Source of the DNA: a virus
Lineage: Duplodnaviria > Caudoviricetes
IMG/VR virus record: IMGVR_UViG_2597490280_000001
Strand: one strand, 5' to 3'
Length of the DNA: 64,000 bases
Of the stretch, positions 1-64,000 are shown in pieces. The number at the start of each line of letters is the position of its first letter. Within the stretch, counting starts at the first letter, position 1. Made by a program: the position numbers and the translations under genes. Below the pieces are notes generated by a model that saw only the letters and a program-made list of their open reading frames with translations, did not search any database and had not been told where the DNA came from.

Positions 1-18
1 AAAAAGCAAACGAAGAAT

Positions 19-384
19 ATGAATACAGATAAATTAATAGAGACCCTTACAGACGCTATTATGGAATTACCTAAGTTTAGTCGTGAAGAGATAGAAAAGG
101 TGATTATAGCGCATGTTAATATCGAAAACAAACGCTCACAACGAAGCCGTAATAAAGTTAGGGATGCCCAGCTGATAAGCCTAGACTCCTATAAGAAGTC
201 AATAGATAGTAAGGTTTGGCTTAAGGACCAGGAGATCCAGCTTTATCGACGAAAGTTGCAGGAACTGACCAAAGGGACCGATCGATACAAAATTATTCGA
301 ACTCGAGTTGATAAAGCGTTGGCAAAGATTCTAAAAAACAAAGTAGAAAGCATAAAAAGAATTTGCCATGAAAATAACAATTGA
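19..384 (+). CDS. hypothetical phage protein
   Basis: 121-aa ORF overlapping the next ORF in a co-oriented run. Confidence 0.6.
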   Translation: MNTDKLIETLTDAIMELPKFSREEIEKVIIAHVNIENKRSQRSRNKVRDAQLISLDSYKKSIDSKVWLKDQEIQLYRRKLQELTKGTDRYKIIRTRVDKALAKILKNKVESIKRICHENNN

Positions 385-724
385 AGGTGTTACCATCGAA
401 TTAACAAAAGAGCAGATTCTTGAAATAGAAAAAGGTAAAGCACTCCAGGAACTAGAATGCAAAAGTTTTGAAAGAATACTCAAACATTTTGGATTTACAA
501 AAATGAGCACTAAAGGTTGGTTAGATTCTGATAAAAAATGTTATAAGCATGAATCTAATGGATGGTTTGCCGAAATTTTAGATCATAGAACATGGAAATG
601 CTGCTTTATGGCAGGAAGAGGATTGCCTCATCAAAAAACCCCTCCAGGAGGTTATTTATATGAATCACCTGAAAGCATTGCAAAGGTATTAAGAGATGCT
701 TTAGATAAAAAAGAAACATTATGA
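368..724 (+). CDS. hypothetical phage protein
   Basis: 118-aa ORF coupled to both neighbours. Confidence 0.6.
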   Translation: MKITIEGVTIELTKEQILEIEKGKALQELECKSFERILKHFGFTKMSTKGWLDSDKKCYKHESNGWFAEILDHRTWKCCFMAGRGLPHQKTPPGGYLYESPESIAKVLRDALDKKETL

Positions 725-1176
725 CACACTCCCAATTAGTTGATATTGCTCACAGTTTAGTCTTGAGAAAATTTTCATGCGGAGTGGCATTCAAAGAAAT
801 GATGACTGGCGCAACATCTGAAATTCCCGATGTTATAGGGTTTGGAGGAGGGGGCCACTCTGTATTGATAGAATGCAAAGTAAGCCGTTCGGATTATAAA
901 CGTAATGCCTTGAAGCAGCACAATTCGCCAATGGGAAAATACAGATTCTTTTGTGTGCCAGAAGGATTAGTAAAAATTGAAGAAGTGCCTAGAGGATGGG
1001 GATTGATCCAAGTTAATGAGAAAGGTAAACTACTTAACATCTACAATCCTTTTGATACTTATATTGGAGGTCCCGCTAGTATCCCAAAAGAAGAGCGTCA
1101 CTCCTTCAATATAGTTTGCCCTAGCGTTGAACGTAATTTCATGTACTCAGCACTGAGACGAATAAAAAAAGGATAG
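721..1176 (+). CDS. MmcB-like PD-(D/E)XK nuclease-fold protein
   Basis: EIPDVIGF...LIECKVSRSD...RFFCVPEGL...GWGLI motifs. Confidence 0.65.
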   Translation: MTHSQLVDIAHSLVLRKFSCGVAFKEMMTGATSEIPDVIGFGGGGHSVLIECKVSRSDYKRNALKQHNSPMGKYRFFCVPEGLVKIEEVPRGWGLIQVNEKGKLLNIYNPFDTYIGGPASIPKEERHSFNIVCPSVERNFMYSALRRIKKG

Positions 1177-1195
1177 GTATCACTACCTATCCTTT
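1168..1195. terminator. bidirectional intrinsic terminator
   Basis: AAAGGATAGGTA-tcac-TACCTATCCTTT hairpin between convergent genes. Confidence 0.7.
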
Positions 1196-1267
1196 CCCCT
1201 AAAATACAATGAAAACATCCGACTAATCACCAACAAACAACCAGTAGACAAATCAAATATAGTAAAA

Positions 1268-1284
1268 GATTAGTATAACTAAAC
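1268..1284. promoter_or_regulatory. 17-bp operator-like palindrome, copy 1
   Basis: GATTAGTATAACTAAAC; consensus GWTTAGT-N3-ACTAAWC. Confidence 0.7.
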
Positions 1285-1306
1285 TATTGTTGTTGATTTT
1301 TTATCT

Positions 1307-1828
1307 CTATTGATTCTTTGGAGGTGATTTTCTTCTTTTCACTCCAAAATACCAAAACAGAAAAGAGACAACTAGAATCAGCGCAACAGCTCCCCAAATC
1401 ATCCCCTTAATGCTAGGCTCAGTCACCACATTACTATCTTTCGTTTCATCTTTTAAACTCTCCCTTACCCTCCTATCAGCATCTTTTGCGTATTCCAAAT
1501 TACTATTTACTAAGGCAATACTATCAGTTTGTTTCTTCAAATCCTTATCCTCCCTCTGTTCAACCTCGCAATCCTTACACTTAATACCTGTAGACGTAAT
1601 TTCGATTTCACGCCCCTTTACAGTTGTTTTTATGCGGCCTTGATCAGTAGTTAATGTGATAGTATTTTGAGATTGCTGGACGTTTAATTTAGCTTTTTCC
1701 GATTCAGATTCTTTAACATCAGATTTCTGCTCGACTAAAGCAGATTGTTTGATCGTCGTTTTTTTTCGGAATAATCCGCACCCGTTAATTAGGGTGCAGA
1801 TTGTCAATAATAATATCAGTCTTTTCAT
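1307..1828 (-). CDS. putative unimolecular spanin (lipoprotein with C-terminal TMD)
   Basis: lipoprotein-type signal ending LING-C; C-terminal TMD IWGAVALILVVSFLFWYFGV plus basic tail; in lysis cassette. Confidence 0.65.
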   Translation of the reverse strand: MKRLILLLTICTLINGCGLFRKKTTIKQSALVEQKSDVKESESEKAKLNVQQSQNTITLTTDQGRIKTTVKGREIEITSTGIKCKDCEVEQREDKDLKKQTDSIALVNSNLEYAKDADRRVRESLKDETKDSNVVTEPSIKGMIWGAVALILVVSFLFWYFGVKRRKSPPKNQ

Positions 1829-2204
1829 TTTGCTTTCTCTCTAATATTTCCCGAAGCTTTACAACTTCATTTTGAAGGATATCACGTTCATCTCTTATTC
1901 TTTTTAGAGCAGACTTACAAGCGTGATTATCTGTTTTCAAACTGTCAATCGCACCGTTTAAAGCGGACACAGTATCTTCTAGCGTAGATATAACAGAACG
2001 CAAGTCTCCTATCGTTTTTTCATGTTCTGTACCTCTTTGCTTCTCCCTATCCGCAAGATCCTTGTACTCATCGAATAGCTTCTTAGCATTATCTACATTT
2101 GTTGTGTCGATATCTGCTTTCTGCTTTGGTCTTCCTGCTAACCAACCCCCGACAAAGGATCCTACAGGAAGTCCAAAACGCTCTAATACGTCTAGTATCT
2201 CCAT
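1785..2204 (-). CDS. holin-like / membrane-anchored coiled-coil lysis protein
   Basis: short N-terminal hydrophobic segment then coiled coil; between amidase and spanin. Confidence 0.45.
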   Translation of the reverse strand: MEILDVLERFGLPVGSFVGGWLAGRPKQKADIDTTNVDNAKKLFDEYKDLADREKQRGTEHEKTIGDLRSVISTLEDTVSALNGAIDSLKTDNHACKSALKRIRDERDILQNEVVKLREILERKQNEKTDIIIDNLHPN

Positions 2205-2213
2205 ATTTCCATT

Positions 2214-2753
2214 TTAGTTTAAGTCGTATTTAGCAATCACTTTTACCGTAAAGCAGGCTAGATTCATTTTATTCCTGTCGTATGCAGCCATGTCGCTCGC
2301 ATTGTCAATGAAACAAATTTCAGGCAGACAAACAGCACCTTTCTTACGCATAAGTGCAAGTTTACCCCTAGCTGATTGGGATTCCGTTTTAACGCCACGA
2401 TTTGGGATATCCATAATCTTAGCATAGCCGGCTACTAGTTCCTTTGCCATAGCCTTTGATCTATCATTTGCATTATCAGCAACCAACACCTCTACTCCAG
2501 AAGCCTTACCGTTGAACGCGTTAAAATGAGGTTCAATAACGACATCTTTATCGGTTGGTTCAATACGGCCTAGATATTGCCCTAATGTTTCAGTATCCTT
2601 GTCTTGAACCACTGTCCTACCCATTACTACCAATTCTTCGTTAACTAAATCCCGAAATATCATAGTTTCTTCGTTTTCTTTTCGACCGTTTACTCCTATT
2701 GCGCCTGAGTCTTTTAAATGATGTCCTGCACTTGAATATGTTGTTTTTTTCAT
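2214..2753 (-). CDS. endolysin, N-acetylmuramoyl-L-alanine amidase (Amidase_3)
   Basis: SAGH, E, HFNA and PEICFIDN zinc-amidase motifs. Confidence 0.85.
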   Translation of the reverse strand: MKKTTYSSAGHHLKDSGAIGVNGRKENEETMIFRDLVNEELVVMGRTVVQDKDTETLGQYLGRIEPTDKDVVIEPHFNAFNGKASGVEVLVADNANDRSKAMAKELVAGYAKIMDIPNRGVKTESQSARGKLALMRKKGAVCLPEICFIDNASDMAAYDRNKMNLACFTVKVIAKYDLN

Positions 2754-2872
2754 GTAATCCCCTTCTTATTTTAAAGGAGTAGCTTTATAGGCTACTACTT
2801 GTAATTTCTTTATTTTTATTTTCACATTCGAAGCTCTTTATTAAGGATAAGCCCTTTTGTCATATCTTCATG

Positions 2873-5833
2873 TTATCCTATTTTTAATTCAATATGTCCT
2901 TGTCCTTCAGTAAGATTAACTTTAACTGTTATTGATCCTGTTGCAATTTCACTTACAAGCTCTACTCCTTTTGAATCTAAGACAGTTATTTTTTTCCCCG
3001 AGAACTCTACAGGGATATCTAATCGATCGTATCCGCTTACGTGATAATCAGCAAATACATATAAAGCATCATTAGCAATAGAATAGTCAAAAGATGTTCT
3101 TACTGGCCCTACATTAGTAAGGTCTACAATATTTCTAAATGCGACTATTGAAAAATATGTGCCTGCATCTTTTACCTGACCCAAATCAATCCCTTTCGGA
3201 TACAACTTTTTAGTTGTATTCAGGAATATTGCATCATTAACTAGTGATTCCCTATTAACAGAGTCTCCAAGATCTCTGATATATCCTAAATGAATACCAT
3301 AATTACCAGGAATAAAATTCATTACTCGAATTGGTGATTTTAAAGGATCTTCCCAAAAACTATCTTTTGTTAAATGTACTGCAGACGTGGGCGCAGCATA
3401 CAAAGGCGCCAATCGGTAATCAACTCCGCCAAAAGTTTTTGATCGTGGGATGTAAATCCTAGCAGATGATGAAGACAGTGCACTCGCCTGAGTAAAGGAA
3501 TGATAATTAAACTTTAATTTTTTGTAAAGATAAAAGTCATGGTAAATAGTGCATTTACCTGCATATCTAAACTCGTAAATAATGGAATGTGAGAAAAGAG
3601 CTTCAGCGTTAAAACTATTCAGATTAGGATTACTTGTATATCCCCCTGATGGGCGATTAGCAGTCAGTTTTATTAATACACTATCAAGATCAAGAATGTC
3701 GTAGTTTTCGGATATTTTAATGACACTTCCTGATGTAGTTCCATCTACGGCCTCAATGCCATCAACATATACCTTACTGTACTTTATTTTTACAAAGTTG
3801 AAAAGATTTCCCAAAGACGTTTGTGTATACCCTGAAATATTTCCTGTATTTACACCGTTGCTCTTATGCGTTAGCGCCCCGTTAACAGCAGGAAAATTAT
3901 AAGAATATCCATCTGTAGCAATATTTCTCGCAACTACAACTAAATTGTTTGCGTCTATTATTCTTGTTATAACAAAATCCCTGGGAGATTCATCCGTATA
4001 AATAGATCCTATGTCAGAAAATGTTTTCCCATGAGATGTTAATGTAAGCTGTTTAGCGTATGACCATCCATGATTTCCTCCAATAAATCTTCCTGAACCG
4101 TCACTTGTATCGAAAATATTAACAGGGGCCACATCATCATTACTGTTTTTGAATAATACTCCAGACACATAATCGCTTTGTAAATTAAAATTTGGATTAC
4201 TGAGATTATCTGCTCCTAATCTTGTAATGAAATTAGTAGTGAAAATAGTGTTGTCGCTGATTCCGTTTACGGAATATGAATTTCCATTTTTAAATAACCA
4301 ATTTCTTGATATACTGGTTTCAGGTAAATATTGGCTTTTAATAGTTGTGTAACCAAAAGGCTCGTACTTTGTCGGCATAACATTACCGTCGACGATCATC
4401 AATGTTGCGTCGTCTCCACTTATAATTGTACCATTATCAAAAACATAAACAGCGGAAACATATTTAACGACATTGCCACCAACAAGCGGCTTTCTAAATA
4501 CTCCAGTAATACCTTTACCATTCGCAATGGGATCATAATTACTGAACTCTGTTCCGTCATCTTTTACAGGATTTACCGGATTAATTCCATCAATTGAAAA
4601 TCTTAAATTACCATTACTTGACGTCCTTCCTGAGATTGCAATATGTGTTTTAGTATCGTCTAACCTTAACCATTTCGTTGTTTTACTATTTAAGCTGTCG
4701 GTTCTCAATGCTCCCGTGGTAGAATTAATGTAACCAACATCGAACACAGATTTATCAAACAGATTATTGCTTTTATTAAGTAATTGAGTATACTTAACAG
4801 ATTCAGGTATTAAATCTTCGCGAACTTCAACCTTAACACCTTGATTGTCTTTCTTAACAAAGGTGCTGCCTAAAATCTGCATGATTACTGTAGATCCTAT
4901 ATTTAAATTGGTGACAAATACCATTGCACTTGCAGGCGGAGTAAAATCTCCCTCTTGATTAAATGACAAAGTATAATTGGAACGTCCAGTTGGTTTTAAT
5001 TGTGACCCGTTAACATCTAAAAAAACAACTGAAAAAGCAGAACCTGAATCGCGGTTAGCTTTAATGTGATATTCAAGCAATTCAACAGGTACCGCAATCA
5101 TTTTAGAAGCAGAATCATTAACAATACCTGTATTATTATCAATTCTTCCAATAATCTGATAAGATTTTTTAAACAAATCAATCTGACCTTTTAATAAATC
5201 TGACTCTTTTAATAAGTTAGAATTTATCACATCTGATATCTTCCTAACATATGTATTAGAAAATACTCCATCTTGATTAACAACCTCCACTCCCCCTTCA
5301 ATTACTTTATTGGTGCCGAGAGCTACAGGCAACAACTGCATCTTTGGAATACTCCAAATTTCCGTAGCACCATTCCAATAAACCATCCCGTCGTTACCCT
5401 CGGGCAATCCATCCGTGCCAGTTGGATTTTTTAAGACAATATTGTTGTACTTCCAGTATCCCCAACTAGCATCGAACCACCTGTTTTGTCCAGAAGGTCC
5501 GGCAGACAATGCAATTGCTGTAGCTGCAGTCGCACCTCCCTGAATAGCTGGAATTGATTCAGTTATCGTTGCCCAGGCTGCATCTTGGATTTCTTGAGTA
5601 ATATCCGTCTGATTTTTTAGACCAGCCAATTTTGTAAGTTGATCTTGAGTCAGCTGATCCAATCGTAACCACTCATCTTCTTTTAAAGATGCAGAATATA
5701 AGCTTCCATCAGCAGCTACTTTCCAATCTTCCCACCGATACGAACTTCCAACACTTTTAATTATTCTAATTTCGTCCCCTTGCTCAAAAATAGCTCCTTC
5801 GGGAAGTGTATCTATGTATTTATACTTTTGCAT
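2873..5833 (-). CDS. tail fibre / receptor-binding protein
   Basis: 986 aa, beta-rich (G/S/T/N) modules, at the distal end of the structural operon. Confidence 0.55.
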   Translation of the reverse strand: MQKYKYIDTLPEGAIFEQGDEIRIIKSVGSSYRWEDWKVAADGSLYSASLKEDEWLRLDQLTQDQLTKLAGLKNQTDITQEIQDAAWATITESIPAIQGGATAATAIALSAGPSGQNRWFDASWGYWKYNNIVLKNPTGTDGLPEGNDGMVYWNGATEIWSIPKMQLLPVALGTNKVIEGGVEVVNQDGVFSNTYVRKISDVINSNLLKESDLLKGQIDLFKKSYQIIGRIDNNTGIVNDSASKMIAVPVELLEYHIKANRDSGSAFSVVFLDVNGSQLKPTGRSNYTLSFNQEGDFTPPASAMVFVTNLNIGSTVIMQILGSTFVKKDNQGVKVEVREDLIPESVKYTQLLNKSNNLFDKSVFDVGYINSTTGALRTDSLNSKTTKWLRLDDTKTHIAISGRTSSNGNLRFSIDGINPVNPVKDDGTEFSNYDPIANGKGITGVFRKPLVGGNVVKYVSAVYVFDNGTIISGDDATLMIVDGNVMPTKYEPFGYTTIKSQYLPETSISRNWLFKNGNSYSVNGISDNTIFTTNFITRLGADNLSNPNFNLQSDYVSGVLFKNSNDDVAPVNIFDTSDGSGRFIGGNHGWSYAKQLTLTSHGKTFSDIGSIYTDESPRDFVITRIIDANNLVVVARNIATDGYSYNFPAVNGALTHKSNGVNTGNISGYTQTSLGNLFNFVKIKYSKVYVDGIEAVDGTTSGSVIKISENYDILDLDSVLIKLTANRPSGGYTSNPNLNSFNAEALFSHSIIYEFRYAGKCTIYHDFYLYKKLKFNYHSFTQASALSSSSARIYIPRSKTFGGVDYRLAPLYAAPTSAVHLTKDSFWEDPLKSPIRVMNFIPGNYGIHLGYIRDLGDSVNRESLVNDAIFLNTTKKLYPKGIDLGQVKDAGTYFSIVAFRNIVDLTNVGPVRTSFDYSIANDALYVFADYHVSGYDRLDIPVEFSGKKITVLDSKGVELVSEIATGSITVKVNLTEGQGHIELKIG

Positions 5834-5844
5834 TATCTCAATAT

Positions 5845-6075
5845 TTAAGCGTTATCTCCAAACTCAAAAATTCCGTTAGCAACATTTACTGGTCGATTCA
5901 ACCATTCATCAAAAGTCATATCTTCGGGTATAGCACCAGCTTCTTTAGCTAACTCAAAATCCGACAGAGCAGCTACAGGAACAGCAATCGTGGTATTAGT
6001 TTGCGTTTGCTCCTCAGTCATTAAGCGACCGCATGTAGCACAGCAATTTTCACATCCATTCATATGTTTATCCAT
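5845..6075 (-). CDS. hypothetical protein (Cys-rich N-terminus)
   Basis: CENCCATC; coupled within the tail operon. Confidence 0.55.
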   Translation of the reverse strand: MDKHMNGCENCCATCGRLMTEEQTQTNTTIAVPVAALSDFELAKEAGAIPEDMTFDEWLNRPVNVANGIFEFGDNA

Positions 6076-6325
6076 TTATTAGGTTAAATATTTTAGATAC
6101 CTCATCTGCATCTAGAACATTATAAAATTCAGCGGGCTCAAACTCTCCTGTTTTGTACCCACGCAAAGCTTCTAAAGCACAGTAAATTGGTTTTATAGTA
6201 CAAACCACATTATCAATACCCAATCCCGATTTCATAGCCAAATAACCCGCATATACAGCTTCTTGGAACAAGACTTCAGCCTTGGCCAATAAGGCTTCAA
6301 ACTCAACAGCAGATACCGTTATCAT
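6068..6325 (-). CDS. hypothetical protein
   Basis: overlaps both neighbours. Confidence 0.55.
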   Translation of the reverse strand: MITVSAVEFEALLAKAEVLFQEAVYAGYLAMKSGLGIDNVVCTIKPIYCALEALRGYKTGEFEPAEFYNVLDADEVSKIFNLING

Positions 6326-7091
6326 CGATCACGTTTTTTAATAGTTTACATCTAGCCACTAACAATTCATCAGCCTTAACATATTCTTCAGCATCATAAT
6401 AAAGTTTAGCAGCCTCCTTGTTAGCCATCGCTACACAAATGGTATCCAAAGCCAGAGCATTACAACGGCCTGTGATAGCCACAGCTTTCTGCAATTGATA
6501 ATCACCTTCTGATCTTAAAAATGCTTTATCATTAGCCCGGTACAGGACATCAAATGAAGTAGCATCCACATCAAAACTTCCCAACACATAAAGCACCGTA
6601 TAGCCATTATGATCTTTATTTTTATCCAACTCATATACTACACCATCTATCAAAATAGCATCTGCATCATAAACTGAAAGAAATGATTCACCAGTTACAA
6701 ATGAAGCCCCCTTAGTAATTACCACACCAGACAGACCATCAAATTGCACGTACATATTTATATCTACGATACCGTCAGAAAATATTGATGAGGCTAAATC
6801 TTGAAATCCTGTTGAATCCTTAAAAAGAGAAGAAGTGATTTTAAATGGGATACCCATAGCGATTTTTGAAGGCACCAGAACAGCAGAATTTGTACCATCA
6901 ATGAGAGTCCACAGCTTTTCCACCATGTCAATACGAGAAAAGGAAATATGATAAGCTTTTATCTGACCAGGTTGGACAGACGAATATCCAGTCACACGAC
7001 CAAAAGATTGGTGGCCTGTCGCATCTTTCAATACGATTTCCCTTCCACTTCGGTCTTGCCCCTGGAATTGTAGTTTAACTTGTAACGCCAT
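6303..7091 (-). CDS. putative tail-associated structural protein
   Basis: 262 aa; first gene of the tail fibre/lysis unit, preceded by TAACTTTG (minus strand, 7148-7155). Confidence 0.5.
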   Translation of the reverse strand: MALQVKLQFQGQDRSGREIVLKDATGHQSFGRVTGYSSVQPGQIKAYHISFSRIDMVEKLWTLIDGTNSAVLVPSKIAMGIPFKITSSLFKDSTGFQDLASSIFSDGIVDINMYVQFDGLSGVVITKGASFVTGESFLSVYDADAILIDGVVYELDKNKDHNGYTVLYVLGSFDVDATSFDVLYRANDKAFLRSEGDYQLQKAVAITGRCNALALDTICVAMANKEAAKLYYDAEEYVKADELLVARCKLLKNVIDDNGICC

Positions 7092-7163
7092 AGTTCATTA
7101 TTAAAGTAAACCACCAATGCTACAAGGCCTTTAACAACAAACTACTCCAAAGTTAATAAAAAA

Positions 7164-7180
7164 GTTTAGTACAACTAATC
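7164..7180. promoter_or_regulatory. 17-bp operator-like palindrome, copy 2
   Basis: GTTTAGTACAACTAATC just upstream of the leftward -7 element. Confidence 0.7.
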
Positions 7181-7190
7181 TATTAGCGCA

Positions 7191-7228
7191 AAAAAATAGG
7201 AGCTTCGATTAGAAGCCCCCTATTTTTT
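7191..7228. terminator. intrinsic terminator after the antirepressor gene
   Basis: AAAAAATAGGAGCTTC...GAAGCCCCCTATTTTTT hairpin. Confidence 0.6.
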
Positions 7229-7901
7229 ATTTTATAAATTCCTGTAACACACTGACAGGATAATTATTTACACCATTTTTCCATTTCTCCGACCACTCGT
7301 TACGCACACCTATACCCTTATTAATACAATGCCGGTTTACATCTTTGCTGATACGTATCACCTCAAACTTATTCATGAAAGAATTATTTTTATATTTTCT
7401 CAAATAATCTGTAACCGAAAGATACTCTTCCTCTTTTACAACTTGTACTTTTTTGACTTGTTCCGATGGCAATGGCCGTGTAAATTTCATATTATCAATA
7501 GGAATAGGCTGATTGGCCTTTAAAGCCTTTACCTCCTCCTCCAAGATTAACAATCTTTCTGCAATAACACCACTTAGTAAAGCATTATTATTTGAATTGT
7601 TTGCTCGACGTTCACACGCTATGAAATATTTACGCGCTTGCCTACCTTTATCATTAGCCTCAACCATGGCCAGCTCTTTTGCCGTGTCCAAAGTTAAGGC
7701 ATATTCGATTGATGTAGCGTTGTTCGCTTCCACTTTTTGGGTGAAGCGAGAAAAGTCATCATTTTCAACGAACCCGTATTTTTGTATTCGTTGTTTAATC
7801 CATGTAGAAAAGTCTCTTTTACTTTCTAGAAATTCATGAAGTTCCCTTGCAGACACAACGGACTGTCCGTTGTGATCATTGATTTTAATAATCTCTTCCA
7901 T
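7227..7901 (-). CDS. AntA/AntB family antirepressor
   Basis: VSARELHEFLESKRDFSTWIKQRI...YALTLDTAKELAMVE...GRQARKYFI. Confidence 0.9.
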   Translation of the reverse strand: MEEIIKINDHNGQSVVSARELHEFLESKRDFSTWIKQRIQKYGFVENDDFSRFTQKVEANNATSIEYALTLDTAKELAMVEANDKGRQARKYFIACERRANNSNNNALLSGVIAERLLILEEEVKALKANQPIPIDNMKFTRPLPSEQVKKVQVVKEEEYLSVTDYLRKYKNNSFMNKFEVIRISKDVNRHCINKGIGVRNEWSEKWKNGVNNYPVSVLQEFIK

Positions 7902-8197
7902 TACGCTAACCTCCCTTTCCTAAGTACGATATTCAATACTTCTTTACGTTCCATTAGTTTAGTCACATCCCTCAACTTCGTATACAGAAATACAAAAGTG
8001 TGGCGGTCACTTTCTTCAAGAGATGAAAATGATTCCGAAGGAATGATACTTTCCATAAATTCATTTAGAAAAAGATTTACATCATCAGATGTCAGATAGT
8101 CAAAGAAAAGATCATTTAAGATTCTTTTAATTTCTAGGTCTAGTTCTTTACCGCTTAGCTTAGCAGATTTTGATTGGTTTGTTTGTAAGGTTCGCAT
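7901..8197 (-). CDS. small ORF upstream of the antirepressor (icd-like position)
   Basis: 98 aa, coupled to the antirepressor; start region complementary to the upstream structured RNA. Confidence 0.6.
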   Translation of the reverse strand: MRTLQTNQSKSAKLSGKELDLEIKRILNDLFFDYLTSDDVNLFLNEFMESIIPSESFSSLEESDRHTFVFLYTKLRDVTKLMERKEVLNIVLRKGRLA

Positions 8198-8218
8198 TTT
8201 ACTTGATTTACAGGCAAC

Positions 8219-8300
8219 AAAAAGCCCCTGCCTAGTGGGGTGCGAACCTAAATGAAGTCAATAGAAAACTATTGAGAATCAAAACCACGTCGACAGGGGT
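8219..8300 (-). ncRNA. c4-like antisense RNA in the antirepressor leader
   Basis: closing stem 8224-8232/8292-8300, inner hairpin 8258-8275, two segments complementary to the start region of ORF 7901..8197. Confidence 0.6.
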
Positions 8301-8411
8301 AAACCTGTATAATTATGCAAATACCTAGTATCAGCTTATTTTTTGTAAAGAAATTTTATAGAAGCCCTCTACTACTTCATTTAAGTTCGCAATTCAAAAC
8401 TGCAAAACTTT

Positions 8412-8442
8412 TTTGATACTGCCAAATAAAATTTTACTTTTG
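8412..8442 (+). promoter_or_regulatory. Bacteroidota sigma-70-type promoter for moron genes
   Basis: TTTG (8412) -19 nt- TACTTTTG (8435). Confidence 0.55.
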
Positions 8443-8556
8443 AATGAAATGTAAACAACAAAACCGAAGAGGTTTACAAAAGTAATTAAATAGTTTACAT
8501 TTTAATAATAAAGTTTACAAAATAGCAATTATTAATTATTAACCAATTGATTTACA

Positions 8557-9033
8557 ATGAAATATATTTTATTTTCAGCTGTACTCATTTTTTTATCATT
8601 TAACGCCCACAGCCAAAGCTTTGAAGAGACTTTAAAGTTTATTCAAACAAATATCAATGAATTTCAGTATAAAAATCCCGCCAGTCTATTAAGTCATAGT
8701 CATGAAATTACAGTTAGTCAATATGGTGAAATGTCAGTTCATAGAATTATCAACAATGAATTAAAGTCAAAAACAAAAGTATATCTACAGAATGTAGACA
8801 CTTCTGTAGTTGAAACGATAGATAGAAATATGTATCGCCTTTGGCTAGGTTCTACCTCTTTAAAACCTTTTACAATCTTATCAATAGATGATGGTAATAA
8901 CATAGAAACGAATGATTCTATAGCTTTCTTGATGGGAAGCTTAATAGATTCTAATAAACTAGCTAATGCTTTTAAGCATCTAATAAAACTAGCTAAAGAA
9001 AACCCAAATTTTAGAGAAAAAGATATATTTTAA
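8557..9033 (+). CDS. secreted moron protein
   Basis: signal peptide MKYILFSAVLIFLSFNAHS-Q; AT-rich; opposite strand to the structural genes. Confidence 0.65.
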   Translation: MKYILFSAVLIFLSFNAHSQSFEETLKFIQTNINEFQYKNPASLLSHSHEITVSQYGEMSVHRIINNELKSKTKVYLQNVDTSVVETIDRNMYRLWLGSTSLKPFTILSIDDGNNIETNDSIAFLMGSLIDSNKLANAFKHLIKLAKENPNFREKDIF

Positions 9034-9043
9034 GTGTTATATT

Positions 9044-9475
9044 ATGAAAAAATTATTTACATTTTTATTAATCATCACTACACTTTCTTTCATTAGTTGT
9101 AGCAAGGACGATGATACCAAACCGTCAATTTCAATAATTGGAAAATGGAAATTATTGAAAGCGTCATTCTATAATCCAGTTACAAAAACAGATAACGAAT
9201 TTAATATTGATTATAATCCGTACTTAACATTAGATTATAAATCTGGTAATCAAGTCGAGATTTCAGGATATAACACAAATAATAAGTTTGTTACTAATAC
9301 ATATTCATATTCAGAAAATGGTTCAAATAATTATGAAATAAAAATATCAGAAAGTAAGATATTAAGCGCTTATTTAGACAATTCAACCAAAGAGTTAAAA
9401 ATAACTTATTTATATAGCACCCTTAATCCATCTGCAAGTGAAGATTATAATTGCACTAATTCCTATAAAAAATAA
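9044..9475 (+). CDS. lipocalin-like lipoprotein (moron)
   Basis: lipobox FIS-C, acidic SKDDD signal, IIGKWKL motif. Confidence 0.7.
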   Translation: MKKLFTFLLIITTLSFISCSKDDDTKPSISIIGKWKLLKASFYNPVTKTDNEFNIDYNPYLTLDYKSGNQVEISGYNTNNKFVTNTYSYSENGSNNYEIKISESKILSAYLDNSTKELKITYLYSTLNPSASEDYNCTNSYKK

Positions 9476-9477
9476 CA

Positions 9478-9503
9478 AAGGGGCATTGCAAAATGCCCCT
9501 TTA
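9478..9503. terminator. bidirectional terminator
   Basis: AAAGGGGCATT-gcaa-AATGCCCCTTT between convergent genes. Confidence 0.7.
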
Positions 9504-9504
9504 T

Positions 9505-12500
9505 TTAATCACTATTTTCCGAAGCTTCAAATTTCTCTCTTATTATATCAGCTTCGCGCCATATTTCTGATTGAATATCTCTTCGCTTATCTTCAGATTC
9601 CGTTGAGTAATATTTATCAATTAATCCGTAAATAAACTTTACTTCTTTGCTCCTTGTTTTTCCCTTTTTCTTTGCAACTTTCATAAGTAGACTAACAGAT
9701 TTTGAATCCATCACCGGAGAGTCCTTCATAAAACCAGTTTTTGAAACACCAAATTTATGCTTGCTATCATCTCGACCTATATCCGACAGTGACATTGCCC
9801 AATCACCAACATATGTCGTATAACCTTTTACCACATGGTCTACTTTTCGAGCATCCCAATCTGTACCAACCAATCCCATAGTCGCACTAATACCTTTTCC
9901 CAACCGACTTGCTTTACTCTCACCTTTACGTAGACCCTTCTCAAGACCTTCTTCATATACAGGCACAATATTTCGATCGCGAAAAGTATCTTTGTTGGTC
10001 ATTGCTTCAATTATTGGTTTGAAAGATCCAAATATCGCTTCCTGATGTAATGGCACCATAGCATCTACAGCAGTATTTCCAAATCCGGTAAAAGCATCTT
10101 TAGAGTCAGTTCCCGTGGCCACATCCCAACTACGATCTACCACATTGCTCAAAAGCGCTAATTCAAAAGGTTTTGGCATACTTATCCAGCTTTTTACTCC
10201 AGGGACTTTAAAGTTCCAAAACAAATCTCTTTGATAAGCTGGCAATTGTTTATATTCTTCTTCATCACCTCCATACGCAATAGCTACCCGACTCAAAATA
10301 GTCGGCACGACAGTATACATAAATATTTTAGCCGCAAATACAGCCGGTTTTTCTTTAGCTATCTTTGCAGTACGGACTAAACCTTGTACAGCTGCATTGG
10401 TAAATGGTATGATCTTATTCACTTCACGTATGAAATTACCCGCAACTGCAAAATCCATCAAATCACGAGCTTGAAACGCAGCATATAGTCCTGCATCCCG
10501 CTCACTCATCCCTTCAGTTATTGCTTTTTCGTAGGACTTTTTAAACTCTGCCATACGATTAAGATTTTCAGATCCTTCCAATAATTTTTTATATCCAGAC
10601 CAGGCCTTGCGAGGGTCCAATACTATTCCACCTTTTTTCGTTATATCTCGAACTGTATCACTCAGTTTACGACTATAATCTACTTTATCAATAAGGTGAA
10701 ATCCAGCTTGTGACCCACCAAATAAATGAAATGCATCCTCGTATGATTTTGCTCCGAAGAAATCTTTTATTCCACTATTACTACGTGAATGAATTAATCG
10801 TGCTACTGTATCACGTGTAGCATTTCTAGCGGCAAAAATAGGGAAATTTGTTACTGTAGCACGAATTACCTTCGCAGGAATAGAAGCATATTTAAAAAAT
10901 GGGTGCTCAGATATACCTTCTAAGTTTTTTAGCGCATTATATACATCTTGATCAGCTATGCGCCATCTTTGCTTGACACCCTTATTATAAAAAGTGATCA
11001 CTTGATCAACACCACTACTCGCTCCTACTTCATGGGCTATCTGAGCAAAATTAATAGCATCACCATTTCCCATGGCACGTTTAGCGGTCAATGGCTCTAT
11101 AAACGTTCCAATAACTTCATTACGATCAGATTCACGAACCATATTTGCCATATTCATCAAAAGAGATTGATAAGGATTGGATATCATGTCGGTCCCCCCT
11201 TTTGCCTTGTATATAACTTCTTTTACTGAAGCTAAAGCACCACCACTTTTAGAGATAAATCCAAGTTGCTCTTCTAGAGGCGAGGATTCTTTTATACGTT
11301 TCATGGAAACATAAAATTGATTGTTTTCTTTTATTACCTCGTATTCAGACTGCGACAATCGACCTTTATCAACTGCATATTGTAAAGTGGTATCAGCATA
11401 TTCCCGATACTTTTCTGCGGCCTTTCTAATACGTTCATATTTAATTACATCAGATTTTTTCATTTGTTCAAAATCCATCAAATAACCAGTAGCAACATCA
11501 AAATCCGATTTTAATCCTGCACCTATACCCGAAAGATTATCCTTACGACCAAATTTATTAGCGTACTCTAATGTTCGTTCAGAAATTAAGAGATTTACCA
11601 CATCATCCATTTCACCATGAAGTGTTCCTTCAGAACTTGAATCTAAATCTTTTACCAACCATTCCACAGTCATTGCTTCACCATCTGCACTTTTTACCAT
11701 TTTTCCATTAGCATCAAACAGTCCTTTTTCTAAAATGTGGTTAATTTTACCTCCTTCCCCAGCAAAATTACGAGCCATTATATCAAATTGTTTATGGATA
11801 GGCAATGGCTTTCCATCACCTAGTTCATCCACAGAAAACCGAAAAGCTTTATTTGCTATAGTCATACTATTAGTGAAATTCACCTTCAACTTATCCCACG
11901 CTGTCACATTAAACATTCCTTCTTTTTTATCAGGAAAATGTTTTTCTAACCACTTCCGAAATTCTGTTTTATCTGGTAATGAACTACTTTCAATATTGGC
12001 AGCCATAACTTCTCCGTTAGGCGCATTCCACAGATTACGATAGTCTTCAGAGAATTTATCTAATATCTCTCTAACTTTTGCATCGCCATATACTTTATCA
12101 GTGAAGTGTTTATCAAATAATGGGGCCAGTCGAACAGCTTCTTTAGGATTCGCTATTCTGGTTCTAAAATACTCAGCAATACCTTCCCGTTTCAGATACT
12201 CTATCTTTTGAGCATCAGTCATTCTTGCAGATGGATTGGAACCACCACGGTCAGCAAACCAGCCTAATTCTTTATATATAGTTCTTCGATCAGCCCCTGG
12301 TATACTACCAAATACATCATGACGATCATCCAATAGATGGCCCAATTCATGCGCCAAAGTATCAACATCACCAGCACGAGACAACTTTACCAAAGTATCC
12401 GTAGATCGATATGATCCAGCGACTCCGCGACGGCTGCTTTTCGCATGTAGCACAGTTGCTTTCAAGCCTTTTATCACATCAGCAGCTATTTCATTGAGCT

Positions 12501-15500
12501 TTCTTGGCTTTGCCTTTGGATCTCCTATTTCTGGCTTTACACGCTCATGTACAAGTCCACTTTTACGACTAAGTTCGCTATTTGCTTCGGTTATTCCTTC
12601 ACTTTTTGTCTTAGCACTTACTTCATTTGCGACTGTTCCATTTGATTGCTCATATATACCCGTTGGTGCTACTTTCCCTCCAGATTCTGCTGATTTTTCT
12701 CCTCCTTCATCAAAGAGGTTTGCTCCTTCTCCTGGCTTTCCATTGCTTCTTCCGCTTCGGCCTCTGCTATCGCCTCCTGTAATAGTTGAGCCTTGCTCCA
12801 CGATTTGTTTTCCACTTGTTTGTTCATTGATATTTTCTTTAAGTTCTTTAATTCCTACTTCTTTAGCTGCACCTTCCGTTTTTGGAGTAAACATATCTCC
12901 TTCATGGTCAGACACTTTATTCGCATACTTACCCAACGCATGATAGATCACCTTAGGCGACTTACCATCTGCCAATAATTTTGCGAGTATAAGTTCTACT
13001 TCTCCATGTTGATCTTTAGGTGATTTACTCCCATTAAATAAGTCTGCCTGATTAGTCCATCCTTCAAAAGAATCAACTCCCGATTGTTTATATTGTTGAA
13101 CCAATCCAAAAGCTTTTTGCATTTCTGGTAATATCGATTTGGAGGCAGGTAATGATAATAATTTAGGCAATGATCGGACTATACCTTGCTGAGTACGAGA
13201 AGGCAGAGCATCATAAGCATCGGAAACGGACACATCTGCACCTTCAAACATAAAATGTGTAATCAATGATTCCATATCTTTTACCGCCTCTGCCCTAAAT
13301 TCTCCATTAGGCTTAAATAAACTCGCTTTCTGCGTATCACTAAGATACGGTTTCAATACTTCAACCACTTGCTTCCCATTCACACGCAAAGCTTCATTGA
13401 TCGTCATTTCTGTATTTTCACCAAAAACAGATTCAACCAATTTTGCTTTATTTGCCCTTGGCATTCTACGTGACACATTTATAGAATTAATTCTTGCAGA
13501 ACCACCTGATTCAATATCTTTAAATTCATAGTTACCTAATGTAATTGCATCACTATCTGAAGCTTTCACTCGACGAACTAATACAGGTTTATCCAGACCT
13601 TGAACTTGCTCTTTAGTCAACCCAAATTGTTCCGCATTACTTTCTAAAGCAGACTTGTATTTATCTCGACCACTTTCATAATGCTTACGAATTGCATCAC
13701 TACGATTATTTCCTTGTATAACTTCACCGCGTTCATTGATCACAGGAGCACCTGAATAAGCATTCGTATTATCTCCTAATTCACGCACATTAATTTTAGC
13801 TGCCATTTCATCTGAGGATTTCAAAGATGCTGCATCTTTACGATTCTTAGGCTGTGCCTCAGGAACAAAATGATTATGATTACGCACTCCGTTAGAGTGC
13901 GCTGGTTGAAGTTGATTAGCATCGACTAGTACGTAATCAAAATCAACATCTACACCATCAGCAAATTTCACTTTATCTGACTTGCCAGTTGGCATATCTG
14001 CTATTGGCTCTTGGCGTGTATATTCAACCCCATTTACTGTCTTCTTGCCTTCAGATCGAAACTTTTCAGCACCACCAGCCATTAAAGCATCCCATTCATC
14101 AGCTTCATGAGTTTCTGAAATAGCTTTACGTTCTGATTTATTTTCTTTTACCTCTTCAACCTTTCCAATTAAAACATTATCCCGTTCCTTTTGCAAATTA
14201 GACAATTCTTCTTGGTATGTCTTTCGAGTTGTTTCGCTATATAGCTTTTCAGCATTAGGGCTTTCTAATAGGGCGTTTATTCCCTCCACACGTTTATCAA
14301 TTGCATCTATTTTAGAACGCTGATCCTCGGATAATGAACTAACATCATCAATATTTTGATCAATAATTTCAGATATTTCTTTTGTCTTTTCTTCCAAAGT
14401 TCGTTGAATGATATCACTAACTTCCGGGTTTAAATCTGGCTGTTCAAGATCTCGTTTCAAATCGTTCACTTCAGTTTGCAGAACTTCATATTTTTTAGAT
14501 GCATCTTTATTTTTAAAATAGCTCCCAACCTTTGGGGCACTAGCCAAACCAAAGTCCATTGCACTTCCCAAAATAAATGAATCAACGACACCATGCATGG
14601 GATCATCCCCCTTGGTTATGTTATTTGCCAACGTAGTTGTCGCCTCAGTCAAACCACCTCTTAAAGTAGCTGGGGCAATTCCATTTGAATATAACATTCG
14701 GCTTACAAAGCCTCTCGACATCTTCTCTATCTCATCTTTGGACATAGATTTAAAGATATTCTCGCGAATCAATTTTTGTGTACCGCCAACTGCCCCTAAA
14801 GTATAATCAGTAAATCCTGCAATTGCTGACATCCCAATCTTTTGATTATAGCTTAAATCTTCGCGGTCTTTCAATTCCTGATAGTGACTATTCATCAATG
14901 GAACTGAATTAACCGCCGCGCGAGAAAATACCCCTAGATTTCCTACAGAAGATATACCTTCCGTTGCAATCATCTGAATTAGCGAGGGTATAGCATGAAG
15001 AATTCCTACAGCAAACTGTTCGCCAGCCTCACCATAATCACCTGCTTTCAACGACCCCTCTATTCCATCATGTTTAAATTGTAGTTTACTATTATAATAG
15101 TCAGCTCCTTCCTTACCTTTTTTAGCAAATTGATCTATCGCATAAAAAGGATTGATATAATTTAGTTTAGTTTCCTCATCACTCGTAGTCATTTTTATCA
15201 TATCTTGATAAGGATTACCATTAGTTTTTAAAGCATCCGAATACTCATTCCTACCAGCATTATTTTCTACCGCACCGGCTATCAGATTACTAAAAGTTGA
15301 GGGTAGGTTATAAATGAATTCAGGTATACTAGCAATTGAGTTTTGCAATGAAGGCACAATAGACATTGCTGCATTACCCAGACGGTCACCAAAAAACGGC
15401 TCATTAATTGTTCCTAGTCCTTTTTCACTAACTTCAACCAATACTTTACCATTCTCATCTAATAGCCTTGCATCAGGATGATTAACCGAGAAATTAGATT

Positions 15501-16773
15501 TTAATCTTTCAATACTATCAAAATTCAAAGATTTGATTTCTTCTGCATTTAATTTATGAAACTTACCCCCTTCTCCTGTCCCCCAATTTTCTTTAAAATC
15601 CTCAAATGTTTTATATCCTCCTGCACTAGAATTTGACATAATAGGGTTACCAACTTCTGCTTCATTTAAAATACCATTTAATGAATCCAATATTTCCTTA
15701 TATTTTGGATTTTTATCAATGTTTTCATTAAGGAATTTAAGAGTATTAATAGCCTCTGGCGAATCTAAAAGATCTCTATATTTTTCTTTAAGATTTTGCA
15801 TAGCAGTGCCCTTACCTTCTTCAACAAGAGAAATATGTGCTACATCCCAATCTTCTAAATGATGCATACCAACATCTTTAGAAGCACTCCACAATACATC
15901 CTTGTAAAGTTGCTTATTTTTATCTGCATCAATTGGTTTACCGTCAACAGATAAAACATAGTCCCTTGCTGAATTAAAATTATGTAATGACACTGGAGAT
16001 TGAGAATTGCCTTTGGCCAATATATCAGCTTGACTATTAATCGAACGACCTCCTTGATCATTATACAATTTATTTGACTTTTGAAAATCGACCTTTACTT
16101 GTGATCCAGGATATTTTGATTGCAAAATCTCAGTCGCCTTTGTTTCAAATTCACCAAATTTAACTTCGTGAGCTGCTCGGTTAACCACATCATTATTAGG
16201 TTCTTTTGCTATGACTGTTTTGATCACACTTTTATCTGAAGAACTACCTTTGGTATATTTATTGAAATCAACAAGTTTATCTTTCAGTAAGTTTTTGATC
16301 AACGGTGTATGATCTATATTATCTTTATTGACTGTATTAACCGAATTATCAACAAACTTTAATCCTGGTTCTCCCAATTTTACATCTGGAAAAACAGCAG
16401 AAGCAGGTACTATTTCTTTTATTGGTGCTACATCTGGAACTTTATCATCTTTTACTTCTGGAAATACTCCTCCACTTGGCATACTTGGTTCATTTTTACT
16501 TGTCCTCATTGACACTTTTGTATCATAACTAGTTGTACCAAAATACTTCCCATTAAAATCTTCTAATGATTTAGAATAAAATTTTTTGCCATTAAGAAGG
16601 TTATACAACTTCCCTATCTTTTCTGGATTGGAGAATTGTTTTTCAAAATCATCGTAGCTTTTAGTGTATACTCCTCGACCATTCAGGTCTGACCACAATT
16701 TCTTTTTTGGATCTTCTTGCTGCTGAGGCATAGCTTCAACCCCAGTATTTCCTTCGTATATATTATCTTCCAT
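9505..16773 (-). CDS. large polyvalent / ejected virion protein (M15-like peptidase, DdrB-like ParB, HExxH zincin-like, LPD38-like C-terminus)
   Basis: SLHNFNSARD..WDVAH; YSGAPVIN..IQGNNR; AHELGH; YKQLPAYQRDLFW..PKPFE motifs. Confidence 0.7.
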   Translation of the reverse strand: MEDNIYEGNTGVEAMPQQQEDPKKKLWSDLNGRGVYTKSYDDFEKQFSNPEKIGKLYNLLNGKKFYSKSLEDFNGKYFGTTSYDTKVSMRTSKNEPSMPSGGVFPEVKDDKVPDVAPIKEIVPASAVFPDVKLGEPGLKFVDNSVNTVNKDNIDHTPLIKNLLKDKLVDFNKYTKGSSSDKSVIKTVIAKEPNNDVVNRAAHEVKFGEFETKATEILQSKYPGSQVKVDFQKSNKLYNDQGGRSINSQADILAKGNSQSPVSLHNFNSARDYVLSVDGKPIDADKNKQLYKDVLWSASKDVGMHHLEDWDVAHISLVEEGKGTAMQNLKEKYRDLLDSPEAINTLKFLNENIDKNPKYKEILDSLNGILNEAEVGNPIMSNSSAGGYKTFEDFKENWGTGEGGKFHKLNAEEIKSLNFDSIERLKSNFSVNHPDARLLDENGKVLVEVSEKGLGTINEPFFGDRLGNAAMSIVPSLQNSIASIPEFIYNLPSTFSNLIAGAVENNAGRNEYSDALKTNGNPYQDMIKMTTSDEETKLNYINPFYAIDQFAKKGKEGADYYNSKLQFKHDGIEGSLKAGDYGEAGEQFAVGILHAIPSLIQMIATEGISSVGNLGVFSRAAVNSVPLMNSHYQELKDREDLSYNQKIGMSAIAGFTDYTLGAVGGTQKLIRENIFKSMSKDEIEKMSRGFVSRMLYSNGIAPATLRGGLTEATTTLANNITKGDDPMHGVVDSFILGSAMDFGLASAPKVGSYFKNKDASKKYEVLQTEVNDLKRDLEQPDLNPEVSDIIQRTLEEKTKEISEIIDQNIDDVSSLSEDQRSKIDAIDKRVEGINALLESPNAEKLYSETTRKTYQEELSNLQKERDNVLIGKVEEVKENKSERKAISETHEADEWDALMAGGAEKFRSEGKKTVNGVEYTRQEPIADMPTGKSDKVKFADGVDVDFDYVLVDANQLQPAHSNGVRNHNHFVPEAQPKNRKDAASLKSSDEMAAKINVRELGDNTNAYSGAPVINERGEVIQGNNRSDAIRKHYESGRDKYKSALESNAEQFGLTKEQVQGLDKPVLVRRVKASDSDAITLGNYEFKDIESGGSARINSINVSRRMPRANKAKLVESVFGENTEMTINEALRVNGKQVVEVLKPYLSDTQKASLFKPNGEFRAEAVKDMESLITHFMFEGADVSVSDAYDALPSRTQQGIVRSLPKLLSLPASKSILPEMQKAFGLVQQYKQSGVDSFEGWTNQADLFNGSKSPKDQHGEVELILAKLLADGKSPKVIYHALGKYANKVSDHEGDMFTPKTEGAAKEVGIKELKENINEQTSGKQIVEQGSTITGGDSRGRSGRSNGKPGEGANLFDEGGEKSAESGGKVAPTGIYEQSNGTVANEVSAKTKSEGITEANSELSRKSGLVHERVKPEIGDPKAKPRKLNEIAADVIKGLKATVLHAKSSRRGVAGSYRSTDTLVKLSRAGDVDTLAHELGHLLDDRHDVFGSIPGADRRTIYKELGWFADRGGSNPSARMTDAQKIEYLKREGIAEYFRTRIANPKEAVRLAPLFDKHFTDKVYGDAKVREILDKFSEDYRNLWNAPNGEVMAANIESSSLPDKTEFRKWLEKHFPDKKEGMFNVTAWDKLKVNFTNSMTIANKAFRFSVDELGDGKPLPIHKQFDIMARNFAGEGGKINHILEKGLFDANGKMVKSADGEAMTVEWLVKDLDSSSEGTLHGEMDDVVNLLISERTLEYANKFGRKDNLSGIGAGLKSDFDVATGYLMDFEQMKKSDVIKYERIRKAAEKYREYADTTLQYAVDKGRLSQSEYEVIKENNQFYVSMKRIKESSPLEEQLGFISKSGGALASVKEVIYKAKGGTDMISNPYQSLLMNMANMVRESDRNEVIGTFIEPLTAKRAMGNGDAINFAQIAHEVGASSGVDQVITFYNKGVKQRWRIADQDVYNALKNLEGISEHPFFKYASIPAKVIRATVTNFPIFAARNATRDTVARLIHSRSNSGIKDFFGAKSYEDAFHLFGGSQAGFHLIDKVDYSRKLSDTVRDITKKGGIVLDPRKAWSGYKKLLEGSENLNRMAEFKKSYEKAITEGMSERDAGLYAAFQARDLMDFAVAGNFIREVNKIIPFTNAAVQGLVRTAKIAKEKPAVFAAKIFMYTVVPTILSRVAIAYGGDEEEYKQLPAYQRDLFWNFKVPGVKSWISMPKPFELALLSNVVDRSWDVATGTDSKDAFTGFGNTAVDAMVPLHQEAIFGSFKPIIEAMTNKDTFRDRNIVPVYEEGLEKGLRKGESKASRLGKGISATMGLVGTDWDARKVDHVVKGYTTYVGDWAMSLSDIGRDDSKHKFGVSKTGFMKDSPVMDSKSVSLLMKVAKKKGKTRSKEVKFIYGLIDKYYSTESEDKRRDIQSEIWREADIIREKFEASENSD

Positions 16774-16776
16774 TTC

Positions 16777-18228
16777 TTATAAGTCGTCTGCACTACCCAA
16801 ACTCAAATCATCCTCATCATCATAAGGAGTCACTTTGAGACTCTTCTCATTCCCAAAAACTTTGGACTTGTTTAATATCTGATTGATCATTTGTTTGCCA
16901 TTCTCATTCTTGACACCTTTGGTAAATTTATAATCTTTATACGTCACTATTTCATTACCTACCTTATCCTTAGATTTTACTGGAACACGAACGATCATTT
17001 GCTTTCCATCTCGAGATAAAGTGCGGCTGGCTTGTTTTCCACCAACTTCGATTTCAAACAAGGCACTATCAAATCTTCTCAAAGCTTCAGTATTCCAATC
17101 TTGTACACCTTGTACAAACTTGTCTCGTGTATCTTCTTTTTTATCATCTTTAACTGCACGATCTTTTGCTAAAGCCAATCTTTCTTGAGAAATAGCTAGA
17201 CTTTGATTTGCCCGAGAACCTGCTTCCCTAGCTAATTGCACTCTCTCACCCTCGTATACTCGCTTTTTACCACTACCGACCCCCGCATTCAAACCACTAG
17301 CAAGCGTGCTAATCATATTATCGTATCCTTTATTTGTTTTGGTTATCTCTTCATACAAACGCTCACCTGCATGATCATCATTAGCTATGTTGGCCTTTTC
17401 TAAAAAAGCTTCCTTGCTTGAAGAATTCATAATTCCTTCAGTCATCTTTCGGATACTCGCATCATCAGTAGGTATGTTATCACCCATAAAATAAGGAAGA
17501 ACACCAGTATTTACACCAAATTGTTGCATCGCTGGACCAGTCCATTTCTGAGGATCAGCCATTATTTTTGCCAGAACCTGCGATTTATTTCCATTAATAT
17601 CAGCTGCAACAGTCTCCCACGTACCATCATTATTTTTTAGTTCAGCTCCTTTCATTCCCTTCAATAAATCATCAAATGAAGGATCCTTAGCTTTCATATT
17701 AGAGAAACGTTTTCCTTGATCATACCAAGTTGTAGGATTACGCATTAATTCATCATATTCATCTTGTACGCGCTTCATTTCAATTCCATCGTACTTATCT
17801 GGATTATTTAGCATTGCATTTTGAAGTCTTACATATTGCTCTTTTAAATCATTTGAATATTTGGCCGTACGTGTAATCTCATCATATTTTTTGAGCATAT
17901 TAGGATCATTAGTAGGATCAATTCCCTTAGCTTTTAAAGCAACCGCTTCTTGATTCCATGCACCCCATTTATCTCTTACAGTATTATTGAAAGGAGTCCA
18001 ATTATCAGGACTATTATATTTATCACGAATAGTTTTATCAATTAAAGCAGATCTTTCTTGCCGCATTTTATCTTGCTGAAGCAATTGCTTATACATATTA
18101 TCCCTACTCTCAATACTTTGCTGAAGAAAAAATTTGTCAGACTTCGTTTCTGGTAATACATACGCAAGCCCCTGACCTATTTGGCCAGTAGCATTACCCA
18201 TCATTCCTTCTATTATTCCCTCATTCAT
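16777..18228 (-). CDS. putative internal virion (ejected) protein
   Basis: 483 aa, helical; between pilot-like and giant protein genes. Confidence 0.5.
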   Translation of the reverse strand: MNEGIIEGMMGNATGQIGQGLAYVLPETKSDKFFLQQSIESRDNMYKQLLQQDKMRQERSALIDKTIRDKYNSPDNWTPFNNTVRDKWGAWNQEAVALKAKGIDPTNDPNMLKKYDEITRTAKYSNDLKEQYVRLQNAMLNNPDKYDGIEMKRVQDEYDELMRNPTTWYDQGKRFSNMKAKDPSFDDLLKGMKGAELKNNDGTWETVAADINGNKSQVLAKIMADPQKWTGPAMQQFGVNTGVLPYFMGDNIPTDDASIRKMTEGIMNSSSKEAFLEKANIANDDHAGERLYEEITKTNKGYDNMISTLASGLNAGVGSGKKRVYEGERVQLAREAGSRANQSLAISQERLALAKDRAVKDDKKEDTRDKFVQGVQDWNTEALRRFDSALFEIEVGGKQASRTLSRDGKQMIVRVPVKSKDKVGNEIVTYKDYKFTKGVKNENGKQMINQILNKSKVFGNEKSLKVTPYDDEDDLSLGSADDL

Positions 18229-18232
18229 ATAT

Positions 18233-18961
18233 TTAAAACTTATAGTTGCGTAAAAGAGAAGCAGCCGCTTCTGTTGCTGAATTCAATGAAGTGTTAGCAG
18301 TTACACCACTAGACTTCATTTCATTAAGAGGTTTACTAGATACCCCCATTACAGTACTAGGTTTAACAGTAAATCCAGTATTTCCAAATGCATCTAGAGC
18401 TTTCTTATTTGCGAGTTGAGTACTTAATCCCATAGCAATATTTGCAAAACCATCCAATCCCGAAGAAATATTAGTTTGGCCAGCCCCATATATAGAAGCA
18501 GCAGCATTGGCTTTACGCATATAGGGGTCATACTCATTCATTTGATATTTCTTGTCTTCAAATTGTGCCTGTCTCAATAATGCCTCTTGATATGCATCAG
18601 CCGCTTTCATCTTTAATCCCATTGATTGCGTCCCTAGATCATTATAGGCATTGTTCTGCGATTCTTGTATCTTCGCTATACTATCCAATAAATCATTACT
18701 TGATGTAGAAGCCTCACTAGCCTTTGCATAAGCATTAGCTCCGCCACGATCTATATCAGCTTTTGCACTTTCTAAGCCAGGTAGGCCATTCAGATATTGA
18801 CGTTCAGCAATATTAGTTGCATTTTTCACTTCTCCAGGTACTTCATAGGATGCCAATTTATTAGCAGCCGCTAATTTATTAGCTTGATTTTTTTGACTAA
18901 TACCAGATCCTATCTTTGTCCCTACACTTAAAATAGTGGCTCCAGCCATTACGTAACTCAT
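18233..18961 (-). CDS. putative DNA pilot / ejection protein
   Basis: A/G/S-rich with hydrophobic glycine-rich ends. Confidence 0.5.
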   Translation of the reverse strand: MSYVMAGATILSVGTKIGSGISQKNQANKLAAANKLASYEVPGEVKNATNIAERQYLNGLPGLESAKADIDRGGANAYAKASEASTSSNDLLDSIAKIQESQNNAYNDLGTQSMGLKMKAADAYQEALLRQAQFEDKKYQMNEYDPYMRKANAAASIYGAGQTNISSGLDGFANIAMGLSTQLANKKALDAFGNTGFTVKPSTVMGVSSKPLNEMKSSGVTANTSLNSATEAAASLLRNYKF

Positions 18962-19350
18962 ATCTCAAGTTCTTTATGTACAATTATATCTTTTTCGACT
19001 TCTTCAGCCGTTGTTTTGTCTGTTACATGAAATGTTGTCCATACCGTATCTTCATGCGCAAACAAAATCCGTTTTGTTCCTGGAATAGTAACTCCCGTAA
19101 AAGGAGCTTCCATCAATACCCATCCTGTATCTTCAGTAAATACTGATATTTTTCCTTGTGATATTACAAAGGGGTGTTCTGTTTTATGCATCTTACTAAC
19201 TACCATAGTCCTAGCTGGCATAGTGCATTCTCGTATATACATTTTACCGACAAAACGATCTCTAATCGGGCATAATACTTGATCACACATGCTTACCAAC
19301 TCTTCAAAAGCATGTATTTTTCCTAAAGTTTCTAATCGATCATTTTTCAT
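18958..19350 (-). CDS. cupin-like phage protein
   Basis: MYIRECTMPA..SKMHKTEHPFVISQG..PGTKR..HEDTVWTTFH. Confidence 0.6.
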   Translation of the reverse strand: MKNDRLETLGKIHAFEELVSMCDQVLCPIRDRFVGKMYIRECTMPARTMVVSKMHKTEHPFVISQGKISVFTEDTGWVLMEAPFTGVTIPGTKRILFAHEDTVWTTFHVTDKTTAEEVEKDIIVHKELEI

Positions 19351-19352
19351 AA

Positions 19353-20264
19353 CTAATTCCTCCCTACTTCAGATGAATAAACAGAAACTGATATTAATTT
19401 CATTTCTTCATCAGTATCACAACTCATTTGAATTTCTAAATAATTTCCCTGTAAAATACGTCCATCATTGAGTGCTGTAAGCTCACGTTGTTTTTCATCT
19501 ATAATATTTGCAAATGCTGGATCATTCATATCTCGGAAGAAATCAGCCCAATATTTACCATCCAAAAGCTTAATATTTTTTTTGGGCAATCTACTCTGCA
19601 TACCATTTGGAAATTGATCAGTTTTATTAGTTTTAACCAAGTCAACTTGCCAAGTACCCACTGAGTCAATTTTAATCCCGAAAAAGACTTTATTTACTGG
19701 ATAATCTTTATTGGAAATAAAACGTATTTTAGATGGATATTTCGTTCCATAAAATTCATTTCTTATGTTGGATATATTATGCTCATACATAGCACCATTA
19801 TGATACGAAAACAATAAACCTTTATATCGTATAAACTCATCAGGTACAAACCCATAACTTCCTACCCACTTTAAACCTTTTTCTGAAAATACCAGAGTCT
19901 CCCCTAAAGCGGTGCCGCTAACAATAGATAGATTAGTTATACTAAACTCACCGCTCGAAAAAAAAGAGATTGAACCATCGCTACCAGATAGGATTGTTTC
20001 TTCATATGTCCCATTGGAAGTTCGGATATTTCCGCCCGTCCCACCTACAATTATAAATACTTCTCCAGAAACAAAATCTTTAATTGTATATCGAATGGTA
20101 TATGAAATGTCTTTAACTACACTAAGGTCCATATTTATTGCAAAACCAGACTTACCAGACTTATGAACTAATGATCCATTCGAAATAGACCAACCAGTGC
20201 TTTCTAAATCAGCTGTAACCGGAATTCGGTTTATTCCCATGTTTTGAACAATTATTGTACTCAT
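19353..20264 (-). CDS. tail stabiliser/nozzle, C-terminal portion
   Basis: TLVFSEKGLKWVGSYGFVPD..YEHN..RNEFYG motif; ATGA overlap with the upstream gene. Confidence 0.55.
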   Translation of the reverse strand: MSTIIVQNMGINRIPVTADLESTGWSISNGSLVHKSGKSGFAINMDLSVVKDISYTIRYTIKDFVSGEVFIIVGGTGGNIRTSNGTYEETILSGSDGSISFFSSGEFSITNLSIVSGTALGETLVFSEKGLKWVGSYGFVPDEFIRYKGLLFSYHNGAMYEHNISNIRNEFYGTKYPSKIRFISNKDYPVNKVFFGIKIDSVGTWQVDLVKTNKTDQFPNGMQSRLPKKNIKLLDGKYWADFFRDMNDPAFANIIDEKQRELTALNDGRILQGNYLEIQMSCDTDEEMKLISVSVYSSEVGRN

Positions 20265-23200
20265 GATACTGATAAAGTTAAGGTTTTTACCTCAATTGTA
20301 AAGAAAGTCACTATACTAAAATAGTATCGATAACCATTTTCCTCTACGATCGTAAACTCATCTATTACATTCTGTTGTGTTCCACCAGTAAGTTTCCATT
20401 TATTTTTAACAGGAGAAGATATGGGTTCGCGTATCCCAATGTATTGATCGATAGCGCCTGTACTATCAAATTCAATATCATATTCCACAGCATTTATTTT
20501 TGCTAATTTTGAGTTTTCAAAACTTCTGCTGGTATTACCCTCAGTTTCCCAATATCCAAATCTAATCGAAACCATAAGTGTACATACTCCATTTGCATTA
20601 GCCGTTAATTGTCCATTTTCCTCTATATCAACTTCTGCTAGATTATTTGCTGCTATTTTTGAAACTTGACTTTTATACTTTCCAGCTATTACAATATAGG
20701 TATATGGCTCAGGCGTTGTACCTTCATTACAGTTCGTTCTATAATAAACCCCTTGTTTCTCGTCATTTTCCCACGTACAAAATCCATTTGTATTTGCATA
20801 TGTTTGACCATTTACGTTCAGATAATTTATAGCCTTACTATTAGCATCTTCTTCAGAAATTAATGACGTAAAGTGTCCTTCATTTGCAACCATATTAATC
20901 ACAGACCCTTCTCCACTGTCAGCACAATTGTTCTTTGTAAAACTTATACTTTGCCTTACATTTACATAGATACAGGTACCATTTGTATTAGCATAAGTTT
21001 GTCCATTACTTACTAAATCTTGGATTGCTAGATTATTCGCTTCTTCTTTACTTGTTCCTTGATATTTTCCTACTTCAATTACATATTCTACTGCACTTCC
21101 TCTCCCATTTGGACATTGCTTATAAAATGTTTGCTTTTGCTCATCATTTGTATATGTCAATACTTCTGCCGATTCAACATATAACTGCATCACTATCGCT
21201 TCAGTCCACTCTCCAGAAATATATGCCCGGTATGTCAGTTCATCATTCCCTACATAATCTAAATCAGATTCATACAAAATATCTCGACCATCTACAGTTG
21301 CAATTCCATGTTCCGGCATATTTACAATTTGTATTTCTGTAGGAAGCCCACTGATATCATTATTAATTTTCCATGTTTGCTCATTAAAATAAGAATCATA
21401 AACAATAATATTATAATCAGACACACCTACCATCACACTCCGATTAGCACGATCATAACCAATGTTAATATGTGCATTACTCTTCAAAGCATCATGCAAT
21501 ACTTGACGTGTCTCTGTATCTAAACTGTAAATTTCAGAAATTGGATCAACACCATTTCCACCAACTCGACAAATTGACATAGTCCCAGGACTTAAAAAAT
21601 AATGATTATTCTCATTTTTCACATACGCTTCAGGATGACGACCAATTCCTCCATCAAAAGAATAATACTCTAAGTTTGGACTCAATATCTTATCATAAAG
21701 TCCCAATTGAGATTGACCGGACTGATCTCTAATAATACGACCATATACCGGAGACCACCCACTTTTCAATTCTTTAAACACAAACAGTTTTCCATCACCA
21801 GCAACTGTTCGCATTATCCCCCCACTATTATCATTATAATCCACTCGATCAAGGTTATCAAAATCGTTGAATCCATTAATTTTTGTATCTTCTATTGTAT
21901 TGTTAGAATAGCGACAACGATCGATAAAATTCACTATACCTGTCTTATCGTCCTTTGCTACAGGTCTTCCTGTATCATATAGTGAACTATCATAATAGTC
22001 CGAAAAAGAAGGATCTTCCACTGTAGAAACAACTCCATTTGCATTTTTAACCGAATTAGTCACCGGCATTTCTCTCTTCCGTATATAAGACATCCCATTA
22101 CTAACTTTGATAATAGCAGGTTCAGTTTCAGTTTGTTGTTGAAAATTACCTCCATGCATTCGTAAATCAGTTCCCCAATTTAGGATAGGATACTTATGCC
22201 CAAACTCATAAAATGCTGCTAGGCCCAGAGATTCCGCATTTAAGGATGGAGTAAAAACCTCAACAACAGAAAAATTGATTATACTAGGTGCATTTGGTTT
22301 TTTTATACGAATGATACCGTTTCTATTGATAATTTGAAAACTTGGAAAACTTTTGCTTTCCGGCATCAAACGATCTAATACGTAACCATTATTTGTTACT
22401 TGTACAATAGTTCTTTCAACACCATCAATTGATATTATCAATCCAATATGATTATTATCTACTGTGGTCGTTTCTACTGTATTTGTACCATTGGTTTTGA
22501 TGACATCATTTACTTCTTCAATGACTTCATCTTTATACTGAAGAATCTCAGTTTCAAAAAAATCATAATAATTTTCAACTTTTGTTGGACTTTCAACATC
22601 TATTGTCTTTATCAACCGAAGACGATCTCCTTTTTTAAAATTATATTTAAGTATGGTATTTGGATGAATTTTCTGATAGGTAAACAAGCTACCAATTACC
22701 AAATCTAAATAACTTTCACCACCATTACCGCTATCAATAGCCTTAAATTCAACTACCTTCTGAATCAGTAATTGAATAAAATATCCATTATTATAAGTCA
22801 AATCTGGCCCTATCAATAATTCCCAATACTTGGCCCATACTGGCGGTCTATGTGAAATATGAGCTGTTACAACAGATAATTTTGCAGCTTCAAAATTATT
22901 TATTGGATCAAACTTAACATTCATATTATGTGAAATATAATAGTTCGATTTACGGCCATCTTCATCATAGTATCGTACAGCAAAATTTCGTGAAGATCCT
23001 AACTTGAAAGTTCGTAAATTTTGACCATAGTCTTTTAGTACACTATAAAGAACTGGGCTCGCGGATACAAAGAATGGTTTAGAATGACTATTAACTTCAT
23101 GCATATAGTCAAAAGTAAATTCTACTGTATTTCCAGATCCACCTGTAACAGCGCTTACGGACTGAAATCGACTAGCTTTTTGTATTTGACTAACTAAATA

Positions 23201-24511
23201 ATTAGCAACAGATCGATTATCATCAATAGCACTTGCTTTATACTCAAAATTTGGTTTTGTGACAGCTCCATCAGACTTTAATATAAATATGTTACCCTTT
23301 TTCACATCTGGTCCTATAGTAACCGTCATAATCGAGTGTACCCATTCTTTAAACCAGCTTCGTTCAGAATAGGTATATCCATTTATGCCAATAAATGGCT
23401 TATTCATTTCAGTTTCATAAATACCATCATCAAAAAGATTTTGATATTCAACACTAAAAGAAACTGCAGGTAATATTGATTCGAAACCTTCAACTGAATT
23501 TGAATAAATCAATGCATTCCTAACCAGTGACTGACATTGTGGATATTTAGGCATATAACTATGGGCCCTAGTAACTTTTGCTTGATCAACATCTAGATAA
23601 GTACCATCATTATAAAATTTATAAGTGTAGGAAGCGTTATCTCCAATCCCCAATTCAGCTTTATTGATTACCGCAATTAAATACCAGGGGGATAAATTTC
23701 CTTCCGGTAAAGTCTTCATCATTACAATCTCAATATCAGTTACCAAAGCATTTCCTGTTTCAACTTGGATATCCAAACAGTTGTTAGTATTTGAAACAGA
23801 ATCACTTCCTTGATTTGACTCATTTTCAGCGATAGCTACATTACTAAAATCACTATGATTTGATTTTTCAAAATCATCATATACAAATCGTTGTGCAAAT
23901 TTATATTGTGAACCATAAAGTAGATTGTAAGGAATTGCTGGATTTGTTGAGTAACTAGCTTTAGGAGCATAAATTGCTGTCTGCTTATATGCCCTTGTAT
24001 ATTCTTCTAATATTTCATCACCATACCCAGTATTAGATTTATCTAGGCATTTGTTTATATTTAATTTCCAAGGGCCATCTAATACCCAATAAAGAAGATT
24101 ACCATGATATACGTCTATATGAATAATTTTATCAGTTTTCTTCCATTTCCATATTTCATTTCCTCGAGTATCTGATTTGCACTCGATGACCTTTACAATA
24201 TTTCGATCGACTTCCGAAAACATCATCCAACTATGAAATCCCGCACTATTCCAGATGGCAAAATAAACTTTATTATTCTCTTCATCACTACATGAACCGA
24301 TACATTTATTCTCACCTTCCGCCAATGGAGTACGAACCAATTCATTTCCCTTTAAATTAGTTACAATACCATATTTTCCCTCACCACTTGATAATACCAA
24401 ACAATTAAAGTAATAACGAACCTGATTAGCAGGAATTAATTCATCTGCAATATCTGTATTTTGACCACCTTCAAAGGTATTGATAGCAATTATTTTATTT
24501 TCCTCTGCCAT
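20261..24511 (-). CDS. tail stabiliser/nozzle protein with C-terminal DUF5977-like repeats
   Basis: N-terminal FEGGQNTD..GIVTNLKGN; three Cys-flanked repeats ending NGQxYANxNGxC-like. Confidence 0.6.
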   Translation of the reverse strand: MAEENKIIAINTFEGGQNTDIADELIPANQVRYYFNCLVLSSGEGKYGIVTNLKGNELVRTPLAEGENKCIGSCSDEENNKVYFAIWNSAGFHSWMMFSEVDRNIVKVIECKSDTRGNEIWKWKKTDKIIHIDVYHGNLLYWVLDGPWKLNINKCLDKSNTGYGDEILEEYTRAYKQTAIYAPKASYSTNPAIPYNLLYGSQYKFAQRFVYDDFEKSNHSDFSNVAIAENESNQGSDSVSNTNNCLDIQVETGNALVTDIEIVMMKTLPEGNLSPWYLIAVINKAELGIGDNASYTYKFYNDGTYLDVDQAKVTRAHSYMPKYPQCQSLVRNALIYSNSVEGFESILPAVSFSVEYQNLFDDGIYETEMNKPFIGINGYTYSERSWFKEWVHSIMTVTIGPDVKKGNIFILKSDGAVTKPNFEYKASAIDDNRSVANYLVSQIQKASRFQSVSAVTGGSGNTVEFTFDYMHEVNSHSKPFFVSASPVLYSVLKDYGQNLRTFKLGSSRNFAVRYYDEDGRKSNYYISHNMNVKFDPINNFEAAKLSVVTAHISHRPPVWAKYWELLIGPDLTYNNGYFIQLLIQKVVEFKAIDSGNGGESYLDLVIGSLFTYQKIHPNTILKYNFKKGDRLRLIKTIDVESPTKVENYYDFFETEILQYKDEVIEEVNDVIKTNGTNTVETTTVDNNHIGLIISIDGVERTIVQVTNNGYVLDRLMPESKSFPSFQIINRNGIIRIKKPNAPSIINFSVVEVFTPSLNAESLGLAAFYEFGHKYPILNWGTDLRMHGGNFQQQTETEPAIIKVSNGMSYIRKREMPVTNSVKNANGVVSTVEDPSFSDYYDSSLYDTGRPVAKDDKTGIVNFIDRCRYSNNTIEDTKINGFNDFDNLDRVDYNDNSGGIMRTVAGDGKLFVFKELKSGWSPVYGRIIRDQSGQSQLGLYDKILSPNLEYYSFDGGIGRHPEAYVKNENNHYFLSPGTMSICRVGGNGVDPISEIYSLDTETRQVLHDALKSNAHINIGYDRANRSVMVGVSDYNIIVYDSYFNEQTWKINNDISGLPTEIQIVNMPEHGIATVDGRDILYESDLDYVGNDELTYRAYISGEWTEAIVMQLYVESAEVLTYTNDEQKQTFYKQCPNGRGSAVEYVIEVGKYQGTSKEEANNLAIQDLVSNGQTYANTNGTCIYVNVRQSISFTKNNCADSGEGSVINMVANEGHFTSLISEEDANSKAINYLNVNGQTYANTNGFCTWENDEKQGVYYRTNCNEGTTPEPYTYIVIAGKYKSQVSKIAANNLAEVDIEENGQLTANANGVCTLMVSIRFGYWETEGNTSRSFENSKLAKINAVEYDIEFDSTGAIDQYIGIREPISSPVKNKWKLTGGTQQNVIDEFTIVEENGYRYYFSIVTFFTIEVKTLTLSVS

Positions 24512-24513
24512 AA

Positions 24514-25245
24514 CTATCGCGGACTTGATTTACTATTACTTCTTATTGCTGACACCCAATCATCTATAGAGCCACTCTGATAAAATTTGCGTAATCGCAT
24601 CACTTCCTCTTTATAATTCTTGCGATGAATTTCTGCAATTGTTGGTCTGTTAGTCAACTCATGCCGATGCAGCATAAAGTAAACCAATGCAGATTCTATT
24701 TCTGATGGTAACTCATCAGGACAATCTTCTAGACCATCTGATTTGTAATACATGACAAGACAATCCCCAGTTCTTACTCGACCAACAATATGACTAAGTC
24801 TTGAATTTTTATCATGATTGACATAGCCCAAGGAATTATAATTTCCATCGTAACCATACCACTCACCAAGTCCAGCGCTAGTAACATTCAATCTTCCTAA
24901 ATCCGTATTTCCACTATAAAAAGCATCAATATCATTTTCGTAGTTACTGACAGATTTATGTGCTGCAGTATGATTCCCAGACATAATAGAAGCATCTACA
25001 TCCAGCGCCATTATACGTCCATTGCACTTTATACCTAAAGCTAATGGTTGAATACAATCCTTCGGCCAAGGCACGGAATTAAACCGATTCACCTTTACCT
25101 CTTGTTCTCTAAAAAATGGTACTGTAAATATTAATAAATCCTTTATTCCCAAAAGTAAAAAACCAAGCATGGAATTATACTTACGCAAACCTCCCGTTTC
25201 TTTACACAATTCTCGGATTAATTTATCTGTCTTAAATGTTGCCAT
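24514..25245 (-). CDS. putative tail ring/adaptor protein
   Basis: size and position between capsid and nozzle genes. Confidence 0.45.
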   Translation of the reverse strand: MATFKTDKLIRELCKETGGLRKYNSMLGFLLLGIKDLLIFTVPFFREQEVKVNRFNSVPWPKDCIQPLALGIKCNGRIMALDVDASIMSGNHTAAHKSVSNYENDIDAFYSGNTDLGRLNVTSAGLGEWYGYDGNYNSLGYVNHDKNSRLSHIVGRVRTGDCLVMYYKSDGLEDCPDELPSEIESALVYFMLHRHELTNRPTIAEIHRKNYKEEVMRLRKFYQSGSIDDWVSAIRSNSKSSPR

Positions 25246-25277
25246 ACCGAATGTATTTTAATTAAATTTACTTACCC

Positions 25278-25889
25278 TTACTTCTCCTGGCCATCATTTA
25301 TAGGATCACTTGGCAATTCTCTTTGCCCTGTCATCATTTCAAATAGCATTTGCAACAGTTCCGGTTCTGTTCCTGTTGGTACATTTACTTCATCATCATC
25401 ACCTAAATTATCCGCGCTCACAATCATCTTCACAATTGCATCATCTACCAACGGAGGAGAATTATAATACCATATTTTAGACCCCTCCAAATAGTAACTT
25501 GTGAGAGACTTTTTAAAACATGCATAATATTCTTCTAAATCTAGATCCTGCGAACTAATAGGTATATATCCCTTTCCTTGATATGAACCAATAAAATCGA
25601 TAGATCTGCCAGATGGCAAAGTAATGGGCTTAGCCGGAAGATTACTATACTTACGATTACGTTTAGCATCATATAGGACCTTCATCTCATATGTTTGCAA
25701 CATCAGTGGGTTTACATCTTTATTCCCATCTTCCTGAGATTTCTCCAGATAATATTGCTTAGTGTAGAGATAATTAACGCAAGGCGCAATTAAAACAGCG
25801 ACATCATTATAGCGTACTGACATATCAGTATTTGGCCTACCTCCAGACATACGAAGTAATACCTGTCCAATTATTTCACCCTTAATCAT
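25278..25889 (-). CDS. putative tail ring/adaptor protein
   Basis: size and position. Confidence 0.45.
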   Translation of the reverse strand: MIKGEIIGQVLLRMSGGRPNTDMSVRYNDVAVLIAPCVNYLYTKQYYLEKSQEDGNKDVNPLMLQTYEMKVLYDAKRNRKYSNLPAKPITLPSGRSIDFIGSYQGKGYIPISSQDLDLEEYYACFKKSLTSYYLEGSKIWYYNSPPLVDDAIVKMIVSADNLGDDDEVNVPTGTEPELLQMLFEMMTGQRELPSDPINDGQEK

Positions 25890-26557
25890 CGTTCATTAAC
25901 ATTAGTTATAGGTCCTGCCAACGCCGTTTGAACACCCAGTTTAGCATATTCAGCTAAGACCATCTCCCTACTAGAAATGCCATATTTTTCCAATACCAGA
26001 TTCAGTAGCAAATTGTAAGCATTTTCGTCCCACGTTAAGTTCACAGTTTCGACAGCATCTATAGATTGTATGATTTCACCGTTTACCTCGTCATAGATCA
26101 TGACTAGTTTTGCTAAGGTTATTTTAGAGATATAAACACCTTTATAGTTTACTTTTTCTTCTGGATAGTATTGCATATTTTTACCCATTTGCAAATAGTA
26201 AGTCATCTCATTATCTAAGGATGGTTTACGCTGTGGAATTTTCTTGAGAACAACGATTTCATTATATTCAACAGGATAACAAGCAATCTCATTTACTTCC
26301 ATAGATAAAAATTTAGAAATTCCCGGGGGTCTCACGATTAAACCATCATCATCTGTTTCACCAATCATAATCTCTATAAATGGTTGTAAAATCTCTTTCA
26401 CCCGATCGTTTGTCTCCATAAAAGGTAATAACATATCCAAAGCCTCTTGCTGTGAATCATTCACCTTACCATTAAAATCAAAAACCGTGTCACGGCCGCC
26501 TTGATCTTTCTTAGCGTAGTCCTTGACACGGTTCCATATAGTCAATATTGAAATCAT
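25886..26557 (-). CDS. putative tail ring/adaptor protein
   Basis: size and position; KKDQGG..DFN N-terminus. Confidence 0.45.
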   Translation of the reverse strand: MISILTIWNRVKDYAKKDQGGRDTVFDFNGKVNDSQQEALDMLLPFMETNDRVKEILQPFIEIMIGETDDDGLIVRPPGISKFLSMEVNEIACYPVEYNEIVVLKKIPQRKPSLDNEMTYYLQMGKNMQYYPEEKVNYKGVYISKITLAKLVMIYDEVNGEIIQSIDAVETVNLTWDENAYNLLLNLVLEKYGISSREMVLAEYAKLGVQTALAGPITNVNER

Positions 26558-26587
26558 ATTTTTTGATTAATCTGACATAACAATTTT

Positions 26588-27757
26588 CTACTTTTCAGTC
26601 TCTTTATTGCTATAATTTTCTAAATAGTATGTAATAGCATCTTGATTATCGACAAACCATTGTTCGGTTTGAGGGTGTAGTTTTTCTCCCTTATCTGCGG
26701 CATTTTGGCGCTTTACCAATTGTTCTGCTATACGCTTACGAAATGGTTCATCTTCATCGACGCGATTAACACTATCATTGATTTTCAATACATTTTTCCC
26801 ATGAGCTTGATCTTCATATAAAGTAGTATCAACTTTAGCAAGAGTATCCAAATCCATAATCAAGGACTTATTCTCTGGGGTATTTAAGACAGAAGATTTT
26901 GTTTCGCCTACCAAAGCATTTTTGATCTTAGGAATCAATTCTTTTGTGTTCAATGCAATGTAGTCAGATAGTGCTTTCTGTGCATCAGCACCATATTGAA
27001 TTGGTAATATCTCTTCTCCAACCAAATACCATCGTTCCAGACCATTGATTGTTTTTCTTTCCAAAATACCTTTATCTATAGCATCTTGGATAAATCCTTC
27101 GAATTGATAATCTGATACCTGAGTTTTTGAGTAGAAACCTACTGGATCTTTCTTTGCCAAATCCATCAATGATTTTTTCAACTCCATATCAGTCAAGTCA
27201 TCTACACCTGCCATACGTAGCCCCTTAGCAAATTGCCGTAAACGAATTGTATTCCATGCTTTATCACCAAGAATAATAGATAAGGCATTTATGGTATATT
27301 CTTCTTTTGTGACCTCTTGGGCCGCTATACCGTCCTTGTTAAGATACTTAAAATCGAAACCAGCTTTTTTATCTCTAAAAGGACTGAATTCATGAAGTGG
27401 ATGCAGATACCAAAATACAAATGTTACATCATCTTGTATTTCAACCTGTCCTAATTCATTAGGTATTAAGCTTAATAATATTGGTTGATACAAGGGGTCT
27501 TTATCCTTTCTTGGAGTTTGCGAATTAGCATAACGAATCTTTACGGTATGGCCATGTTTTTTCGAAAACACAACAAATTCTGGTACTCCACCTATTGATC
27601 GAGGCATACGTACACCTCCATTCAATTTATCTTTTACAATATTTCGTAATTCAAACACACGTTGCCTTACATTCTGAGGAAGATTATTTTCAATACCCAA
27701 TTCCTCAAACACTTTCTTTAAACCAACTTTTTGATCGTCTATATAAATCGCTGCCAT
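26588..27757 (-). CDS. hypothetical virion-associated protein
   Basis: 389 aa immediately downstream of the capsid gene. Confidence 0.5.
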   Translation of the reverse strand: MAAIYIDDQKVGLKKVFEELGIENNLPQNVRQRVFELRNIVKDKLNGGVRMPRSIGGVPEFVVFSKKHGHTVKIRYANSQTPRKDKDPLYQPILLSLIPNELGQVEIQDDVTFVFWYLHPLHEFSPFRDKKAGFDFKYLNKDGIAAQEVTKEEYTINALSIILGDKAWNTIRLRQFAKGLRMAGVDDLTDMELKKSLMDLAKKDPVGFYSKTQVSDYQFEGFIQDAIDKGILERKTINGLERWYLVGEEILPIQYGADAQKALSDYIALNTKELIPKIKNALVGETKSSVLNTPENKSLIMDLDTLAKVDTTLYEDQAHGKNVLKINDSVNRVDEDEPFRKRIAEQLVKRQNAADKGEKLHPQTEQWFVDNQDAITYYLENYSNKETEK

Positions 27758-27911
27758 GCCTTTATTTTTTTAGCTTTTTTTAATATTTCACACAAATTAT
27801 TTTGTTACGAGTTAGCTCCACATCAACAACTAAATTTAAACTGAAAAAAGTGCCAAGGGGAACTACCCCCTCAGCACTCAGGCATATATAGCATTGTGTG
27901 GTTTGCAATTA

Positions 27912-29363
27912 TTATACTGGCTTGTACTTAACCCATTGGTTACCCAATCCAAAGTGACCTCCGATTTCAGAACGCCATTCCAAATTCATGGCATCAATAC
28001 CGCTTGTTTTTTTGATAGGACCAGCTCCACCATGTTCATACATTTCAAACTCTCTACTGTATCCTCCTAGAGCTTTATACTCATATCCGATACAAGATTG
28101 TTTAGGATTTGTACCTCCTTTATTTTCAAACATGTCTACAGGCAAAGCATAACCAGTATTTTTCCAGCTATATCCTTCTGTACCAGCTCCCATTTGCTCA
28201 TCCAATTCCGAGAAATGTTTTGCCAGCCATGTACGACCATTCTTACGAACTCCGGCAAAATCTAACCACAAGAAGTGATCGTTACCATCTGTTTCGCTGA
28301 AAAGTGGGCTATTCTGGAATGAACCTTTTACAAAAGGAAAACAATTGTCTTTTGAAAAATCAATCATATTATTATTCCAAGATTGGAATAAGTTATACCC
28401 CATTGGCATTAAATATACATCAGCACCTGCACGTTCACGTGTAAGAATTTCATCTGTTGCATCTAACGTTTCTATTCCAAATGTTCCTGGAGTAGTTGGC
28501 ATAATATGTCCTTCTTGTTCTACATATTGATCCATTCCTTGAGTTGTCTTGATCTGTACATCATGACCCATACCTTCAGAAAATCCAGTAAGATTATTAG
28601 ATGTTTGACCAAAAAACAAGCCTTTAGAAATACGCCACATTTGTAAAGCTTCACTATCAGAAGTACCCTCGATTAAAAAAGAACCTTCTTGACCTTCGAT
28701 ATTTTTGAAAGGTAATTGGTTTGTTAATGCCGTACCTGTAATGCCAAATTTTGATTTAAAGATTTGAAACTCGTTGGTATATTTAAAGTATCTAGACACT
28801 TTACTTTCTACCGAACCACTACCCTCAGGACTTGCATTATCACCAATGAAATAACGTCCTCCAGCTGTAATAACCCCAACTAAGGTATCATCCTCATTCA
28901 AAGGCTTTAAAGTGATTTGATGAGGATTTACAGTTGTATCCTTCTTCACAAGAAATGCAGATTTATTGTTTGGTAAATAAACAATATCGCGTTCACTTGG
29001 ATAGGAGAATCTCACATTGCCAACACCTGGGAAATTAGAAGTCATCATCGAACCTGCGTCCAATGCGTATACTCCTGGTTGACCCGGACCTGACGGAGCA
29101 GTAATAATACCACCAATAGCAAAATTGTTAATTGGCCAGTCTTTTTCAAAATGACCCATTTCAGGGCCTGAAGCTCGCGTACCTAACCCTAATTCTTTTA
29201 ACATTGAGAAAAAGTTCTTTTTCAATCTCGGATGTTTATCCATGAGTTGTCTACGGAACTGAGGGTTATCTTGCGTAAATTGATAAGCAGTAAACAGTTG
29301 TTCTGATGCTACTCCGCCTACCGCTGTAGGCATATTTCCATAATTATAAGCTGGTGCTGCCAT
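27912..29363 (-). CDS. major capsid protein
   Basis: 483 aa after an acidic scaffold-like gene; YTNEFQIFKSKFGITG..TTQGMD HK97-like motifs. Confidence 0.7.
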   Translation of the reverse strand: MAAPAYNYGNMPTAVGGVASEQLFTAYQFTQDNPQFRRQLMDKHPRLKKNFFSMLKELGLGTRASGPEMGHFEKDWPINNFAIGGIITAPSGPGQPGVYALDAGSMMTSNFPGVGNVRFSYPSERDIVYLPNNKSAFLVKKDTTVNPHQITLKPLNEDDTLVGVITAGGRYFIGDNASPEGSGSVESKVSRYFKYTNEFQIFKSKFGITGTALTNQLPFKNIEGQEGSFLIEGTSDSEALQMWRISKGLFFGQTSNNLTGFSEGMGHDVQIKTTQGMDQYVEQEGHIMPTTPGTFGIETLDATDEILTRERAGADVYLMPMGYNLFQSWNNNMIDFSKDNCFPFVKGSFQNSPLFSETDGNDHFLWLDFAGVRKNGRTWLAKHFSELDEQMGAGTEGYSWKNTGYALPVDMFENKGGTNPKQSCIGYEYKALGGYSREFEMYEHGGAGPIKKTSGIDAMNLEWRSEIGGHFGLGNQWVKYKPV

Positions 29364-29397
29364 CTTACTATTGTTTTAAATTTGTTAATGACTTTTG

Positions 29398-30600
29398 TTA
29401 GCTGTTATTCACCACGAATGCCATAGCCTTACTCATATCATTTGCATCCTTCACCTCTTTATCAGCTGTTCGCTCGATATTAGATGGATTATGATACTTT
29501 TCTGCCATTGATTTTTGCCCAGAGTTATATGCATGGATAATATTGTTTTCATATTCCATCATCTTCACTACATTAGACATAAATCCTTCAATGGCTTGCT
29601 TTCCTTCTGCACTGTTAACATCAATTTGATTATTGACAGCGAAATTTTGTACCACTTGATTGAGTTGACCTTTTGTTGTATCAGATATCGGCATATCGAT
29701 AGTTAGAGCATCTGTTCCGCTCTTTCCATTAATACTTACGCCTTTAATACCGCCAAATCCATCAACCACTTGCTTCAAATAAGGAGTAGAAGTTTTCAAA
29801 TATGCAGATTGTTGAGCTTGTGCATCTGCGTGTTGCTGTTCTGCAGTTTTAGGCTTTTCAAAAGCCGGTGTTTCTGACAATGTAGCTAGATGCTGCTCTA
29901 GGTAATTCAAATCAGCAACAGAATCTATCTTTAGGGTCACCTTAGATTGCTGTACAGCAACTGCATCATGTAGATCCTCATCTAGAGAATACTTCGAACG
30001 CAAATAGATTTCAGCATCTTCTGCCGTGATACCATTCTGTAGTACCAGTGCCATTTTTCTTATTTCTAATGGATCCAAGGACTTTAAGTCACCAGACTTA
30101 TTCAACATGTTGAATGCGCCTATTTGACTTTCACTTGCACCGCTAGCGATAAGATTGTTTAGCTTCGACACGTAGTCGTTTGCAAATTTTGGTTGATTAT
30201 CTATTAAACTTTTGTTTTCAGTTTGAAGTTCAGCTACGCGACTTTCCAAGCTCGTAAACTGATCACCTTTACTGATGAATGCCGTTAATTCTTCTTTATT
30301 AGAAAACTTTCCACCGCTAATCGTAGCGATAAATTGTCCCTCATCTAAAGAAGCCGTTACTGACGCTTCAGTACCTGCTGCGGTATGGGTACTTTCTTTA
30401 GTTATGTTTTCTTCAGTTACAGCCGCATTAACAACCTCCGTGGTTGCTGCTTGCTTAGTTTCTTCAGAATTTCCTACAGCTGCTTCATTTCTTTCTGCAC
30501 CATCACCTTCTTCAGAAGCTGCTGCTTGCTGTTCATTATACACCCCAACAGTACCATTAACTACCGCTTGCATAAAATCATTAGATACACCACCATCCAT
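29398..30600 (-). CDS. capsid scaffolding protein
   Basis: acidic low-complexity N-terminus, helical, directly upstream of capsid. Confidence 0.6.
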   Translation of the reverse strand: MDGGVSNDFMQAVVNGTVGVYNEQQAAASEEGDGAERNEAAVGNSEETKQAATTEVVNAAVTEENITKESTHTAAGTEASVTASLDEGQFIATISGGKFSNKEELTAFISKGDQFTSLESRVAELQTENKSLIDNQPKFANDYVSKLNNLIASGASESQIGAFNMLNKSGDLKSLDPLEIRKMALVLQNGITAEDAEIYLRSKYSLDEDLHDAVAVQQSKVTLKIDSVADLNYLEQHLATLSETPAFEKPKTAEQQHADAQAQQSAYLKTSTPYLKQVVDGFGGIKGVSINGKSGTDALTIDMPISDTTKGQLNQVVQNFAVNNQIDVNSAEGKQAIEGFMSNVVKMMEYENNIIHAYNSGQKSMAEKYHNPSNIERTADKEVKDANDMSKAMAFVVNNS

Positions 30601-30621
30601 AATTGCCTATTTTTTTAAAAA

Positions 30622-30665
30622 GATTAGTTATACTAAACTTTTACAAATCTAATTCCTTACTTTTG
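30622..30665. promoter_or_regulatory. operator copy 3 and divergent promoters
   Basis: GATTAGTTATACTAAAC (30622-30638); leftward TAGATTTG (30644-30651); rightward TACTTTTG (30658-30665). Confidence 0.6.
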
Positions 30666-30698
30666 ATATATCAATAAGATTATAATACGAGTGGGTTT

Positions 30699-30893
30699 AT
30701 GCAGTTAGGAAAACAGATAAAAGAAATAAGAGAACGAAAAGGATTCACTCAAAAAGAGTTAGCTATTGTATCTGGTTTATCTGAGGATACCATCTCTAAA
30801 ATTGAATCTGGCAAAAACCAGAATCCTACGGTATATGTAATCAAAACTATTTCGAAAGCTTTAGACAACATTCAATTTAATATATACAAGTAA
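30699..30893 (+). CDS. XRE-family HTH regulator
   Basis: IKEIRERKGFTQKELA..ISKIESGKNQNPT. Confidence 0.9.
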   Translation: MQLGKQIKEIRERKGFTQKELAIVSGLSEDTISKIESGKNQNPTVYVIKTISKALDNIQFNIYK

Positions 30894-30910
30894 TTGAAAA
30901 TAAGATAATT

Positions 30911-31183
30911 ATGAAATTAATAGGAAGTAGAATTTTAGTGACCCCTGTTCAATCTGAAACAAAAAGAGAATCAGGTATTTATGTGCCTCAAACTGTAAAA
31001 AAACAGATAAATCGAGGTGAAATTTCTTTGGTTGGAAATACTGTAAAACCGTCAGGTGTATTCCCAAATGGATTAGATATCGGTCAAAAAGTAATCTTTA
31101 AAGATGGGGCTGGAATTGATTATGAGCACGAAGGAGTTCCATGTAAAATAATGTTTGATTACGATATCATCGCAATTATTTAA
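30911..31183 (+). CDS. groES: co-chaperonin GroES/Cpn10 homologue
   Basis: GSRILV..SGIYVP..GEISLVG..IGQKVIF..DIIAII. Confidence 0.8.
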   Translation: MKLIGSRILVTPVQSETKRESGIYVPQTVKKQINRGEISLVGNTVKPSGVFPNGLDIGQKVIFKDGAGIDYEHEGVPCKIMFDYDIIAII

Positions 31184-31205
31184 TTCATCAATAAATTTAT
31201 ACAAA

Positions 31206-31379
31206 ATGACAAATTTTAAAAAATTAGAGGAAACATTCCTTGAAGCAAAACAAGATCATGAAAAATTTGAAAATGGCAATAAAACTGCTGGTACCAGAGT
31301 AAGAAATCACATGCAAAAACTTAAATCCATTGCTCAAGATATTCGCAATGAAGTACTAGCTAAAAAGAAAAGTGCATAA
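31206..31379 (+). CDS. histone H1-like protein (Hc1 family)
   Basis: EKFENGNKTAGTRVRNHMQKLK..AQDIR; start moved to ATG 31206. Confidence 0.75.
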   Translation: MTNFKKLEETFLEAKQDHEKFENGNKTAGTRVRNHMQKLKSIAQDIRNEVLAKKKSA

Positions 31380-31402
31380 CTAAAATGCTATTGGTAAAAT
31401 CA

Positions 31403-31440
31403 AAAAAAGGGACTAATCTTACGAATAGTCCCTTTTTTTA
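31403..31440. terminator. bidirectional terminator
   Basis: AAAAAAAGGGACTA...TAGTCCCTTTTTTT. Confidence 0.75.
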
Positions 31441-31456
31441 TGCAATAAAATTATCC

Positions 31457-33853
31457 TTATTTATTTTTGCGAGAGTAATTGTCAGAACTCCATCCCCAGA
31501 TATTTTGAACTGCTGCGGTTTTTCTTTCTTCCTCAGATTTAGCTCTATTTTCCTCTATCTTAAACATAGACTTAGCACGTTCGATCTCAATCTGAGATTG
31601 TAATCCTAATTGATGCTCCTGTTCTTGGAGTTGCGATTGGTTTTCTGCTGTTTGCTGATTAGACATCATCTGTGATTGCTGATTTTCTTGTACTGATTGA
31701 GCTCGTTCACGCTTATCTTCATCCGCACGTATTTCTTCAATTTGAGCTAAAATTAATTGTGCTTGTTTAACCTTACCAGCCTTAATCATTGACCATATTA
31801 AGAAATAATCTGATGGCAAAATACCTCCACTACCAGCCTGTCTCCGCAGATCACGCATACGAGCTATATCTTGTAGCAAAGCTAATTTATCATCTTCATT
31901 TGGAGCAATTTCTAATCTGATATCAAAATCATAGGAATCTAGATTGGTAGAAATCTTAATATATTGTAAAGCTCGGTTTATAGCCAATCGTTCACGGTCC
32001 TTATCAGATATAAATTTAGAAACTACTTGCCATTTATTTTTCTGACAGCCTATCATTCCTTCTTCCAATTGCATTTTGGCAAATGTCACGGGATATAAAG
32101 CATTTGAAGTCGCTTCTATCGCCATACGCGACACACCTAGTCCAGTTTCAGCACTTGGTGACTGTGCAGAAAACACTTCATTAATTCCCGTTACAATAGA
32201 AATCATACTAATATTCCATTCAATATCAGCACGCCATTCCATCAACTGCTTAATAACATCTGTCGGTATTGGTTCAATGGCACGAGAACTTGTATTTTGT
32301 CCTCCCCAAGGAGTTTGATCATCAACAATCAAAATTCCATCATCTTGCAACATTTTCAACAACATCTGTGGCGAATAACTCACTCCATTGATAACAACAT
32401 TCTCCAATGGTGCTTTTTTGATAATAAATCCAGGAGGAGTCGGCATAGCTTTCTTTGCCACACGTAATTTCATTAATGAAAGATTCGCATCATCCACAAA
32501 TGAAATACAACGTTCTACTATACTTGATGTTTCAGTTCTTTGTACACGATATGGAAATACTACACGCATACCGCCATTCAAATCTTTTTTATAGCTCAAA
32601 AATTCATCAATACCATAATCAAAGATATAATTGGTCCCAACAATCAATTTACATTTATAAATGACCTGTCGGCTATAGGTTTTCTTCTCCTTCCCATCAC
32701 GTATATCACGTCCACTTAATTTAAAATTCCCCCGGATCTTATTAAAACGAAACCCCTCTCCACTAGTACGATTAACGGAACTATAAGATTCCTCAGCAGT
32801 TCCCACCCATCTACAATCGACAACATCTACTGTGATTTGATTCATCATATTTTGATCAAACCCCTCGTTTCTAAAAAATTGTTGTGCTTGATGATAAAAA
32901 CCACTAGGCATAGATCCATCTGATGAAGCATATTTCTTCCCTATTTCCAGCAATTCCTGATCACTCAACTGAGTAGTTTCTCTTAACTGGGCAATTGAGA
33001 GAGATTGAATTTCTCCTGCCCAAGTCATATCGCGATAATCTTCATATTTGGAATTTGGAATAATTGCCATTTCTGGATCCACATACTCCGATTCTACCAA
33101 TGTCGCTTCTTTATTTGTTTTCACCCGGGCCATTGCAACTCCAAGGGTTACCAAATCTTTAGTATGTTTAGCAGAAATACCTTCCCAACCACTTATCTCT
33201 TTAGATTTATCTAATAGATTGGCAATTGCTGCTTCTTGCTCTAGAAATACACCTCCCATCGACGCAAACATATCTACTTCCTTCTCACTACGAAATGCAA
33301 TAGGTGAACCTTGTATAGCTCCAGCTGGCATCTCAGGGTCAGATGCAATTGGCGAACCCATCATTTGATTTAACTCTTCTTTCATCAGCTTATATCGGTC
33401 TGAAGTAGATAGTTTCATCGTCGCCAATATTGCTTGCTTACTTACATTAGATTGATAATCTACAGCACTAGTATCAACATCCCATTTCATTTTCATAAAA
33501 TACCCAAGTACTACATCTAGCTTTTGAGCCAATATTTTCATAGGATCCCAAGATATATTTACTGTAGTTTTTGGTCTTTTCCCAGTATTTCTATTTTTTT
33601 GTCCAATAATACCATCTTTATATTTGTCAGGACTATTTTTACCTGCAGCATATGCGCGCAATGTGGCCACACTATAATTATCAATGACATCACTATAAGG
33701 TAACCAACATTTATTATTAACGTATTTGTGTAATATGGTTGAAGCACATTGCCTAAAATATTCTGGCTTGTTTTTCAATTCTTCACTCAAATTATCTGAA
33801 GGAAAATGCAAAGTTTTCGCTCCTTTTAGTTCTTTTTCCAGTTTAAATTTCAT
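31457..33853 (-). CDS. portal protein
   Basis: 798 aa next to terminase; LRAYAAG, NISWDP, VTGINE motifs; Q-rich C-terminal coil. Confidence 0.75.
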   Translation of the reverse strand: MKFKLEKELKGAKTLHFPSDNLSEELKNKPEYFRQCASTILHKYVNNKCWLPYSDVIDNYSVATLRAYAAGKNSPDKYKDGIIGQKNRNTGKRPKTTVNISWDPMKILAQKLDVVLGYFMKMKWDVDTSAVDYQSNVSKQAILATMKLSTSDRYKLMKEELNQMMGSPIASDPEMPAGAIQGSPIAFRSEKEVDMFASMGGVFLEQEAAIANLLDKSKEISGWEGISAKHTKDLVTLGVAMARVKTNKEATLVESEYVDPEMAIIPNSKYEDYRDMTWAGEIQSLSIAQLRETTQLSDQELLEIGKKYASSDGSMPSGFYHQAQQFFRNEGFDQNMMNQITVDVVDCRWVGTAEESYSSVNRTSGEGFRFNKIRGNFKLSGRDIRDGKEKKTYSRQVIYKCKLIVGTNYIFDYGIDEFLSYKKDLNGGMRVVFPYRVQRTETSSIVERCISFVDDANLSLMKLRVAKKAMPTPPGFIIKKAPLENVVINGVSYSPQMLLKMLQDDGILIVDDQTPWGGQNTSSRAIEPIPTDVIKQLMEWRADIEWNISMISIVTGINEVFSAQSPSAETGLGVSRMAIEATSNALYPVTFAKMQLEEGMIGCQKNKWQVVSKFISDKDRERLAINRALQYIKISTNLDSYDFDIRLEIAPNEDDKLALLQDIARMRDLRRQAGSGGILPSDYFLIWSMIKAGKVKQAQLILAQIEEIRADEDKRERAQSVQENQQSQMMSNQQTAENQSQLQEQEHQLGLQSQIEIERAKSMFKIEENRAKSEEERKTAAVQNIWGWSSDNYSRKNK

Positions 33854-33864
33854 ATTCTAATTAT

Positions 33865-35976
33865 TTAGGCTACTTCGTGATAATCAAACCATTTCGGACC
33901 TTCTTGTCCTTCCATATGTCCTCTAGGTAATGTTCTTAATTGTTTATTGTCACAGGCAATTAATGCCCAACCGAATGCTACACCTAAATCATGCTTCCCT
34001 CGATTCTTGCGGTTCATGGCCTGTAAATCTTTAACAAGGTCAATGAACTTCATACCGTTCCAATAATTCATCACATAATGCGTTATCAATGTGAAATATT
34101 GATCGATGGTATCCGTCGTTGCGGCAATACCACCAGTTTGTTTAGCTTTAGATTGATCAGCAATTGTCTCCTGAGGTCTAAGCATGATGTATTGTGCATA
34201 TCCACGATCTTTGAAATATTTTTTTATTGCAGTCTTATTATTTTCAGGTAGCATTTGGGTACCGTAGTAGATATGCATCATTAACATATCTTCAAAAAAT
34301 ACATTAGGATCATCTTCTCTATTACAATAAATTGCAACTGGACATTTACTAGTCCAATCCCAAGCACCATCCAGAGGAATAGAAATACCTTCTGAATCTT
34401 CTAGCTTGGCTCCATCTTCCAACTCACTGTACATTTTCATGATGACTCCAGCACCTTTTGAAGCCCGAGTTTTATCAGCAACATCTTCATGGTCATAAGG
34501 ATCCACACCTCCACGGAATCGCTCTACATTTGCTGGATATTTTTCTCCTGCATAAATAATGTATTTGTTATCGTCCCCATCTTTTAAAAGTTCGCGAACA
34601 TAAAACTTACCTTCAGGATCTACTTCAAAATAAACTTTAGAATCGAACACTCCTCCAGTCCATTTGAAATTACCTCTGACTGTTAAAGGATCATTAATAT
34701 CTTCTTGAAAAGTCAATCGATTGTAGATATCAGACAAATTCTCTTTATTAAATGAGGACTGATTACCTGATGGCGTTAAAGCATCTTCTACACAACGGGG
34801 AGTTTTACGACGTAACTTTCCTAATTCCTTAATCTTACCTTTTCGTTCTAATTCTTTCTCCTGGTCATTTAAGAATTTTAGATTCTGTTCTTCTTGAGGA
34901 AATCCCCATGCATCATGATTCGTAGAAGAAATAGCGTCAATAAATACACGGTACAATCCAGAAGTTGTTCGACCATTCCCATCACGTTTTGTAGGATCTG
35001 AGTCCTCCCACAGATCAGTCATTTCATCAATCTGTTCATCATTGATTTCCTCGATGGTACTTTCAAACATTGCTTTACCTACAATGGTAATACCGTTATC
35101 ATAGTGTAGACATGGCTTTACTTTATCCCAGCAATCAACAGCAGACATTTTCTCCAGTTTCCCAAACTCATTCAAGATATAACGATTCAATTCCTCACCA
35201 TCATAGTGAACTGCTACAGATGGTCCATAATCGATAACACTACCAAGTTCTTCGTGTTCATAAATAGACTCTTCCTCCTCACCATTTTCAGCTAAATCGC
35301 GAAGTTTTTTTGCTGTTTGAACAGTCATCGGATATTTAAAATCCAAAGCTTCATTTGGATCATCCGAACCTTTATGAATTGGTTTCATAAACCAGATCAT
35401 CCGTTTATGCGCTTTTGTTAAACGCTTAAAGTTTGTTTCCGCCGAATTATCATTCTTAGATTGCATACCGCACTTCACGTTTTGTACACGTGTCGCATAT
35501 TCATATTCTAAGTGTAATGTAAATTCGGTGCCACCAACACGACGGGGTTTAATAAGAAACAGTCCATAACAATTTATATCCCGAACAATAAAATCCCACA
35601 ATTGATATAGGAGCGCTTGTTCATAACGAAATTCGGGATGAACACCATTTTTGGTCCACCAGTAATTGAGAAAATGGTAATATGGACCAGTTATATATAT
35701 TGGTTTATTCTTGATCAATACCCAAACGCCATGATGTCGCTTATGATATTCATCTTCAATAAATTTCTTTTCTTCTTCTGAAAGATGCTTTTTTTTCCTC
35801 TTTAAGGAATTCGGTATTTCGGTACGCCTAAATTTCTGTTCTTCCTCAGGCAGACCATAATTATCCATTAACTCCAATGGGGGCATTGCAGGTAATGGAA
35901 TATCCAATTCACTCACCTTGATATAACTCGAAGGTGATGAATAATTTAATTCATATAGTTTCTTTTTCTTCTTCAC
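33865..35976 (-). CDS. terL: terminase large subunit
   Basis: YITGPYYHFLNYW, KPRRVGGT, ILNEFGK, FEST, GGVDPYD nuclease motif; GTG start. Confidence 0.85.
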   Translation of the reverse strand: MKKKKKLYELNYSSPSSYIKVSELDIPLPAMPPLELMDNYGLPEEEQKFRRTEIPNSLKRKKKHLSEEEKKFIEDEYHKRHHGVWVLIKNKPIYITGPYYHFLNYWWTKNGVHPEFRYEQALLYQLWDFIVRDINCYGLFLIKPRRVGGTEFTLHLEYEYATRVQNVKCGMQSKNDNSAETNFKRLTKAHKRMIWFMKPIHKGSDDPNEALDFKYPMTVQTAKKLRDLAENGEEEESIYEHEELGSVIDYGPSVAVHYDGEELNRYILNEFGKLEKMSAVDCWDKVKPCLHYDNGITIVGKAMFESTIEEINDEQIDEMTDLWEDSDPTKRDGNGRTTSGLYRVFIDAISSTNHDAWGFPQEEQNLKFLNDQEKELERKGKIKELGKLRRKTPRCVEDALTPSGNQSSFNKENLSDIYNRLTFQEDINDPLTVRGNFKWTGGVFDSKVYFEVDPEGKFYVRELLKDGDDNKYIIYAGEKYPANVERFRGGVDPYDHEDVADKTRASKGAGVIMKMYSELEDGAKLEDSEGISIPLDGAWDWTSKCPVAIYCNREDDPNVFFEDMLMMHIYYGTQMLPENNKTAIKKYFKDRGYAQYIMLRPQETIADQSKAKQTGGIAATTDTIDQYFTLITHYVMNYWNGMKFIDLVKDLQAMNRKNRGKHDLGVAFGWALIACDNKQLRTLPRGHMEGQEGPKWFDYHEVA

Positions 35977-36064
35977 TTAGCGCAATGGAAAGAACCACCA
36001 ATGCCATATACGCCATGAAAACAACAAATAATACTAAACTATTACAATTATAAAAATTGTCAAA

Positions 36065-37057
36065 TTATGACTTCGAAGACTTTTTATTCGAAGTTTTAGT
36101 GGTTTTAATATCATCTAAAACATCTGCTTTTACTTCTGATGCTTTATTGATATCAACGACACTATCTTTTAAAGGTACTTCAACCTCTACAGAACTAATT
36201 TCGGAATTATCTTCTAATTTACCAACATTATCCTGATTAGTAGAATCATCAACAAACAAGACTCCTGAACCAGAACTATTTTTCACCAATTCAATTAGTT
36301 CTGAATTTGATTGATGTTTTTCAAAAAATTCACCCAGTAAAACATGCTGCTCTTCCGTAGGAATAGCTACAATCCAATCCTGACGATCTTTATAAGAATC
36401 ATTAGGTGTATCCAAGATATCACCATCCTGCGTCAACACAAAAATATGATCTTTAGTCAATGACTTAAACCAAAATCCCTTCCATTCTGGGACCTTAACA
36501 CACTGACCAATATTCAGTAGATTTTCAGCCTGATCCCAGGACAAAAAACTAGTTTCTGGATTTGCTTCCACTTTGATATTTTCTCCAACAGATACTCCAG
36601 TTACTGCAACCTCTAATTCTGCATCTCGAAGTCTACCTAATTCTTTACCCAGCCAACAACGAGCCATTGTCGCTGATTTTAAAGCTTCTTGCATCCATAG
36701 GAAAACATGAGGATTTAAAGTACCATACAGTGAAGGATTAAGACCATTTTCGACCAAACCAATCTTTTCACGGAGAAGTTTAATATTGAAAATATGCTGC
36801 CCTTCTTGCATATCCGCAAATACTTTATCTGAAGTATCGGCACTCGGATCAATGTATGTAGTCGTTTTATCAGCGCCCAATGCATAAGGATATGGAGTTT
36901 CACCCAAAAATTTCAGTGCTAGTCCAATCTCCATTGAACCTTCCTCCAATTTTGTCTTGGCTAATGCCATTTCTCTACTTCCTGGAAGTACGGCCAATGA
37001 ACCAACACACATCGCGATCAATATGCGAATTGATTTTAATTTTTCTGATTTTTGCAT
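36065..37057 (-). CDS. Acb2/Tad1-like plus Tad2(DUF2829)-like fusion protein
   Basis: SREMALAKTKLEEGSM helix; LSWDQA..GQCVKVPEWKGFWF..QDWIV segment. Confidence 0.5.
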   Translation of the reverse strand: MQKSEKLKSIRILIAMCVGSLAVLPGSREMALAKTKLEEGSMEIGLALKFLGETPYPYALGADKTTTYIDPSADTSDKVFADMQEGQHIFNIKLLREKIGLVENGLNPSLYGTLNPHVFLWMQEALKSATMARCWLGKELGRLRDAELEVAVTGVSVGENIKVEANPETSFLSWDQAENLLNIGQCVKVPEWKGFWFKSLTKDHIFVLTQDGDILDTPNDSYKDRQDWIVAIPTEEQHVLLGEFFEKHQSNSELIELVKNSSGSGVLFVDDSTNQDNVGKLEDNSEISSVEVEVPLKDSVVDINKASEVKADVLDDIKTTKTSNKKSSKS

Positions 37058-37066
37058 AACCTAGAT

Positions 37067-37267
37067 TTATTTCGTTAATAATTCTAACCGGACATCCAGA
37101 ACCTCTCGATAAGCAAACATTAATTCATATTGTTTGCGCAATAAAGCCTTATTGCCGGTACTTAATTTTTCAAATGATTCTGATACAAGAAAATTACCAA
37201 GACCAGTAGTTTTTTCGTTCAATTCCGAACGTTCGATTTTCAATCGATCTAAAAATGTTTCACCCAT
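37067..37267 (-). CDS. crAss001_48-like small helical protein
   Basis: FLDRLKIERSELNEK..L..F..LLRKQYELMFAYREVLDVRL. Confidence 0.7.
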   Translation of the reverse strand: MGETFLDRLKIERSELNEKTTGLGNFLVSESFEKLSTGNKALLRKQYELMFAYREVLDVRLELLTK

Positions 37268-37271
37268 GATT

Positions 37272-37856
37272 TTATTTTTTACTTCTAAATTCTTCTTTTA
37301 AATGAGCGCTAATATGACCTCTATTATCTAGTGATATGTAGTATTTTTTATTACTTCCAAACACTTCAACGATCATTTTTTCCTGAGCATTCAGCTTTTT
37401 GCCTTTAAGCTTCTCCGCCATTTCTTGCGTCGTCACTTTGAAGGGATAAATAAGATCAATCAATTCGATAGGTGACACATTGTTTTTCTCGGCAAGCTTA
37501 TAAATAGCATAAGCCATATTTCTTTCCTTTGAGATACCTAAACATTGTTCCATAGCTTCAATCATGCCCCACGCTTTACATGTATCGATAGTGAACTCAG
37601 CTGTAACTACGAATTCGTTATCCTCTTCGTCATAATCCTCTGTTTCGTAAGTTAACGTCAAATTAGAGTCGATACACTGAAAAGCGAATAATCCGCCTGG
37701 ATCCTTCTGAGCATTATAAAACTTTTCAACAACGTCAAAGTTAGGAATGACAGCGATATAGCATTTTATTTCAAAAGGTCCATCAAATGCTTTAGACTTT
37801 TCGAACTCAGGGAATTGTTTAATAATTCCTTCTGAAACGTAATAGTAATCCTTCAT
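37272..37856 (-). CDS. hypothetical protein
   Basis: 194-aa ORF in operon. Confidence 0.6.
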   Translation of the reverse strand: MKDYYYVSEGIIKQFPEFEKSKAFDGPFEIKCYIAVIPNFDVVEKFYNAQKDPGGLFAFQCIDSNLTLTYETEDYDEEDNEFVVTAEFTIDTCKAWGMIEAMEQCLGISKERNMAYAIYKLAEKNNVSPIELIDLIYPFKVTTQEMAEKLKGKKLNAQEKMIVEVFGSNKKYYISLDNRGHISAHLKEEFRSKK

Positions 37857-37857
37857 A

Positions 37858-38115
37858 TTAAGGTGCCAGTATTTGCCAATCTTCTGCTAGAATATCTGTC
37901 TGAGATGGTGCCCATGGAACTAGGTTTCGTCTTGCATCTAAATTGTCTGATATTAACCCTGTAGTATCAATGAATAGATATGGATGAGACATTTTACTGT
38001 GCATATTTGGAACTTGCATTTCAATGAAAATACCTTTCCCATTCCATCCCAATCTTTGTAGTTTTTCACCTTTTTTTAAAAGGCTTAATGCTTCTTCAAA
38101 ATTCATAACTATCAA
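37858..38115 (-). CDS. DUF2829 / Tad2-like protein
   Basis: MNFEEAL..KKGEKLQRLGWNGKGIF..VPWAPSQTDILAEDW. Confidence 0.85.
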   Translation of the reverse strand: MIVMNFEEALSLLKKGEKLQRLGWNGKGIFIEMQVPNMHSKMSHPYLFIDTTGLISDNLDARRNLVPWAPSQTDILAEDWQILAP

Positions 38116-38117
38116 TT

Positions 38118-38438
38118 TTAAGATTTGTATTTTACAACTTCGAAACTACCCGACAAAATATCAGCAGTTGAAAACTGATATCCAGTAATTGAATTACTCG
38201 GACCAATTATTGCAATTTGATCAGTATAGGAAATCTCGTTAATTTGAGCTGTCGCATCCTCGAACGACTTTTGAAAATAATCTTTCACCTGATCAGATAA
38301 AGAAGTCATTTTCGGAACTACACCAGCAGGAATTACTGCAGGTATTTGTTTAAAAACCCCAACCTTATTAACAGGCCAAAAACGGTTTCTTACGATCTCG
38401 CCCTCATCTAGGGCAGCAATTGCTTCTGAAAAATTCAT
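38118..38438 (-). CDS. divergent DUF2829 / Tad2-like protein
   Basis: MNFSEAIAAL..G..VRNRFW..VFKQIP..PKMTSL..STADIL. Confidence 0.65.
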   Translation of the reverse strand: MNFSEAIAALDEGEIVRNRFWPVNKVGVFKQIPAVIPAGVVPKMTSLSDQVKDYFQKSFEDATAQINEISYTDQIAIIGPSNSITGYQFSTADILSGSFEVVKYKS

Positions 38439-38455
38439 ATATAAATATTAAAATA

Positions 38456-38472
38456 GATTAGTTGTACTAATC
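38456..38472. promoter_or_regulatory. 17-bp operator-like palindrome, copy 4
   Basis: GATTAGTTGTACTAATC within a longer AATA...TATT palindrome. Confidence 0.7.
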
Positions 38473-39455
38473 TATTGGTTTAAAAAATAGTATAAATCTC
38501 TATTCCAGCGTGCATCTGAAATAGCCAAATGTTCATTATTTTGTTGTGGAAATTCTTGCATTTTTTTCAAAGCTGCAGAATCAGAAAAGATAGTTTCGAT
38601 ATCATACTTTGATGTATAAGTCCCATCTAGTTTTCGGTCAGCATCAATATAATCAAGAACCATTTGATTAAACTCAAAATGACTTTCCATCATCTGCTTT
38701 AAATCAATTGTAAACATTGGAAATCCTTCTGGTAAATCAATCATCTTACCGAATAACCAGCAAAATACAACATGATCATACGCTGAATAATAACCATATA
38801 ATTCTATTTTATTATCCTCTATATCAGACACTGGATTACAAAAAGACTTAATATCTTCAGCAATTTGTGCCCGACCCACACCGTATTTATTGATCAGCCG
38901 CTTTAATGATTTATAAGTGAAAAACGTATCACTTTCTCCTCGTTCCACAGATTCTTTAAAATCAACCCAAGCCTGATCATTCGCATAGGCATACCATTCT
39001 TCTTCTGTATTGATAAACAAATTTCTCCATAAAGGCAGTAATACATTTTCACGTATCCAATACATCTTTACTTTTTCGATAGATTCAACAATACCATCTA
39101 TTTTAATCGACCTGTCTTTTAATTCACATCTATTCCAAGCTTCTTTTAGATTAAATTCCTTCGAAACAGCATAATATTCTCTTCCATCATCTGCAACAAT
39201 ACCGATCGAAATCAAATCAATAGTTTCAGGACTTGATGGCATGGAAAGACTCCAGAAGAATATTGCGCCAAAAACTAAACCCAACCATGCTAAACCAGCT
39301 AAATTAAAATCAATACCAATAATCCAAGCAAATGCTATTGCCGTCACACCAAGACAACATCCGATAAATCTTAACCACAGATCAACAGTTAATCCACCCC
39401 AGGAATAAAGTGTTTGTTTCCCCTCAAGGAACTCTGTATCGTAAAAGTATTTCAT
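38472..39455 (-). CDS. DEDDh 3'-5' exonuclease (Rv2179c-like) with an inserted membrane hairpin
   Basis: YFYDTEF, LISIGIV, YSAYDHV, HLAISDARW; start moved to ATG 39455. Confidence 0.75.
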   Translation of the reverse strand: MKYFYDTEFLEGKQTLYSWGGLTVDLWLRFIGCCLGVTAIAFAWIIGIDFNLAGLAWLGLVFGAIFFWSLSMPSSPETIDLISIGIVADDGREYYAVSKEFNLKEAWNRCELKDRSIKIDGIVESIEKVKMYWIRENVLLPLWRNLFINTEEEWYAYANDQAWVDFKESVERGESDTFFTYKSLKRLINKYGVGRAQIAEDIKSFCNPVSDIEDNKIELYGYYSAYDHVVFCWLFGKMIDLPEGFPMFTIDLKQMMESHFEFNQMVLDYIDADRKLDGTYTSKYDIETIFSDSAALKKMQEFPQQNNEHLAISDARWNRDLYYFLNQ

Positions 39456-39459
39456 ATAG

Positions 39460-40446
39460 CTATTTTGTTTTTTCGAATTCTTCCCAATTAATAAGTAATA
39501 GAATTGGTCTAACCTTATCTTCCATAATTTCCACAAGAGATGAAAACTCCGCTCCCATAGTAATATGAGCACCTTGTTTTACCTTATTTCCAGAAACAAA
39601 TGCATTTGATAATGCTAAATTGTGAGTTCCATTCTCTCCATCAGCCTCATTTAGTTCTTTGAATCTATCCCAGATAGATTTTTCAACTTTATCTCCCGAA
39701 GGCAAATTCTCTGTATTTAAATGATCATACATCAAATTCCAACCTATTTCGAATTTATTATGAAGATCTTTTAATCTTAACACAACAGAATCACTCCAAT
39801 CATGCTGCACTTTTAGGTCCTTATAGGACTCATCATCCCATCCACAAATAATAGCATACAGGAATGCAATCATTTTATCCTTAGAACAATCTCTAGAGGT
39901 CGAACATAAAGTTTCTTTTAACTGTTGAAATGGATTCGTAGTATTCTCCATTTCGTCTCTTGTTTGCCATTTTAATTTAACTTCTTTCATATTTTTTTGT
40001 TTGTTATCTTTACAATTTAAATAATCTTCAAATGAAATTAAAGCTTCAGGATACATCCAAATTGCTTTTTTAATCCAGAGTTCCCATGCTAAATGTTTTT
40101 CTGTAATATGATTTACTAGCAAAGGCAAATATTCCTTTTCATAAATCTCTAGCTTTTCTAAAGCATCTAATTGATTCTCATATACTGCAGGTATAAAAAA
40201 TCGATAACCATCTTCCGCTGAGGGTAAATATTCTCCCCGCCAGATATTCTCATTTAAGCTCATACTACCTTCTTCATCGATCGTTGAAGTCAACAGTAGT
40301 CCCCCAATTCCCTTATTGTGACCATAATCAATTTTAGGTTTTGCAATATCCCATAAATCAGAAGAACTACTATCTACATAATCAGGATCCATTTTCCCAT
40401 ACATGAATAGATTTAGTTTTGCTACATCAATTGGTTTTCCGTCCAT
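39460..40446 (-). CDS. hypothetical protein
   Basis: 328-aa ORF in operon. Confidence 0.6.
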   Translation of the reverse strand: MDGKPIDVAKLNLFMYGKMDPDYVDSSSSDLWDIAKPKIDYGHNKGIGGLLLTSTIDEEGSMSLNENIWRGEYLPSAEDGYRFFIPAVYENQLDALEKLEIYEKEYLPLLVNHITEKHLAWELWIKKAIWMYPEALISFEDYLNCKDNKQKNMKEVKLKWQTRDEMENTTNPFQQLKETLCSTSRDCSKDKMIAFLYAIICGWDDESYKDLKVQHDWSDSVVLRLKDLHNKFEIGWNLMYDHLNTENLPSGDKVEKSIWDRFKELNEADGENGTHNLALSNAFVSGNKVKQGAHITMGAEFSSLVEIMEDKVRPILLLINWEEFEKTK

Positions 40447-40448
40447 GA

Positions 40449-40793
40449 TTAATCTATTTTATTTAAGTCAGAATCTCCATGTCTCAAAATTTGAGTTAGT
40501 TCAGAACCAAAATCTCCACCAAACTGTAGTTCAACATAATCGCAACATAAATCTGATTCTTTCATCTTATTAAGGAATAATGCTCTATTAGTATCCATTA
40601 TGTCAGAGTCCAACCATCCCTCTTTGCTGCCATCTGGAACAATAAAAAAAGTATATTGAGGATTAACATAGCCATAGAAAATTGGCGTCACCAATATTTC
40701 ATCAATATATTCGAGTGCTAGTGCTCTAGCTTTTTCAATATCACGACTGTCCCAGTCTGTTACGATTATTGTGTGATGAATATTCCAGCTCAT
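40449..40793 (-). CDS. hypothetical protein
   Basis: 114 aa; FFIVPDGSKEGW motif. Confidence 0.6.
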   Translation of the reverse strand: MSWNIHHTIIVTDWDSRDIEKARALALEYIDEILVTPIFYGYVNPQYTFFIVPDGSKEGWLDSDIMDTNRALFLNKMKESDLCCDYVELQFGGDFGSELTQILRHGDSDLNKID

Positions 40794-40795
40794 AA

Positions 40796-41407
40796 TTATA
40801 TCACTCTAACATTTCCAAATTCATCCTCCTTTTTTTGAGCAAACTGCTCTGGAGGTGTGTAATTTTTAGCAACTTGCTCCTTGACTATCTTTCTCGAAAA
40901 AGTGTCAGGAAAAACGACACGCTCAAATTCAACCAATTCCTTATGACTGGCTGGAAGTTCCTTTCTGATTTTTGCCCGGGTATCCATATTCTTCTCTGGA
41001 TTATTATCAAAATCCAGTGGCCTACGAAGGAAAAGATTATTGATATGATAATTAATTTGCATTGAATACCAAGTCTCATAAGCCAAACTATCAGATAACA
41101 TAAACCACTTGAAAACCATATTGTTAAAAACGAAATTATGGCCCTCATTAATTTCAATGAACATTGAATCATAAGTTTCCAATCCTAGATACTGATAAAT
41201 CTTCTGCAATCTCATCTCCACATTATCACGATAAGCTTTAACAAATGGGCTATCCTCATCGACCATCAAAATCATGATCATCAAAATAGGATCCTGTTCT
41301 GACTTGCTGAATTCCTCATAATTACCCAACTCTGGGTAAACCTCCATCATCGTTTTACCAGACTTAAATGCCTGTTCAACATTGTATCTTTGTTTCGAAA
41401 AATCCAT
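40796..41407 (-). CDS. hypothetical protein
   Basis: 203-aa ORF in operon. Confidence 0.6.
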   Translation of the reverse strand: MDFSKQRYNVEQAFKSGKTMMEVYPELGNYEEFSKSEQDPILMIMILMVDEDSPFVKAYRDNVEMRLQKIYQYLGLETYDSMFIEINEGHNFVFNNMVFKWFMLSDSLAYETWYSMQINYHINNLFLRRPLDFDNNPEKNMDTRAKIRKELPASHKELVEFERVVFPDTFSRKIVKEQVAKNYTPPEQFAQKKEDEFGNVRVI

Positions 41408-41408
41408 A

Positions 41409-41843
41409 TTATTTTCCTCCCTGAAAATACTCGAAGTGCATTTTATCTTCAGAATCTTTTATAAATCTGAAAAAAACTTCACCACTTCCCCACTCGCTGG
41501 AGAAAATTGTATCTTTTAAGTAGATACACGTCAGAAAAAACTCAAAATGCTTGAAATCAGAATATGTGTAACTTTCCTTAATCTCTAAACATAACTTATG
41601 TTCAGGCACATAAACATGGGACTTTGTAAGATCTAAACGAGAAGCAACAATGTCCTTTAGCTTGCTATAAATTGGAGAATCCTTTTTAGGGTATATTAGA
41701 CAATCATTTCCTTTGTGAACTTCAAACAACTCATCAAATTTGAAATCAGATTTAAATTCATGAGCTTTTGACACTTTATTTTTACCTAATAAAAGGACAC
41801 CACTAAGAAGTGCTGATCCTTTTAGAAAATCTATTCTTTTCAT
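41409..41843 (-). CDS. hypothetical protein with Tat-like signal
   Basis: start moved to ATG 41843: MKRIDFLKGSALLSGVLLLG. Confidence 0.5.
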   Translation of the reverse strand: MKRIDFLKGSALLSGVLLLGKNKVSKAHEFKSDFKFDELFEVHKGNDCLIYPKKDSPIYSKLKDIVASRLDLTKSHVYVPEHKLCLEIKESYTYSDFKHFEFFLTCIYLKDTIFSSEWGSGEVFFRFIKDSEDKMHFEYFQGGK

Positions 41844-41853
41844 ATTCAAAAAT

Positions 41854-42255
41854 TTAAGTAAAAAATTCTTCCATAAAATTTGACTTGTGATATTCGTGAA
41901 GATTACACTTGATTTTCGGCATTGGCTCCTGGTTCTCGAAATCTTCAAGGTATTTGCTAGGAAGATCTCGTTTTTCAGCTGCAAAAGTGTACATAAGAGT
42001 ATTTTTTGTCATGCATTTAAAGCAGCTTGATTTTCTACTATGCAATATTGGTTCCCCATCTTCATAGGCATGATGGGAAAAGACATCAAATTCAATTTCG
42101 ATATGCTCCAAGTGTCTACATCCTGAAAAACATGCAATTTTGTTTTTAGGATTCTGTTCACAACCTTCCTCATGCTTTAACATCGCATGTTTACGAAACA
42201 ACTTCTTTTTACAGAAATCGCAATGATAAACTGTAACATTTTCTTGAGTCCTCAT
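41854..42255 (-). CDS. Cys/His-rich (zinc-finger-like) protein
   Basis: YHCDFCKK..HEEGC..CFSGCRH. Confidence 0.6.
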   Translation of the reverse strand: MRTQENVTVYHCDFCKKKLFRKHAMLKHEEGCEQNPKNKIACFSGCRHLEHIEIEFDVFSHHAYEDGEPILHSRKSSCFKCMTKNTLMYTFAAEKRDLPSKYLEDFENQEPMPKIKCNLHEYHKSNFMEEFFT

Positions 42256-42258
42256 AAG

Positions 42259-42987
42259 CTATGAGTTACAAACTGCAATAATATTGGGACGACGCACAAC
42301 CTCAATTTCCTTCAATTCCTCCGAAGCATGAATATCATATGCAATTCTGAAACCATGACCTTTTTTAACGAGAATACGATCGCTTTCATGTAATTTTAAA
42401 CCATGATCATTATAGTTCGTAAATAGATAAGCTGAAACTGGTTCATCAGCCGCGATAACCGTTCCGTAATCCTCATGATAGTCGCCAGTCTTATATATGA
42501 TTTCTAAATCTCCTTTTGCTACGCGTCCTTTAGCTTCATCGCGTTTAAAAAATACATAACCATTGATAGGTACATACTTATCACCATCACGAGAATAACC
42601 GAAAATAGAATCATAGGAAATTAGATAGCAATCCCCAATCCCTTCTATTTCTACTACCCTAGCCTCAGTTTCGCAGGTATTATTCAACATGTAATCGTAT
42701 AAAACATCATCACCAACACGCAATACATTCTGTGTATCCCATTGTAATGAACTCGCAACAATACTTTTACGTTCATCTTGATTTGATGTTTCTTTTAGAA
42801 GATTTCCTAAAAAAATTAATGATTCCGGAAGTTTAATGACCTTACCTATGATCGAAACATGTCTGCCTCTTGTCTCATGGTTATAGCCTACTTTTAAATC
42901 GATACCACCGACAGTTACTTTATCATAGCTACCTTGAGGTTTGATTAATACGTAGTTGTTTTTTAGTTGTATAGTTGTTGTTTTCAT
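42259..42987 (-). CDS. tandem GroES-like domain protein
   Basis: two repeats: NNYVLIKP..GKVI..VGDDVLY and INGYVFF..GTVI..DRILV. Confidence 0.55.
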   Translation of the reverse strand: MKTTTIQLKNNYVLIKPQGSYDKVTVGGIDLKVGYNHETRGRHVSIIGKVIKLPESLIFLGNLLKETSNQDERKSIVASSLQWDTQNVLRVGDDVLYDYMLNNTCETEARVVEIEGIGDCYLISYDSIFGYSRDGDKYVPINGYVFFKRDEAKGRVAKGDLEIIYKTGDYHEDYGTVIAADEPVSAYLFTNYNDHGLKLHESDRILVKKGHGFRIAYDIHASEELKEIEVVRRPNIIAVCNS

Positions 42988-43003
42988 GAACTAAAGTTTA
43001 ATA

Positions 43004-43054
43004 GTTTAGCTGTACTAATCCAAAAGTACCTATTTTTGTTTAGTTATACTAATC
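43004..43054. promoter_or_regulatory. back-to-back promoters flanked by operator copies 5 and 6
   Basis: GTTTAGCTGTACTAATC (43004), leftward TACTTTTG (43021-43028), rightward TATTTTTG (43031-43038), GTTTAGTTATACTAATC (43038). Confidence 0.7.
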
Positions 43055-43056
43055 TT

Positions 43057-43488
43057 ATGCAACAGAAATTTTTAAAAACTACTCGTGTCACTATCAAGGG
43101 ATACGTTTTTAATGGAAAGAAGCACATTTATCTTAAATCTCTTTATGAAATAAATTTTTGTCATTATCTCAACTTCTTGTTACAACACAAAGCAATCCAG
43201 GACTGGGAATACGAACCTGATACTTTTTGGTTTGAAAATATTAAACGAGGTACCAACAATTATTTACCAGACTTCAGGGTACTCGAGAACAATGGAGAAT
43301 TTACGTACTACGAAGTCAAAGGATACATGGATAAGAAGTCCGCAACAAAAATCAAACGAATGGCCAAATATCATCCAGATATAAAACTCATTTTGGTAGA
43401 TAAGCCGGTATATGAGGACATAAAGAAAAAGCGAGGAATAATCAAAAATTGGGGACACTACCTCACTGAAAAACCTATCTCTGTATAA
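43057..43488 (+). CDS. PD-(D/E)XK endonuclease (DUF1064/TnsA-N-like)
   Basis: KSLYE..WEYEP..YLPDF..YEVKG; start moved to ATG 43057. Confidence 0.75.
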   Translation: MQQKFLKTTRVTIKGYVFNGKKHIYLKSLYEINFCHYLNFLLQHKAIQDWEYEPDTFWFENIKRGTNNYLPDFRVLENNGEFTYYEVKGYMDKKSATKIKRMAKYHPDIKLILVDKPVYEDIKKKRGIIKNWGHYLTEKPISV

Positions 43489-43588
43489 AATTCAATGAAT
43501 TTAAAGTGGTTGATTTCAATCACTTTTTTTATGCTTAGAACTAACCATCAGTTAAAATATAATTTTTAATCTATACTAACACTTAATG

Positions 43589-43984
43589 CAGAACACTGAC
43601 AGAACAGTATCAGTACAAAAAAACATCTTAAGAATACACATAAAAACACTGATTTACAACTAATTAAAGTTAAAATGAATTATATAACAGTACAGCATCA
43701 GAACAAATGCAGAACATTTTTAATTTTAACTTACCTATCCTTAAAGTTCATTCTAATACATTTAAAAGCATATGATTTCAGCATCAAATTACTTATTGAA
43801 TTAATATTTACATATAATACGTAAACAAAAACCTATAACAATGAAACATATATCACTCTTCTTTTGCTAAATAAAGAATTACTTAATACAGAACACCAGC
43901 AGAACAAACAAAACAACAAGTAATAAACTGAATTACAGATAATTACAACAATTAAAAAACATAACATAGAACAACATCAGAACA
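43589..43984 (+). repeat. phased CAG(A/T)ACA direct repeats, iteron-like
   Basis: copies at 43589/43600/43611, 43688/43699/43710, 43889/43900 and 43967(TAGAACA)/43978; 11-bp period. Confidence 0.7.
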
Positions 43985-44188
43985 AATACTATTGATTTAT
44001 GAACTGATTAATAATATATTTTAACTTTTTATCACTCATTATCAATTACTTATGGTATTTGTTAATTTTCAACAAAACACCACATTACAACTTGATTTAC
44101 AAATATTTATAGTGTATATTTTTTTAGCAATATTTTTATACCTATTGTAACTTTGAAATTTTATTCAGACCATGCGCCCAAATATTAT

Positions 44189-44218
44189 TAGACTATATAG
44201 TTTAAACTATATAGTCTA
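44189..44218. repeat. perfect 30-bp palindrome
   Basis: TAGACTATATAGTTT|AAACTATATAGTCTA. Confidence 0.9.
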
Positions 44219-45366
44219 TTATACATAGTTTACTAAGAAAAAAAACAAAGCAAAAAAAAGATGATTTTTTGAAGTTTCAATTTTTTGGAAATTGTCTTTA
44301 ACAAAAAAGCCCTACGAGAATAGGGCCTTTATTTTATTTATTAATCTTCCGATTCTAATTGCAAAGCATCTTCCGAAAAAATATCTGATTGCTTTACAAA
44401 GCTGCTATCAAACCAAACACAACCAACTTTTGGAAAACCTTAAACTTGTGTTCTATCTGAATTTACTGTCATAGCTGGTCCACCACTTTTTAAGACCACT
44501 ACATCCCCAATTTTAAATTTCATAAAATATTAAATTTTTATTCAATGATGTATTTCATTGAACTTGAAATATACAAACTTAAATAAAGAGATACAAGCCA
44601 TTATTCACATGAATAGGCACTTACGACCATACCTGACACTTTTTATTTCTCTAAAGATCTGTTTCTGGCTTAAAAATCTAAATCTGATTAGATCTATTAA
44701 ATTTAAAACTTAAAATAAGGAGTTTTAAGAGTATGAAAATTTATCAAGTGAAACTATGTACCACATTGGTATATACACATCCTTAAATCGCCTTATTATA
44801 GTTAAATTTTAAATGTTTGGTGCTTTATGACAGAACAGCCTTTTGTAGTTTACATAAATGAAACTATATAATACGAAAATAGACAACACAGTTGCTATGT
44901 AGTAAACTTTTAACCAACTTTGTTCCCGGAGATAGGTGTACAGATTGTAATCAATCATGTTGCTCCAGTTAGTAGCCTTAAGCATTTAGGGCTAATTGTT
45001 TAATCAAGTTTCTTTATCTCAGGATTTTAAATTTTATCGTGCAAGTGACATGGCGGTGTTATTAGATATAAATGGGGGGGCCTCGTTTTCGTTCCGAAAC
45101 CGATCTCTGCCGAAGGGGTGGGTCCGATTCTGGAGAATTCATCGGATATGGCAACCTGATTACATAGTAATCAATCATTCAGCAACTTATCGAGATGAAC
45201 TAATATGAATATTTCAACTTCAGGTCATCATGGGACTTGAACCCTGTTCATTTTTCTTACTTAATTTGCAGTAATCAAACACTTTTATAATAAGCGAAAA
45301 AACACGCACCCATAATTGCACCCACATATCTAATTATTAGTACTGTATTGGTTGATTTGAACTAAT

Positions 45367-45867
45367 TTGACACAATTGTCAGTATTAACAAAAATTATCC
45401 AAAATTACTCAAAAAGCACGAAGCACGAGACAATAAGAGATAACACAAGCAATAACCCGTATTTTGCATTGCAAAGTCTATCTAAATTCATTTTATTGGT
45501 TGACAAAGGAATAATACTAGAGTCTGCTGTTCTCGGAAGAGCTTCAAGAGGGTTTAAATCCTGTCTATTTCTGCACGGAATTTATCCAGCATCTTCTAGC
45601 TCTACGCATATTTGTAGGGCATCAAACATTAATACCTCCAGCGTTAAGAAATATTTAGATTATTACATTTCAATTGGTCACATTGCTACCTCACGGAAAG
45701 TGATCAAATGTTTTAATAGATCCCGTACAATTGTAGGCTATAGGCTCACACCTTTGGGCAAGCAGCATGTTGATAATTTCTACACAACTCAATTTAGCCA
45801 ATTGAAGATAAAGGATCAGGTAAAATTAAATGATTCTGATTATTTCAATCATTTCATTAATCATTAG
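45367..45867 (+). CDS. winged-helix DNA-binding protein (start uncertain)
   Basis: STHICRASNINTSSVKKYLDYYISIGHI..YRLTPLG. Confidence 0.5.
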   Translation: MTQLSVLTKIIQNYSKSTKHETIRDNTSNNPYFALQSLSKFILLVDKGIILESAVLGRASRGFKSCLFLHGIYPASSSSTHICRASNINTSSVKKYLDYYISIGHIATSRKVIKCFNRSRTIVGYRLTPLGKQHVDNFYTTQFSQLKIKDQVKLNDSDYFNHFINH

Positions 45868-45931
45868 TTTCATTTTGGTAAACTTTTTTATACTTGATTT
45901 TCAATAACTTACTAATAATATTAAAATAATA

Positions 45932-45964
45932 TTTGCAAATATGTAATCTTATGTATTACCTTTG
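45932..45964 (+). promoter_or_regulatory. Bacteroidota sigma-70-type early promoter
   Basis: TTTG (45932) -21 nt- TACCTTTG (45957). Confidence 0.6.
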
Positions 45965-46104
45965 TTTCAGCAAATCAGGATAACGATTTGGTTATTCTTT
46001 GACATATCGATTAATATCTGCACGTAAGAAGCACCAAGCCAATGAGGAAACGAAGGGCGACTAATTAAGGCAGTGAGATATTAATGTTGCAATGTGGCCT
46101 ACTG

Positions 46105-46121
46105 GTTTAGTTATACTAATC
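46105..46121. promoter_or_regulatory. 17-bp operator-like palindrome, copy 7
   Basis: GTTTAGTTATACTAATC. Confidence 0.7.
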
Positions 46122-46183
46122 TTTAGAGGGTTCTAAGCCCCGAATAACACAGAAGACAACGAAAATATTCAAACAACAACATT

Positions 46184-46333
46184 ATGAAAGCAATCATTCA
46201 AATCATTTGGGGTAAAACAATTCTTTGCCCTATCAATTTCAATTTACCGCAAGGTAAGAAGTTCATTCATTTTGAAAATGAAGTGCAACTAAAAGAATTC
46301 AGTTCAAAGCACAATATCAAATTATTGAATTAG
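46184..46333 (+). CDS. small early protein (49 aa, not in the ORF track)
   Basis: ATG after an A-rich leader; MKAIIQIIWGKTILC...; abuts the next ORF. Confidence 0.5.
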   Translation: MKAIIQIIWGKTILCPINFNLPQGKKFIHFENEVQLKEFSSKHNIKLLN

Positions 46334-46335
46334 TT

Positions 46336-46560
46336 ATGCAATGGATCAATGTTTATTACTCGAATAAGCGAGGTAGTTATATCAAATACCGTGGTCGAGT
46401 CTATAACCTAAATTGGTTTGTTGGACCAGGACAACAAATACAACACCGCAAGGATGAATATTACGTTTCTGGTTGGCACGAAGATTTGGGTTTAATTCTA
46501 CATGCTACGGATGAAGATGTAGTAAAAATAATACCGAGGGATAAGGCAACAATTTTGTAA
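46336..46560 (+). CDS. small early protein
   Basis: 74 aa followed by a hairpin terminator at 46565-46592. Confidence 0.55.
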   Translation: MQWINVYYSNKRGSYIKYRGRVYNLNWFVGPGQQIQHRKDEYYVSGWHEDLGLILHATDEDVVKIIPRDKATIL

Positions 46561-46600
46561 ACAGTAAGGCGATTTAACGATCGCCTTTTTTATTAAATCT

Positions 46601-46741
46601 ATGAGAGATTATAAAGCGGTTATTGAACACAAAGGCTACAAGGTAGCGATAACTAATAATGGTGAATACAGTGCGATACGAGGAACTAAAATACATACTG
46701 CTGAAACATTGCTAAAGCTTTACTTTAAAATATCAGGATAA
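46601..46741 (+). CDS. small early protein (46 aa, not in the ORF track)
   Basis: MRDYKAVIEHKGYKV...; TAATG coupling to the next ORF. Confidence 0.45.
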   Translation: MRDYKAVIEHKGYKVAITNNGEYSAIRGTKIHTAETLLKLYFKISG

Positions 46742-46956
46742 TGAATAACGAAGTCAAAGTAAAATCAACTAGTGACGAAAAAAGTCAATGGTTTGAAGTT
46801 CATCCGAATAAGGATTCAAATCGATCAAGTCCTTTAGTTTTTGAATATGATAAAAGCAAAAGCGATTTACAATTGAGTTGTTATAAAGGCTGTTCATTAA
46901 AGCTAGATCAAGAGCAGATAATGGAATTATATATATTCTTAAAGGGTATAGTTTGA
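46741..46956 (+). CDS. small early protein
   Basis: 71-aa ORF. Confidence 0.5.
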   Translation: MNNEVKVKSTSDEKSQWFEVHPNKDSNRSSPLVFEYDKSKSDLQLSCYKGCSLKLDQEQIMELYIFLKGIV

Positions 46957-47039
46957 TAGTGGATTGCGCCACTTTAAAAAGGTTTTAAGCGTAAAGCGTT
47001 GCAAGGTTTTGAGCCTTGCAGGTAACAAATATAAACATC

Positions 47040-47840
47040 ATGAAAACATTAACAAATACAGTCGAGAAATTGGCAGAATTGAACGCAACTAATCAAAATT
47101 ATATTGCGTTTTATAATGCACCGGTAAATATGCAGAAAGTCGAAAAAGATTTTTCTTTACTGCTAGAGTATTCTAACAATTACCAAAAAAGACACACCGA
47201 AAATGAACCAAGTTTAGGGGATTGCTTACATCTCCCCGATGGACAAAAAGTATATTTCTGTCATATTTGGGATGATAGCGTACAGACATGCGGAGGTGGC
47301 TCATACTCTTTAACAAAAAGCGGTTATCTATCCTTTAGTGGTGGGCTTGACAGCGGTATTCGTATTGATGAAATGGAGCTTACAGAAGAAACAGACGCTT
47401 TAAATATTTGGTTTGCACATGCAGGATGGTTACAAGCAAATTGCTCAATTATAGCTAATATTGAAGTTAGGGTTTGGAAGCCTAAACAAAACGCAGATCT
47501 GTCTGGCATTCCCCAAATTGAAAAATTAAGAAAACAAAAACTTAAAGAGCAAAGCGAGAAAGTTGCAAAAGTAAACGGAAACGGTATAGAATATTTCGAA
47601 CATCTGCCAAGCATCTTTATAAATGAAGATGCTGTGAGTGATCAATTAATTAAAAAAATAGAAAGCGAAACGGGTTTGATCTTTGAAAAAACAATGTACT
47701 TCAATCCGTGCTACTGGGTTCAACCAATGAAGCAAAAACAAATTGATAAACTTAAGAAATTCAAAGAGCTGCAAATTGTAGAAGAAAGAACGTTATCGAG
47801 CTATGAATTAATGCTTATTGTCAGAAAGAATAAAAGCTAA
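47040..47840 (+). CDS. early protein, DUF4121-like
   Basis: PSLGD..SFSGG..IWF..VRVW pattern; start ATG 47040. Confidence 0.45.
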   Translation: MKTLTNTVEKLAELNATNQNYIAFYNAPVNMQKVEKDFSLLLEYSNNYQKRHTENEPSLGDCLHLPDGQKVYFCHIWDDSVQTCGGGSYSLTKSGYLSFSGGLDSGIRIDEMELTEETDALNIWFAHAGWLQANCSIIANIEVRVWKPKQNADLSGIPQIEKLRKQKLKEQSEKVAKVNGNGIEYFEHLPSIFINEDAVSDQLIKKIESETGLIFEKTMYFNPCYWVQPMKQKQIDKLKKFKELQIVEERTLSSYELMLIVRKNKS

Positions 47841-47857
47841 AAAAAATTAATAACAAG

Positions 47858-47874
47858 GTTTAGTTATACTAATC
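47858..47874. promoter_or_regulatory. 17-bp operator-like palindrome, copy 8
   Basis: GTTTAGTTATACTAATC. Confidence 0.7.
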
Positions 47875-48069
47875 TAATGAGAGAAAACAAAAGAATATGT
47901 AAGGCGGTCACGATTGATCGCCTTATACGTTTAAGACTCCGCCAATTGGCACAGTTACAACGTCCGACACAGATCAACACTTTTAAAACAGCAGTCGTTT
48001 GAGCGACTTAAAATAGGTTTTAAGCTCAAAGCGCCCCGATAATAATCGGGAGTAACAAAACAAAACATT

Positions 48070-48261
48070 ATGAAATCAATAATTCCAAAACTAACAAAAA
48101 TAGAACGGCTGGAAATGCTCGCAAACCGAGTTAAAGCACGTGGTTATAAGCACATAACCCCAACTAGACTGATGATAGAAAGTTTATTCCTTTCAGGAAT
48201 GACAGTTCTAGACACAGATATTGAAGTAATCAATTATTGCAAAACTCTAACAATCAACTAA
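48070..48261 (+). CDS. small early protein
   Basis: 63-aa ORF. Confidence 0.55.
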   Translation: MKSIIPKLTKIERLEMLANRVKARGYKHITPTRLMIESLFLSGMTVLDTDIEVINYCKTLTIN

Positions 48262-48262
48262 A

Positions 48263-48622
48263 ATGCAGATAGTATTACACAATAATGGTTTTAAATATCG
48301 GTTAGAATTGACCGAAGAAAAAGCAAATTTCTATGTATTACAAAATGAGGGTGGAGAAACATTAGAAACTTATCTCCATGATCATTCAATGTCTCGTTTT
48401 GATTTCAACCCTGATTATTACGAATATTTAGACATGTTCGAATACATTGAACACCTTCCCGAAAACATTAAGGAGATAATTGATAAATGGGCTGAAATAG
48501 AAGTGAATAACGGTTTAACGTATACGGACTGTGAAGCATATGAAAAAGAGCTTTTACCGCTAGGTTATACGTTTGAATGGTCGCTTGATGCACTCCCCTA
48601 CGATCTTAATCTAATTAAATAA
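48263..48622 (+). CDS. acidic early protein
   Basis: 119 aa, D/E-rich; terminator at about 48637-48658. Confidence 0.6.
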   Translation: MQIVLHNNGFKYRLELTEEKANFYVLQNEGGETLETYLHDHSMSRFDFNPDYYEYLDMFEYIEHLPENIKEIIDKWAEIEVNNGLTYTDCEAYEKELLPLGYTFEWSLDALPYDLNLIK

Positions 48623-48798
48623 AATTTAGAAATAACAAGCCTATTTCTAGGCTTTTTTAATGCTACCAAAGGCTGTCCCAAGTCAGCATAAAAGCAGAGG
48701 GTTCATAATTAATGTTTGTTTGTTGTAAGGCACTAGCGAAAGTTAGTGCCTTTTTTCATTCAAACCACCACTAAAATACAAATCAACAATTAAATATT

Positions 48799-49002
48799 AT
48801 GACAACAATCACCTTAGAACAACATGAAGCAAAATTGCTTCGCTCCCTACTTGTAGGCTACATCGGTCAAAAAGAATTTGAATATCTGGAGATGGAAACA
48901 GAGGCAAAAATCGCAAGGGATCCATTGACAAAATTTTATGCTGATAATGGTAAAGCGCAGTTAATACGAGTTAGTGACCTTTTAAACAAACTAAAATCAT
49001 GA
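48799..49002 (+). CDS. hypothetical protein
   Basis: 67-aa ORF. Confidence 0.55.
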   Translation: MTTITLEQHEAKLLRSLLVGYIGQKEFEYLEMETEAKIARDPLTKFYADNGKAQLIRVSDLLNKLKS

Positions 49003-49217
49003 AGGATTTCTATACTGAAAATCAAAAACGACTTATTACAGTAAGTGTATTAGTGGTCATATGCTCATTTTGCGTATTTGCTACATTTATTTTATTCGCA
49101 GTGTCTTATAATTTGGAACGGAAACACAAAAGACCATTCCAAGAAGAACATAAAACTGTGATTTTTGAAGGTGACACTTTACACATTAACAAATTTGGTG
49201 AAATCGTAAATAAATAA
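48999..49217 (+). CDS. small membrane protein
   Basis: single TMD LITVSVLVVICSFCVFATFILFAV. Confidence 0.55.
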   Translation: MKDFYTENQKRLITVSVLVVICSFCVFATFILFAVSYNLERKHKRPFQEEHKTVIFEGDTLHINKFGEIVNK

Positions 49218-49220
49218 CCC

Positions 49221-49478
49221 ATGCATCTTACTGATAAAGAAATAGCTTATTTTGCTGATCAACTTCCCAACAATCTAGAGATAGCAGAAAAACCGGCTTA
49301 CAGTTTTATTGAAGACAATCAAAAAGCTGATCATTATCGTTTAGTCTTCTTTCATAAAGAAGTTGTAATGAAATCCGCGACAACAACCAGTTTATCTAAC
49401 TGGGTCGAATTTCTAAAACTTGAGTGCTCACCCGATGAGCTAGATGTTATTACACGATTTAAATTAAGCCAGTCATAA
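49221..49478 (+). CDS. hypothetical protein
   Basis: 85-aa ORF followed by hairpin and T-run. Confidence 0.55.
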   Translation: MHLTDKEIAYFADQLPNNLEIAEKPAYSFIEDNQKADHYRLVFFHKEVVMKSATTTSLSNWVEFLKLECSPDELDVITRFKLSQS

Positions 49479-49523
49479 AGTACTGGCTTTTTTATTTTCC
49501 AACAAACTAAAAATACAAAGATT

Positions 49524-49895
49524 ATGAAAGCATCAAATGATTTCCAAACAACTATTCAAGAGCATTTAAATGAGTTAGCTTCAAAAGATCCATTATTCGC
49601 GGAAACCCTGAAGAAAAAGAATAAAAATATAAATGAGTGCTGCCACTACATTTTGTCTGAGGTTCAAAAAGCAAAAAGAAATGCGTGGACGGATCCCGAA
49701 ATTTTCAATATGGCAGTGCATTACTATGATGAAGATGACATCAAAAATGTAAAATCCATTAATAATTATAGTGCGATTCACACTACTGAAAAAGTATCAG
49801 AAGTCGAGGGAAAAGTGAAAAAAGAAGAACCTAAACAATCTGTTAAAAGAGTTCTTCCAAAGCAAATAATCGAAAACCAAATTTCCCTATTCTAA
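49524..49895 (+). CDS. PcfK-like protein
   Basis: DPLFA..KNINECCHYILSEVQK..DPEIFNMAVHYYDED..QISLF. Confidence 0.85.
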   Translation: MKASNDFQTTIQEHLNELASKDPLFAETLKKKNKNINECCHYILSEVQKAKRNAWTDPEIFNMAVHYYDEDDIKNVKSINNYSAIHTTEKVSEVEGKVKKEEPKQSVKRVLPKQIIENQISLF

Positions 49896-51181
49896 TGAAG
49901 CCAAGAACAAAATTACACCATCAAGTTGTAGAACTTGCTCGTGATATTCCTCCGATAACAGATGAACAAAAAGCTTGGGCATTTGAAAATTGTATTAGAC
50001 ATATTGGTTTTAGGGCTAAATCAAATAAGGTTTCCTGCTTAAGTTGTGGACATGTTTTCCAAGGTATCCAATTACTTCCAAAATTGGACTGTCCTAGTTG
50101 TCAGCGTACAATTTCAATAGTAGACACTCGAAAAAGAAAAGACATGCAAAGAAGCATGATGGCAATAATTACGACACATAAAGGATTCCAAGTAAATAGG
50201 TATTTTGAAATTTATTGTTATCATAAGTCTGGCGAAATACCCAATTTTTGCATTTGGAGTGCTTGTGAACAATGGATAAATGAAAAAGGTAAAACAACTA
50301 TTTTCGGCAAGCAACGAAACCTTTCTTGGTACCATGATACGTTTTCAGGTTATAATGAGATTAGAAATTGGGACCAAAGAAGTAGCAAATATAATTTGAA
50401 CCCTACTAAAGTTTATCCAAAAATTAAGACTCTTCCAATTCTAAAGCGTAACGGATTTAAAAAGAATTTCCATGGTTTAACTCCTTACGAAGTGTTCTAT
50501 GGGCTTATTACTGACAGTAAAGCTGAAACTCTTATAAAAGCTAAACAATACAGCTTATTTTTTGAAAGACTGGGAGATAAAACACGTTATGTAGATATGT
50601 ATTGGGATTCTGTTAAAATCGCCATTAGGAATAATTACATTGTCAAAGATGCCAGTATGTGGCTAGATGAGCTTAGATTACTATCTCAACTAAGGAAAGA
50701 CCTTAGAAGTCCAAAATATGTATGTCCAATTAATCTTGCTTTAAACCACCAAAGAACAATTAGAAAGCATGAACATATGTTGAAAATTAAGGCATTAGAT
50801 ACTAAGAAAACCCAAATAGAGAAGTACGAAGAACAATACAAACATGAAAAAGGTAAATATTTTGGTTTAAAGTTCAATGCAGGAGATATTACTATTAATC
50901 CACTTCGTTCTGTCGCAGAATTTGCAGTAGAAGGAGACCGTTTTCATCATTGTGTTTTTTCAAATGGCTATTATAAGAAAGAAAACTCTTTAGTCTTCTC
51001 AGCAAGTTTAAACGGAAAGCCAATCGAAACTGTTGAAGTGAATCTAATAACATTTAAAGTCGTACAATCCAGAGGGCTACAAAATAGATCTACAGACCTG
51101 CACGAAAAAATTGTAAACATATTAAATGGGAACATGCATCAGATTAAAAAGTGTCAACGAAAATTAGCGACCATCGCTTAA
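49895..51181 (+). CDS. PcfJ-like protein
   Basis: MKPRTK start, CLSCG/CPSC, ETLIKAKQ, EGDRFHHCVFSNGYY, ETVEV..QSRG. Confidence 0.85.
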   Translation: MKPRTKLHHQVVELARDIPPITDEQKAWAFENCIRHIGFRAKSNKVSCLSCGHVFQGIQLLPKLDCPSCQRTISIVDTRKRKDMQRSMMAIITTHKGFQVNRYFEIYCYHKSGEIPNFCIWSACEQWINEKGKTTIFGKQRNLSWYHDTFSGYNEIRNWDQRSSKYNLNPTKVYPKIKTLPILKRNGFKKNFHGLTPYEVFYGLITDSKAETLIKAKQYSLFFERLGDKTRYVDMYWDSVKIAIRNNYIVKDASMWLDELRLLSQLRKDLRSPKYVCPINLALNHQRTIRKHEHMLKIKALDTKKTQIEKYEEQYKHEKGKYFGLKFNAGDITINPLRSVAEFAVEGDRFHHCVFSNGYYKKENSLVFSASLNGKPIETVEVNLITFKVVQSRGLQNRSTDLHEKIVNILNGNMHQIKKCQRKLATIA

Positions 51182-51465
51182 ATTTTTGAACAAAATTATG
51201 ATGAGTCGGCTATTTCTATAACCGACTCATATTTTCATAAGACTAGTAGTTTATTAGAAATATCATACGTGCTACATATTCTTTTACTTCTGCTTTCTCG
51301 TAAGCAGTTACGGTTTCATTATCTATCACCTTGAATAGCAATTCAACTTTACATTTTTTATTTGTCATTTATTTTTTAAGGCCACTTAATTGAGGCTCTA
51401 TAAATAAATATCAAGCAACAAATGAAAGTGTCATTTATTTATTAAAAAAAATTATAAAAATCACA

Positions 51466-51777
51466 ATGAGCAGATCATATAACATTCCACAAAAATATAT
51501 CGACCTAGTTGGTACAAAAAGAAAATTCTCTGGAGGCTTATTTTCAGCAAAAAAGGAATTACCGGAAACTGAATACATGATACATAATATCCGCTGGGGA
51601 TCAGCAACAATAATAAACTACAGAGAACTTAGTGAAACTGGTAAATCAAGTTATGAATATCCTACTGTTGAATATCTACTTAGTAATAGGTCTTCGAAAC
51701 GTAAACAATGGTCAAGAGGTTTTGCGGTTAGAGAAATTGACATAAATAAATTAGAAAGCGAGGTATCAGGTGAATAG
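51466..51777 (+). CDS. hypothetical protein
   Basis: 103-aa ORF. Confidence 0.55.
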   Translation: MSRSYNIPQKYIDLVGTKRKFSGGLFSAKKELPETEYMIHNIRWGSATIINYRELSETGKSSYEYPTVEYLLSNRSSKRKQWSRGFAVREIDINKLESEVSGE

Positions 51778-52144
51778 GCAAATAAAGTTCAGGGGTTTGA
51801 ATATTAACGGTGATTGGGCGTGTGGGAATTATGCTGTCCTTAATCGAGATTATTCAACAGTAAAAAAAGGCCATTATATATCAAATAAAGGTGGGGCGCC
51901 ATTTGCCTACATGGTACGCCCTGAATCAGTAGGTCAATTCACAGGACTAAAAGACAAAAACGGTGTTGAAATTTATGAGGGTGATAGGGTTAATTCAGGT
52001 TATTTCAAAGACTGTATAGTAGTTTTTTGGAATTCAGGCTGGCATTTTAAATCTGACGCACATAGTCATCACTCTTTTAATACAGCAAAACATTCATTTG
52101 AAGTAATTGGTAACATTCACGAGAAAGGGGGGAAAGATGCCTAA
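51770..52144 (+). CDS. YopX family protein
   Basis: RQIKFRG..VGQFTGLKDKNGVEIYEGD..EVIGNIHE. Confidence 0.9.
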   Translation: MNRQIKFRGLNINGDWACGNYAVLNRDYSTVKKGHYISNKGGAPFAYMVRPESVGQFTGLKDKNGVEIYEGDRVNSGYFKDCIVVFWNSGWHFKSDAHSHHSFNTAKHSFEVIGNIHEKGGKDA

Positions 52145-52340
52145 ATCAAAATTCAAATTTGAAAGAGTCTATTTCCTGAATAGATGGAAGCAACCTAACT
52201 ATGCTCGAAATGAAAATTGGGTGATAATTGGCATTTACAAATGGTGGTCATCACCATATTCATATGCATATATGATCGGGTTGTTCGGGTTAGAAGTAAG
52301 GTTTTGGTTTAAAAGAAGCGAGGTACAAGATGGAAAATAA
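52137..52340 (+). CDS. hypothetical protein
   Basis: start likely ATG 52137 (MPKSKF), overlapping the YopX stop. Confidence 0.5.
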   Translation: MPKSKFKFERVYFLNRWKQPNYARNENWVIIGIYKWWSSPYSYAYMIGLFGLEVRFWFKRSEVQDGK

Positions 52341-52689
52341 TCAAAAACAATTTAGCTGGATTAATAACCATTATGGTTTAAATGCTACCATTGGTCAAGA
52401 TGTACTACACGGCAAACGTAAAGGAACTATATCAAAGGATATGGGAAATTATATCGGTGTAACTTTTCATGATGATACTGACAACACCTACCCTTGCCAT
52501 CCTACCAGTGGTATCACCTATTTGGATTCTCGCACCGATTTATCAAAGTTCAAAAAAAAGAACTGGCGGTCAAAACAACGATATCAAGATTATAGAGAGG
52601 CTGGCGAATGGTATGGTGGTTCTTTCTTCGACTATCTACGGGACGAAAAATTAATTAAAAGTGGTAAATATTTCGAAAGGAGTTCCTGA
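52330..52689 (+). CDS. hypothetical phage protein
   Basis: 119 aa; GNYIGV..PCHPT motif. Confidence 0.6.
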   Translation: MENNQKQFSWINNHYGLNATIGQDVLHGKRKGTISKDMGNYIGVTFHDDTDNTYPCHPTSGITYLDSRTDLSKFKKKNWRSKQRYQDYREAGEWYGGSFFDYLRDEKLIKSGKYFERSS

Positions 52690-52952
52690 TGAGTAAAGCA
52701 ACCAAACATCAGCAAACGATTATTCACTTCGTTAGATCCCACGATAATAAAATCACGAAAAAACAAGCCTGTGAACTTATCCCCTTTTATCATAATACAG
52801 CGAAACAAGTAGGTGACATTTTATCCAGAATGGTAAAATCTAAAATGCTCAAACGTATAAAGCCTGGGCATTTTGAATTAGGTACAGGACAAAAGCAAGA
52901 TATAAATCAAATAGTCATTTTCAATCAAACAGAATTATCATTTAAATCATAA
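52689..52952 (+). CDS. winged-helix protein
   Basis: ITKKQACEL..VGDILSRMVKSKMLKRIKPGHFEL. Confidence 0.6.
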   Translation: MSKATKHQQTIIHFVRSHDNKITKKQACELIPFYHNTAKQVGDILSRMVKSKMLKRIKPGHFELGTGQKQDINQIVIFNQTELSFKS

Positions 52953-52957
52953 AAAAC

Positions 52958-53311
52958 ATGGATTACAAACAAATTGACACATTCGAGAAAGTACTCGAGA
53001 GCAAAGGTGAAACTATGGAACAGTTTCAAGAACGGACAAAATCATTAGATATCGACACTGTTGGTTACGAGAAAGTAAAAGCAATAGCTTTTGCTTTAAA
53101 TGGTGGGAAACATGTAAAAGAAGGATATTATCCATGGTTCTACAACCCTAATCGTTCGGCTGTTGGGTTTTCGTGCTTCGACTACGACTACGACCTCGGC
53201 CGCGCGAGTGTCGGTGCTCGCCACCTTTTAATTGATAGCGAAAGAGCTCGTTATGCAGGGAAAACATTCCCATTGGAGTATAGTCAATATATTAACGGAA
53301 TTACTGAATAA
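52958..53311 (+). CDS. DGR target protein 1
   Basis: contains VR1; YYPWF..VGFS-(variable)-VGAR..RARYAGKTF. Confidence 0.85.
   Translation: MDYKQIDTFEKVLESKGETMEQFQERTKSLDIDTVGYEKVKAIAFALNGGKHVKEGYYPWFYNPNRSAVGFSCFDYDYDLGRASVGARHLLIDSERARYAGKTFPLEYSQYINGITE
53154..53223 (+). repeat. DGR variable repeat VR1
   Basis: 70-nt ungapped match to TR; 15 mismatches, all opposite TR adenines. Confidence 0.95.
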
Positions 53312-53318
53312 TTAAACT

Positions 53319-53795
53319 ATGGAAAATCTAACAATTAGTAAAGAAAATGCGATAAAAGCATTTGAAGAAGCAAATGAAAAAGGAAAGACACTCCTTAAAA
53401 ATCTTTTTGGAACCAAAGTTTTTGTTAAAAACATCATTGATCAAATTGATAGTTTAGATGCTGCACTTGAATACAACGGTAAAACTAAAGAACGTTTCAA
53501 CTGGGAAACTGAACGGGATACCGATGCACAAAAAGCAGAAAAAGAAATTGAAGAAATTGCTCTTGCTCTTAGAGAGGGTAAGGAGCTAGAGATGGGGCAA
53601 CGATGGTATTATCCATATTTTTTAAAACCTACTGGTCCGGCTGTTGGGTTTTCGTCCTACGGCTACCTCTGCGACGACGGCATCGCGCGTGTCGGTGCTC
53701 GCCGATCTGTGGATACTTCAGAAAAAGCAATTTACATGGGTAAAAAGTTTATTGACATATACAACAGACTTTTAGGTCCTAATAATAACAAATAA
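53319..53795 (+). CDS. DGR target protein 2 (paralogue of target 1)
   Basis: contains VR2; YYPYF..VGFS-(variable)-VGAR..KAIYMGKKF. Confidence 0.85.
   Translation: MENLTISKENAIKAFEEANEKGKTLLKNLFGTKVFVKNIIDQIDSLDAALEYNGKTKERFNWETERDTDAQKAEKEIEEIALALREGKELEMGQRWYYPYFLKPTGPAVGFSSYGYLCDDGIARVGARRSVDTSEKAIYMGKKFIDIYNRLLGPNNNK
53631..53704 (+). repeat. DGR variable repeat VR2
   Basis: 74-nt ungapped match to TR; 17 of 18 mismatches opposite TR adenines. Confidence 0.95.
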
Positions 53796-53817
53796 GTAAA
53801 ATCAGGTTGTGTGCCGT

Positions 53818-53891
53818 ACTGGTTCAGCTGTTGAGTTTTCGTACAACGACTACAACTACGACAACGACAACGCGAATGTCAGTGCTCACAA
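53818..53891 (+). repeat. DGR template repeat (TR)
   Basis: intergenic, rich in AAC/TAC/GAC codons, directly upstream of the RT. Confidence 0.95.
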
Positions 53892-54007
53892 TGCTTTAAA
53901 ATTTACAACGGCACAAACCTTACCGAATGGTAAAAAATTAACTAATCTTAAGGGGCGTTGGTAATCTAACTCAGATGAAGACGACCCGACAAGCATAGGC
54001 GAATTTC

Positions 54008-54961
54008 ATGAAAAGAATAAGTAATCTATACGATCAAATCTGTAGCATTGACAATATATTGCTTGCAGATAAGATAGCACGCAAAGGAAAATCTCGACAA
54101 TCTGGAGTAATAAATTTTGATAAAAATTATGATCAAAATATAGCAGATATCTATCGCGAACTAATCACAAAAACCTACAAAACATCAACTTACAGGTACG
54201 AAACAATTTACGAACCAAAAGAAAGACAAATTGCAATTCTGCCCTATCGTGATCGCATTGTTCATCATGCTATCATGAATATTTTGGAGCCTGTTTTTGT
54301 GAGCCTGTTTACTGCCGATACATATAGTTGCATAAAAGGACGGGGTGTACACAAAGCAAGCTATGCTTTACGTGATGCATTAAAGAAGGTCAATGAGACA
54401 ACATATTGCTTACAACTTGATATACGTAAGTTTTATCCATCTGTTGATAATGATATCTTAAAAACCTTATTAAGGAAAAAAATAAAAGATAAAGAAATGC
54501 TTTCCTTACTTGATGGCATTATCGACAGTTCTGAAGGATTGCCGATCGGGAATTATCTCAGCCAATACCTGTCCAACTTTTATTTGACATACATGGATCA
54601 CCATATCAAAGAAGTCTTGGGTATCCGCCACTACTTCAGATATGCAGATGATATGATAATCCTACATGCAGATAAATCATATTTGCACTACATACATCAA
54701 GAAATATCAAGTTATCTGTCCTCACGTCTTAAACTTAGGTTAAAACCTAACCGAGGACCATTTCCAGTGTCATTGGGAATTGACTTTGGAGGGTACAAAC
54801 ATTATCATACTCATACAATGTTAAGAAAGGGTATTAAAAAGAATTTTGCTCGAGCGGTCAAAGCAAATAAACCAAAATCTAGTATAAACAGCTACTTAGG
54901 CTGGGCATCACATTGCGACTCCAAAAACTTTATAAAGAAAATATTAAATGAGAAACTTTAG
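54008..54961 (+). CDS. DGR reverse transcriptase
   Basis: EPKER, YRDRIVHHA, LDIRKFYPS, GLPIGNYLSQ (DGR-type SQ motif), RYADD, GIDFGGY; 317 aa. Confidence 0.95.
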   Translation: MKRISNLYDQICSIDNILLADKIARKGKSRQSGVINFDKNYDQNIADIYRELITKTYKTSTYRYETIYEPKERQIAILPYRDRIVHHAIMNILEPVFVSLFTADTYSCIKGRGVHKASYALRDALKKVNETTYCLQLDIRKFYPSVDNDILKTLLRKKIKDKEMLSLLDGIIDSSEGLPIGNYLSQYLSNFYLTYMDHHIKEVLGIRHYFRYADDMIILHADKSYLHYIHQEISSYLSSRLKLRLKPNRGPFPVSLGIDFGGYKHYHTHTMLRKGIKKNFARAVKANKPKSSINSYLGWASHCDSKNFIKKILNEKL

Positions 54962-55250
54962 CGATTTCAACATTCAAATAAACAGATTCGAAGGAAAAAA
55001 AATAGAAATGGACGATGTTATTGACCAGGATATTCAAATACTTGATTATAAGATAGAACCCTCAAAATATCCAGAAAAAGGTAATGGTCTGAGATTAACA
55101 CTTCAAATAAAATTTGAAGGGAAAAATCGTATAATATTTACCAGTTCAGTAATACTACAAGAACAATGCATAAAAGTAAGAGCAGTCGATGGATTTCCAT
55201 TTACTGCTAAAATCATCTCTTTGAAACCCAAAGGGTTTAAATTCATATAA
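54948..55250 (+). CDS. small protein overlapping the RT 3' end (candidate DGR accessory factor)
   Basis: 100 aa, beta-rich, 14-nt overlap with the RT. Confidence 0.6.
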   Translation: MRNFSDFNIQINRFEGKKIEMDDVIDQDIQILDYKIEPSKYPEKGNGLRLTLQIKFEGKNRIIFTSSVILQEQCIKVRAVDGFPFTAKIISLKPKGFKFI

Positions 55251-55268
55251 AATCTTTAATTTTGCTTT

Positions 55269-55493
55269 ATGGACATGAATGAATACCTAAACAAACATAT
55301 AGGATCGGAGATCCAAAAAGCTCGTAAAGAAGCAGGAATGACACAAGAAGAATTGGCAATTAAAGTTGGTTTTTCTACTCGAAACGCCCTCGCTAATGTA
55401 GAGTCTGGAGCAAAAGCAGTTTCTATATCAAAAATTGCTCAAATTTGTGAAATTCTCAATCTAGAAACTGTGTTTTTTTTACGCAAAAAATAG
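55269..55493 (+). CDS. XRE-family HTH regulator
   Basis: IQKARKEAGMTQEELA..LANVESG. Confidence 0.9.
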   Translation: MDMNEYLNKHIGSEIQKARKEAGMTQEELAIKVGFSTRNALANVESGAKAVSISKIAQICEILNLETVFFLRKK

Positions 55494-55528
55494 AGGGGAT
55501 GCTACAATAATAAGTAGCACCCCCTCTA
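55491..55528. terminator. hairpin between convergent operons
   Basis: TAGAGGGGATGCTAC...GTAGCACCCCCTCTA. Confidence 0.6.
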
Positions 55529-55547
55529 TATATAAAATAATATATAA

Positions 55548-55874
55548 CTACCTTCCTAACAAATAATTACCAATTACATCTTTTGCCAATTTTCCTTCTA
55601 TTTTACTTAAGTCTTTATAATAGTCATTTAATATCATTAGGTCATCTATAGAATCAGCTTCAAATTCAGGCATAGCAATGACTAAACACCCTTTTATAAA
55701 GTCAATAACACCATATTCTTCGAAGTTATCCCCATCCAATACACCTTTCAGCATAACAACATCCCCAACCATGATCATTTCACCACTACTATACTCAAAT
55801 GGAGTCGCCAGATTTAAAATATCATTTAAAGCATCCTCCACTAGAGAGGTTAATAAGTAATCATGTGTTTTCAT
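55548..55874 (-). CDS. hypothetical acidic protein
   Basis: 108-aa ORF downstream of the helicase. Confidence 0.55.
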   Translation of the reverse strand: MKTHDYLLTSLVEDALNDILNLATPFEYSSGEMIMVGDVVMLKGVLDGDNFEEYGVIDFIKGCLVIAMPEFEADSIDDLMILNDYYKDLSKIEGKLAKDVIGNYLLGR

Positions 55875-55903
55875 ATCTTTTATTGTTTTATATCAGTTTT
55901 TAA

Positions 55904-57379
55904 TTAAAAGGGAGCATCATCGACATCAAAATTTTCACTTTCGGAGAAATCCCTTTGAAGGCTATCATTATTAGTAAAATTACTAAAACTATTAGTATCA
56001 ACAAAGTTTTGTTGAGAAGTTATTGAATCTTGCCAATCTTTAAACTTCGTATATTTCCCAATGAACTCAATAGCAATATCATCTGTTTCCCCATGCCTAT
56101 TTTTTGCCAGTATTAATTCTGCCAAACCTGCAGTACTTTCTCCATTCACATTTTCATTTATTCCATAATATTCTGGTCGATAAAGAAACATTACCGCATC
56201 TGCATCTTGCTCAATTGATCCTGATTCACGTAAATCGGAAAGCATAGGTCTTTTGTTCGGCCTAGATTCCACTGCCCTACTAAGTTGTGACAAAGCCAGT
56301 ACTGGAACATCCAATTCCTTTGCTACTGATTTCAGCATCCTTGAAATGCTACCTATCTCCTGTTCACGATTCCCTTTACCATCCTTTTCACCGGTCATCA
56401 ATTGCAGATAATCAACTATAATCATCTCAATATTATATTTAGCCTTTAAACGGCGACATTTAGCTCTAAATTCAAGTATTTTAATAGCAGGCGTATCATC
56501 CCAAAAAATTGGAGCATTTTCAATTATTTGCCCAACAATTTCCAACTGTTTAATATCATTTTCATTCAAGCATGATGGTTTATTTAATTTAAAAAGTGGA
56601 ATTTCTCCAACAATTGACATTTGCTTTCTCATTAATTGTTCTGCAGTCATTTCAAGTGAAAAAACTGCAACCGCTTTATTGAAATCAATTGCCGCGTTAA
56701 AAGCAAACGAAAGGGCTAGAGAAGTTTTTCCCATTGCTGGTCGAGCTGCTAAAATAGCAAGGTGTCCTGGCTGCCAACCTCCTGTTAAGCGATCTAACTC
56801 AGTGAATCCAGAAGGAACTCCAGTAAAATCAACATCCCTACTAGCTATAATACTTTTAAAAGTTTGTTGATATAATTGAGCATTACTTAATTCCTTCTTT
56901 GTAATAATAATACTCTGTAAATCATCTCTTTTTACAGAATTTTCTGAAAGGATATCAAACACATCCTTCTGCCCCATATAACAATCTTCAATTGTATTAG
57001 AGCTCGATTTTATAAGATCACGTAAAATATGTTTTTCAACTATAATCCTGCAATGATGCTCAATATTAGCTGATGAAATAACTCGATCAATTAATTGAGT
57101 AATAAAATATGCACCTCCTAATTTTTCTAAAACTCGCTTTTTTCGTAACTGATTAGTTAACGTCATCATATCCAAAGGGATCAATGATTTATACATTTCA
57201 ATCATTGTTTTATACAAAAGCACATGCTTCTCACTATAAAACATCTCAGGAAGTGGAAGGATCTCTAAAACTGTATCAATAACACCTTTTTCAGATAAGA
57301 TAGTTCCCAATACTACTTCTTCTAAATCTGTCGCGTTAGGCGGTAACTTTGACATCTGTAAACCCTTAATATCCCCCAT
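55904..57379 (-). CDS. dnaB: replicative DNA helicase
   Basis: AARPAMGKT, FSLEM, VDYLQL, LSQLSR, DLRESGSIEQDAD, KNRHG. Confidence 0.95.
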   Translation of the reverse strand: MGDIKGLQMSKLPPNATDLEEVVLGTILSEKGVIDTVLEILPLPEMFYSEKHVLLYKTMIEMYKSLIPLDMMTLTNQLRKKRVLEKLGGAYFITQLIDRVISSANIEHHCRIIVEKHILRDLIKSSSNTIEDCYMGQKDVFDILSENSVKRDDLQSIIITKKELSNAQLYQQTFKSIIASRDVDFTGVPSGFTELDRLTGGWQPGHLAILAARPAMGKTSLALSFAFNAAIDFNKAVAVFSLEMTAEQLMRKQMSIVGEIPLFKLNKPSCLNENDIKQLEIVGQIIENAPIFWDDTPAIKILEFRAKCRRLKAKYNIEMIIVDYLQLMTGEKDGKGNREQEIGSISRMLKSVAKELDVPVLALSQLSRAVESRPNKRPMLSDLRESGSIEQDADAVMFLYRPEYYGINENVNGESTAGLAELILAKNRHGETDDIAIEFIGKYTKFKDWQDSITSQQNFVDTNSFSNFTNNDSLQRDFSESENFDVDDAPF

Positions 57380-57391
57380 CGTATCAGCATA

Positions 57392-58066
57392 TTATTTTTT
57401 CGGAAGCAAGCCTACTTGTCGCTTCTCGAAATTTGTTAATTCCACTTTCTTAGCCACATTTGGCTCATCTACTGCATTTATAAATCTATCAAGAACATCT
57501 GCGCGAAGTATATAAGAAGCTGTAATAAACTTCAACCCATTCTCGAGATGATACTTATCTTTAACAGCTCTACTTAAAGCTTTGAATATAACTGATGAAT
57601 TATATCCCTCCTTAATTCTACTTCTTAAAAGTCCTTTTGCTTTATCAGTCATTTTATGATCAGAAGCCTTGGCCTTACTTCCACCCTTAATTTCATTAAA
57701 TCTCTTTATGAAATATGCAAATCTCTCCTCCCAACTAGCTTCAGGTTTTTTAACTTCCATTGTTCCGAACAAAGTTGGAACCTCAACAACTGGACTATTT
57801 ATAATAGTAGATTCCTCTGTAACTTGTATTATCCACTTCTTATCTCCCGATAAAGGATATTTACTTATTAAATACTGTGCAAACTTTTCACTCCTGGACA
57901 TACCCCATCCAAATTTATCCGAAATATGCCTAGTACGGATGCAATATTTACCATCCAACTCAATTGTCGCCATTGCATCTAAGAGTGCTTCAGCACGAGA
58001 AAAAGTTCTTTTCTCTTCCCATTCTTTAGATTTAAAGAATGCAAGATCAATGGATAGTTTAGACAT
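57392..58066 (-). CDS. putative phage replication initiator
   Basis: upstream of dnaB; WEEKRTFSRAEALLD N-terminus; FITASYILR C-terminal motif. Confidence 0.55.
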   Translation of the reverse strand: MSKLSIDLAFFKSKEWEEKRTFSRAEALLDAMATIELDGKYCIRTRHISDKFGWGMSRSEKFAQYLISKYPLSGDKKWIIQVTEESTIINSPVVEVPTLFGTMEVKKPEASWEERFAYFIKRFNEIKGGSKAKASDHKMTDKAKGLLRSRIKEGYNSSVIFKALSRAVKDKYHLENGLKFITASYILRADVLDRFINAVDEPNVAKKVELTNFEKRQVGLLPKK

Positions 58067-58083
58067 AGTCGTAATGGCATTTA

Positions 58084-58818
58084 TTAAAAAGGTCTTTTAT
58101 CAAATGGATCAATAATTAATCCTGTTTTAGCAATTGAAACACGTTTTCCTGTATTTTCAATTACAGTTTTAATATAAGATTGAGCATCGCTGTTTGTTGA
58201 AGATAGGTGACACAGTACTATATTATTTACTGCAGAAAGATCATTTTTACCCAAAGTCAACATTGTAGTCTCAAAACTCATATGGTCTTCTAAAATTCTA
58301 TTTCTCAAGAATTTCATTTCATCTTTCAATTTCGAATCTAATATTTCTTGAGAAAAATTAGCCTCAATAATTATATTATTAAGATTTGGAAATGTATAAG
58401 GCACATACGTTGTATCTGTCACAAATAAAGTATCTCCCATTTCAGCATGATTAATTAGGTATCCAACAATAGGTACATTATGTTGCAATTCAAATGGCAT
58501 AATCTTATATGGTCCGATAATAAATTCTTTCCTGGGAACTACTGGATTGTAGAAAAAATCATAATCTTTAATAGTCGTAATGGTTTCTTTCAACGCAAAT
58601 ATTTTCAAACCAAATTTTCTAGCTTGGACCACATATTTACAGTGATCGGAATGCGAATGAGTAATCAATACACCTTGCACATTTGCTACATCGTAATCAA
58701 TAGCTTCCATTGCATTTGAGAATTTCACCCCAGCTTCCAAGATTAGTGTTTTTCCCTCACTATCGGTAAATAGGTAGCAGTTCCCCTTGGATCCACTACC
58801 TATAACTTGAAATCTCAT
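58084..58818 (-). CDS. MBL-fold metallo-hydrolase
   Basis: GSGSKGNCY, THSHSDH, FVTDT, IEAN, HMS, HLS. Confidence 0.9.
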   Translation of the reverse strand: MRFQVIGSGSKGNCYLFTDSEGKTLILEAGVKFSNAMEAIDYDVANVQGVLITHSHSDHCKYVVQARKFGLKIFALKETITTIKDYDFFYNPVVPRKEFIIGPYKIMPFELQHNVPIVGYLINHAEMGDTLFVTDTTYVPYTFPNLNNIIIEANFSQEILDSKLKDEMKFLRNRILEDHMSFETTMLTLGKNDLSAVNNIVLCHLSSTNSDAQSYIKTVIENTGKRVSIAKTGLIIDPFDKRPF

Positions 58819-58820
58819 AT

Positions 58821-59699
58821 TTAGAATCCACGTTTTCTTTCTCCAACAGGATTCCCCTCATTTGGACTAGAAGTATCAAAATTTTCAGTTCGAGCCTCCT
58901 CCATTGCAGTGGGCTTTGGATTATCTTTATCTGGTTGTTCAGAAAATTTTAATTCTTCAGCATTAGCTTTTTCTTTAATTTCATTTTTAACTTTCTCAGC
59001 GGTAACATCAATATGATCAACATCTATAGTATCACTCATATCTTGAATTTCCTCTGTAGTTTTAATTCCCATTGATAATTCTGGTGCATAACTATTTGTC
59101 CAAAAAGTAACTGCACGATATTGTAGCATAAGCGGCGACATCGTCTTCCATTTGCTACCATCCTTAGTCATCCATCCCTCTTCAATAGCCATTTTTATAG
59201 TTACCGCAACTGACTCCATTACCTCATCACTCCCACGTTCACTTGTATAAGCAATACATTCAAAATTTTCAATTGGGCCTTTAAAAACTGATTTCTTAGC
59301 AATTTTTTTACGAAGTCCTGGATCCCAAACATGCTCTGTATATTCTACATTTTCAATCATTCCCAATGAAGTATGCTTATATTTCATCTTATTATATTGT
59401 CCACACGCATTCACTGTCGCAGTTAAAAATTTAGCAGACCAGGAAGGAGTACCCTGGATGATATTTAAATTTTGCATAACCAAAAGAGGATCTGCGCCAA
59501 TTCTTTGAGCTGTAGAAATTGCAATCATACAATTGGCGATTGCCTTTTCTTTTGGGTTTTTGTCACTTACACGATATCTCTCTGGCACCAACTCACTATT
59601 AGAAAACATTGTAGAAATTCTCTGCATTGTCTCAAATTGTTGAGGATCAAAAAAATTAATCTCCCTATTTTGACTGGATTTTACTAATTGATTACTCAT
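58821..59699 (-). CDS. RecT-like single-strand annealing protein
   Basis: SELVP..NCMIA..PLLVMQNL..SKWKTM..MLQYRA..PELSMGI. Confidence 0.75.
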   Translation of the reverse strand: MSNQLVKSSQNREINFFDPQQFETMQRISTMFSNSELVPERYRVSDKNPKEKAIANCMIAISTAQRIGADPLLVMQNLNIIQGTPSWSAKFLTATVNACGQYNKMKYKHTSLGMIENVEYTEHVWDPGLRKKIAKKSVFKGPIENFECIAYTSERGSDEVMESVAVTIKMAIEEGWMTKDGSKWKTMSPLMLQYRAVTFWTNSYAPELSMGIKTTEEIQDMSDTIDVDHIDVTAEKVKNEIKEKANAEELKFSEQPDKDNPKPTAMEEARTENFDTSSPNEGNPVGERKRGF

Positions 59700-59863
59700 T
59701 TTATTACTTTTTTATATATACAATAACTTAGACGTTCACTACTCAATGGCATTTTAATTTTATTACACCAATGAATCCATTTATTAGAAGCATCTCTAAA
59801 TACACAATCATCACATGAAACTTTTATAGATGAATTTAATGGTGCAATAATTTTCTTGGCCAC
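59696..59863 (-). CDS. small Cys-containing protein (55 aa, not in the ORF track)
   Basis: GTG start and TGA overlap both neighbours; CDDC..C..C. Confidence 0.45.
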   Translation of the reverse strand: MAKKIIAPLNSSIKVSCDDCVFRDASNKWIHWCNKIKMPLSSERLSYCIYKKVIK

Positions 59864-60585
59864 TATTCTTCGATAATTAAAATTAATTCAGAAATATCCT
59901 TGATATTCTTGATCTGTTCATCAAAAATAGTATCCCTAAACTCTTCAATCACATCATTTGCAACTGGACTAACCAGCGTACAATTAAGAGATGCAGGATC
60001 GATATATACCTCAACTTCAAAAGAAATTTTACTTTGTCCTTTGAAAAGAGGCATTCTCAAATTAAACTTTTCAGGAATATTTGATTCTACTGCTTGAGCC
60101 TTTAATTGCACCACATCACCTCGATTATTATTCGACTGTTCAATTTGTTTGTTCACCTTTGCCTTAAAGTTTTTTAAAGCATGGACCAAAGTCATTGCAA
60201 CGGCAGGATCTTCAAAATGAGATCTATTCATCTTAAACATATCAGCCAATGGCTCAGGAGCAGTATACTCTCCTTTATTTATTCCAAATTTTTGGAATAA
60301 AGGATGAGGAACTAATATCCCTTTAATAGTGTTTAGAAGAGGATTATGTTCATCTACAACCATTGTAATCGTATTTTTCTCTCTATTAACAAGTACGTGA
60401 CATTTCGACGGATCAATTATATCTATCCTTTTTTCCAAGTAACGAACAGGAGAGTCTATTACACCTACAATCTCAACATCTAGATCACGTTCCAATTCAA
60501 GAGCCTTACCTTCGCGTAGAGTTAGTTGAGTTTCTCCACCTGCAATAGCTGCTAAAACAGCTTCGTTTTTAATTTCTTTATTCAT
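59863..60585 (-). CDS. conserved hypothetical phage protein
   Basis: 240-aa ORF in the recombination operon. Confidence 0.6.
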   Translation of the reverse strand: MNKEIKNEAVLAAIAGGETQLTLREGKALELERDLDVEIVGVIDSPVRYLEKRIDIIDPSKCHVLVNREKNTITMVVDEHNPLLNTIKGILVPHPLFQKFGINKGEYTAPEPLADMFKMNRSHFEDPAVAMTLVHALKNFKAKVNKQIEQSNNNRGDVVQLKAQAVESNIPEKFNLRMPLFKGQSKISFEVEVYIDPASLNCTLVSPVANDVIEEFRDTIFDEQIKNIKDISELILIIEE

Positions 60586-60590
60586 TTTAA

Positions 60591-61016
60591 TTAATCGTTT
60601 GTGCCTTCCTTAGGCATTTGAAAAATTGACTTTTGTCTTTCTTGTGGGAATATTGGCCTCTGCTGTACCATATCCCCGATAGCATTATAGTATCCAACTT
60701 GACCACTATCATGATCAACAAATTTAAAACAAGCCTCTTTCACGGCTATCGCTTTAAACTTAATATTGTCCTGAACCCCTGACAACTCATTTTTTAAGGG
60801 TTTTTGTTTAGATTTTATGTTAGACACAAAATCTTTTTTCTCTGACTCCAAGTCTTTTATTTCTATAGAAATTTCCGCATGGCGCTCTTTCATTGCCAAT
60901 AATTCATCAGGACCGAATTGCTTCATATAGTTGATTTCCTCAACTGAATCCGCGTTATCCCTTAAGAAATCTGCTCTTTCAGCAATAGGGAGATCTTCAC
61001 CTAAAATTTTTCTCAT
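60591..61016 (-). CDS. hypothetical coiled-coil protein
   Basis: 141-aa ORF. Confidence 0.6.
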   Translation of the reverse strand: MRKILGEDLPIAERADFLRDNADSVEEINYMKQFGPDELLAMKERHAEISIEIKDLESEKKDFVSNIKSKQKPLKNELSGVQDNIKFKAIAVKEACFKFVDHDSGQVGYYNAIGDMVQQRPIFPQERQKSIFQMPKEGTND

Positions 61017-61043
61017 GATTTACTCGATTTTAATTAACTAATT

Positions 61044-63185
61044 TTATCCTTTAAGTTTTATTTTAATATATTCTTCAAGACTTAAACTCAGGTTATTATC
61101 AATATTATACTTACCATATTCAGCCAAAAATTCATCTGAATATTCAGGATTATCAACACTAAGTTTTGAGAATGGAGAAACTATAAGATTAATCACTTGA
61201 GCATCTGTCGTGATCAAATCTGTCACAGACTCCCTATTATCTATAAAAATGGGAGCACTTACGCCGTAGTGACTGGATATTGTATTAATAATATCAATAC
61301 CGGCATTTATTTTTTTCGCATGGTTAAGATCTCCAAACGGCACACCATCAACCATGGTAATGCATGTAGGTTTTACTTCACCATCACCAAGATTTATATC
61401 AAAAAACTTAAACCTTACTAACTTAAAATGCTTCGCTACTAACTCTTCGATTATTTTAGCTTTATCTCTTTCAAAAAATCCGATTAGGGTTAATCTCCTT
61501 TGAATTTCAGCTACCTCCTGACCCCATAAAATTCCTTCGCTATTGATTTCTTCCTTACGTGCCAAAGCTTTAATTCTAACCTCACCGGACATGGATTTCC
61601 GTCTTAAGCTCTCAAGATCAGCGTTAATTAATGCTTTTTTAACCCTAAGATCCTGTATTACTTTATTAACTGATTCATCAGTTATAACCTCAAGCTGTTT
61701 CAATTTTAATGATGAAATTTCATCACTATTTGCTCTATAAATCTTATCCACAAATACACGCTCCTCAGTTGTTGTAATTTTCACTGATTCGAGATCTGGA
61801 TCTGGCATATCTAACAATCTCGATTCTATTTCATTTTTTTCAACAACTATTTCATCTCGTCTATCAGATAATTGCTTCTTATAGATATCATGCAAATCTG
61901 TAAGTTCTTTTATTTCAGATTCTGATTTCTCCTTTAATTCTTTTAAAGTCTTTCCTTTCTGCTCTATAGCATCTAAATCGGTATTCATAACTTTATAAAA
62001 AGAAACCCGCATTTCTTCTCGCTTCTCTTTAACTTTATTTGGATCAGAAGGTAATTCACCACAATACTTACAGATAAATGAATTGTCATTTACATCAAAT
62101 TTTTGAGAATTTTTATCATCAAACTGTTCGACTAATAAAAGTAAATCAGCGGAGATTTTTTCAACTTCCCTATTTAACAAATTAACTTTTCCTGGAGTAG
62201 ATTCTGCTGAAACAATTTCAGCATCAAGCTTTGTTAATTTTAAGTTGATCTCAGATAATTCCTTATTTAAATTATCCCATTCAGATCTTGCCCCCATCAG
62301 TGCTTTTTCATAAGCCAGTTTGTGAGTATTCAAAATCGTGAGATTCTCTAATTCCTTTTCATGAATTTGATTGATAAGATTTTTTTTAGCATCATTTTTA
62401 GCATTATCTACTGTATTACTATCCAAGATCTTATCTTCCAACTCTTTATATTTAGTCTCATTGAATTTAATTTCAACAGACAATGCTTCTGTATCAAATT
62501 CCTCAGGAATATTATGAAGAGCCTCCTCAATACGTACCGAAATTCTATTAATGTCTTTTTGAACCTCAGCTTTACGATTTTTGAGTTTAGATTTTAAACC
62601 ATTTAGCGTAATGAGATTTATCTCATCAATAAGTTCATTATATTTACTTTTACTTTTAGCTATATCTTCATCAGACTTTGTTCCGCAAATAGCCTCAATA
62701 TACTTTCTGCGTATTTCTTGATCTAATGAATTGAAATGAAATGGATCAGTAATCATTTTAAAAGTCTCTTCGGAAATAATACTTCCAATCTCAGATTTAT
62801 ACTCCCCTGCTTTTCTAACAAGATCATTTATTCTGTAGATATTAGTGTGACCGACCAATCGATCCACACCATCTTCCGTTTTCCAATTTTCTACCTGAGA
62901 ATGAAATGTTTTTAACTGTTTACCATTATTATCAAATTCACCCTCAACTGATGCAGAAGCATTTTTAATCGACACACCATCTTTGTTTAAATGCTTCTTA
63001 GTAAAATCACTGTTGTTTTCAGCATTTTTGTCCTCAAGCATAAATTTATACCCATGGATTAATGTTGTTTTCCCAGTTCCATTAGCACCGTAAACGTTTG
63101 TAATTTTTGGACCGAATTCAATTTTTCTATTCTCAAACCCCATAAAGTTTGCGAACTGTAACCAGTTTAATGTTAATTTTTGCAT
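61044..63185 (-). CDS. Rad50/SbcC-like ATPase
   Basis: Walker A GANGTGKT, long coiled coil, CKYC hook, PIFIDNRES Walker B. Confidence 0.85.
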   Translation of the reverse strand: MQKLTLNWLQFANFMGFENRKIEFGPKITNVYGANGTGKTTLIHGYKFMLEDKNAENNSDFTKKHLNKDGVSIKNASASVEGEFDNNGKQLKTFHSQVENWKTEDGVDRLVGHTNIYRINDLVRKAGEYKSEIGSIISEETFKMITDPFHFNSLDQEIRRKYIEAICGTKSDEDIAKSKSKYNELIDEINLITLNGLKSKLKNRKAEVQKDINRISVRIEEALHNIPEEFDTEALSVEIKFNETKYKELEDKILDSNTVDNAKNDAKKNLINQIHEKELENLTILNTHKLAYEKALMGARSEWDNLNKELSEINLKLTKLDAEIVSAESTPGKVNLLNREVEKISADLLLLVEQFDDKNSQKFDVNDNSFICKYCGELPSDPNKVKEKREEMRVSFYKVMNTDLDAIEQKGKTLKELKEKSESEIKELTDLHDIYKKQLSDRRDEIVVEKNEIESRLLDMPDPDLESVKITTTEERVFVDKIYRANSDEISSLKLKQLEVITDESVNKVIQDLRVKKALINADLESLRRKSMSGEVRIKALARKEEINSEGILWGQEVAEIQRRLTLIGFFERDKAKIIEELVAKHFKLVRFKFFDINLGDGEVKPTCITMVDGVPFGDLNHAKKINAGIDIINTISSHYGVSAPIFIDNRESVTDLITTDAQVINLIVSPFSKLSVDNPEYSDEFLAEYGKYNIDNNLSLSLEEYIKIKLKG

Positions 63186-63202
63186 GCTATATATATAATA
63201 AA

Positions 63203-63219
63203 GTTTAGTATAACTAATC
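63203..63219. promoter_or_regulatory. 17-bp operator-like palindrome, copy 9
   Basis: GTTTAGTATAACTAATC upstream of the recombination operon. Confidence 0.7.
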
Positions 63220-63226
63220 CATTTGT

Positions 63227-63394
63227 TTAAAAAAACTTCCTCGCCATTTTTAGAAATACAGTTCTCTCTACCCTTACTAATTCAGGTTGAACCAAAAAAT
63301 AAAGAGAAACAATTTTTAATAAGGTTGAAATGACGAATAGCATTAATCCCACCAATAATAGTGGACTGATCAATATGAAAACTACTTTTTTCAT
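63227..63394 (-). CDS. small membrane protein
   Basis: MKKVVFILISPLLLVGLMLFVIS... Confidence 0.5.
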   Translation of the reverse strand: MKKVVFILISPLLLVGLMLFVISTLLKIVSLYFLVQPELVRVERTVFLKMARKFF

Positions 63395-63458
63395 CTGGCT
63401 ATAATTATTTGTTATAAAATTAGTTTTGGCTAAAAAAACCAATCCCTTACCTTAATTG

Positions 63459-63530
63459 TGGAGATAACTGGAATCGAACCAGTCCACATGGATTTTCAGT
63501 CCACCGCTCTACCAACTGAGCTATATCTCC
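63459..63530 (-). tRNA. tRNA-Phe(GAA)
   Basis: GGAGATA acceptor stem, D arm GCTC/GAGC, anticodon loop CTGAAAA, T loop TTCGATT; CCA not encoded. Confidence 0.9.
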
Positions 63531-63609
63531 AAATTTCCTTCATAATAAACCGTGGAGAAACGGAGAGAATCCCCACGGCAGCCATTATTAACCTAAATTA
63601 TGAAAAGAG

Positions 63610-63679
63610 AAAAAGGGCACGGAATCGAACCGCGATCTTGTGGTCTTAACAACATGTAATACCATTATACTATCCCTAT
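63610..63679 (-). pseudogene. degenerate tRNA-like element
   Basis: TAGTATAATGGT D-region and GGTTCGATTCC T arm; defective acceptor and anticodon stems. Confidence 0.5.
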
Positions 63680-63703
63680 TTATTCACCGCTCCTTACGTA
63701 GGA

Positions 63704-64000
63704 TTAATCTTCTCGAAAACGGGGAGTACTTTTAAAATATTCATTAACATAATGAGGTGATTCAATACCTTGCTCATTTATTAATCCAACACTTTCTTTT
63801 AAAATCAGATCACTTTGATCAGAAGGATTCTCCTTCAATAAAAATGATAATGCATTTATTATTGTCACTCTAGTAACCTTAATTCCTGAAATTCTTGTTA
63901 CACGATCTGCCAACATATTATATGCACCGTAGTAGCTTAAATTCGACAAAACCCAGTTTTGCACTAGACAACGCGGTACTTTTTCAAAAGAAATGTCCAT
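63704..64000 (-). CDS. hypothetical protein (may extend past the window edge)
   Basis: 98-aa ORF at the window edge. Confidence 0.5.
   Translation of the reverse strand: MDISFEKVPRCLVQNWVLSNLSYYGAYNMLADRVTRISGIKVTRVTIINALSFLLKENPSDQSDLILKESVGLINEQGIESPHYVNEYFKSTPRFRED

Follow-up and report, generated by a model that had tools for sequence, protein, structure and literature searches.

A self-contained prophage DGR cassette with two small paralogous targets, no Avd and a predicted OB-like protein linked to its reverse transcriptase

In the textbook view, phage diversity-generating retroelements (DGRs) diversify tail fibres, and their mechanism is known from the Avd-dependent Bordetella system. 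In Bordetella phage BPP-1 the order is mtd-avd-TR-brt, and adenine-specific transfer from the template repeat (TR) to the variable repeat (VR) alters one tail-fibre protein. According to the published work on this DGR RNA, the TR is bounded by the cPRT Stop, which consists of an upstream:spacer duplex, a stem-loop and adenosines; an Avd-binding element (Sp 5-32) lies in the spacer, and bRT is presented there without extra subdomains. DGRs lacking avd account for 26% of those catalogued by Wu et al. (2018), and Architecture A for 29% (PMC5758913). The latter has the order target-TR-RT, may include several targets, and carries no avd, HRDC, MSL or CH1. About 20% of the DGR reverse transcriptases (RTs) have an uncharacterised C-terminal extension (PMC5758913). 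In the phage DGRs with tentaclins one TR serves two target genes, whose products are of different topology, with C-type lectin domains in each (PMC10743442). In crAss-like phages (cr56_1, NC_055890.1) the DGR acts on a tail protein that resembles Mtd or sulfatases and is encoded within the tail module, the RT gene is followed by a holin gene, and no OB gene is annotated.

The window analysed here is a stretch of 64,000 nucleotides of viral DNA (IMG/VR record IMGVR_UViG_2597490280_000001). Its positions 52958-55250 are a complete, self-contained DGR cassette of a prophage (Table 1). The element is a genuine DGR, as the first-pass annotation had proposed: TR and VRs differ specifically at adenines, a DGR-type RT is encoded beside the TR, and the VRs lie near the 3' ends of the targets. 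A single TR serves two small tandem paralogous targets, since both VRs match the one TR. The cassette shares adenine-specific TR-to-VR transfer with BPP-1, and the gene order, the plurality of targets and the lack of avd, HRDC, MSL and CH1 with Architecture A. It differs from BPP-1 in having two small non-tail targets, no Avd and an OB-like RT domain.

Table 1. Features of the DGR cassette, with positions in the window
Feature	Position	Strand	Remarks
Target 1, 117 aa, short paralogue	52958..53311	+	ORF; phrog_11581 1.4e-6; 37-44% identical to target 2
VR1	53154..53223	+	15 of 15 mismatches to TR 53822-53891 at TR adenines
Target 2, 158 aa, long paralogue	53319..53795	+	ORF; phrog_11581 1.4e-8; 41 homologues named Sphingobacterium or Pedobacter
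VR2	53631..53704	+	17 of 18 mismatches to TR 53818-53891 at TR adenines
Clamp helix, 5' strand (cPRT-Stop-like duplex)	53805..53817	+	predicted to pair with 53908-53919
TR	53818..53891	+	23 adenines
Clamp helix, 3' strand	53908..53919	+	covarying partner of 53805-53817
Short stem-loop TTACC/GGTAA, then A-run	53920..53937	+	hairpin predicted here in 17 of 17 cassettes
Spacer RNA resembling Rfam RT-17	53916..53997	+	RF03020 35.7 bits, E 1.6e-5; includes helix 53952-53959/53980-53987
DGR reverse transcriptase, 317 aa	54008..54961	+	RVT_1, phrog_1423, 8ub7_A; IGNYLSQ and YADD
100-aa basic protein, predicted OB-like fold	54948..55250	+	overlaps RT stop by 14 nt; probable split-off RT C-terminal domain

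The alignment of VR1 to the TR was ungapped over 70 nt (hypergeometric p 2.4e-10), and that of VR2 covered 74 nt (p 7e-11), the sole mismatch outside adenines being T>C at 53824. The mismatch counts and the number of TR adenines were thus reproduced, while the start of the VR1 alignment had to be corrected from 53818 to 53822. In frame, the TR codons are TAC, AAC, GAC and AAT; the variable part comprises 11 codons with 16 adenines, which by codon arithmetic amounts to about 3e9 peptides per VR. The targets continue past VR1 and VR2 for 28 and 29 codons, respectively, close to the 30 estimated earlier, and the 22 nt reported between the stop of target 2 and the TR were recounted. In all six VRs of the genome GGT...CGC is found at the sites where the TRs read AGT...CAC, and VG(A/S)R at the end of the VR is at least 90% conserved. 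This pattern is consistent with a fixed IMH/IMH* boundary; selection at the protein level would explain it equally well.

The cassette is not a singular case. The 5.33-Mb genome contains three of them in three unrelated prophages, each with its own TR and two differently mutated VRs, whose mismatches likewise fall on adenines. An adenine-tolerant scan of the whole genome found these 6 VRs and 3 TRs only, all within the three cassettes, and no remote VR. Nucleotide similarity among the three loci was restricted to window positions 52923-55214. The ORFs common to them (ORFs of at least 60 aa, within 40 kb past the window ends and within 60 kb on either side of the other two cassettes) are both targets, RT and 100-aa protein, all four intact in every copy; further shared ORFs were one tail-like protein of about 1000 aa, IS transposases and, beyond the prophages, some host-type genes. 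The layout of two to three small paralogous targets, TR, RT and 100-aa gene was seen at every one of 17 places, which lie in 14 of the 401 family genomes, and the same layout occurs in most of 79 IMG/VR loci. These 17 cassettes have two VRs in 14 cases, three in 2 and one in 1. The locus had been called atypical for its lack of avd and its two small targets. Both features are real, but this layout is standard in a large phage family, and avd-less as well as multi-target DGRs had already been described (PMC5758913; PMC10743442).

The DGR RT signature is [LIV]GxxxSQ. The motifs noted earlier, GNYLSQ (within IGNYLSQ) and YADD, were both present in the RT ORF and invariant across the 17 RTs; the ORF matched Pfam RVT_1 at 2.8e-19 and phrog_1423 at 8.7e-120. 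The top PDB relative was 8ub7_A, a 328-aa reverse transcriptase (E 3.1e-45), compared with 5e-19 for group II intron RTs. The 328-aa chain of 8ub7-8ube is presumably bRT of the Bordetella phage system. On this match and its motifs the RT is assigned to the DGR type. The nearest RTs in the phage collection were those of the crAss-like phage DGRs, which in part of the gene are 65-70% identical at the nucleotide level.

The RNA around the TR was compared across the 17 cassettes. The clamp helix showed compensatory changes at 9 of 11 pairs. A hairpin follows its 3' strand in every cassette, with differing stem sequences and AAAA always next. The second helix, 53952-53959/53980-53987, was 95% paired, with 5 of 7 pairs compensatory. 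Both helices together gave 96.4% of cells paired and compensatory changes in 14 of 18 pairs; none of 500 shuffles equalled this, and slid controls were 37-46% paired. The predicted clamp helix, stem-loop and A-run match the published layout of the Bordetella phage cPRT Stop. The spacer from the TR end to the duplex is just 16 nt (53892-53907), unlike that of BPP-1, and would therefore leave no room for a stem-loop of the size of the Avd-binding element. A template:primer hairpin was sought from the end of the TR up to the clamp helix, where single-sequence folds were weak and inconsistent. The spacer 53916-53997 spans the whole 95-position model of Rfam RT-17, with its stem-loop, A-run and GGUA...GAA helix, but its score lies below the gathering cut-off of 40.4, which was reached by none of 10 related loci. 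RT motifs other than RT-10 have been proposed as possible DGR RNAs (Weinberg et al. 2017, PMC5737381). With this cassette the orphan motif RT-17 gains a probable biological home.

The reported absence of avd held for the genome as a whole. No avd was found in or near the cassette, no cassette ORF matched PF05635 (23S_rRNA_IVP), the four-helix-bundle family to which Avd belongs, and the only match in the genome lies 1.8 Mb away, is broken by internal stops and has no ORF of at least 60 aa over it. The ORF at 54948-55250, which belongs to the conserved cassette, lies inside the range first annotated and had been overlooked.

The AF2 model of this 100-aa protein has a pLDDT of 92 and the order b1-b2-b3-helix-b4-b5, as in OB folds, which are barrels of five strands with a helix placed after the third; on this order of strands the fold is predicted to be OB-like. 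Structure matches to the model were dominated by SSB, PriB, RPA and Teb1 chains with Z of 4-6.5, values that are common for unrelated small folds, and Foldseek with the model returned nothing below E 0.18. The ESM Atlas assigns the domain to Pfam 38.1 family PF28814, and a cluster of 462-aa RTs aligns through the same domain. The protein family is basic (mean pI 8.7), and at its 17 places an RT homologue lies immediately upstream every time. RVT_1 is present in 36 of 39 longer homologues; in at least 33 the OB part occupies about residues 315-410, right behind an RT 45-59% identical (blastp). With the queries used, an OB homologue was missing in 9 of 62 RT-bearing IMG/VR cassettes. The 100-aa protein probably corresponds to the C-terminal extension described for about 20% of the DGR RTs, here split into an ORF of its own. 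It is an RT-linked domain that plausibly takes the place of Avd in other systems.

The fused RT-OB relatives retain an internal Met at the site of RT stop and overlap. A programmed +1 frameshift at the RT stop (CTT TAG C) was considered and rejected because the conserved N-F-S codons of the overlapping gene account for the motif. The gene falls outside all four accessory classes described by Wu et al.; CH1, for example, is acidic and 160-169 aa long, whereas the window protein is basic and has 100 aa (PMC5758913). The literature search found no OB-fold DGR accessory and nothing on PF28814. The RT extension and the target cluster may already be listed in the catalogues of Wu et al. and Roux et al., and absence of the family from them is not claimed.

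No Pfam family was found for the targets at E values up to 1, nor for 36 relatives, and there was no match to NCBIfam or, by tblastn, in phage genomes. A target profile found no PDB sequence below E 0.026; Foldseek of the target model against the PDB gave nothing (best E 3.8), and in a wide VIA structure search the best Z was 3.8, with no lectin among the best 50 matches listed. The AF2 model of target 2 has a pLDDT of 79 overall and below 50 for VR residues 109-125. Since the VR is modelled this poorly and no PDB match was obtained, the fold may be a divergent variant of the C-type lectin. In comparison with the two lectin-bearing targets of the tentaclin DGRs, those of the window are paralogues of 117-158 aa with no lectin domain detected. 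An hhalign comparison of the target profile with an Mtd-like target of a crAss-phage was not significant: the probability was 0.3%, and only the VGSRL/TGTRL motif at the end of the VR was aligned.

It had been suggested that the two targets form a combinatorial heterodimer. This receives indirect support from natural fusions: in the three loci L039, L040 and L041 a single ORF joins two target domains that have a VR each, the L040 protein being 286 aa long, and two-domain forms made up 22 of the best 150 representative matches in the target profile search, which matched 4,828 representative clusters. We infer that both targets act together as one hetero-oligomeric binding module.

As first stated, the targets have no signal peptide; a hydrophobic N-terminal stretch was found in none of 183 target ORFs from 96 loci. 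The location among early and replication genes also agrees with the earlier description, the neighbours being YopX (51770), an HTH gene (55269) and DnaB (55904). Recurrent neighbours of the cassettes are genes for integrase, CI-like repressor, Mu-type transposase, transposition protein, Ant and replication initiator, which are all co-directional or part of the lysogeny module. From this gene position and the missing export signals, the targets may have an intracellular, possibly anti-defence role. Both are compatible with a virion protein too, because phage adhesins also lack signal peptides. In a rival account the two targets would belong to the virion as small adhesins, or as adaptors at the fibre tip, which attach to a tail fibre although their genes lie apart from the tail module, and the DGR would alter host range as in BPP-1. 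Receptor-binding proteins are the main phage DGR targets described in PMC10743442 and the Roux preprint, and the sole phage protein common to the three prophages beyond the cassette is the tail-like one (window 2873-5833), which has weak similarity to an annotated major tail protein of a Staphylococcus phage and counterparts 32-39% identical in the other two prophages. However, phages of the same host would be expected to share receptor-binding genes anyway, and a link of the cassette to this protein was rejected since it is unrelated to the protein of about 1000 aa that adjoins the cassette in 9 other loci. No tail gene was among the recurrent neighbours in the 96 loci, where genes of lysogeny, transposition and replication were found instead, and the carriers, which are Mu-like phages and a large DnaB-encoding phage, have unrelated structural modules. 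We consider a role in the virion rather unlikely.

The same setting near repressor, Ant and integrase genes would suit targets that are expressed in the lysogen as prophage sensors, with diversified recognition for superinfection exclusion or anti-phage defence and not for the phage's own lytic cycle. The three prophages of one cell each retain a differently diversified pair, and DGR-diversified intracellular sensors have reportedly been proposed in bacteria (PMC10053308; 10.1101/2023.09.22.558884). No effector or signalling domain is fused to the targets or conserved beside them, however, and the genes, which share the orientation of the early lytic genes, do not look like a moron-type unit of their own; we consider sensors of this kind improbable.

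Adenine-specific variation among relatives is present. Over 1,900 nt, comparisons of three near-identical IMG/VR loci (L063, L067 and L071) gave no more than 20, 23 and 26 mismatches. The two VRs account for 20, 20 and 23 of these, and TR-adenine positions for 19, 19 and 23. As these relatives differ almost only at such positions, the family is active. Likewise, 12 protein pairs of at least 90% identity had 94 of their 136 differences inside a 12-residue window, and the VRs also vary in clusters containing the other two copies of the genome. For target 2 of the window no relative of more than 80% identity was found, so current activity of this copy is suggested by its intact parts and by its relatives only. 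The lack of a near-identical relative would also fit an inactive relic whose adenine pattern records past homing. Against this, the four ORFs are intact in all three genome copies, the catalytic motifs of the RT are invariant, the TR has kept its 23 adenines, the RNA helices are intact, and the VRs vary in close relatives of the other two copies and in IMG/VR members. A relic is very improbable.

Taken as a whole, the observations are best explained by a self-contained DGR with OB-assisted, Avd-less homing and paired intracellular binders, an account in which we place moderate confidence. The RNA of TR and spacer would be held by the RT and the detached OB-like domain, which would fill the nucleic-acid-holding role of Avd elsewhere. 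The cDNA would be cis-primed from the spacer, with adenines miscopied, and in each target would replace the sequence flanked by the conserved GFS and VG(A/S)R codons; an IMH-like boundary would be formed by the fixed 3' differences of G for A (GGT, CGC). The targets, soluble proteins without export signals, would be expressed alongside the early genes of temperate phages and, as one hetero-oligomeric module, bind a variable ligand within the cell during infection or lysogeny.

Avd-less and multi-target DGRs are known; what differs here is a stereotyped phage family with an extra small RT domain. The family departs from the textbook in its paired small, export-signal-free targets in early regions of temperate phages and in the absence of Avd, together with a small OB-like domain on the RT, either fused or split. 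At 2.3 kb and four genes the cassette is a compact system for studying Avd-independent homing. Experiments on cross-homing and activity are feasible, since a single cultivable genome carries three such cassettes whose TR cores are almost identical. The cassette bears on the role of the C-terminal extension of DGR RTs and on the benefit that phages draw from hypervariable non-tail proteins. Tentatively, and with more doubt than for the account above, it may belong to a large temperate-phage DGR lineage that builds a two-subunit cytoplasmic binder whose fold is not recognisably that of a C-type lectin, not one that tunes adsorption, by means of an Avd-independent RT with a detachable OB-like domain. 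If so, that domain would hold template RNA or cDNA, and two independently diversified loops, with about 1e19 combinations, would be made early in infection or in the lysogen. The phage would use such a binder much like an antibody, in host takeover, against host defence or in conflicts with other phages.

The cassette at 52958-55250 is a genuine diversity-generating retroelement (DGR). Ungapped alignment of the template repeat (TR) with the variable repeats VR1 (in target 1) and VR2 (in target 2) reproduced the adenine-specific mismatches counted in the first-pass annotation. The TR contains 23 adenines and reads TAC AAC GAC TAC AAC TAC GAC AAC GAC AAC GCG AAT in the target frame; by arithmetic, 11 codons with 16 adenines make stops impossible and allow about 3e9 peptides per VR. 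The reverse transcriptase (RT) matched RVT_1 and a phage RT family, and its closest solved relative was a 328-aa reverse transcriptase (E 3e-45), with group II intron and retron RTs far behind. Two adenines near the 5' end of the TR (53826 and 53834) were G in both VRs and in the TR of a second cassette of the same genome. They may reflect a recent TR change or sites tolerating only G.

Features of the cassette, its genome and related loci (window positions unless another sequence is named)
Feature	Position	Strand	Remarks
TR against VR1	53822-53891; 53154-53223		15 mismatches, 15/15 at TR adenines; hypergeometric p 2e-10
TR against VR2	53818-53891; 53631-53704		18 mismatches, 17/18 at TR adenines; hypergeometric p 7e-11
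RT	54008-54961		
100-aa OB-like ORF	54948-55250		
Helix 1	53805-53817 with 53908-53919		5' arm: 13 nt just upstream of TR; alignment fold
Helix 2	53952-53959 with 53980-53987		spacer; alignment fold
Second and third cassettes	G000:C1:3942458-3944743; G000:C1:3664645-3666928	-; +	G000:C1, genome contig
986-aa protein	2873-5833	-	
2,422-aa ORF	9505-16773	-	structural region
Insertion sequence copies near window	G000:C1:2712741-2714090; G000:C1:2829561-2830910		39.5 kb before; 13 kb after
phrog_28855 protein	L032:2665-5664; L036, L041, L047, L052, L053, L055, L097, L118		nine related loci

The window sits in a 5.33 Mb bacterial genome in a single contig, whose nearest protein homologues bear the names Sphingobacterium, Pedobacter and Paraflavitalea. 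Two further cassettes were found in this genome, each with its own TR and two VRs spaced as in the window, and the TR cores of all three were nearly identical. Nucleotide similarity among the three loci was limited to window 52923-55214. When ORFs of at least 60 aa were compared over the window plus 40 kb beyond each end and 60 kb to either side of the other two cassettes, only four proteins (both targets, the RT and the product of the 100-aa ORF) were common to all three loci, apart from a tail-like protein of about 1000 aa, IS transposases and, outside the prophages, some host-type genes. The phage of the window encodes a large terminase, a 2,422-aa ORF, AntA and DnaB, and both other carriers are Mu-like prophages, in which a transposition protein, an ATPase and a MuF-like head protein were recognised. 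The 2.3 kb cassette, to which similarity is confined in otherwise different phages, is therefore a mobile module. The window's TR pattern fitted the VRs of the other two cassettes save for one non-adenine mismatch, so that homing might cross between prophages, the cDNA of one entering the targets of another.

The 986-aa protein of the window belongs to no Pfam or PHROG family and showed 32-39% identity to 1028-aa proteins at the tail end of both Mu-like prophages; with these counterparts it is the sole phage protein outside the cassette common to the three prophages. The 2,422-aa ORF had no matches other than PHROGs without an assigned function. About 30 copies, 99-100% identical, of a 1.35 kb insertion sequence with a gene for a 391-aa protein were spread across the genome.

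The sole match of both targets was phrog_11581, of unknown function. A target profile built from 27 family members (cut-off E <=0.001) yielded 4,828 representative clusters, mostly of 120-170 aa, and the 150 best included 22 two-domain forms. No Pfam family was found in the 36 members sampled. In the loci L039, L040 and L041 a single ORF of 279-286 aa joins a pair of target domains that each contain a VR. Among 17 genome cassettes, 14 had two VRs, two had three and one had one. At least 307 IMG/VR relatives were confirmed. The RT lay just downstream of the targets in 62 of the best 79 loci; these had two (49), three (8), one (4) or four (1) target ORFs, and a separate OB gene was present in 53 and not detected in nine. 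No RT was detected in 17 of the 79, three of them at contig ends. For the IMG/VR target genes or pairs L061, L068, L073, L076, L083, L085, L088, L089, L093, L098, L104, L106, L109, L114 and L119, no RT homologue was detected within the flanks examined; such targets are either orphans or depend on an RT that is divergent or distant.

Over 1,900 nt, three IMG/VR cassettes (L063, L067 and L071) differed from one another at just 20, 23 and 26 positions; 20/20, 20/23 and 23/26 of these mismatches fell inside the two VRs, with 19, 19 and 23 at TR-adenine positions. Clusters of at least 90% identity, among whose members are the other two copies of this genome, had 136 residue differences, 94 of them inside a 12-residue stretch. 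These comparisons are strong, indirect evidence that the family is active. No close relative of the window's own copy was found; its DGR is probably active, since its ORFs and RNA helices are intact, its catalytic motifs invariant and its TR rich in A.

The RT-linked OB-like gene had been overlooked in the first-pass annotation. The 100-aa ORF had no match in the Pfam copy searched, PHROG or NCBIfam. Independently, the ESM Atlas contains an RT cluster that aligns through the 100-aa domain, and it assigns this domain to Pfam 38.1 family PF28814. Among 401 genomes sampled from the family, 14 had homologues, at 17 places in all; each lay directly downstream of an RT homologue, mostly overlapping it and in one case 360 nt away. 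A profile search for longer proteins with this domain gave 39 matches, 36 of them with RVT_1, and by blastp the domain started at about residue 315, right after a 45-59% identical RT, in at least 33 of them. In about 20% of DGR RTs, Wu et al. (PMC5758913) report a C-terminal extension that is uncharacterised and reaches up to 150 aa. We conclude that the 100-aa gene is such an extension split off as its own ORF, probably translationally coupled to the RT. A 14-nt overlap in frame +1 was the commonest RT/OB-gene junction (24 of 60 distinct junctions). The RT end at 54948-54961, CTT TAG C, takes the form seen at the +1 frameshift site of prfB, and a +1 slip there would fuse the RT with the OB-like ORF. 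This reading was rejected, as the N-F-S codons conserved in the overlapping gene explain the motif.

The AF2 model of the 100-aa protein (pLDDT 92) showed the strand-strand-strand-helix-strand-strand order of an OB fold. In a wide structural search SSB, PriB, RPA, Teb1 and a RuvBL2 domain were retrieved at Z 4-6.5, scores that are suggestive of an OB-like fold and fall within the range flagged by the search with a caution. Foldseek with the same model gave nothing significant. The protein family is basic (mean pI 8.7), and the protein is the best candidate for a nucleic-acid-handling partner in this lineage lacking Avd, the usual DGR accessory protein.

The absence of avd claimed earlier was borne out. 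The sole Avd-family match in the genome (PF05635/23S-rRNA-IVP-like; G000:C1:4645969-4646236, about 1501-1768 of locus L006) has internal stops and no ORF of at least 60 aa over the match. This match, apparently a remnant, is 1.8 Mb away from the window and flanked by two genes of fatty-acid oxidation, one for a thiolase and the other for a 470-aa protein. According to Wu et al. (PMC5758913), avd occurs in 74% of DGRs and an accessory gene is absent in 29%. The earlier description was factually right, but it made the lack of Avd and the presence of two targets seem more unusual than they are.

The 250 nt upstream of the RT start from 17 cassettes were aligned and the alignment was folded. The two resulting helices had 96.4% standard pairs and compensatory changes in 14 of 18 pairs; none of 500 shuffles was as good, and slid partners were 37-46% paired. 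In all 17 cassettes helix 1 was directly followed by a short hairpin of varying sequence and then at least four adenosines. This is exactly the arrangement described for the cPRT Stop of Bordetella phage DGR RNA in the Handa et al. preprint (upstream:spacer duplex, stem-loop, unpaired adenosines), which also predicts such elements in 207 other DGRs. The TR end and the helix 1 duplex are 16 nt apart, a distance that would be too short for an Avd-binding stem-loop like that of the Bordetella DGR and would fit the absence of Avd. Aligned with Rfam RT-17, an orphan motif associated with RTs, from one end to the other, the spacer scored 35.7 bits, below the gathering score of 40.4; none of ten related loci contained RT-17 at gathering score. 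Weinberg et al. (PMC5737381) suggested that RT motifs besides RT-10 possibly serve DGRs.

The recurrent neighbours of the cassette in IMG/VR were integrase, CI-like repressor, Mu-type transposase, Ant and replication initiator genes; head genes were further away and on the opposite strand. A protein of about 1000 aa (phrog_28855, unknown function), unrelated to the window's 986-aa protein, was encoded within a few kb of the cassette in nine loci and directly after it in several.

No hydrophobic N-terminus was found in 183 target ORFs. The AF2 model of target 2 (pLDDT 79) was helical with the VR unmodelled, and no PDB structure match was found for it. Roux et al. consider unannotated VR domains of this kind probably new C-type lectin variants; by that argument the targets may be such variants. 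Of the possible roles of the targets, an intracellular hetero-oligomer was ranked first, ahead of a virion adhesin and, third, a sensor expressed in the lysogen. What is distinctive is the family as such, which earlier DGR surveys may already have catalogued. Its targets are small non-tail proteins encoded in pairs in the early regions of temperate phages; its RT is Avd-independent, with an additional, detachable domain; and its cPRT-Stop-like RNA is conserved.
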